From Alkanindiges sp. WGS2144 (GTDB lineage: Bacteria; Pseudomonadota; Gammaproteobacteria; Pseudomonadales; Moraxellaceae), in NCBI RefSeq assembly GCF_043950625.1, contig NZ_CP171007.1: a DNA stretch of 32,000 nt; one strand, 5' to 3'. Every line of letters begins with the position of its first letter. Position 1 is the first letter of the stretch. A program made the position numbers and the translations under genes. The notes under the pieces were generated by a model that did no database searches, had not been told where the DNA came from, and saw only the letters and a program-made list of their open reading frames with translations. Below are positions 1 to 32,000 of this stretch, in pieces.

Positions 1-3000
1 AAGGGTTAAAAGAAATACGCGCCGCCCTTAAAAAGACGGCTACACGACAAACCTCAGTCGCAGCGTATATCAATGATGGCCGTCGACGCATGAAACTGGT
101 ATGGATTGTTGGTTCGCGTTTTCGCTTTGCAGCCGATGGGGCATTTCCCGTTGGTTTTACCCAAAAAGCGCAAAAACAACAGCTTATTCCTGAATGGGTA
201 CGCTCTGCCAGCTTATTGGCAGGGGCAGCAGGTGATATGCATGATATTGGCAAGGCCTCTGTACATTTTCAGAATAAATTAAACCCTGCCCAGGCTATGC
301 AAAGAATTGCTGATCCGGTACGGCATGAATGGCTGTCGTTAAAGCTGTTGCAACGCCTGCGGGAAAATGGCTGGCAATGGCAACAGGCATGGCAAGGTAT
401 TGAAAAAAATATTGATCATTTTACCTTGAGTAGCCGCGACTTTAATAAAGCCCCTCTCAAACTTCTGAAAACAAGCTTACAGAATGAACTGGAAGCCGTG
501 GATTATCTGGTGGTCACTCATCATAAGCTGCTGGCAGGTGATAGTGACTCACCGACTGCCATGCCCTGCAATGAAAACCATGTCCGTCAACTTATTAAGG
601 CAGGCGATACTAATATTAGCTGTGCGGGAGATTTACCCAATAGTATTTTTAGTAGCCATCAGGCACGAATACAGCGTCTTGCCAGACAAACCGCAACTAT
701 TGAAGAACACGATAAATTATTATTCTGGAAAGCACTGGCCTTTCATGCCCGTGCTGCACTGATTTTTGCTGACCATACCATTTCTGCACTTCGCTATCCC
801 AATACCCAGCAAAAAAAATACAGCTTGTATGCCAATACCAAACCAACCACTGATGGACAACGCATTCAGGATCAACCACTGGAGTGGCATTTACAGCAGG
901 TTGGCGATCGGGCTGCCCGGGTCGCTGTACAAATTTATAGTAATCTGGAACTTACTGGACTTTGTGAACAAACCGTTGAACATATCCAGCGGCCTGCCAG
1001 CAACACACGCTTCTACTGGCAAAACAAGAGCGCACAGCTACTTGAAAAGCATACCCTTAAACACCCAGATATCCCTAGCCTGATTCTCAATATTGCGGCA
1101 ACAGGCAGTGGCAAAACCCGTATGAATTTGCGCACCGCCTGTATTTTACGCCCACACAACCCCCGCATTGCCATTACTTTAAATTTGCGCTCACTGACAC
1201 TACAGACAGGACAGGTACTGCAGCACTCCATGAATCTTGCCGATGATGAGATTGCCACCATCATTGGTGATACCGTCAGCCAGAAACTATTCAATGCCAC
1301 CAATAACCAGCAATCGCAGGATGAGGATGAAAATCCTGTAGAACCCCTATTTGATGCGATTGGACAGGAATCAGAGTTGCCTGACTGGCTCAATAGTTTA
1401 TTTACCCAGCACTATCAGGGTAGACAGGTGACTGATCATCAGGCTAAAACTATCCTGACTGCTCCGTTGCTAGTATCCACCATTGATTACCTGATTGCTG
1501 CGGGTGAACCCAACCAGCAGGGGCATCACATCAAAGCTTTGCTCAGGTTGATGAGCAGCGACCTGATTCTGGATGAAATTGACAGCTACGACCCCAAGGC
1601 CCTGATTGCGGTACTTCGTCTGGTGCAATTGGCTGCCATGTATGGTCGTCATGTCATCTGCTCATCAGCCACCGTGTCCTATACCGTGGCCAGCAAAATT
1701 CATCATGCCTTTCAATCAGGGATTGAAATGCGGTCTGCGCTAATGAGAACACCACAGTCCTACAGGATTGGCATTATCGATAACTTGCTCTCTGCCAAAC
1801 TTTGGATTAACACTGCATGCCAGCCCAGTTTATTTCAAGAAAACTATCAGCAGCACTTACAACAGTTGCAGGAGCAACTTAGCCAGCAGTCTAAACAGGT
1901 CATTTATCGGTTAGCTCAATTACAACCTGTTATTCTGGAAGGCTTAAATCCTGAACAGAAAATCAGGACATGGCAAACAGCCATACTCGAGGCAGTAAAC
2001 CAATTACATCAGCAGCATAGTTGGCAGTTTGGCAACACAAGTAAAAAGATTTCTTTTGGCCTCATCCGGGTAGCAAACATTCGCCCAGCGATTCAACTGG
2101 CGCGTTTTCTAAGTGAGCACCTACCTAACGCCAAAATTGCTTGCTATCACGCTAATGACTGGCTAATTAACAGACACCATAAAGAACAACGGCTGGATTT
2201 TTTACTATCACGGCAGAAAGGCAATCAACACCTGTTGGCAGATGAGGAAATTCAACAAGTGGTTGCTAACTCAATCCACGATGATATTCCTTTTATTGTG
2301 ATTGCCACGCCTGTGGAAGAAGTGGGACGCGACCATGATTTTGACTGGGGAATTATTGATGCGTCCAGTATTCAATCAATCGTGCAAACTGCTGGCCGTA
2401 TTAATCGGCATCGCCTGCAAAAGATCACACAACCAAATATCGCTATTTTGCAGTTTAATTATCGCTACTGTGCCAATAACAAAAGACAGCCTGTGTTTAA
2501 ATGGCCCGGCTATGAAGGGATTAATGGCAACATGTATGCTTCACAGGACATTGCACAACTTTTACCATGGAATGAGCATGGTCAACTGCTAATTAACGCC
2601 ACATTGCGTTTTAACCAGCAGCACTGTTTATTCGCAAAGTATGATGACCAGCAGATACAGGATTTTTGCAAAACCTATTTTGATGACCAGCTTGATGATC
2701 AGGATGCTGATCAACTATTTAGTCATGCTCAGGTTGAGCCTGCAATTTTGACTGAAAATCCTTACCGCGCCACGCCATTACGTGATATGCAGAAAAAACA
2801 GGACTACTACTTTAGGTTTGAAGATGATGAGCCAAAGTTTTATGTAAAGGAGCAGTCGCCTAATCAATATGGCTATATTCAATTACAGGATTTTGATAAG
2901 ATTTTGCCAATCCGGCCTGCTCCTTCTAATGCATGGCTTTACCTGAGCACTGGGCAGATGGCTGAGCGCTGTGTTGAGCTAGGCATCAACCTGGAAGAAG

Positions 3001-3083
3001 GCTGCCATACGTCTCTGGCAGTCTATCAGGATGATACTCCAGACTGGATTTATGATGAGGGATTTGGACTTTATAAAAAATAA
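1..3083 (+). CDS. cas3: Type I-F Cas2/3 fusion (HD nuclease + SF2 helicase), 5'-partial: gene starts upstream of the window
   Basis: The frame of the 90..3083 ORF is open back to nt 3 (GLKEIRAALKKTATRQTSVAAYINDGRRR precedes the Met at 90). From memory, ALKKTATRQTSVAAY...LVWIVGSRFRFAADGAFP matches the end of the Cas2 domain/linker of P. aeruginosa Cas2/3 (LLKKSARRNTAVACH...LLWIVGDASRFNAQGAVP). HD motif GDMHDIGK. Helicase motifs AATGSGKTR (I), LDEID (II), SSAT (III), VEEVGRDHDFDW and QTAGRINRH (VI). The C-terminal end also resembles Cas2/3. Confidence 0.9.
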   Translation, partial: GLKEIRAALKKTATRQTSVAAYINDGRRRMKLVWIVGSRFRFAADGAFPVGFTQKAQKQQLIPEWVRSASLLAGAAGDMHDIGKASVHFQNKLNPAQAMQRIADPVRHEWLSLKLLQRLRENGWQWQQAWQGIEKNIDHFTLSSRDFNKAPLKLLKTSLQNELEAVDYLVVTHHKLLAGDSDSPTAMPCNENHVRQLIKAGDTNISCAGDLPNSIFSSHQARIQRLARQTATIEEHDKLLFWKALAFHARAALIFADHTISALRYPNTQQKKYSLYANTKPTTDGQRIQDQPLEWHLQQVGDRAARVAVQIYSNLELTGLCEQTVEHIQRPASNTRFYWQNKSAQLLEKHTLKHPDIPSLILNIAATGSGKTRMNLRTACILRPHNPRIAITLNLRSLTLQTGQVLQHSMNLADDEIATIIGDTVSQKLFNATNNQQSQDEDENPVEPLFDAIGQESELPDWLNSLFTQHYQGRQVTDHQAKTILTAPLLVSTIDYLIAAGEPNQQGHHIKALLRLMSSDLILDEIDSYDPKALIAVLRLVQLAAMYGRHVICSSATVSYTVASKIHHAFQSGIEMRSALMRTPQSYRIGIIDNLLSAKLWINTACQPSLFQENYQQHLQQLQEQLSQQSKQVIYRLAQLQPVILEGLNPEQKIRTWQTAILEAVNQLHQQHSWQFGNTSKKISFGLIRVANIRPAIQLARFLSEHLPNAKIACYHANDWLINRHHKEQRLDFLLSRQKGNQHLLADEEIQQVVANSIHDDIPFIVIATPVEEVGRDHDFDWGIIDASSIQSIVQTAGRINRHRLQKITQPNIAILQFNYRYCANNKRQPVFKWPGYEGINGNMYASQDIAQLLPWNEHGQLLINATLRFNQQHCLFAKYDDQQIQDFCKTYFDDQLDDQDADQLFSHAQVEPAILTENPYRATPLRDMQKKQDYYFRFEDDEPKFYVKEQSPNQYGYIQLQDFDKILPIRPAPSNAWLYLSTGQMAERCVELGINLEEGCHTSLAVYQDDTPDWIYDEGFGLYKK

Positions 3084-3090
3084 ATACAAC

Positions 3091-3387
3091 TTAGCCCGGT
3101 ACAAGCTCTACATGAATTTTTTTACCCAAAGCAGCCGCAGCACTTGCCAACGTGGTTAATGTCAGGCTGGTATCTTCTTCGTCAAGTAAACGATTTAATG
3201 CAGCACGACTGGTATGCATTTTAGCAGCCATCGCAGTCTTGGTGAGTTGCTGAGCTTTCATTGCCTCAGCAATTTGCCATGCCAATACACGCTTGATGGC
3301 AACCGCAGTAACATCTTCCAGTATCCCTTCTTCCTGCAAGAAATCCTCAAAACTGCTACCAACATGATTAATATTAAAATCGCTCAT
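3091..3387 (-). CDS. XRE-family HTH antitoxin (HigA-like)
   Basis: 98-aa ORF with an HTH segment (LTKTAMAAKMHTSRAALNRLLD). Its ATG overlaps the stop of the upstream toxin ORF by 4 nt (toxin-first, higBA-type order). Assignment is by architecture plus motif only. Confidence 0.7.
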   Translation of the reverse strand: MSDFNINHVGSSFEDFLQEEGILEDVTAVAIKRVLAWQIAEAMKAQQLTKTAMAAKMHTSRAALNRLLDEEDTSLTLTTLASAAAALGKKIHVELVPG

Positions 3388-3731
3388 AATGTTCTCCGAG
3401 ACTGTTTCAGCCGCTGTTTTGCCAGTTCCAAATCAGATTTTGGAGTAGCTTGAGATTTCTTAACAAAGCCATGTAGTAATAACAGGGTATTACCACTCAC
3501 TGTAAAAAAGATCCGGGCAATTCCTGATAGAATATGAATACGTATTTCCCATAGGTCAGTATCCATCTTGCGTACTAAAGGCATGCCCAGAGGCCAGCCA
3601 ATCTGCACGGTACGAATATCCTCCCCAATACTTTTTTTATCAGTAGGTGAAAAATCTTTTAACCATTGCCTGACTGGTTCTACCCCACTATCGGTCTTAA
3701 AAAAAAGTACAGTTAATGGAGGAATTGGCAT
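3384..3731 (-). CDS. RelE/ParE-superfamily toxin, gp49-like/HigB-like
   Basis: The ORF track gives 3384..3779. The conserved part starts at MPIPPLTVLFFKTDSGVEPVRQWLK (Met17, nt 3731). The C-terminal LLLLHGFVKKSQATPKSDLELAKQRLK is typical of gp49-like/HigB toxins as I recall the family. The start is uncertain (3779, 3740 or 3731). Confidence 0.65.
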   Translation of the reverse strand: MPIPPLTVLFFKTDSGVEPVRQWLKDFSPTDKKSIGEDIRTVQIGWPLGMPLVRKMDTDLWEIRIHILSGIARIFFTVSGNTLLLLHGFVKKSQATPKSDLELAKQRLKQSRRTL

Positions 3732-3831
3732 AACAAGCATCTCATAAACTTGTCTATTAGTGTACCATATTTGATACACTTAACAATATCGTACAACGGT
3801 AATATTGAGACATTAGACCTAATGAGTAGAA

Positions 3832-5960
3832 AGTTTTATCTATCTATACGATGGTGAACGAGGTAGCCGATAACTCGTTTACGCCAATCCGCTTCTAAAC
3901 TATCTGCACGATAGTGAACATATTGGTTAAGGCTTCAACGTCCCGCTTGCCCTTCTAAACTATCTGCACGATAGTGAACCATCACTACCACTAAAGCTCT
4001 GCTGGCGCTCTCTTCTAAACTATCTGCACGATAGTGAACAAGGTGGAATTTTAGGTTCTTTGCGAGTTTGACTTCTAAACTATCTGCACGATAGTGAACA
4101 TCGCGGTACATGGCATTGATGAATGATTGCACTTCTAAACTATCTGCACGATAGTGAACAAGACAGCCCGCAAATGTAGCCGCGACACCAACTTCTAAAC
4201 TATCTGCACGATAGTGAACTCCAGCAGGTTTTTTAAGTCTTGATATTCAGACTTCTAAACTATCTGCACGATAGTGAACTTTACAGCGTGGTGTGATGCT
4301 TTAGCGTTTTTCTTCTAAACTATCTGCACGATAGTGAACAAGACGGAGCAAAGGGCGCTACCGGCGCTCAACTTCTAAACTATCTGCACGATAGTGAACC
4401 GTCCCACATGCCTGTATACTGGCGCGACTCACTTCTAAACTATCTGCACGATAGTGAACTTATACCGATGATACTTTAGCTGATATTGGTTCTTCTAAAC
4501 TATCTGCACGATAGTGAACGAAATGCACATTTTCGCGCCCTACGCTTCACACTTCTAAACTATCTGCACGATAGTGAACAGCGTTGTCAGGCAACTACAG
4601 GTGCGGCACTGGCTTCTAAACTATCTGCACGATAGTGAACCTCTAAAGATAAATCTGATAAGTCTTTATCTGCTTCTAAACTATCTGCACGATAGTGAAC
4701 TATGGGATGTATTTAGAATCTAATTTGTCCAGCTTCTAAACTATCTGCACGATAGTGAACATTGGTCAGTACCAGCTAAGGGTGAGCCTATCCTTCTAAA
4801 CTATCTGCACGATAGTGAACATGCTAAAGAAAACCAGCCTAGCCAATGGCAACTTCTAAACTATCTGCACGATAGTGAACATCCATATCCATAATGTCAT
4901 CAAGATTTTCTTCTTCTAAACTATCTGCACGATAGTGAACCAAATTTAGCTGTGACCGCAGCCGCTGGTGCTCTTCTAAACTATCTGCACGATAGTGAAC
5001 AAAATTAGAAATGCTAGAACGGTTACGATCACCTTCTAAACTATCTGCACGATAGTGAACTTTTTTGCTATTTCTGCGCCTATAGCATCATACTTCTAAA
5101 CTATCTGCACGATAGTGAACTGCATCATGATTAATGGCAATATCAACAGGACCTTCTAAACTATCTGCACGATAGTGAACTGCCCGGCTCAATGCGTACC
5201 GACATCTGCCACCTTCTAAACTATCTGCACGATAGTGAACCAGCAGGCCAGCCATCCCGATTATAAGGTGCTCTTCTAAACTATCTGCACGATAGTGAAC
5301 TTGTCTAAATCGGATTTGAGTTGTTTGATGTACTTCTAAACTATCTGCACGATAGTGAACAACCCCGCTCCACTTCAGAATCAGATACAAATCTTCTAAA
5401 CTATCTGCACGATAGTGAACATTGCTGCGGCACCAGTACATCAAGGCCAATTCTTCTAAACTATCTGCACGATAGTGAACAGGTGAAACGTGCGTTTGCA
5501 GCGATTGTGGGACTTCTAAACTATCTGCACGATAGTGAACTGATCTTTCCGGTGAACTGGTATCCGTAGACTCTTCTAAACTATCTGCACGATAGTGAAC
5601 AATGCTTTGAGATACTTGGAAAACTGGTGCTTCTTCTAAACTATCTGCACGATAGTGAACGCCTTCATCATTTTGTGATGGCTCTTGCGAATCTTCTAAA
5701 CTATCTGCACGATAGTGAACTTAGTAGTTGGTGTAATGCTCTTGCCTTCATACTTCTAAACTATCTGCACGATAGTGAACAATAATAGAACGCTGGTCGG
5801 AGAAACCATCTTCTTCTAAACTATCTGCACGATAGTGAACAGACAATTTAAAAATGAATGCCTATGATCTCACTTCTAAACTATCTGCACGATAGTGAAC
5901 TTAGTTTGTTGATCACTGGAGAAAGATCAACACTTCTAAACTATCTGCACGATAGTGAAC
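3832..5960 (-). CRISPR. Type I-F CRISPR array, 36 repeats / 35 spacers, transcribed on the minus strand
   Basis: 28-bp repeat: plus strand CTTCTAAACTATCTGCACGATAGTGAAC, minus strand GTTCACTATCGTGCAGATAGTTTAGAAG (I-F family shape: GTTCAC, 5-bp stem/5-nt loop, TTAGAA tail). There are 35 identical copies, starting every 60 bp at 3892-4552 and 4613-5933. One decayed terminal copy at 3832-3859 has 8 mismatches. Of the 35 unique spacers, 34 are 32 nt and one is 33 nt (4580-4612). The decayed repeat is at the low-coordinate end and the AT-rich leader at the high-coordinate end. Confidence 0.97.
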
Positions 5961-6056
5961 CTAGAGTATTTGATTAAAAATACCCTAAAGAATAATGATA
6001 TAGTCTTTTATTGAGCAAAAATACTTCGTTTTATTGGTATATTTTAAGTAGCTGAT
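5961..6056 (-). promoter_or_regulatory. CRISPR leader (AT-rich, between the cas1 stop and the first repeat)
   Basis: 96-bp AT-rich non-coding stretch abutting the perfect, newest-end repeat and opposite the decayed repeat. No confident -35/-10 could be assigned. Read-through from cas1 is also possible. Confidence 0.6.
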
Positions 6057-7010
6057 TTAACTAACTTTATTGCAAAGCTCAACAATGAAGCCAAATAGAT
6101 AGTCTAAGACATCACTACTCTGACAACTTTCAATCAATGCCATTCTAAATTCTTTTTGCTTGTCATTGGCTTTGGCACAGGCAAAAGCCAGCGGCATGAC
6201 ATAGGCATCCTTCACCAAATCAGCCACATCAAATACCAGTGCACCACGGCGGGTTTTACCATGTAAAACCGGTAAGGCAAAACTAATGCCTAGACCATGC
6301 AATGCTACGGCTGCGTAACCATAAGCAATGTAGTTCCCATGATCCAGATAGCCATTGGCAATATCAGCCATACTTTCATCTGCCTGTTTTCCTTCCTCAC
6401 GTTTGAACTCCATCCCAAAACCCTGAGCCAGCCGGGCATATAACTGTTTGGCCCAGCGTGCTTCCGCAGCTAGCAGTTCAGTGGTGTTCTGCGCACTTTC
6501 TATCGATAATTGAAAATTTTTGACCATTTGTTCATCAATCTGGATACGCCGCTGTAATAACTCCAGATTGCCTGACCATATTTTACAAGTAAGATCAATC
6601 CGGTTAAGCAATAGCACTTTTGCCATCACCAGACGGGTTGGCTCATCCAGCCATGCCCGCATCCATGCTTGCATATATTCGGTGGGACGATACTCGCTTT
6701 GTGGGGTCATAAATGTTAAATCCAGTGCGCCGAATAAAGGCGAACCACCTGAACCACAAAAGCCCAGCATCACATTGGATTCTGCCAGACGCCTCACCGC
6801 CGCATCCGTCACGGAACTGCCCTTGCCCAGCAATAAAAAAGCTGTATTTTTCTCAGGAATATTAAAAAACTGCTCTACGGGCTGCTGACTATCCGTTAAA
6901 TAAACAATCCGGTCATCCTTTAACATGACCCGAACCCGTTCGAGATAAAATACACAGGCACGCTTGGATAACATTAAAGGACGGGCACGTTGTTGTTTTA
7001 AATCACCCAT
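6057..7010 (-). CDS. cas1: Cas1, type I-F integrase
   Basis: 317 aa. Recalled similarity to P. aeruginosa I-F Cas1 along the whole length (TPQSEYRPTEY, FLDHGNY.AYG, VLHGKTRRG.LVFDVADL.KD). SD AAGGA lies 8 nt upstream of the ATG. Confidence 0.93.
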   Translation of the reverse strand: MGDLKQQRARPLMLSKRACVFYLERVRVMLKDDRIVYLTDSQQPVEQFFNIPEKNTAFLLLGKGSSVTDAAVRRLAESNVMLGFCGSGGSPLFGALDLTFMTPQSEYRPTEYMQAWMRAWLDEPTRLVMAKVLLLNRIDLTCKIWSGNLELLQRRIQIDEQMVKNFQLSIESAQNTTELLAAEARWAKQLYARLAQGFGMEFKREEGKQADESMADIANGYLDHGNYIAYGYAAVALHGLGISFALPVLHGKTRRGALVFDVADLVKDAYVMPLAFACAKANDKQKEFRMALIESCQSSDVLDYLFGFIVELCNKVS

Positions 7011-7041
7011 GTTATTTCCTTATAGATAAAGATGATGCTGT

Positions 7042-7073
7042 GGATGAGCCTACCAACACGCATAGGCTCATCC
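7042..7073 (-). other. 11-bp perfect inverted repeat (RNA hairpin) between cas6f and cas1
   Basis: GGATGAGCCTA (7042-7052) / TAGGCTCATCC (7063-7073) with a 10-nt loop, 22 nt after the cas6f stop. No adjacent U-tract on the minus strand, so this is not a canonical terminator. Confidence 0.4.
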
Positions 7074-7095
7074 CAACTGAAATTTAATAAGACAC

Positions 7096-7704
7096 CTAAA
7101 AATACGGCAATGCAAATGGCTGCGAAGCACGTGCCAGACCATAGCCATCTGGCATCCCTGCTCCAGCATCTTCCGCCTGTTGAATATCAACAATGACTGT
7201 AAACTGCTGACCCGTAGACTGACTTTGCACCCGTAAAAAAGGCATTGCTTTCGCCTGCTCTAAACGCCGATCGCGCAACGGGGCTTTATCATAGCTGAAG
7301 TTACGCTCTGTCTTTAGAGTAGGAATACGAAAACGGCGGTAGCTTTTCCATGCCGTGTGCATGGGAACCTTACTGACCAAACCAAGCTGGCAATAATCCC
7401 GCACTTTCCAGTGCGCTTGCAATGTAGTCAGCAGCTGCTGTAACACCTGTTCCTGCTCAGCAAAAATCCGCAGCACATCATAGACCGCAAACCTGCGTTG
7501 ACTAGACGGCTTGTCTCTTTGTTGCTGTAAGCCGATCACATGATCTGTTTTGGAGGACGTCAGTGCTAATGCAAACAGCATTGGCATCTGACGAAAGCAG
7601 CCATGCAATACCGTAAAAATCTGGTTGCGGATATGCTCCAGTTGCAGATCGGTATTATCCCCGGTGGGCTGGATCATGACATCCAGATAAAAATTAGCCT
7701 GCAT
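7096..7704 (-). CDS. cas6f: Cas6f (Csy4) crRNA endoribonuclease
   Basis: FLRVQSQSTGQQFTVIV and the C-terminal GYGLARASQPFALPYF match recalled Csy4 motifs (FVTLRSQSTGQHFRLFI; CYGLSKGGFVPWF). The likely start is MQANFYLDV at 7704 (AGGATAA SD upstream, 16 nt after the cas7f stop) rather than the track start at 7749, which would overlap cas7f. Confidence 0.85.
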   Translation of the reverse strand: MQANFYLDVMIQPTGDNTDLQLEHIRNQIFTVLHGCFRQMPMLFALALTSSKTDHVIGLQQQRDKPSSQRRFAVYDVLRIFAEQEQVLQQLLTTLQAHWKVRDYCQLGLVSKVPMHTAWKSYRRFRIPTLKTERNFSYDKAPLRDRRLEQAKAMPFLRVQSQSTGQQFTVIVDIQQAEDAGAGMPDGYGLARASQPFALPYF

Positions 7705-7720
7705 GATGTAGTTATCCTGT

Positions 7721-8791
7721 TTATTCGCCTTCAGAGTACACACCACCACGGATCATACAGGCCAGCAGGAACATGCCATCATCACTATTCGGATCAAGCT
7801 CTGCCATTCTCTTCATAATATCAAAAGCAGAAGACTTATCCTTAATACGGAAAAATTCCTGCGCGTCCAGATTGGCACCATTGGGTTCCACCGGAATAAT
7901 TTTCTGGATCGTGGCATAATCGGGATACCAGGTATCAATGGTACGGATCGCATTACCAATTTTCTGGTCACGCAATGCCGCCTGCCCTAAAAACTGATTA
8001 TTGGTGGCCTGTCGTTCCAGTTTTTCATTACTGATTTTATATAGTGAACGGGAAAATCCCTTTGGCTTGTCTTCCAGATAATTCTGGGAAGGAAATACCT
8101 CTATACCGCCCATGCCAAAATCAATAATCGCTTCAACATTCAAGCTGGCACTCCGGTCACCTTGCATACCTGCCAGCACCACATCCGCCAGATTATTTTC
8201 CTGTTCGCTATAATTATTAAAATGGTTAAATGGAACAGACAAGGCATCAAACTCATGCACAGGCTGTTCAGTTTTTGCAGCACCATTATCCTCATAGACA
8301 CGAATCGTGATGGATTCAGCAATAATCCGGTTACGCCATAACCAGCGACCGTTGACAACATTACGCGTATAGCGGCGAGCTACTTCCTTTAAGCCATCAC
8401 TACTTTTTGCTCTAGCAATAAAATCATTAAATGCTGCCCGAAACTCACCCACCTTAACCTCACTGTTCTTTCCTGTGGCACAGGCAAACAAGATATACTC
8501 CAGGTCAATAAAGCGCAGGTTAAACTTCACCAACAACTTAGCATCAGGTGCCAGTTTGGCCGATTCAGTCTGCTGGATATTGGAAACTTCACGTGCTGAT
8601 GAATTACCGATAGCCGCCTTTTTTTCCTTGTTGCCCGCCACGTTTTGTGTACCGCGAATCCCATGATGCAGCACATAGAGCGGCTCAACGGCTTTATTTT
8701 CTGCAAAATAATGGTAAAACGCGCCGTCACTAATAATAGAGCCACGTTGTAAAGACAGGCTTCCAGGCAGTTTTTTAAAACTTTGAGTCAT
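7721..8791 (-). CDS. cas7f: Cas7f (Csy3) Cascade backbone subunit
   Basis: 356 aa. ARRYTRNVVNGRWLWRNR, EVFPSQ, QKIGNAIRTIDTWYPD and IRGGVYSEGE match recalled Csy3 motifs (ARRYAHNLANARFLWRNR; QKIGNALRTIDTWYPD; IRGGVFGE). Confidence 0.9.
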   Translation of the reverse strand: MTQSFKKLPGSLSLQRGSIISDGAFYHYFAENKAVEPLYVLHHGIRGTQNVAGNKEKKAAIGNSSAREVSNIQQTESAKLAPDAKLLVKFNLRFIDLEYILFACATGKNSEVKVGEFRAAFNDFIARAKSSDGLKEVARRYTRNVVNGRWLWRNRIIAESITIRVYEDNGAAKTEQPVHEFDALSVPFNHFNNYSEQENNLADVVLAGMQGDRSASLNVEAIIDFGMGGIEVFPSQNYLEDKPKGFSRSLYKISNEKLERQATNNQFLGQAALRDQKIGNAIRTIDTWYPDYATIQKIIPVEPNGANLDAQEFFRIKDKSSAFDIMKRMAELDPNSDDGMFLLACMIRGGVYSEGE

Positions 8792-8826
8792 GATGATTAT
8801 CCTGTTGTTCGTTGTTAAATCACGGG

Positions 8827-9675
8827 TTAGTTCACATGTTGTTGCAATAAAAAAACATCAGGCTGCGGCCAATGGTAATGCCAAAATAATGACTGTAGCT
8901 GCTCGGCATCGTTGAGATCAAAATCACGCAGGGTCTGATATTGAATCAAGCCGATCAAGGGTTCGGCATAAGCATGCCGGGTGGTATCCTGCTCATTGGC
9001 CTGCCTGATGCCACCACGCTGATCAGTAGATGGTTCCAGTAGGGCATAACCCAAAGCCGTCGCAGCCAACCAGCTCAGCTTAACGTCTGACAACTCAGGT
9101 AAACGCTGCTCCGGCTTTTGCGCGAGCAGTTGTACCAATGCCTGTAGACGATTCACCTGATAGTGCTGCTGATAGGTCTGTAATAACGCCTTGCGATCCT
9201 GTACCACAAAGCCACTACCAACGGTTTTTAAGGCATCACCTACATGTTGAAGCTGTTTAATCTCATCTGATTCAATAACTTGTCCACCAGCAAAACGGCT
9301 ACGACCAACCAGCTCAATGAGTCGGCCTAAGTGACGCATCCTATCAAATTGAATAATCAGGCTAACTTCCAGATGACAACTGGCGGTAGGCTGCAAGGAC
9401 AGGGCATATTTATTTTTAGAGGAATAATCTTTTTTGCCAATAAAGGTTGCGCCGCGACGCTGGGCAGGCATAAATCGGCCATAGGCCATACTGCCCAAAT
9501 CCTGTCGGTCATGATGAATCAATAGGAAGCCCGTTTCCTGAGTTCCCAGTTGCCGTGCCAGATTGTGGCAAAACATGGCCGCAGCCATAAGCGGTGCACC
9601 GCCCAGTACAAAACCACTCGTTTGTAGAGTGGCATTCTGGATTTTTAGACGTGGAATCAACACGAACTGGCTCAT
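8827..9675 (-). CDS. cas5f: Cas5f (Csy2)
   Basis: 282 aa. N-terminal LIPRLKIQNATLQTS, CHLEVSLII and SRFAGGQVI match recalled Csy2 motifs (LLPRLSIQNANAISS; AHLEVSLLL; MRLAGGSI). The start overlaps the cas8f stop (ATGA), which suggests translational coupling. Confidence 0.85.
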   Translation of the reverse strand: MSQFVLIPRLKIQNATLQTSGFVLGGAPLMAAAMFCHNLARQLGTQETGFLLIHHDRQDLGSMAYGRFMPAQRRGATFIGKKDYSSKNKYALSLQPTASCHLEVSLIIQFDRMRHLGRLIELVGRSRFAGGQVIESDEIKQLQHVGDALKTVGSGFVVQDRKALLQTYQQHYQVNRLQALVQLLAQKPEQRLPELSDVKLSWLAATALGYALLEPSTDQRGGIRQANEQDTTRHAYAEPLIGLIQYQTLRDFDLNDAEQLQSLFWHYHWPQPDVFLLQQHVN

Positions 9676-10862
9676 GGCAACATCCTTTTAATCAGACGCA
9701 CAAAAAAGCCAAGAGCATTATCATCTACCGACAACAAACGAACCTCGGTTTTATCCTTAAAGTTAATGATGCGCTGTGCCAGTTGCAGGGCAAATAAATG
9801 CTGCCAGTCTTCCCTTTTTTGAATATCTTTATCAATTAATCCCTGGGTAACGTAACCCACAGATGAACTTAGCCATTTTGAAATTTGCCCATCTATAGGT
9901 GCAGGCAGGCTATCTTCGTACTGTTGTAAAATTAAAAAATGCTTCCTGCCCTGTTGTAATACTGACCGAAGGATATTTCGGATAAATTTTAGTTCTGAAT
10001 ACCTTAAGCGCATATCTGCTTCACTAATTAGACGTGGATGACTCTCCGTCCCCTCATTTCTGACTTTCATATTAGTTTTTGGTGCATTTATGCCAGTAGA
10101 TGGAAAATCACTCTGCTGTGTTAGTTCAGACTCAGTTGCCCAGACAAAGGCATATTCCCTAAAGTCCTGCATGCAATCTTTAAAATGATAATCAAACCCA
10201 TGGTAATAAATAGCAAGTGCCTTACGTACCCCTTGGTTCATGACTGGCGCCTCCACAAGTATTGGACGCTGCATGGCTCTTACCAATGACCCAACGTTCT
10301 GTGGATTGGAGCCGCCAATTCCCAGCACTGCAGTTTTCAGTTTACGGACTGAGGCTTCCTTTACTAATTGCTCAACCTGTGCTTTAACCTGATCCACTTC
10401 TTGATTAATCAAATAGCACAAGCCTGCCGCGGTCAGTGGGCTAATACTTATATATTGCTGTTCAGCCTCGGGGATGAGTAGCTGCCGCATTCTGATATCA
10501 ATATACTGCGCACCTGCAATCAGGTTTTGTGTTTTTAAGGCAGGCAACATTTGCTTAACCCGTTCAATGTCTTGTATCGTTTGCGTTTCCAGCTCATCGC
10601 TAGGTTCATTGAGAAAGGCAGCTTTCACAAACTTAAATACAGACGCGGTCTTGCCCGAATTAGCTTGATAATCGGTGGGTAGATAAACGCCCTCTGCCAG
10701 CAGAGTACGGGCACTTATATAGGGTAAATCCAGTGCCTCTCCCTGATTTAACCGGATACCTCCTTTTTCAATATTAGAATTAGTAGTTTTGAAGCTAAAG
10801 TGCACTGAATCAAGCAGTGCTTGCTGATAAATATCAGTCGTTTCAGATTCCGAGTCCTTCAT
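9672..10862 (-). CDS. cas8f: Cas8f (Csy1) large subunit
   Basis: 396 aa, first gene of the Cascade operon. LGIGGSNPQNVGSLV resembles the recalled Csy1 motif QKFGGTKPQNISQL. Its position before cas5f-cas7f-cas6f supports the call. It is more divergent than the other subunits. Confidence 0.8.
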   Translation of the reverse strand: MKDSESETTDIYQQALLDSVHFSFKTTNSNIEKGGIRLNQGEALDLPYISARTLLAEGVYLPTDYQANSGKTASVFKFVKAAFLNEPSDELETQTIQDIERVKQMLPALKTQNLIAGAQYIDIRMRQLLIPEAEQQYISISPLTAAGLCYLINQEVDQVKAQVEQLVKEASVRKLKTAVLGIGGSNPQNVGSLVRAMQRPILVEAPVMNQGVRKALAIYYHGFDYHFKDCMQDFREYAFVWATESELTQQSDFPSTGINAPKTNMKVRNEGTESHPRLISEADMRLRYSELKFIRNILRSVLQQGRKHFLILQQYEDSLPAPIDGQISKWLSSSVGYVTQGLIDKDIQKREDWQHLFALQLAQRIINFKDKTEVRLLSVDDNALGFFVRLIKRMLP

Positions 10863-10905
10863 GGATAATGCCTTTTTTACATGATTTTATCGTCCAGCGG
10901 AAAAT

Positions 10906-10934
10906 AGAATAAGTAGTAAATTTAAGAAAGTCAA
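10906..10934 (-). promoter_or_regulatory. Candidate sigma70 promoter of the cas8f operon
   Basis: Minus strand: TTGACT (10934-10929), 17-nt spacer, TATTCT (10911-10906), about 45 nt upstream of the cas8f ATG. Sequence-pattern prediction only. A weaker alternative -10 (TATAAG/TAAGAT) lies inside the psi-spacer target. Confidence 0.35.
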
Positions 10935-10943
10935 TTATCCAAA

Positions 10944-10977
10944 TTAAAGCATCAAAGTTATCTTATAGCTATTAAGG
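10944..10977 (-). promoter_or_regulatory. Predicted Cascade binding site: CC PAM + partial protospacer for the upstream psi-spacer
   Basis: Minus strand: CC (10977-10976) followed by TTAATAGCTATAAGATAACTTT. Nt 1-10 are identical to the psi-spacer, 19/22 are identical over nt 1-22, and there is essentially no match over nt 23-32. The site ends 10 bp upstream of the candidate -35. Confidence 0.5.
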
Positions 10978-10986
10978 TTATAATTT

Positions 10987-11065
10987 AAAAACCACCTAAG
11001 CGGTGGCAGACTTAAAAAGTTAGCTATTAGCTATTAACTTCTAAACCATTTGCACAATGGTGAAT
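10987..11065 (-). ncRNA. Degenerate mini-CRISPR (psi-repeat + psi-spacer + terminator hairpin); candidate cas-regulating crRNA-like RNA (CreR/CreA-like)
   Basis: 11065->11038 reads ATTCACCATTGTGCAAATGGTTTAGAAG, 23/28 identical to the array repeat. Loop and handle are intact, and 4 of the 5 changes form two compensatory stem pairs. It is followed by a 32-nt spacer-like segment, then CCACC-GCTTA-GGTGG + TTTTT. It is co-directional with the cas operon. Expression has not been shown. Confidence 0.55.
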
Positions 11066-11145
11066 GATTTTCGTCAGTAAGCAGTCTAACACCCGTGCCA
11101 AAGATTAAAAGCACAATTTAAATCTCAGCACTGTAAAACAGGCAT

Positions 11146-11172
11146 AAAAAAAGGTCACTCGGGTGAGTGACC
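11146..11172 (-). terminator. Rho-independent terminator of tRNA-Met
   Basis: Minus strand: GGTCACTC-ACCC-GAGTGACC followed by TTTTTTT, 7 nt after the tRNA CCA end. Confidence 0.6.
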
Positions 11173-11179
11173 TATAAAA

Positions 11180-11256
11180 TGGTGGCTATGACGGGACTCG
11201 AACCTGTGACCCCAGCATTATGAGTGCTGTGCTCTAACCAACTGAGCTACATAGCC
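11180..11256 (-). tRNA. tRNA-Met (CAT), elongator type
   Basis: The reverse complement GGCTATGTAGCTCAGTTGGTTAGAGCACAGCACTCATAATGCTGGGGTCACAGGTTCGAGTCCCGTCATAGCCACCA is nearly identical to recalled E. coli elongator tRNA-Met. It has the anticodon loop CTCATAA and an encoded CCA. Confidence 0.95.
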
Positions 11257-11272
11257 GCAAACTGTGGTGCGC

Positions 11273-11301
11273 ATTATCTAGACTTATTAAACGTCCGTCA
11301 A
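11273..11301 (-). promoter_or_regulatory. Candidate strong sigma70 promoter for tRNA-Met
   Basis: Minus strand: TTGACG (11301-11296), 17-nt spacer, GATAAT (11278-11273), followed by a GC-rich discriminator (GCGCACC), about 16 nt upstream of the mature tRNA 5' end. Confidence 0.5.
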
Positions 11302-11353
11302 GCACACCAGCCTAAAAAGCAGGCAAATAATCCAAAAAATTTTCAAGAATTTG

Positions 11354-11717
<364 letters not shown>

Positions 11718-11742
11718 AAGGCACGCATGGTAGCAAAAAAAA

Positions 11743-12021
<279 letters not shown>

Positions 12022-12046
12022 CTATATTGTCCAATTAGTAAACAGA

Positions 12047-12571
<525 letters not shown>

Positions 12572-12681
12572 TTAACAAAAACTTGTTTTTAAGGCGAAGT
12601 GCCATTTTTTATATAACTAAAATTAACTAAAGCCGAACCCCAAAATTAGGTAAACTAGCGTTTAGTGAGGAAAATTTTGAT

Positions 12682-13158
12682 ATGAATAAAGCGACTGTTA
12701 AAAAATTGCATAAAGGCGGCACCATTGCCCAGAATCGCCGTGCCCGCCATGATTATTTTATAGAGGAAAAATTTGAAGCAGGCCTTGCCCTACAGGGCTG
12801 GGAAGTTAAATCACTGCGTGCTGGCAAAATGAGCCTCTCTGAAAGCTATGTAATTTTTAGAAATGGTGAGGCCTTTTTATTTGGTAGTCAGATTGTGCCT
12901 CTACTTTCTGCGTCCACCCATGTGGTGCCCGAAGCCAGTCGTACCCGCAAACTGCTATTGTCACGTCGTGAAATTGAAAAACTGATGGGAGCGGTCAATC
13001 AAAAAGGCTACTCCTGCGTCCCGCTGGCCTGCTACTGGAAAGGCGCTCTGGTAAAATGTGAAATTGCACTGGTGAAAGGCAAGCAGTTACATGACAAACG
13101 CGCAACAGAAAAAGAACGCGACTGGTCACGTGAAAAACAGCGGATTTTTAGAGGCTAA
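12682..13158 (+). CDS. smpB: SsrA-binding protein SmpB
   Basis: 158 aa. [32 protein letters not shown] is the signature SmpB N-terminus. Confidence 0.93.
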
Positions 13159-13184
13159 TTCAGGCTGCTTGTAGAGTTTATAAG

Positions 13185-13212
13185 ACGATCATATTACCAC
13201 TGATATGATCGT
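13185..13212 (+). terminator. Hairpin downstream of smpB (possible weak terminator)
   Basis: ACGATCATAT / ATATGATCGT 10-bp perfect stem with an 8-nt loop, 27 nt after the smpB stop. It is followed by TAAATTG (a poor U-tract), so function is uncertain. Confidence 0.3.
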
Positions 13213-13349
13213 TAAATTGATGGCCCAAGTCAGCCTATGTCGCGCTATTTCCCTATCGGGTATATTTTACAAAATACAAGTCTCCCTTAATGCCCGCGCT
13301 TTGCCTATAATCTTTTTCTTTGTTTTTACCTGCCCCTTGAGCATTTATC

Positions 13350-15395
13350 ATGAGTAGTCATGCAAATTTGAGCCAGCTTAACCCTCGTCAGCAGGAGGCC
13401 ATGACTTATGTGTCAGGCCCCTTGCTGGTACTAGCGGGGGCGGGTTCAGGCAAAACGGCAGTGATTACCCGCAAAATTGCTTATCTTATTCAGCAGGTTG
13501 GTATTCCGGCTTATCGCATTACGGCTATGACCTTTACCAACAAGGCCGCCCGTGAAATGAAAGAACGGGTGGGCAAGCTGATTTCACGTGAGGAAAGCAA
13601 AGGTTTAACGGTTTCTACCTTCCATACGTTTGGCCTCAATCTGTTGAGGCTGGAATTAAAGCATACCGGCTTAAAAAACAACTTTTCCATTCTGGATGCT
13701 GATGACTGCAAACGCCTGCTCATGGACTTGATGCATAAGGACAATCTGGCCGGTGCTGACAGCAAGGAGCTGATAGCCAAGGCCATGCGCCACATTTCCG
13801 ACTGGAAAAACGATTTGCTTTTGCCAGCCCAAGCCATGAGTACTGCCGAAACCCCCGAAGATGTGCATCTAGCGCATCTATATGAATTATACGAACGCAA
13901 TATTCGCGCCTATAATGCGGTAGATTTTGATGATTTAATTGCCCTGCCCACCCGTTTGCTACAAGACAATGCCGAAATACGCGAAAAATGGCAGCGCCGC
14001 GTGCAATATTTGCTGGTAGATGAATATCAGGACACCAATACAGCGCAGTACATGCTGGTCAAACTCTTGGTGGGGATAACCGGCAAATTCACTGCGGTCG
14101 GTGATGATGACCAGTCGATTTATGCCTGGCGCGGTGCCAAACCGGAAAATATGGCACTACTGGCAGAAGACTTTCCAAGTTTAAAAGTCATCAAACTGGA
14201 ACAAAATTATCGCTCTACCAGCCGGATTTTAAAGGCTGCCAACTCAGTCATTACCAATAATCCGCACATTTTTGAAAAGCAGTTATGGTCAGATAAAGGC
14301 CATGGTGACCTAATTCGCGTGATTACCTGTCGTAATGACGATGACGAAGCCGAACGCGTGGCGCATGATGTGATGAATCACAAGCTCATGAATGGTAAAT
14401 CCTGGAAAGACTACGCCATTTTATATCGGGGTAATTTCCAGGCACGGGTGTTAGAAGCCCAGCTACGCCAGATGCAGATTCCCTATAAATTATCCGGTGG
14501 CACGTCGTTCTTTGCCCGGGCCGAAATTAAAGATGTGATGAGTTACCTGCGCCTGATTATTAATCCGGAAGATGACAGTGCCTTCTTGCGCATTATCAAC
14601 ACGCCAAAACGTGCGATTGGCCCTGCCACCCTGGAAAAACTGGGGCTGTTTGCCCAGGAATATCATTTGTCCTTATTAGGCGCAGCAGCTGATCAGCGCC
14701 TAGGGATGGCACTGGCTAAAAAAGCAGCCTCACAATTACATGAGTTTGCAGGTTTTATTGAAGACTACACCCAGCGCCTGCATGACAATGATGATCCGGT
14801 GCCCGTGGTACGGCAAATGATTAACGAAACCGGCTATATTGATTATGTGCGTGAACAGGCTGCCACGCCTGCCGCTGAAAAAACCAAGCTGGATAATATC
14901 GAGACCCTATACAGTAGTATTCAAAGCCTGATTAACCGTGCTGATGATGTGGATGAGCGCAATATTGAAAGCGTGATTCGCAAGCTGGTGCTACTGGATC
15001 TACTGGAGCAGCAACAGGAGGAAGAAGATACCGACAAGGTTAATCTGATGACCCTGCATGCAGCAAAAGGCCTAGAGTTTCCATACGTCTATATTATGGG
15101 ACTGGAAGAAGAGCTATTGCCGCATCGCAACTCCATTGCTGGCGACAGTATTGAGGAAGAACGTCGCCTGATGTACGTGGGCATTACCCGTGCACGCCAG
15201 GGCTTGACCTTAACATTGGCGGAGCAGCGTAAAGCCGGCGGACAAATGCGTCACACCACGCCCAGCCGCTTTCTGGATGAACTGCCGGAAGAAGAACTGG
15301 AATGGTCGGGTAAGAAGAAACAAAAACTGTCGAATGTTGACCCCAAAGCACAAGCAGCCGCGTATCTGGCCAACCTAAAAGCCCTGATGAAATAA
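13350..15395 (+). CDS. rep: ATP-dependent DNA helicase Rep (UvrD/Rep SF1 family)
   Basis: 681 aa. LNPRQQEAM...GPLLVLAGAGSGKT, TFTNKAAREMKERV, LLVDEYQDTN, GDDDQSIYAWRGA, LEQNYRS, LMTLHAAKGLEFPYVY and YVGITRA are collinear with recalled E. coli Rep, including the Rep-like C-terminus (ANLKALM). Confidence 0.9.
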   Translation: MSSHANLSQLNPRQQEAMTYVSGPLLVLAGAGSGKTAVITRKIAYLIQQVGIPAYRITAMTFTNKAAREMKERVGKLISREESKGLTVSTFHTFGLNLLRLELKHTGLKNNFSILDADDCKRLLMDLMHKDNLAGADSKELIAKAMRHISDWKNDLLLPAQAMSTAETPEDVHLAHLYELYERNIRAYNAVDFDDLIALPTRLLQDNAEIREKWQRRVQYLLVDEYQDTNTAQYMLVKLLVGITGKFTAVGDDDQSIYAWRGAKPENMALLAEDFPSLKVIKLEQNYRSTSRILKAANSVITNNPHIFEKQLWSDKGHGDLIRVITCRNDDDEAERVAHDVMNHKLMNGKSWKDYAILYRGNFQARVLEAQLRQMQIPYKLSGGTSFFARAEIKDVMSYLRLIINPEDDSAFLRIINTPKRAIGPATLEKLGLFAQEYHLSLLGAAADQRLGMALAKKAASQLHEFAGFIEDYTQRLHDNDDPVPVVRQMINETGYIDYVREQAATPAAEKTKLDNIETLYSSIQSLINRADDVDERNIESVIRKLVLLDLLEQQQEEEDTDKVNLMTLHAAKGLEFPYVYIMGLEEELLPHRNSIAGDSIEEERRLMYVGITRARQGLTLTLAEQRKAGGQMRHTTPSRFLDELPEEELEWSGKKKQKLSNVDPKAQAAAYLANLKALMK

Positions 15396-15425
15396 ATACT
15401 GATTCCGCCCACTAAGGTAAAAAAT

Positions 15426-15878
15426 ATGAAAATGCAACTTAAAATTCTGGATAGCCGCCTTGGCACGACATGGCCTTTGCCACAGCATGCCACTCCTGGT
15501 TCAGCCGGCATTGACCTGCGTGTCTGTATCGATGAAGCAATCGTACTGCAACCAGGAGATACCGTTCTGGTTAAGACCGGTATGGCGGTCTATATTGCTG
15601 ATCCGCATTATGCTGGTCTGATTTTACCGCGCTCCGGGCTTGGTCATAAACATGGGATTGTGCTAGGTAATCTAGTAGGGTTAATTGACTCTGACTATCA
15701 AGGCGAGTTGATGGTATCGGTATGGAACCGCGGCTCAACAGCCTTTACCCTGGAACCCGGTGAGCGGATGGCACAATATGTACTGGTACCTGTAGTACAG
15801 GCGCAATTTGATATTGTCACTGATTTTGAGCAAAGTGAACGTGGAAGTGGCGGCTTTGGTCACACTGGTAGTCAGTAA
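15426..15878 (+). CDS. dut: dUTP diphosphatase
   Basis: 150 aa. [21 protein letters not shown] and [10 protein letters not shown] motifs. Confidence 0.93.
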
Positions 15879-16009
15879 GCAGATTTACACAAGCTGCCAA
15901 AAAACTATGGATGTTTGCAATGTTATGGCTACCCTAATTGCCTGTAGTCGTTTATCTTAAGCATTGCTTAACTGATTACAAACTTTGATTACAAACAAGG
16001 AAGTATGTC

Positions 16010-18463
16010 GTGCCAAAATTAAAACCTTTTAATGCGTTTAAAGGTCTGACAATAACTAAACCACTGGCACTGGCTGTTCATTTGGCACTGGCAGGCGCAG
16101 GCAGTGCTGGCGTGTATTATCTGGTATCGGATTATCAGCAGCAGCAAGCTGAAGCACAGCTTAATCAGTTTGCCAGGCAAGCCACCGCCATTATTGAGCG
16201 GCACTCACAAAACTGGCAGCAACAGTCCCGCTTGCTTGCCCAGCAGCCCATGCTACGCAGCACAGCCGTTCTCAAAGCGGTGATTCCAGTCGATGGCACC
16301 GTTCCGCCATCACTCAACTATGCAGATCAGGACTTGCTCAACCGGACCCGCACCGCCCCTACACAGCCAGAAATCAGCGGGACGGGAAATAAAGCACTGA
16401 TAAGTACCGCACTGGCTATGCCCACAGGTGGCTATGTCATTATTGAGTGGTCCATAACGCCATTGGCGCAGGACTTGCAAGCCATTACCCCAGACAATAT
16501 TCAGCTTAAGTTCTCACAGCAGTTAAGTGGCGCCAGCCCGCTCGAAGTGTTACGTATCCATAGTAACGGCAATGATGGAACACTCAAAGCCATTCCCTTG
16601 TCGACCAAGGGCTGGCAACTGGCTATTGGTCCGGCCAGTAGCGCAGGCCATTTACCACTGTGGTCAGCACTGATTAGCCTGCTAGGCAGCCTGCTGCCAT
16701 TGCTCATGTGGGGCTTGCGCAAAGAAAAAAACCAGCAGCAGATTGTCACTACCCTGCCCACACCACTGGATCAGGATGATTTCCCTGATCCATTATTCCA
16801 TAACCCGACAAATGTTATACCACCACAGCCAGTAGACCGACTAAACAATAACCCGGAACTCGCGCCGGATGTATTCGATGAGCAACAGGCCAGTGTAGAA
16901 GAAACTCCTTCAGTCCCGCCGGTTGCAGCAGAGGTTGATGCTACTGAAGCTTTTGACGAGCTGGATTTGCTACAACAGGAACTTGAGCAGCCCGTTGAAC
17001 CTCAAATTGAATCTCAAACCCTGGAATTTACCCTGGAAGACACCTTGTTGCCGGATGCTGAGTTGAATGTAGCAGCAACCAGTTTTCCAGCATATTTATT
17101 CCGTGCTTACGATATTCGTGGCTCCATTGACGACCTCAGCACTGAACTGGTTGGCCAGATTGGCCGTGCGCTGGGTAGCCAGTTACGTCAGCAGGATCAG
17201 TATCAGGTGGTGGTAGGTTACGATGCGCGAACCTCAAGCTCAAGCTATGCCAAAATTATCCGGCAAGCGCTATCTGACTGTGGCCTGAGCGTGATTGATA
17301 TAGGACAGGTAACCACACCACTATGCTACTTTGCTGCTGCCCAGCATGATGGTAATGGCATTATGATTACAGCCAGTCATAATCCCGGAGACGAAAACGG
17401 GGTGAAATGGCTGATTCAGCACCAGTCGCCCACACCTGAAAGTATTCAGGCATTAATGCAGCGTATTAACCAAAAAGACTTTGTGGAAGGCCTGGGTAAT
17501 GTACGGGAGCACACCTACAACGAAGATTACCTAAGCCTGCTACAGGATGATGTGCTGCTGAGTCAGCCCGTGCAAGTCTCGATTGATGGCATGCATGGTA
17601 GTGCAGGGCCGCTGGCTCTAGCCGCTTTTGAGGCAGCCGGCTGTACGGTGAGCAGCTTGAACACCGAACCCAACGGCATGTTCCCCAATGGAGCGCCCGA
17701 CCCCAGTAAGGCTGAGTACATTCAGGAGCTCAGTAATGATATCGTGATTTCTGGCAGTCAGCTTGGTTTTGCTTTTGATGGTGATGGCGACCGGCTGGTG
17801 GTACTGGATAGCCAGGGCAATGTGGTTTCCCCGGACTACCTGATTACCCTGTTTGCCCGTATGTGCCTTGATAGCAATCCCGGCAGTGATATTATTTTTG
17901 ATGTCAAATGCTCGCGTATGATATCCAGTATCGTTACCAGTGAGGGTGGCCGTCCAGTCATGATACGTACAGGCAATACCTTCTTGCGACAAGCCCTGCA
18001 TAGCCCGGAATACCAGGCCGTATTTGCTGGTGAGTATTCAGGCCATTATTTCTTTAATGATCAGCGCAGCCATGGTCAGGATGATGGTATTTACGCTGCC
18101 CTGCGCTTGCTGGAGTGGCTAGACCTGCGCGGACAAACCCTGGAAGAAGCACTGGCTGAACTGCCACAGCGGATTTCTACCCCTGACCTGTATCTGGAAC
18201 TGCAAGACATCAATGCCAGTGCGCTACTTGCCAGTATTGAGCAGGATGCCGCCCAGCTTGATGGTGCCAAAATATCGACCATTGATGGAATACGGCTTGA
18301 TTTTGATTACGGTTTTGGCATTATGCGTCCATCAAATACGGGCAACTACTTAACCGCACGTTTTGATGCCGATACCACCGACAACCTGCAATTCATCCGC
18401 TTAACGTTTGCCAACCTGCTACGTGAGCACGATGAACGGTTAGCACAACTGATACTTGAATAG
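16010..18463 (+). CDS. algC: Phosphomannomutase/phosphoglucomutase (AlgC-like) with a ~355-aa N-terminal membrane extension
   Basis: The C-terminal ~455 aa are collinear with recalled P. aeruginosa AlgC (FRAYDIRG, TASHNPGDENG catalytic-Ser loop, FAFDGDGDR Mg loop, FDVKCSR, GEYSGHYFF). GTG start at 16010 with AAGGAAG SD 7 nt upstream. No ATG lies near the start of the catalytic domain. The N-terminus has two predicted TM helices and an acidic/Pro/Gln-rich linker. Confidence 0.8.
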   Translation: MPKLKPFNAFKGLTITKPLALAVHLALAGAGSAGVYYLVSDYQQQQAEAQLNQFARQATAIIERHSQNWQQQSRLLAQQPMLRSTAVLKAVIPVDGTVPPSLNYADQDLLNRTRTAPTQPEISGTGNKALISTALAMPTGGYVIIEWSITPLAQDLQAITPDNIQLKFSQQLSGASPLEVLRIHSNGNDGTLKAIPLSTKGWQLAIGPASSAGHLPLWSALISLLGSLLPLLMWGLRKEKNQQQIVTTLPTPLDQDDFPDPLFHNPTNVIPPQPVDRLNNNPELAPDVFDEQQASVEETPSVPPVAAEVDATEAFDELDLLQQELEQPVEPQIESQTLEFTLEDTLLPDAELNVAATSFPAYLFRAYDIRGSIDDLSTELVGQIGRALGSQLRQQDQYQVVVGYDARTSSSSYAKIIRQALSDCGLSVIDIGQVTTPLCYFAAAQHDGNGIMITASHNPGDENGVKWLIQHQSPTPESIQALMQRINQKDFVEGLGNVREHTYNEDYLSLLQDDVLLSQPVQVSIDGMHGSAGPLALAAFEAAGCTVSSLNTEPNGMFPNGAPDPSKAEYIQELSNDIVISGSQLGFAFDGDGDRLVVLDSQGNVVSPDYLITLFARMCLDSNPGSDIIFDVKCSRMISSIVTSEGGRPVMIRTGNTFLRQALHSPEYQAVFAGEYSGHYFFNDQRSHGQDDGIYAALRLLEWLDLRGQTLEEALAELPQRISTPDLYLELQDINASALLASIEQDAAQLDGAKISTIDGIRLDFDYGFGIMRPSNTGNYLTARFDADTTDNLQFIRLTFANLLREHDERLAQLILE

Positions 18464-19390
<927 letters not shown>

Positions 19391-19552
19391 TAGTAAATGC
19401 TGGTAATCTGGCCTGAAAACCGGAGGTTCAGGCATTGCATAATCAGCCGTTGATGAGCCATGCTTTAACTCCCTAAACCGGTGACTGTCTTGGGGAGTGT
19501 TCATTTTTATGGTTATATATAGCCAGTAACCTGACACACCTATGGCGATTTG

Positions 19553-20395
19553 ATGTGTGAACTTTTGGGCATGAACTGTGCCACACCAACAGATATTAAC
19601 TTCTCCTTTAAAGGATTTTCACAGCGGGCGGGCATTACCTCCGACCATGCTGATGGCTTTGGCATTGCTTTTTTTGAAGAAAAAGCCTGCCGCCTGTTTA
19701 TTGACTGCCAATCCGCCGTGCACTCTCCCCTGGCCGATTTTATCCGTAATTATCCCATCAAGTCACGTAACGTCATTGCCCATATCCGTAAAGCCACTCA
19801 GGGCAAAATAGAACTGGAAAACAATCATCCATTTATACGTGAGCTGTGGGGACGACACTGGATTTTTGCCCACAATGGCGACCTAAAAGCGTACTGGCCG
19901 CATTTAACCGGTCAATTTATGCCGGTGGGCAGCACGGATAGCGAACGTGCCTATTGTTATATCTTGCAAGAGTTGCGACAGCGTTTTGGTAAGGATGAAC
20001 CCTCCCTCAAGCAGATTTTTGATTTTCTGGCTGAAGTTTCCCCAAAAATTGCCGAGTACGGTACCTTTAATTTTATCTTATCGAATGGTCAGGCACTGTT
20101 TAGCTATGCCACCACCAACCTGCACTGGATTGTGCGGCAGTGGCCATTTCAGCATGCCCATTTGGTTGATATGGATGTGGAGATTGATTTTAGTCAGGTC
20201 ACCAAGCCCGAAGACCGTGTGGCGGTGGTTGCTACCGCTCCGTTAACTGATAATGAAACCTGGCACCAGTTTCAGCCCGGCGAGTTAATCTGGTTTCAGG
20301 ATGGCAAAGTGCATCAAACTGCCCAGACCACTATTGAGCGCCTGCAAAACCAGACACAGCAGCCTGCATCCCAAGCAGTCGTTGTACCTAAATAA
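19553..20395 (+). CDS. Class II (Ntn-type) glutamine amidotransferase, YafJ-like
   Basis: MCELLGMN N-terminus. Ntn amidotransferases need Cys as residue 2 (Cys1 after Met removal), so the ATG at 19553 is preferred over the TTG at 19550. HNGDL motif present. Confidence 0.8.
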   Translation: MCELLGMNCATPTDINFSFKGFSQRAGITSDHADGFGIAFFEEKACRLFIDCQSAVHSPLADFIRNYPIKSRNVIAHIRKATQGKIELENNHPFIRELWGRHWIFAHNGDLKAYWPHLTGQFMPVGSTDSERAYCYILQELRQRFGKDEPSLKQIFDFLAEVSPKIAEYGTFNFILSNGQALFSYATTNLHWIVRQWPFQHAHLVDMDVEIDFSQVTKPEDRVAVVATAPLTDNETWHQFQPGELIWFQDGKVHQTAQTTIERLQNQTQQPASQAVVVPK

Positions 20396-20480
20396 TTATC
20401 TACCTCGAAATGTATACGCCTCACAACGCGTAGATCGCTAAATCCTGCCTGCTCACAATACATAAATTTTTGAAGAACAA

Positions 20481-20511
20481 TAAAAAAGCGCCTAAATTTT
20501 CATTAGACGCT
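20481..20511 (-). terminator. Rho-independent terminator downstream of clpX (possibly bidirectional)
   Basis: Minus strand: AGCGTCTAA-TGAAAAT-TTAGGCGCT (8 of 9 pairs) followed by TTTTTT. On the plus strand the same hairpin is followed by TGAATATTTTT, downstream of the amidotransferase gene. Confidence 0.55.
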
Positions 20512-20608
20512 TGAATATTTTTGCTGCCAGACACTAAGGTGTGGTGAAATTAGGGACACGCCCTAATACCCAATTGCTGTGCTCAGCACTGGCCTGCACC
20601 AATGCCAT

Positions 20609-21943
20609 TTAAGCACTACGTGAATGCGAGTCTACCAGCGTTAAATGCTCGGCTGAGTAGGTATGATCAGCCTTTGCAGGTTTTGGTAAACGCTCCGGGC
20701 TAATTTCCGGCTTGGCATCCTTGTTAATCACTGCTTCAGTAATATGTACCGTACCAATATCATTGGATGAAGGTAGGTCATACATGGTATCCAGCAAGGC
20801 ATTTTCCAGAATGGAGCGTAAACCACGCGCTCCAGTATTACGCTCCAGTGCTTTTTTTGCTACTGCCCGTAAGGCAGCCTCATCAAATACCAGATCTACA
20901 TCTTCCATATCAAACAGGTATTGATACTGGCGAATCAGGGCATTTTTTGGCTCGGTCAGAATCTGCATCAGTGCTTCTTCATCCAGCTCCTCCAAAGAGG
21001 CCACTACCGGCAAGCGCCCAATAAACTCAGGAATCAAACCATATTTGATTAAATCTTCTGGCTCAACCTCACGGAACAACTCACCCAGTTTCTTGGCTTC
21101 GTCCTTTTTCTTGACTTCAGCACTAAAACCAATACCGCCTTTTTCATGACGCTGTTTAACCAGTTTTTCCAGGCCAGCAAAAGCACCACCACAGATAAAC
21201 AGAATATTGCTGGTATCCACCTGTACAAATTCCTGCTGTGGATGCTTACGCCCACCTTGCGGGGGAATGGACGCCACAGTGCCTTCAATCATTTTAAGCA
21301 GGGCTTGCTGCACCCCTTCACCGGATACATCCCGGGTAATGGAAGGATTGTCACTTTTTCGGGTAATCTTGTCGATCTCGTCGATATAAATAATGCCCTT
21401 TTGTGCTTTTTCGATATCGTAATCGGCTTTTTGCAGCAGCTTTTGTACGATATTTTCCACATCCTCGCCCACGTAACCCGCTTCGGTCAGCGTGGTGGCA
21501 TCAGCCATGGCAAATGGGACATCCAGTACCCGTGCCAGCGTTTGCGCCAACAGGGTTTTACCAGAACCTGTAGGGCCAATCAGCAAAATGTTACTTTTGG
21601 ACAGCTCAACCATCGCATCCTTGGCACCTTGCTGGGCAGTAATGTTCTGGCTGGCCTTAAGGCGTTTGTAATGGTTATAAACTGCCACCGACAGGGTTTT
21701 TTTGGCAATGTCCTGACCAATCACGTACTGATCCAGCGCAGCACGGATTTCTACCGGCTTGGGCAGTGGCCGCGTTGACCAGTCATCGGTTTCCACCTGC
21801 TGGCTGGTCTGTACCAGATCAAGGCACACGTCTACGCACTCATTACAGATAAATGCATCTTCACCGGCAATCAGTTTGCTAACTTCTGCCTGGCGTTTGC
21901 CGCAAAACGAACAGTTTTTTTGTCCTTTAGGTAAATCGGACAT
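20609..21943 (-). CDS. clpX: ATP-dependent Clp protease ATP-binding subunit ClpX
   Basis: 444 aa. N-terminal zinc finger CSFCGK...ICNECV, Walker A GPTGSGKT, Walker [16 protein letters not shown] sensor. Confidence 0.95.
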
Positions 21944-22005
21944 GAGAGCTCCAATAGGTTAAATGATCAAACGCCTACCTTAAATACACATCAAGACGTG
22001 ACATA

Positions 22006-22617
22006 TTAAGGGCGTTTGCTAAGTACTGCGTCAACCAGGCCATATTCACGTGCAGCTTCTGCATTCAGGAAGTTATCACGGTCAGTATCCCGCGCAATAC
22101 GCTCATAATCCTGACCACTATGCTGTGCCATCAGACGATTCAGCTTTTCCTTGATTTGCAGAATCTCACGGGCATGAATTTCAATATCAGATGCCTGACC
22201 ACGGAAACCGCCCAGAGGCTGGTGAATCATGATCCGTGAGTTTTCCAGCGCATAACGCTTACCAGGTGCACCTGCATTCAGCAAAAACGCGCCCATGCTC
22301 GCTGCCTGACCCAGACAGGTCGTAGAGACATCTGGTTTAATGAACTGCATGACATCATAAATGGCCATACCCGCAGTGACTGATCCACCTGGTGAATTAA
22401 TGTACAAATGAATATCTTTATCTGGGTTCTCTGCTTCCAAAAACAAGAGCTGGGCCACAATCAGGTTGGCCATGTGGTCTTCTACTTCGCCGGACAGAAA
22501 AATAATCCGCTCACGCAACAGGCGAGAGTAGATATCAAAAGAGCGCTCACCACGGGAAGACTGCTCAACCACAACGGGCACCAGAGCATTGCTTACGGTT
22601 CCAAAATCAAATGACAC
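22006..22617 (-). CDS. clpP: ATP-dependent Clp protease proteolytic subunit ClpP
   Basis: 203 aa. [13 protein letters not shown], catalytic-Ser context [11 protein letters not shown], and IMIHQPLGG. Confidence 0.95.
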
Positions 22618-22754
22618 TTTATTTTTTCCTAATTCAACGGGCTTATTACAATGCTCACACTATGGCGGATAATCCCTTAAAATGCAAAGGGGGAATTTTA
22701 CTGCATTGTGAAAAATTGCTCATCAATTACCCGATTAATTGTCCAGAAACCTAA

Positions 22755-22779
22755 AACAAAAAAGGCGCCATAAGCGCCC
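22755..22779 (-). terminator. Rho-independent terminator of tig
   Basis: Minus strand: GGCGC-TTATG-GCGCC followed by TTTTTTGTTTT, about 25 nt after the tig stop. Confidence 0.55.
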
Positions 22780-22802
22780 ATTTTGTTTATTGCTTGACCA
22801 GA

Positions 22803-24134
22803 TTAACGGGCGGCACGCTGTGCTTGCTGCTCTTTGATCAAATCCTGATAGCTTACTGCCTGGTCAGTGACCTTGGCTTTTTGCAGAATGTGATCAACGA
22901 CCTGATCTTCCAGCACAACAGCTTCAATCTGGGCACGCTGCTGCTTGTCATTGCTGAAGTAATCAATCACTTCCTGCGGATCTTCATAAGATTGTGCACT
23001 TTCTTCAATAAATGCCTTCACACGTTCCTGATCTACAGTTAAACCTGCATCTTCCAGAACCTTGCCAATCAGTACGCCCAATTTTACAGATCGCTCAGCC
23101 TGCTCACGGAACAGCTCATCTGGCAGCATGTTCTGGTCAAAGTTTTGGGCACCTCCAAACTGCTGGGCAAACTGTTGCAGCATTTGCTGACGCTGACGGC
23201 CAATTTCTTCAGTGACCATGGCAGCAGGTACTTCAACCTCGTTATTTTCTAAAACAGCATTAAACGCAGCCTGCTTTAGTTGCTGGCGCAAGCTGTTTTT
23301 CACTTCACGTTCCATATTCTTGCGAACATCGGCTTTTAGCTTGTCCAGACCTTCTTCTTCGTTCACGCCAAATACATTTAAAAACTCAGCATCGACTTCC
23401 GGCAGCTTTGGCTTTTCAACCTGCTTGACATTGATTTTAAACTGGGCCGCTTTACCACGCAGGTTCTCTGCCTGATAGTCTTCCGGGAAAGTTACATCAA
23501 TCACTTTTTCTTCACCGGCTTTCATGCCGATAATACCGTCTTCAAAACCCGGAATCATGCGGCCAGAACCTAGCACCAGCTTAAAGTCTTCGGCACTACC
23601 GCCTTCAAATTTTTCGCCGTCAACTGTGCCTTCAAAGTCAAAAGTAACCTGCATGTCTTTTTTGGCCATGCCTTTGGTGACTGCCCATGTCTGACGCTGC
23701 TTGCGCAGGTTGTCAATCATGGTATCAACGTCTTCATCAGTCACTTCAGTGGTCTTGCGCTCAATGGCAATGTTTTCCAGGCCCTGAACGCTGACTTCTG
23801 GATACACCTCAACCGTAGCTTCATACACCAGGCCATCCTGATTTAAATCTACTTTCTCAATGTTAGGCATACCCACTGCATTGATTTTTTCCTGCTGAAT
23901 GGCTTCAAACACGCTATCACGGATAATATCGTTGATGACTTCCTGACGAATGCCAGGGCCGTAATCAGCACGAATACGTGACATGGGAACTTTGCCAGGA
24001 CGGAAGCCATTGATTTTTACATTTTTGGCTGCACGTTTCAGGCGAGCTTCAAATTGTTCGTCAATGCGGCTGCTTGGAACAGTGACATTCAGACGACGGG
24101 CAACGCCCGAAACCGTTTCAGTCGTAACAATCAT
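22803..24134 (-). CDS. tig: Trigger factor
   Basis: 443 aa. N-terminal ribosome-binding motif [10 protein letters not shown], central FKBP-type segment (GMKAGEEK), and position upstream of clpP-clpX. Confidence 0.93.
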
Positions 24135-24294
24135 GGCTTCCTCGAGTATGTATTAAATAGGTTGAGCTAAAATTTTAAAGTGCGCTAGTATAAGGCAAGC
24201 AACTGCCTTATACAAAAAAAAGCATGCAAAATGCAGTTCTTTTTGCCCTTTAACCCGCACTTTTTATCATAAATCTGCCGAAAAGCATGGATTT

Positions 24295-25209
24295 TTAGTT
24301 GGCATCCTGCACATCCGACCACCACGGATAAAATGGCGGCATTTTAGAGGCTTTTTGCTTAAACTCCGGCGCACGTTTTTCCAGAAAGGATTTTACCCCC
24401 TCCTTGCCATCATGGATACTGGTATAGAACATGGCCAGTGAATCCACCTGATGCGCATGCAAGGGATGCGGTGCTGCACTGTTGCGATACATCATCTGGC
24501 GAGCCAGCGCCAGCGCAACGGGTGAACGCCCGTCTACAAACTTATGCGCCAGTTTTCTGGCTTCATCCAGTAATTGTTCAGCTGGATAAACCTGTTTGAC
24601 CAGCCGGCCTTCCTTTGCTGTTTGCGCATCCAGAATCTCGGCACAATATACCCACTCCAGCGCCTGCTGTATGCCTACAATGCGTGGTAAAAACCAGCTG
24701 GAGCAGGCTTCGGGTACAATGCCCAGCTTGCCAAACACAAAACCAATCTTGGCTTTTTCACTGGCTAGCCGGATATCCATGGCCAGTGTCATGGTGGCAC
24801 CCACCCCTACTGCCGCACCATTAATGGCTGCAATCACTGGCTTTTTGCAATCATAAATAGCCAGCACTACCCGTCCACCGGTATCACATACGCCATGTTT
24901 AATATCGTCCTCATGACGGCGCTGTTGCATATCCTCCATTGAAGGTTGCAGGGACTCGTCCAGCCCGAACACATTGCCTTCACATGATAAATCCATACCG
25001 GCACAAAACGCCCTGCCCTCACCCGTCACAATGATGGCTCGAATGTCATCATCGTCACTGGCCTGCTCAAAAAAATCGATCAGTTCACTGGCCATTTCCA
25101 CCGTAAAGGCATTCATTTGTTCAGGCCGGTTCAGGGTGAGTACCATCACCCCGGCTTCATCCAGTGCTGTGCCCAGGGTTTGGTAAGAATAATTTGCCAT
25201 GCTATCCAT
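24295..25209 (-). CDS. Enoyl-CoA hydratase/isomerase (crotonase) family protein
   Basis: 304 aa. LNRPEQMNAF, GEGRAFCAGMDL and AAINGAAVGVG crotonase-fold motifs. Substrate unknown. Confidence 0.8.
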   Translation of the reverse strand: MDSMANYSYQTLGTALDEAGVMVLTLNRPEQMNAFTVEMASELIDFFEQASDDDDIRAIIVTGEGRAFCAGMDLSCEGNVFGLDESLQPSMEDMQQRRHEDDIKHGVCDTGGRVVLAIYDCKKPVIAAINGAAVGVGATMTLAMDIRLASEKAKIGFVFGKLGIVPEACSSWFLPRIVGIQQALEWVYCAEILDAQTAKEGRLVKQVYPAEQLLDEARKLAHKFVDGRSPVALALARQMMYRNSAAPHPLHAHQVDSLAMFYTSIHDGKEGVKSFLEKRAPEFKQKASKMPPFYPWWSDVQDAN

Positions 25210-25413
25210 GCTCCACGCGATTTATATATCAAGGTACAGTAGCTGGATCAAGGTATCATTGATCCAGGAAATCGAACCAGCAAGCCATGAAACAAGCGAT
25301 AATCCAGATACCGTGCCACTTTTTTGTCTGCCTTGTTTTATAATAAAAAACCTTGCAATAAGCAATCTCGGTTATGATAAGCCTAAATTTTTTGACCTGA
25401 ACCCTTAAGTGCT

Positions 25414-26073
25414 ATGACCCTACTATTTGTTGAAGATGACAGCATGATTGGCGAGTCTACCTGTGTATTACTAAAGCAGGCAGGCTTTAATGTACACTGG
25501 GCCAAAACCGGTACTCAGGCGCTACAGCTATTTGACAATCATGACTATGAGTTTGTGTTACTGGATTTGGGGCTGCCCGGTCTTGATGGCTTACAGGTAC
25601 TGGAGCGTATTCGCAAGGTCAGCAATTTACCCGTACTGATTTTAACCGCACGTGACCACATTGAAGACCGCGTATCCGGGCTGGAACAGGGCGCAGATGA
25701 TTACCTGGTCAAGCCGTATCATATTGATGAGCTACTGGCGAGGATTCGTGCGCTATTACGTCGCGCCAAGGGAGCAACCCAAACCGAGTATGTTCTGGGC
25801 GACATTAAAATTCTTCCCGCCGCGCATGCAGTGTATAAAAACAATCAGCTGATTGAGGTATCCGCCAAGGAGTGGTCAATTATTGAAACACTGGCCGCCA
25901 CACCAAACTGTATTTTTTCCCGTGAACAGCTGGAACAAAAAATTTCTGAAAAGCAGGATATGCTGCAAAGCAACACCGTAGAAGTGCATATTCACAATAT
26001 TCGCCAGAAACTGGGTAAGAACTTTATCAAGACCATTCGGGGACTGGGTTATAAAATTGGTAACCTGGAATAA
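25414..26073 (+). CDS. OmpR/PhoB-family response regulator
   Basis: 219 aa. Receiver domain (LLFVEDD, FVLLDLGLPGLDG, LTARD, GADDYLVKP) plus a winged-helix C-terminus (TVEVHIHNIRQKLG...IKTIRGLGY). Confidence 0.88.
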   Translation: MTLLFVEDDSMIGESTCVLLKQAGFNVHWAKTGTQALQLFDNHDYEFVLLDLGLPGLDGLQVLERIRKVSNLPVLILTARDHIEDRVSGLEQGADDYLVKPYHIDELLARIRALLRRAKGATQTEYVLGDIKILPAAHAVYKNNQLIEVSAKEWSIIETLAATPNCIFSREQLEQKISEKQDMLQSNTVEVHIHNIRQKLGKNFIKTIRGLGYKIGNLE

Positions 26074-26080
26074 AACCCAA

Positions 26081-27451
26081 ATGCCAAAAGCCACACATTT
26101 GTTTTCTCTGGTGAACCGGATTATTTTTCTGTTTGCCTCGCTGGTACTGGTGTTATTTTTAGTGATTTTTATTTTTGCCTATACCACCAGCAAAGCCGAA
26201 TATGAGCAAAAGCTATATTATAAAATTGAGCGCGTGGGAATTCTGCTGGAGCGGCAGCTGAGAAACACGCCTATTTATGCCTTTGAAGGCAACTATAAAA
26301 TTGGTGAAATAGACACCAGAATTAAAATAAACCAGCGACACTGTGACTCATCCAGGCGTTTAGCACCACAGCAAACTCACCTGAGTGCCGCCTGCGAGCA
26401 ACTATCAGGCTTTGTGGCACAAAAAATTTATAATGATCAGGTCGAGACCTATTTTTTAAATACCCGCAACAATAAGGTCATCCAGGTCAGCGTGCTGCAC
26501 AGTGACATTCACGACTATGTACTCAAGCTTACTAGCCGGATTTTGTTGCCCTACCTGATTGCCGCGCCAGTTGCCATTATTGTACTGTTTATATTTTTGT
26601 TAAATAGCCTTAAACCCTTGCGTTTGCTGGAACAGGAAATCCTGCGTCGTGCCCCAAATGATTTTACTTCGCTTCATACCCATCCCGCATCCAAAGAGTT
26701 AAATTCACTGGTCAGTGCACTCAACCAGATGCTGGAGCGTACTCATCAGTTTCAATTACAACAGCAACAGTTTATTGCCAACGCTGCCCATGAACTACGC
26801 ACGCCCCTGACTGCCTTAAGCTTGCATTTACAGATTTTAAAAAATGAGCTGGCCACTAACAAACATGAGCAGCTCATGTTTATCCAGTTGGAAGAGCGCC
26901 TGCACCGCCTGCAATTGCTAGTCAATCAAATGATGACACTGGCACATCAGGATAAGCTGCATACTGAACCATCACGCCAGCCGGTTGATTTGTCTGACAT
27001 CATAAAAGGTTGTGTTGAGCAGCTTTACCCTAGCATCGAAAAACAGGGCCTGAATCTGTATTTCACGGATTTTGAAAAAAGCCTGATTAATGCCCGTACC
27101 GATCAGCTTAATTCCATTGTGACCAATATTCTGGACAATGCCATTAAATATACCTCCAAGGATGGGTTAATCAGTGTGAGTTTAAAAAATCAGGCAGATC
27201 AGGTCGTACTGGTCATTGAAGACAGCGGCCCCGGAATTGATGAATCTGAATACCAAAATGTTTTTCAGCGTTTTTATCGCCTGAACAATGCACAGGATAT
27301 TATTGGCAGTGGACTGGGCTTGGCTATTGTGCAGCAAGCGGTACAGCAGCTAAACGGTTCTATTGAACTAGCTAAATCCATGCTGGGTGGCCTGGCGGTA
27401 ATTATTAAATTCAAGCAACCCAGAACCTTAAACAAACTGCAAAACCCATAA
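26081..27451 (+). CDS. Two-component sensor histidine kinase
   Basis: Two TM segments, H-box AAHELRTPLTAL, N-box NILDNAIKYT, G-boxes EDSGPGI and GSGLGLAIV. The ATG at 26081 is preferred. The track start at 26057 is a TTG overlapping the regulator gene. Confidence 0.85.
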   Translation: MPKATHLFSLVNRIIFLFASLVLVLFLVIFIFAYTTSKAEYEQKLYYKIERVGILLERQLRNTPIYAFEGNYKIGEIDTRIKINQRHCDSSRRLAPQQTHLSAACEQLSGFVAQKIYNDQVETYFLNTRNNKVIQVSVLHSDIHDYVLKLTSRILLPYLIAAPVAIIVLFIFLLNSLKPLRLLEQEILRRAPNDFTSLHTHPASKELNSLVSALNQMLERTHQFQLQQQQFIANAAHELRTPLTALSLHLQILKNELATNKHEQLMFIQLEERLHRLQLLVNQMMTLAHQDKLHTEPSRQPVDLSDIIKGCVEQLYPSIEKQGLNLYFTDFEKSLINARTDQLNSIVTNILDNAIKYTSKDGLISVSLKNQADQVVLVIEDSGPGIDESEYQNVFQRFYRLNNAQDIIGSGLGLAIVQQAVQQLNGSIELAKSMLGGLAVIIKFKQPRTLNKLQNP

Positions 27452-27510
27452 TCACCGGGACTTTGCTGATGTCCTGTATATTGCCCAGTTTATATTAGTG
27501 GCCCAGTCCA

Positions 27511-29682
27511 TCAATAGCGAACGCTCAAAGACACACCAGCACTCCAGTTGCGGCCATCGGCAGGCTCAAAATAGCGCTGGTTGCCTTCATTAACAATCAC
27601 CGAGCCTGAATAATTTTTATCAAACAAGTTATCAACACGACCAAAACCCCGGATAGTAAAACGTGGTAACTGCCAGACATAACCCAAAAAAGCACTACTG
27701 ATACTGTAGGCAGGTGCCGCATCGCTATTGAGATCATTCACATAAATTTTATCGACATAACGCACATTCGCCCCGACCTGCCAGCCCTGCTCTGGTGCCC
27801 ATTCCACTCCAGCATAGGCTGACTGTTTTGCCACACCCGGTAACTTGTTCCCACGGATCAGCGACGCTGTGGTATCACGATAACTGGCATTTAAATAAGT
27901 ATAGGACAGCGCTGCTTTTAAGTTATCGGCAAGCCGTCCATTCCATGTGGCTTCAACACCCTGGCGCCGGGTACGCCCCGCATTTTGATAGCTTGAGCGT
28001 CCATTGTGATTACTGGCCGTCACAATCTCATCATCTGTATTAGTCTGAAATAAGGCAGTAGTAAGCAGGCCATCTTTAATCTGAGTCTTGGTACCTATCT
28101 CATAGGTATCATTGACGGATGGTTTTAAATCAAAATTAAGACCGCTCTGATTATCCGAACGATAGGAAATTTCATTAAACGTGGGTGTCTCAAAACCACG
28201 GCCATAAGAACCATATACACTGGTTTGCGGCATGAGTTGCCAGCTTAACGCCAATGATGGCAACAGCTTGTTGTATCTGGCATCGCCACTGCCGTCACCG
28301 TTACCAGTCGTCACGTAATGATCATTGGATTCAAAATGCACTGTGCTATAGCGCAACCCAGCGTCTACTGTCCAGTCTGGTAAGAACTGCCAGAATGCCT
28401 GCAAGTAGGGATCAATATTCCATATATTATTGGTTTCATTGCGGCGCAGATCACCTTTCACACCCAATAATTGTGCCTCACCTAGGCCCCTAAAATTTTC
28501 AAAGCCTTTCCGCTGTTCCTGCATGGTGTCATACGCCAGTCCGGCAATGAAGGTCGTATTTTGATTGCTAAACAGATCTTTGCCTGTCCAGCGTAAATCA
28601 GCTCCATAATAATCACGGCCCAAATCAATGACTCCTCCGGCATGTCCCGGACTCTGGGTTTGCACAAAAACCGGAATAGATTGATACTGGATCGTGTCGC
28701 GTTGTCCGTAATAGACCATGGCATGGACGCTTTGCTGCTCATTTAAATTTCGTTCATAGACTAGTCCGCCCTGGGTTTGCTCTACGGTCTTACGGGTATT
28801 AAATTCAATCGCTTTGGGGTCAACTCCTTTTGGGTTTTGCTGCCAGAGTTGCCGGCTTAAGCCCAACGGGTCTTGCGCATCAAGGTCAACCCGGTTAATG
28901 ATCAGTTTTAAGGTACTGTCATTGTCAAAGCGCCACGCCAGTTTGGCATTGGTCAGGTTCTTGCTGGTTTTGCTGTGGTCACGATAACCATTGGTATCAA
29001 AACGGGTTTGGCTGAACACATAGGCGGGTGTGGCCTGATCTGTACTACCTCCCTGTGCGTTTAAGGCATAACGGTAAGTCTCATTGCTTGCGGTAGCTAT
29101 TTGTGCGGTAACAGAAGGTGGGTTTTGTCCTTCCTCAGTGTAGACCTGAATCGTACCGCCCGAAGAGTTGCCATACAGTGAAGATAAAGGCCCGGTGAGT
29201 ACCTCAATGCGATCAGCCGAGGTCAAATCAATATTGGAGGTCTGACCCTGCCCATCCGGCATCGTGGCTGGAATATCATCGACATACAGCCGGATACCGC
29301 GCACTCCAAAGGTTGACCGCGCACCGAAACCACGCATGGACAGTTGCAAATCCTGGGCATAGTTCTGCCGGTTTTGCACCTGGATACCCGGTACCGATCC
29401 CAGCGCTTCAGATAAATTGACCTGTAGCTGATTATCCTGAATGGCCGCCTGATCGACGCGATATACGGAGGCCGGCGTTTGCTGCTGCGTGCTATTGGTT
29501 CGGGTAGCCTCAATAATAATCACTGGCAATTGAGTAGTCATGGCGGGCGTAGTCTGATTTGTTTCAGCCGCATGGACGACCAGCGGCAGATTACAAAACA
29601 GCAAGAATGTTATTGATGAGCTTAACTGACGCTGATATTGACTCCTGTCTTTAGTCACAGTTTGCATATACTTCTCACTCAT
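27511..29682 (-). CDS. TonB-dependent outer-membrane receptor
   Basis: 723 aa. Signal peptide (...LPLVVHA|AE), plug-domain motifs (IEVLTGPLSSLYGNSSGGTI) and a beta-barrel C-terminus ending in an aromatic residue (...SLSVRY). Substrate not assignable, and no Fur box is seen upstream. Confidence 0.85.
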   Translation of the reverse strand: MSEKYMQTVTKDRSQYQRQLSSSITFLLFCNLPLVVHAAETNQTTPAMTTQLPVIIIEATRTNSTQQQTPASVYRVDQAAIQDNQLQVNLSEALGSVPGIQVQNRQNYAQDLQLSMRGFGARSTFGVRGIRLYVDDIPATMPDGQGQTSNIDLTSADRIEVLTGPLSSLYGNSSGGTIQVYTEEGQNPPSVTAQIATASNETYRYALNAQGGSTDQATPAYVFSQTRFDTNGYRDHSKTSKNLTNAKLAWRFDNDSTLKLIINRVDLDAQDPLGLSRQLWQQNPKGVDPKAIEFNTRKTVEQTQGGLVYERNLNEQQSVHAMVYYGQRDTIQYQSIPVFVQTQSPGHAGGVIDLGRDYYGADLRWTGKDLFSNQNTTFIAGLAYDTMQEQRKGFENFRGLGEAQLLGVKGDLRRNETNNIWNIDPYLQAFWQFLPDWTVDAGLRYSTVHFESNDHYVTTGNGDGSGDARYNKLLPSLALSWQLMPQTSVYGSYGRGFETPTFNEISYRSDNQSGLNFDLKPSVNDTYEIGTKTQIKDGLLTTALFQTNTDDEIVTASNHNGRSSYQNAGRTRRQGVEATWNGRLADNLKAALSYTYLNASYRDTTASLIRGNKLPGVAKQSAYAGVEWAPEQGWQVGANVRYVDKIYVNDLNSDAAPAYSISSAFLGYVWQLPRFTIRGFGRVDNLFDKNYSGSVIVNEGNQRYFEPADGRNWSAGVSLSVRY

Positions 29683-29768
29683 TGCCTATATTTTGAAACT
29701 TTTTTTTGCAGTTTAGATTGGCTTAGCTCCTAAAGTTAGTCTTATCTCGTGGCTTTAAGGTTAACGAT

Positions 29769-31085
29769 ATGTATACCAAGGATGCTAATTCCAAGCTTAA
29801 TCCGGTTTTTTTAAGCCTCATGCTTAGTCTGTTTTGCTTGCCTGCCCATGCACAACGGCCATTATCAGGTAGTAGTCTATGGTTGCTGGGCGATTGGAAT
29901 GGTAAGCGCACTGAGCTGGCCCAGCAGGGTTACGAGTTTGACCTGGGTTATACCGGTGAGCTGGCCACCAAGCTGGATGGTGGCTATAACCGTTCACACG
30001 GAACCCGGTATGCCGACCAGTTTGCACTAGGTGCATCTCTGGACTTACAAAAAATTCTGGGCTGGCAGGATACTCAGGCAAAAATCACCATTACCAAACG
30101 CAATGGACAGTCTTTATCCAACAAAAATTATGGATATATTGGTGATCCCCGCACGGGTCATTTAAGCGCTACGCAGGAAGTTTGGGGCCGTGGCCAAACC
30201 TGGCGACTCACTGATTTCTGGATACAAAAACAGTTTCTGGATAAAAAGCTGGATATTAAACTGGGGCGTTTTGGCGAAGGCGAAGACTTTAACAGCTTTG
30301 ATTGTGATTTTCAGAATTTAAGCCTGTGCGGTTCACAAGTGGGTAACTGGGTTGGCGATATTTGGTATAATTGGCCGGTTAGTCAATGGGCAGGACGGAT
30401 CAGGTATAATTTTCAGCCAGACTGGTATGCTCAGCTTGGCATATTTGAATATAACCCTGAAAACCTTGACCGAAGTAAAGGTTTTAACTTAAGTACTGAT
30501 GGCTCACACGGTGCCATTATTCCTGTTGAATTTATCTGGCAACCCAAATTAAGTGTCCGGCAACTTCCCGGTGAATATCGTGCAGGCTATTATCACAGCA
30601 CTGCGGATTCCAGCCAGATTAATCATCCTGCCCAGACAGCACATAAACACGGTGGCTGGCTGGTAGTTAAACAGCAATTAACCAGCCAGGCAGATGACAA
30701 CAGCCGGGGTTTGTCAGGCTTTGCCAACATTACTGTACATGACAAAAAAACTAATACCGTTGATCACTTCCAGAACGTGGGACTGGTTTATCGCGGCTGG
30801 TTAGATGCAAGACCCAAAGATGAAATTGCCCTGGGGCTGGCACGCATCCATGTCAATGATGATGTAAGTCGCCTGCAAAAGGATAATGATCTATTGTTGA
30901 ATATTAATGACGCGGCCTATCAACCCATTCAGGGCACCGAATATAACGCTGAAATTTATTATGGTATTCATGCTGCTGACTGGCTGACCATACGACCAAA
31001 TATTCAGTATATTAAACACGCAGGTGGCGTTGGTTATATTGATGAGACCTGGGTGGGTGGGGTTAAATTCCAGCTTGCATTTTAA
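29769..31085 (+). CDS. oprB: OprB-family carbohydrate-selective porin
   Basis: 438 aa. Signal peptide (...CLPAHA|Q), an N-terminal LLGDWNG.R motif typical of OprB porins as I recall, and C-terminal ...GGVKFQLAF. It sits next to gcd. Confidence 0.8.
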   Translation: MYTKDANSKLNPVFLSLMLSLFCLPAHAQRPLSGSSLWLLGDWNGKRTELAQQGYEFDLGYTGELATKLDGGYNRSHGTRYADQFALGASLDLQKILGWQDTQAKITITKRNGQSLSNKNYGYIGDPRTGHLSATQEVWGRGQTWRLTDFWIQKQFLDKKLDIKLGRFGEGEDFNSFDCDFQNLSLCGSQVGNWVGDIWYNWPVSQWAGRIRYNFQPDWYAQLGIFEYNPENLDRSKGFNLSTDGSHGAIIPVEFIWQPKLSVRQLPGEYRAGYYHSTADSSQINHPAQTAHKHGGWLVVKQQLTSQADDNSRGLSGFANITVHDKKTNTVDHFQNVGLVYRGWLDARPKDEIALGLARIHVNDDVSRLQKDNDLLLNINDAAYQPIQGTEYNAEIYYGIHAADWLTIRPNIQYIKHAGGVGYIDETWVGGVKFQLAF

Positions 31086-31439
31086 TTTACCAGATGTTTT
31101 TACAGGCATGTGCAAGCGCCACAAGCCTGATGGCTTGAATCAATAAACTGAATTAACGGTAAAACAAATTTAGGTTAACCCTACAACTTAATAAGATAAT
31201 TTACCCTTTGTTGTATGGTTTATTTAGCAGCTCTGAATGAGTTGGGTAAATTTTAAATCTAACTTAAGAAAGTAAAAATTAGCCCTAAGGTTACAGTTAT
31301 TACGTTTAAGCCTATTTTAGCTACATTTTTTATTAAAAAAATCGCACATAAATCAATCAAAATACTGAATGGTTTAAATAAATAATCAGCAATAATAAAA
31401 ACTCACAATAAAAATATTTATTTAAGCAGTGAGGTAACC

Positions 31440-32000
31440 ATGGCTTCTAATTCTACTTCTCATCATCAGGCTCACTCTGCTTTATGGCCGCGTATTGTCG
31501 GCGTCGTATTATTGCTAAGTGGTATTGCTCTGATAGCTGGTGGTGCCAAGCTACTCAGTCTGGGTGGTTCGTGGTACTACCTGCCAGCCGGTATAGTCCT
31601 GGCCATTTCAGGCTTGCTGCTCCTGTGGCGCAAGGCAACCGCCCTGGGTTTATATGGAATTTTTCTGATTGTAAGTACGATCTGGGCCTGGACAGAAATC
31701 GGCCTGGACTGGTGGCAACTGGTACCGCGTCTGGCATTGTGGTTTGGACTTGGCCTACTGCTGATTCTGCCCTGGTTTCGTAAGCCGTTACTTACAACAC
31801 ATACCGCACCGGTGCATACTATTTTATTATCCATTGGTCTGATTCTGGCAGGTGGCTCTGCACTGATTAGCCAGTTTGTGGATCAGGATAAATACTCACT
31901 AAAAGGCAGCCTTGATCGCGACAACACAGGCGTGACAAGTACCGCTCCTGTCCAGCCGGATGGTGACTGGCAGTCTTATGGTCGCACACCGTTTGGCGAC
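31440..32000 (+). CDS. gcd: Membrane-bound PQQ-dependent glucose dehydrogenase, 3'-partial (runs off the window)
   Basis: Not in the ORF track because no stop falls inside the window. My own translation from the ATG at 31440 (GAGG SD) gives 187 codons with no stop: MASNSTSHHQAHSALWPRIVGVVLLLSGIALIAGGAKLLSLGGSWYYLPAGIVLAISGLLLLWRK...DWQSYGRTPFGD. It matches the 5-TM N-terminus of recalled E. coli/Acinetobacter Gcd (GGSWYY, DWPAYGR). Confidence 0.85.
   Translation, partial: MASNSTSHHQAHSALWPRIVGVVLLLSGIALIAGGAKLLSLGGSWYYLPAGIVLAISGLLLLWRKATALGLYGIFLIVSTIWAWTEIGLDWWQLVPRLALWFGLGLLLILPWFRKPLLTTHTAPVHTILLSIGLILAGGSALISQFVDQDKYSLKGSLDRDNTGVTSTAPVQPDGDWQSYGRTPFGD

Follow-up and report, generated by a model that had tools for sequence, protein, structure and literature searches.

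Genomic context

The window, as we term the whole 32-kb stretch of DNA analysed here, comes from Alkanindiges sp. WGS2144, a member of the Moraxellaceae, and encodes a Cas8f identical to NCBI protein ACF3NA_07095. Along the minus strand lie, in order, the RNase P RNA (11717-11354), tRNA-Met (11256-11180), a strong tRNA-Met terminator with a 9-bp stem and T7 (11173-11146), a mini-array, the genes cas8f-cas5f-cas7f-cas6f-cas1 and a CRISPR array. The effector-cas1 operon occupies positions 6057-10862 of this strand, and Pfam identified its products as Csy1-4 and Cas1, encoded by cas8f (10862-9672), cas5f (9675-8827), cas7f (8791-7721), cas6f (7749-7096) and cas1 (7010-6057), respectively.

The CRISPR array (3832-5960, minus strand) comprises 35 perfect copies of a 28-nt repeat, with the consensus GTTCACTATCGTGCAGATAGTTTAGAAG, and one decayed terminal repeat, GTTCACCATCGTATAGATAGATAAAACT, which reads as it was given in the original prediction. 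A cas2/3-like gene on the plus strand (90-3083) is convergent with the array. Its 997-aa Cas3-like product contains Cas3 C-terminal and DEAD helicase domains, and no Cas2 domain was detected in it by Pfam. The promoter of this gene had been placed just left of the window; the gene lies inside it, with 89 nt of upstream sequence visible. Csy1-4, Cas1 and a Cas2/3-type helicase (Pfam), together with 28-nt repeats carrying a TTAGAA-type handle, identify the system as Type I-F1. With its 35 perfect repeats and intact cas genes it looks active, and the array would supply canonical crRNAs that compete with the guide of the mini-array.

Anatomy of the mini-array

The upstream repeat-like unit, psiR1 (11038-11065, minus strand; ATTCACCATTGTGCAAATGGTTTAGAAG), consists of a 5-bp stem, a GTGCA loop and an intact 8-nt 5' handle, TTTAGAAG. 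It shares 23/28 positions with the array repeat, including the whole of the handle (8/8) and loop (5/5), and its stem substitutions form two compensatory pairs, at positions 7-19 and 10-16. Each of these properties had been claimed earlier and was reproduced from the sequence. The predicted folds of psiR1 and the repeat are the same. Outside the array, psiR1 is the only 28-mer in the window with at least 18 of 28 positions identical to the repeat, the best of 100 shuffles reaching 19. It thus keeps the Cas6-type hairpin and 5' handle of its cognate repeat, as do CreA and CreR elements. The C at position 7 of the decayed terminal array repeat had been regarded as an uncompensated mutation; since the repeats of relatives read CCATC/GATGG, it is probably the ancestral state.

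A scan for psi-repeats, defined as a 5-bp stem, a 5-nt loop and a handle-like tail, flagged both psiR1 and a supposed terminator at 11011-10984. The latter is a degenerate second repeat, psiR2 (10984-11011, minus strand), with the sequence GTCTGCCACCGCTTAGGTGGTTTTTAAA, that is, GTCTG-CCACC-GCTTA-GGTGG-TTTTTAAA. Its 5-bp stem and 5-nt loop stand at repeat geometry, with only 15/28 positions identical to the repeat. Because the hairpin followed by T5 still scores as an intrinsic terminator (predicted fold -10 kcal/mol), it probably serves as both repeat-type stem-loop and terminator.

The position of psiR2 sets the length of the psi-spacer (11012-11037, minus strand; TTAATAGCTAATAGCTAACTTTTTAA) at 26 nt. 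The original prediction had a 32-nt spacer running into a plain terminator. The terminator-like hairpin stands, and the spacer length and the plain terminator were abandoned on the strength of the hairpin geometry. Bacterial I-F CreA/CreR spacers are reported to measure 23-27 nt, that of Pseudomonas aeruginosa CreA2 being 26 nt and its RNA maturing to 54 nt, and shorter I-F guides assemble with fewer Csy3 subunits; the present length agrees with published I-F CreA sizes. A degenerate downstream repeat or terminator forming the 3' boundary is a further trait of CreA and CreR, and psiR2 is conserved in the closest relative that we found, the Moraxellaceae MAG PMG_235 (L004/L001 in our locus set; Cas8f 82% identical). 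The psi-spacer is internally repetitive, with TAATAGC occurring twice.

According to the original prediction the element has no convincing sigma70 promoter. In agreement, no promoter above the threshold of a two-hexamer scan was found between the tRNA-Met terminator and psiR1. The 45 nt preceding psiR1 (11066-11110, minus strand) form a conserved leader that contains an extended -10-like motif, TGTTAGACT, at 11091-11083. The motif is weak by consensus and falls below the generic scan threshold; the transcription start predicted from it lies ~10 nt upstream of psiR1. The leader is ~90% conserved in PMG_235, where the motif reads TGTTAAACT and where mobile-element genes, and no tRNA, precede the mini-array. 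Since these ~45 nt are retained in another gene context and include the extended -10-like motif, a promoter in the leader is more likely to be the source of the guide RNA than read-through from tRNA-Met, which had been suggested previously. As the main source, read-through was rejected in view of the strength of the terminator (9-bp stem and T7) and of the tRNA-less leader in PMG_235.

Target site and predicted cas8f promoter

The first bases of the psi-spacer, TTAATAGCTA, recur 62 nt downstream, after CC. This target (10950-10977, minus strand) comprises a CC PAM at 10977-10976 and the protospacer TTAATAGCTATAAGATAACTTT at 10975-10950, and lies 113 nt upstream of the cas8f ATG. It can pair with the psi-spacer at nt 1-10, 13-14 and 16-22, giving 10/10 in the seed, 19/22 over the first 22 nt and 21/32 in total, with nt 11, 12 and 15 mismatched and no pairing past nt 22. 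Two of these natural mismatches, 11 and 15, overlap in part with positions found to be critical in an Acinetobacter CreA, position 15 lying in the critical segment.

The PAM, the 10-nt seed and the 19/22 match thus agree with what was first reported, as does the estimate of chance occurrence: the probability of finding CC plus 10 matching nt within the 125 nt downstream is ~1.3e-5 at local composition, against ~1e-5 originally. Only 1/500 shuffled psi-spacers equalled the match to the target within +/-1.5 kb, and the target is the sole CC-flanked site with a PAM-proximal run >5 in the 32-kb window. A PAM-proximal partial match beside CC, unique over this distance, is again what CreA and CreR elements display.

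A single sigma70-like match, TTGACT-17-TATTCT (10906-10934, minus strand; predicted start ~10899), was found on the cas strand between the mini-array and cas8f. It is the promoter candidate originally named for cas8f, recovered here by the scan. Its -35 hexamer begins 15 nt past the 26-nt protospacer. A further candidate lying within the target (TTAAAT-17-TAAGAT, 7/12 by eye) was discarded, being below the scan threshold and absent from PMG_235.

Mini-arrays in related Moraxellaceae

Of 24 loci reached via Cas8f homologues, 14, all of them related Moraxellaceae I-F loci, were shown by the hairpin-plus-handle scan to have a psiR1-psiS-psiR2 unit in front of cas8f. Every one of these 14 psi-spacers (psiS) has a nearby CC-flanked PAM-proximal match, with runs of 7-16 nt when positions 6, 12 and 18 are ignored, and it is at these three positions that the mismatches across the loci cluster. 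Shuffled spacers did as well in 0-1/500 cases for 13 of the loci and in 17/500 for L007. The psiS sequences differ widely, yet each matches its own target, from which it follows that the conserved trait is the pairing and not the sequence. In a comparison of 28 repeats and psi-repeats, stems are 100% paired, with two-sided changes in 4/5 pairs, values inflated by the hairpin filter used in collecting them. The joint conservation of seed and target that was proposed as a check among related loci is supported by 14 self-matching loci and by a concerted change of seed and target in PMG_235, described below.

In 12/14 of the related loci a small gene separates the target from cas8f. A KilAC-domain creP gene follows the CreA target in L004, L014, L017, L018 and L019; other relatives have at this place a gene for a 72-aa Cys-rich or a ~60-aa protein, neither with a Pfam match. 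Mini-arrays are sporadic, none being present on the short contigs of L023 (Cas8f 77%) and L024 (65%) and none being recognised in L003 (61%).

Metagenome and viral contigs contained no exact match to the psiR1 core, ACCATTGTGCAAATGGTTTAGAAG. A leader 17-mer gave 54 matches in metagenomes, none with a repeat handle within 45 nt, and the handle plus seed gave 69 in viral contigs, only two of which have even a 4-of-5-pair hairpin-like context and look like chance. Neither a phage mimic (Cracr) nor a further orthologue emerged from these scans.

Origin of the element

PMG_235 is the one close homologue found with the cassette. Its psiR1 agrees with that of the window at 23/23 stem, loop and handle positions, and at 33/33 when the psiR2 stems, which are identical, are included; the adjacent cas8f DNA is ~77% identical. 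The two psi-spacers are homologous. Three seed positions, 2, 7 and 8, distinguish the two, and in either locus the target has at these positions the bases that fit its own seed; the seed/target pairs are TTAATAGCTA/TTAATAGCTA in the window and TCAATGATTA/TCAATAATTA in PMG_235. Spacer and target thus covary, as in CreA and CreR. This covariation could have been fixed while a toxin was still present, and is no proof of later selection for cas autoregulation.

Between its target and cas8f, PMG_235 has a gene for a 114-aa KilAC/ANT-domain protein, and this MAG is among the CreP homologues listed by Shu et al. (bioRxiv 10.1101/2024.01.05.574328). No homologue of creP or of the 72-aa or 60-aa proteins was found in the 32-kb window, which therefore lacks the KilAC toxin gene that defines CrePA. 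With its target only 113 nt from the cas8f ATG there is no space for creP, and these 113 nt contain no ORF, hairpin or terminator.

Positions 10990-10863 of the window align with the PMG_235 region from the target to PcreP (score 67 vs 38.9 +/- 5.8 for shuffles). In this alignment TTGACT-17-TATTCT is in register, hexamer for hexamer, with TTGACA-17-TATGCT upstream of creP, the gap from target to -35 being 19 nt in PMG_235. Homology resumes ~25 nt before the cas8f ATG. Relative to PMG_235, the window is missing creP together with its terminator, as well as the native cas8f upstream region. Most relatives have a CGACA-N5-TGTCG palindrome ~100-190 nt upstream of cas8f, and the window is without it.

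The simplest history that would produce this arrangement has two steps. A CrePA cassette (CreA guide plus KilAC toxin CreP) would first have inserted upstream of cas8f. In the Alkanindiges lineage a ~0.6 kb deletion would later have taken out the toxin gene with its terminator and the native sequence upstream of cas8f, fusing the CreA-repressed toxin promoter to cas8f and turning a toxin antidote into a cas autorepressor. The direction of change is inferred from L023, which has the native upstream region and no cassette, and hence points to insertion first and deletion second. Given the absent toxin gene and the homology of the cas8f promoter to the PMG_235 toxin promoter, the element appears best understood as a former toxin-controlling CreA that is now a cas autorepressor (CreR). 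Whether the locus captures, as a natural snapshot, the change of a CRISPR-repressed toxin-antitoxin module into a pure cas autoregulator, by a single ~0.6 kb deletion at a short AAAT..TGTAA / AAAT..TATAA similarity that left the operon solely on a Csy-CreA-repressed promoter, we regard as evenly balanced.

Proposed function

We consider it probable that the guide of the mini-array parks a Csy complex by the cas8f promoter, so that the operon represses itself, and that the element derives from CrePA. The guide RNA would be transcribed from its own leader promoter, and cleavage by Cas6f at the psiR1 hairpin base would give it the 5' handle UUUAGAAG. The psiR2 hairpin, as a Cas6f-type stem-loop and terminator, would set the 3' end; Cas6f binding of psiR2 is a candidate interaction only, given the 15/28 identity to the repeat. 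The resulting RNA of ~54 nt (8 + 26 + 20) is predicted to assemble into a Csy complex with five, not six, Cas7f subunits. Such a complex would read the CC PAM and pair with 19 of the first 22 target nt, and the lack of pairing past nt 22 would allow binding without Cas2/3 recruitment. It would occupy roughly -76 to -51 of the TTGACT-17-TATTCT promoter and so decrease transcription of cas8f-cas5f-cas7f-cas6f-cas1. Because repression would require free Csy proteins carrying the guide RNA, it should be relieved by anti-CRISPRs or through titration by other crRNAs.

The reading of the element as a CreR/CreA-type guide, put forward in the original prediction, gains support from the 14 similar loci, from the concerted change of seed and target in PMG_235 and from a validated homologue. 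In A. baylyi ADP1 (L017), small-RNA sequencing, reporters and compensatory mutations identified CreA as a repressor of PcreP, acting at a site that directly precedes the -35 (10.1101/2024.01.05.574328). Processing of the RNA has been established for homologous guides. The mature ADP1 CreA is without the 3' hairpin (Shu et al., bioRxiv 10.1101/2024.01.05.574328). Repression at cas8f may be modest, since 15 nt separate the target from the -35 downstream of it and the core promoter itself is not covered; the 19-nt spacing of PMG_235 is presumed to suffice to hold its toxin in check.

That position upstream of the -35 also suits an unlikely alternative, in which the mini-array is an inert relic, left over from CrePA after a recent toxin deletion and due to decay, its guide either not made or without meaningful effect on cas8f. 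The deletion scenario would itself produce such a remnant, the leader promoter is weak, and mini-arrays are sporadic among close relatives, with none in L023, a patchy presence likewise noted by Shmakov et al. (PMC10120712). Decay is, however, not seen: nothing has been lost from the hairpin and handle of psiR1, from the stems of psiR2, or from the PAM and the 10-nt seed match. Moreover, the CRISPR-Cas system looks active, and the only recognisable promoter of its operon adjoins the target, where a bound Csy-guide complex would be positioned to matter.

We think it improbable that the guide is still a CreA antitoxin, repressing a tiny RNA toxin within the 113 nt or a target elsewhere in the genome, with any effect on cas incidental. 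The small gene at this place in 12 of the 14 related loci would favour it, and among I-F CreT toxins there are very small RNAs whose ORFs are minimal, for which a start-stop ATG-TAA at 10882-10877 might be a candidate. Against this, the stretch from the predicted transcription start to the cas8f RBS contains neither a hairpin or terminator nor a mini-ORF led by an SD, and no second CC-flanked seed match was found within the 32-kb window. The ATG-TAA coincides with the deletion junction, where PMG_235 reads CTG-TAA, and is therefore regarded as incidental.

Finally, it is hardly credible that the two similar 22-mers are direct-repeat sites of a protein regulator or a local duplication, with psiR1 a stray decayed repeat by an ordinary terminator: psi-spacer and target do repeat each other directly at a distance of 62 nt, in AT-rich surroundings, and the psi-spacer contains its own repetition, but protein sites would explain neither the CC flank at the downstream copy only nor the intact handle abutting the upstream one, mismatches favour positions 6, 12 and 18 across 14 loci with unrelated spacers, and the guide function of homologues has been demonstrated experimentally.

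Relationship to described elements

CrePA, consisting of CreA and the KilAC-domain CreP, was described from A. baylyi ADP1 together with 50 homologous loci, including PMG_235 (10.1101/2024.01.05.574328). The window shares with it a mini-array upstream of csy1/cas8f, a CC PAM, PAM-proximal partial pairing and a target that precedes the -35 of the promoter, here a predicted one, and its mini-array can be aligned with that of PMG_235 over psiR1, psiR2, leader and promoter. It differs in having no creP, in a predicted promoter that reads straight into cas8f, and in a target 15 nt from the -35, whereas that of CrePA is immediately adjacent.

CreR RNAs from degenerate mini-CRISPRs have been validated in I-B, I-E and V-A systems, with I-F candidates listed (Liu et al. 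2023, bioRxiv 10.1101/2023.03.10.532045). Like these, the window has a toxin-free mini-array upstream of the effector genes, no toxin gene being recognised between target and cas genes, as well as a PAM-flanked partial match adjoining a predicted cas promoter, a strongly degenerated psiR2 and a predicted negative feedback that would sense Cas availability. Unlike the validated cases it belongs to I-F and is a prediction from sequence, and its origin in a toxin-controlling CreA is visible.

In I-F1 systems, mini-arrays between cas3 and cas8 have been validated by reporter in P. aeruginosa YL84 and predicted in Acinetobacter and Moraxella osloensis (Shmakov et al. 2023, PMC10120712). These have in common with the window a well conserved upstream and a degraded downstream repeat, a short spacer, a CC PAM, every-sixth-position mismatches and a target upstream of cas8. 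In the window tRNA-Met, not cas3, lies upstream of the mini-array, and, whereas most of the Moraxellaceae relatives examined have a small gene before cas8f, it is among the few with cas8f directly downstream. The CreTA modules of Acinetobacter sp. WCHA45 and of P. aeruginosa I-F (Wang et al. 2023, PMC10097628; bioRxiv 10.64898/2026.06.02.729485) likewise employ a Csy-dependent crRNA-like guide, with a psiS of 20-26 nt, for promoter repression by partial pairing. Their guides control small RNA toxins (divergent in WCHA45), of which none is recognisable in the window.

The original prediction held that such guides were reported mainly for I-B, I-E and V-A. With I-F1 mini-arrays at cas8 and I-F CreA from Acinetobacter and Pseudomonas already published, the window element is not the first I-F instance. 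It is a real example of the CreA/CreR mini-arrays already described and brings no new mechanism; with no toxin and a captured promoter, it makes a neat evolutionary variation on a known kind of element. A search of the literature on Alkanindiges CRISPR returned nothing relevant, and the locus itself is undescribed.

As such, the locus offers a cleanly interpretable I-F case in a class validated mainly in I-B, I-E and V-A. If the proposed function is correct, all Csy and Cas1 expression here would hang on a promoter watched by the very complex that it encodes, a simple negative feedback from which Cas output would be expected to rise in response to anti-CRISPRs or decoy RNAs that disable this complex. 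Should the snapshot interpretation also hold, Alkanindiges would add to the Moraxellaceae a toxin-free I-F CreR with a 26-nt guide and would give direct evidence for a route from CreA to CreR. The window and PMG_235 form a matched natural pair, toxin-free and toxin-bearing, for studying the interconversion of these guides.

Layout of the I-F1 locus and its borders

The gene order of the window (90-3779 and the cas operon) is atypical for I-F1, in part because cas1 comes after cas6f. The gene for a Cas3-like protein of 997 aa is convergent and lies on the far side of the array; Pfam detected no Cas2 domain in this protein. Between this gene and the array is a Gp49/HigB-like ORF (3384-3779, minus strand). 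The decayed terminal repeat of the array (3832-3859, minus strand) retains C7 (CCATC...GATAG). Since the repeats of relatives read CCATC/GATGG, this C is probably the ancestral base, the 7-19 pair having become T-A in the active repeats of the window. Directly upstream of the tRNA-Met gene is a bacterial RNase P RNA gene (11354-11717, minus strand; Rfam RF00010, 336 bits), and therefore two housekeeping RNA genes border the CRISPR-Cas locus.

Sequences upstream of cas8f

A 15-bp palindrome (CGACA-N5-TGTCG) is conserved approximately 100-190 nt upstream of cas8f in the homologous loci L001-L010, L014, L017 and L022, occurs in a variant form in L023, which carries no mini-array cassette, and is common to most Acinetobacter and Moraxellaceae I-F relatives. 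It looks like an operator for some regulator of the csy operon, and the window lacks it. Here a start-stop mini-ORF, ATG TAA (10877-10882, minus strand), precedes the cas8f ATG by 15 nt and coincides with the junction of the inferred ~0.6 kb deletion; the aligned position in L004 (Moraxellaceae MAG PMG_235) reads CTG TAA.

Mini-array variants and associated genes in relatives

In L002, a metagenomic relative with a 64% identical Cas8f (2699-2790 and 2806-3000), the psi-spacer is just 14 nt long (hairpin geometry) and matches CC|ATAGTGTATTCAAT. A strong hairpin (AGCAGGATTAAAG...CTTTAATCCTGCT), which may be a small RNA toxin, separates this target from cas8f. The mini-array of M. osloensis FLMOS1 (L019, 7207-7354) possesses three repeats and two identical psi-spacers. 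In PMG_235 (L004, 7283) the main CreA target is accompanied by another, weaker CC-flanked site (TCAATAACTAATTTC), which lies 39 nt further upstream.

Relatives also encode two conserved small-protein families between the mini-array target and cas8f, with genes in L010, L012, L015 and L016 (7592-7844), and in L005 (7628-7816), L009 (3895-4071) and L022 (4788-4979). The first is a 72 aa, Cys-rich protein (MSKFIINKN...CYYCCNACHTS) and the second, which contains a QLNLFE motif, is about 60 aa long. Pfam gave no match for either family, and both are candidates for additional CRISPR-repressed genes.
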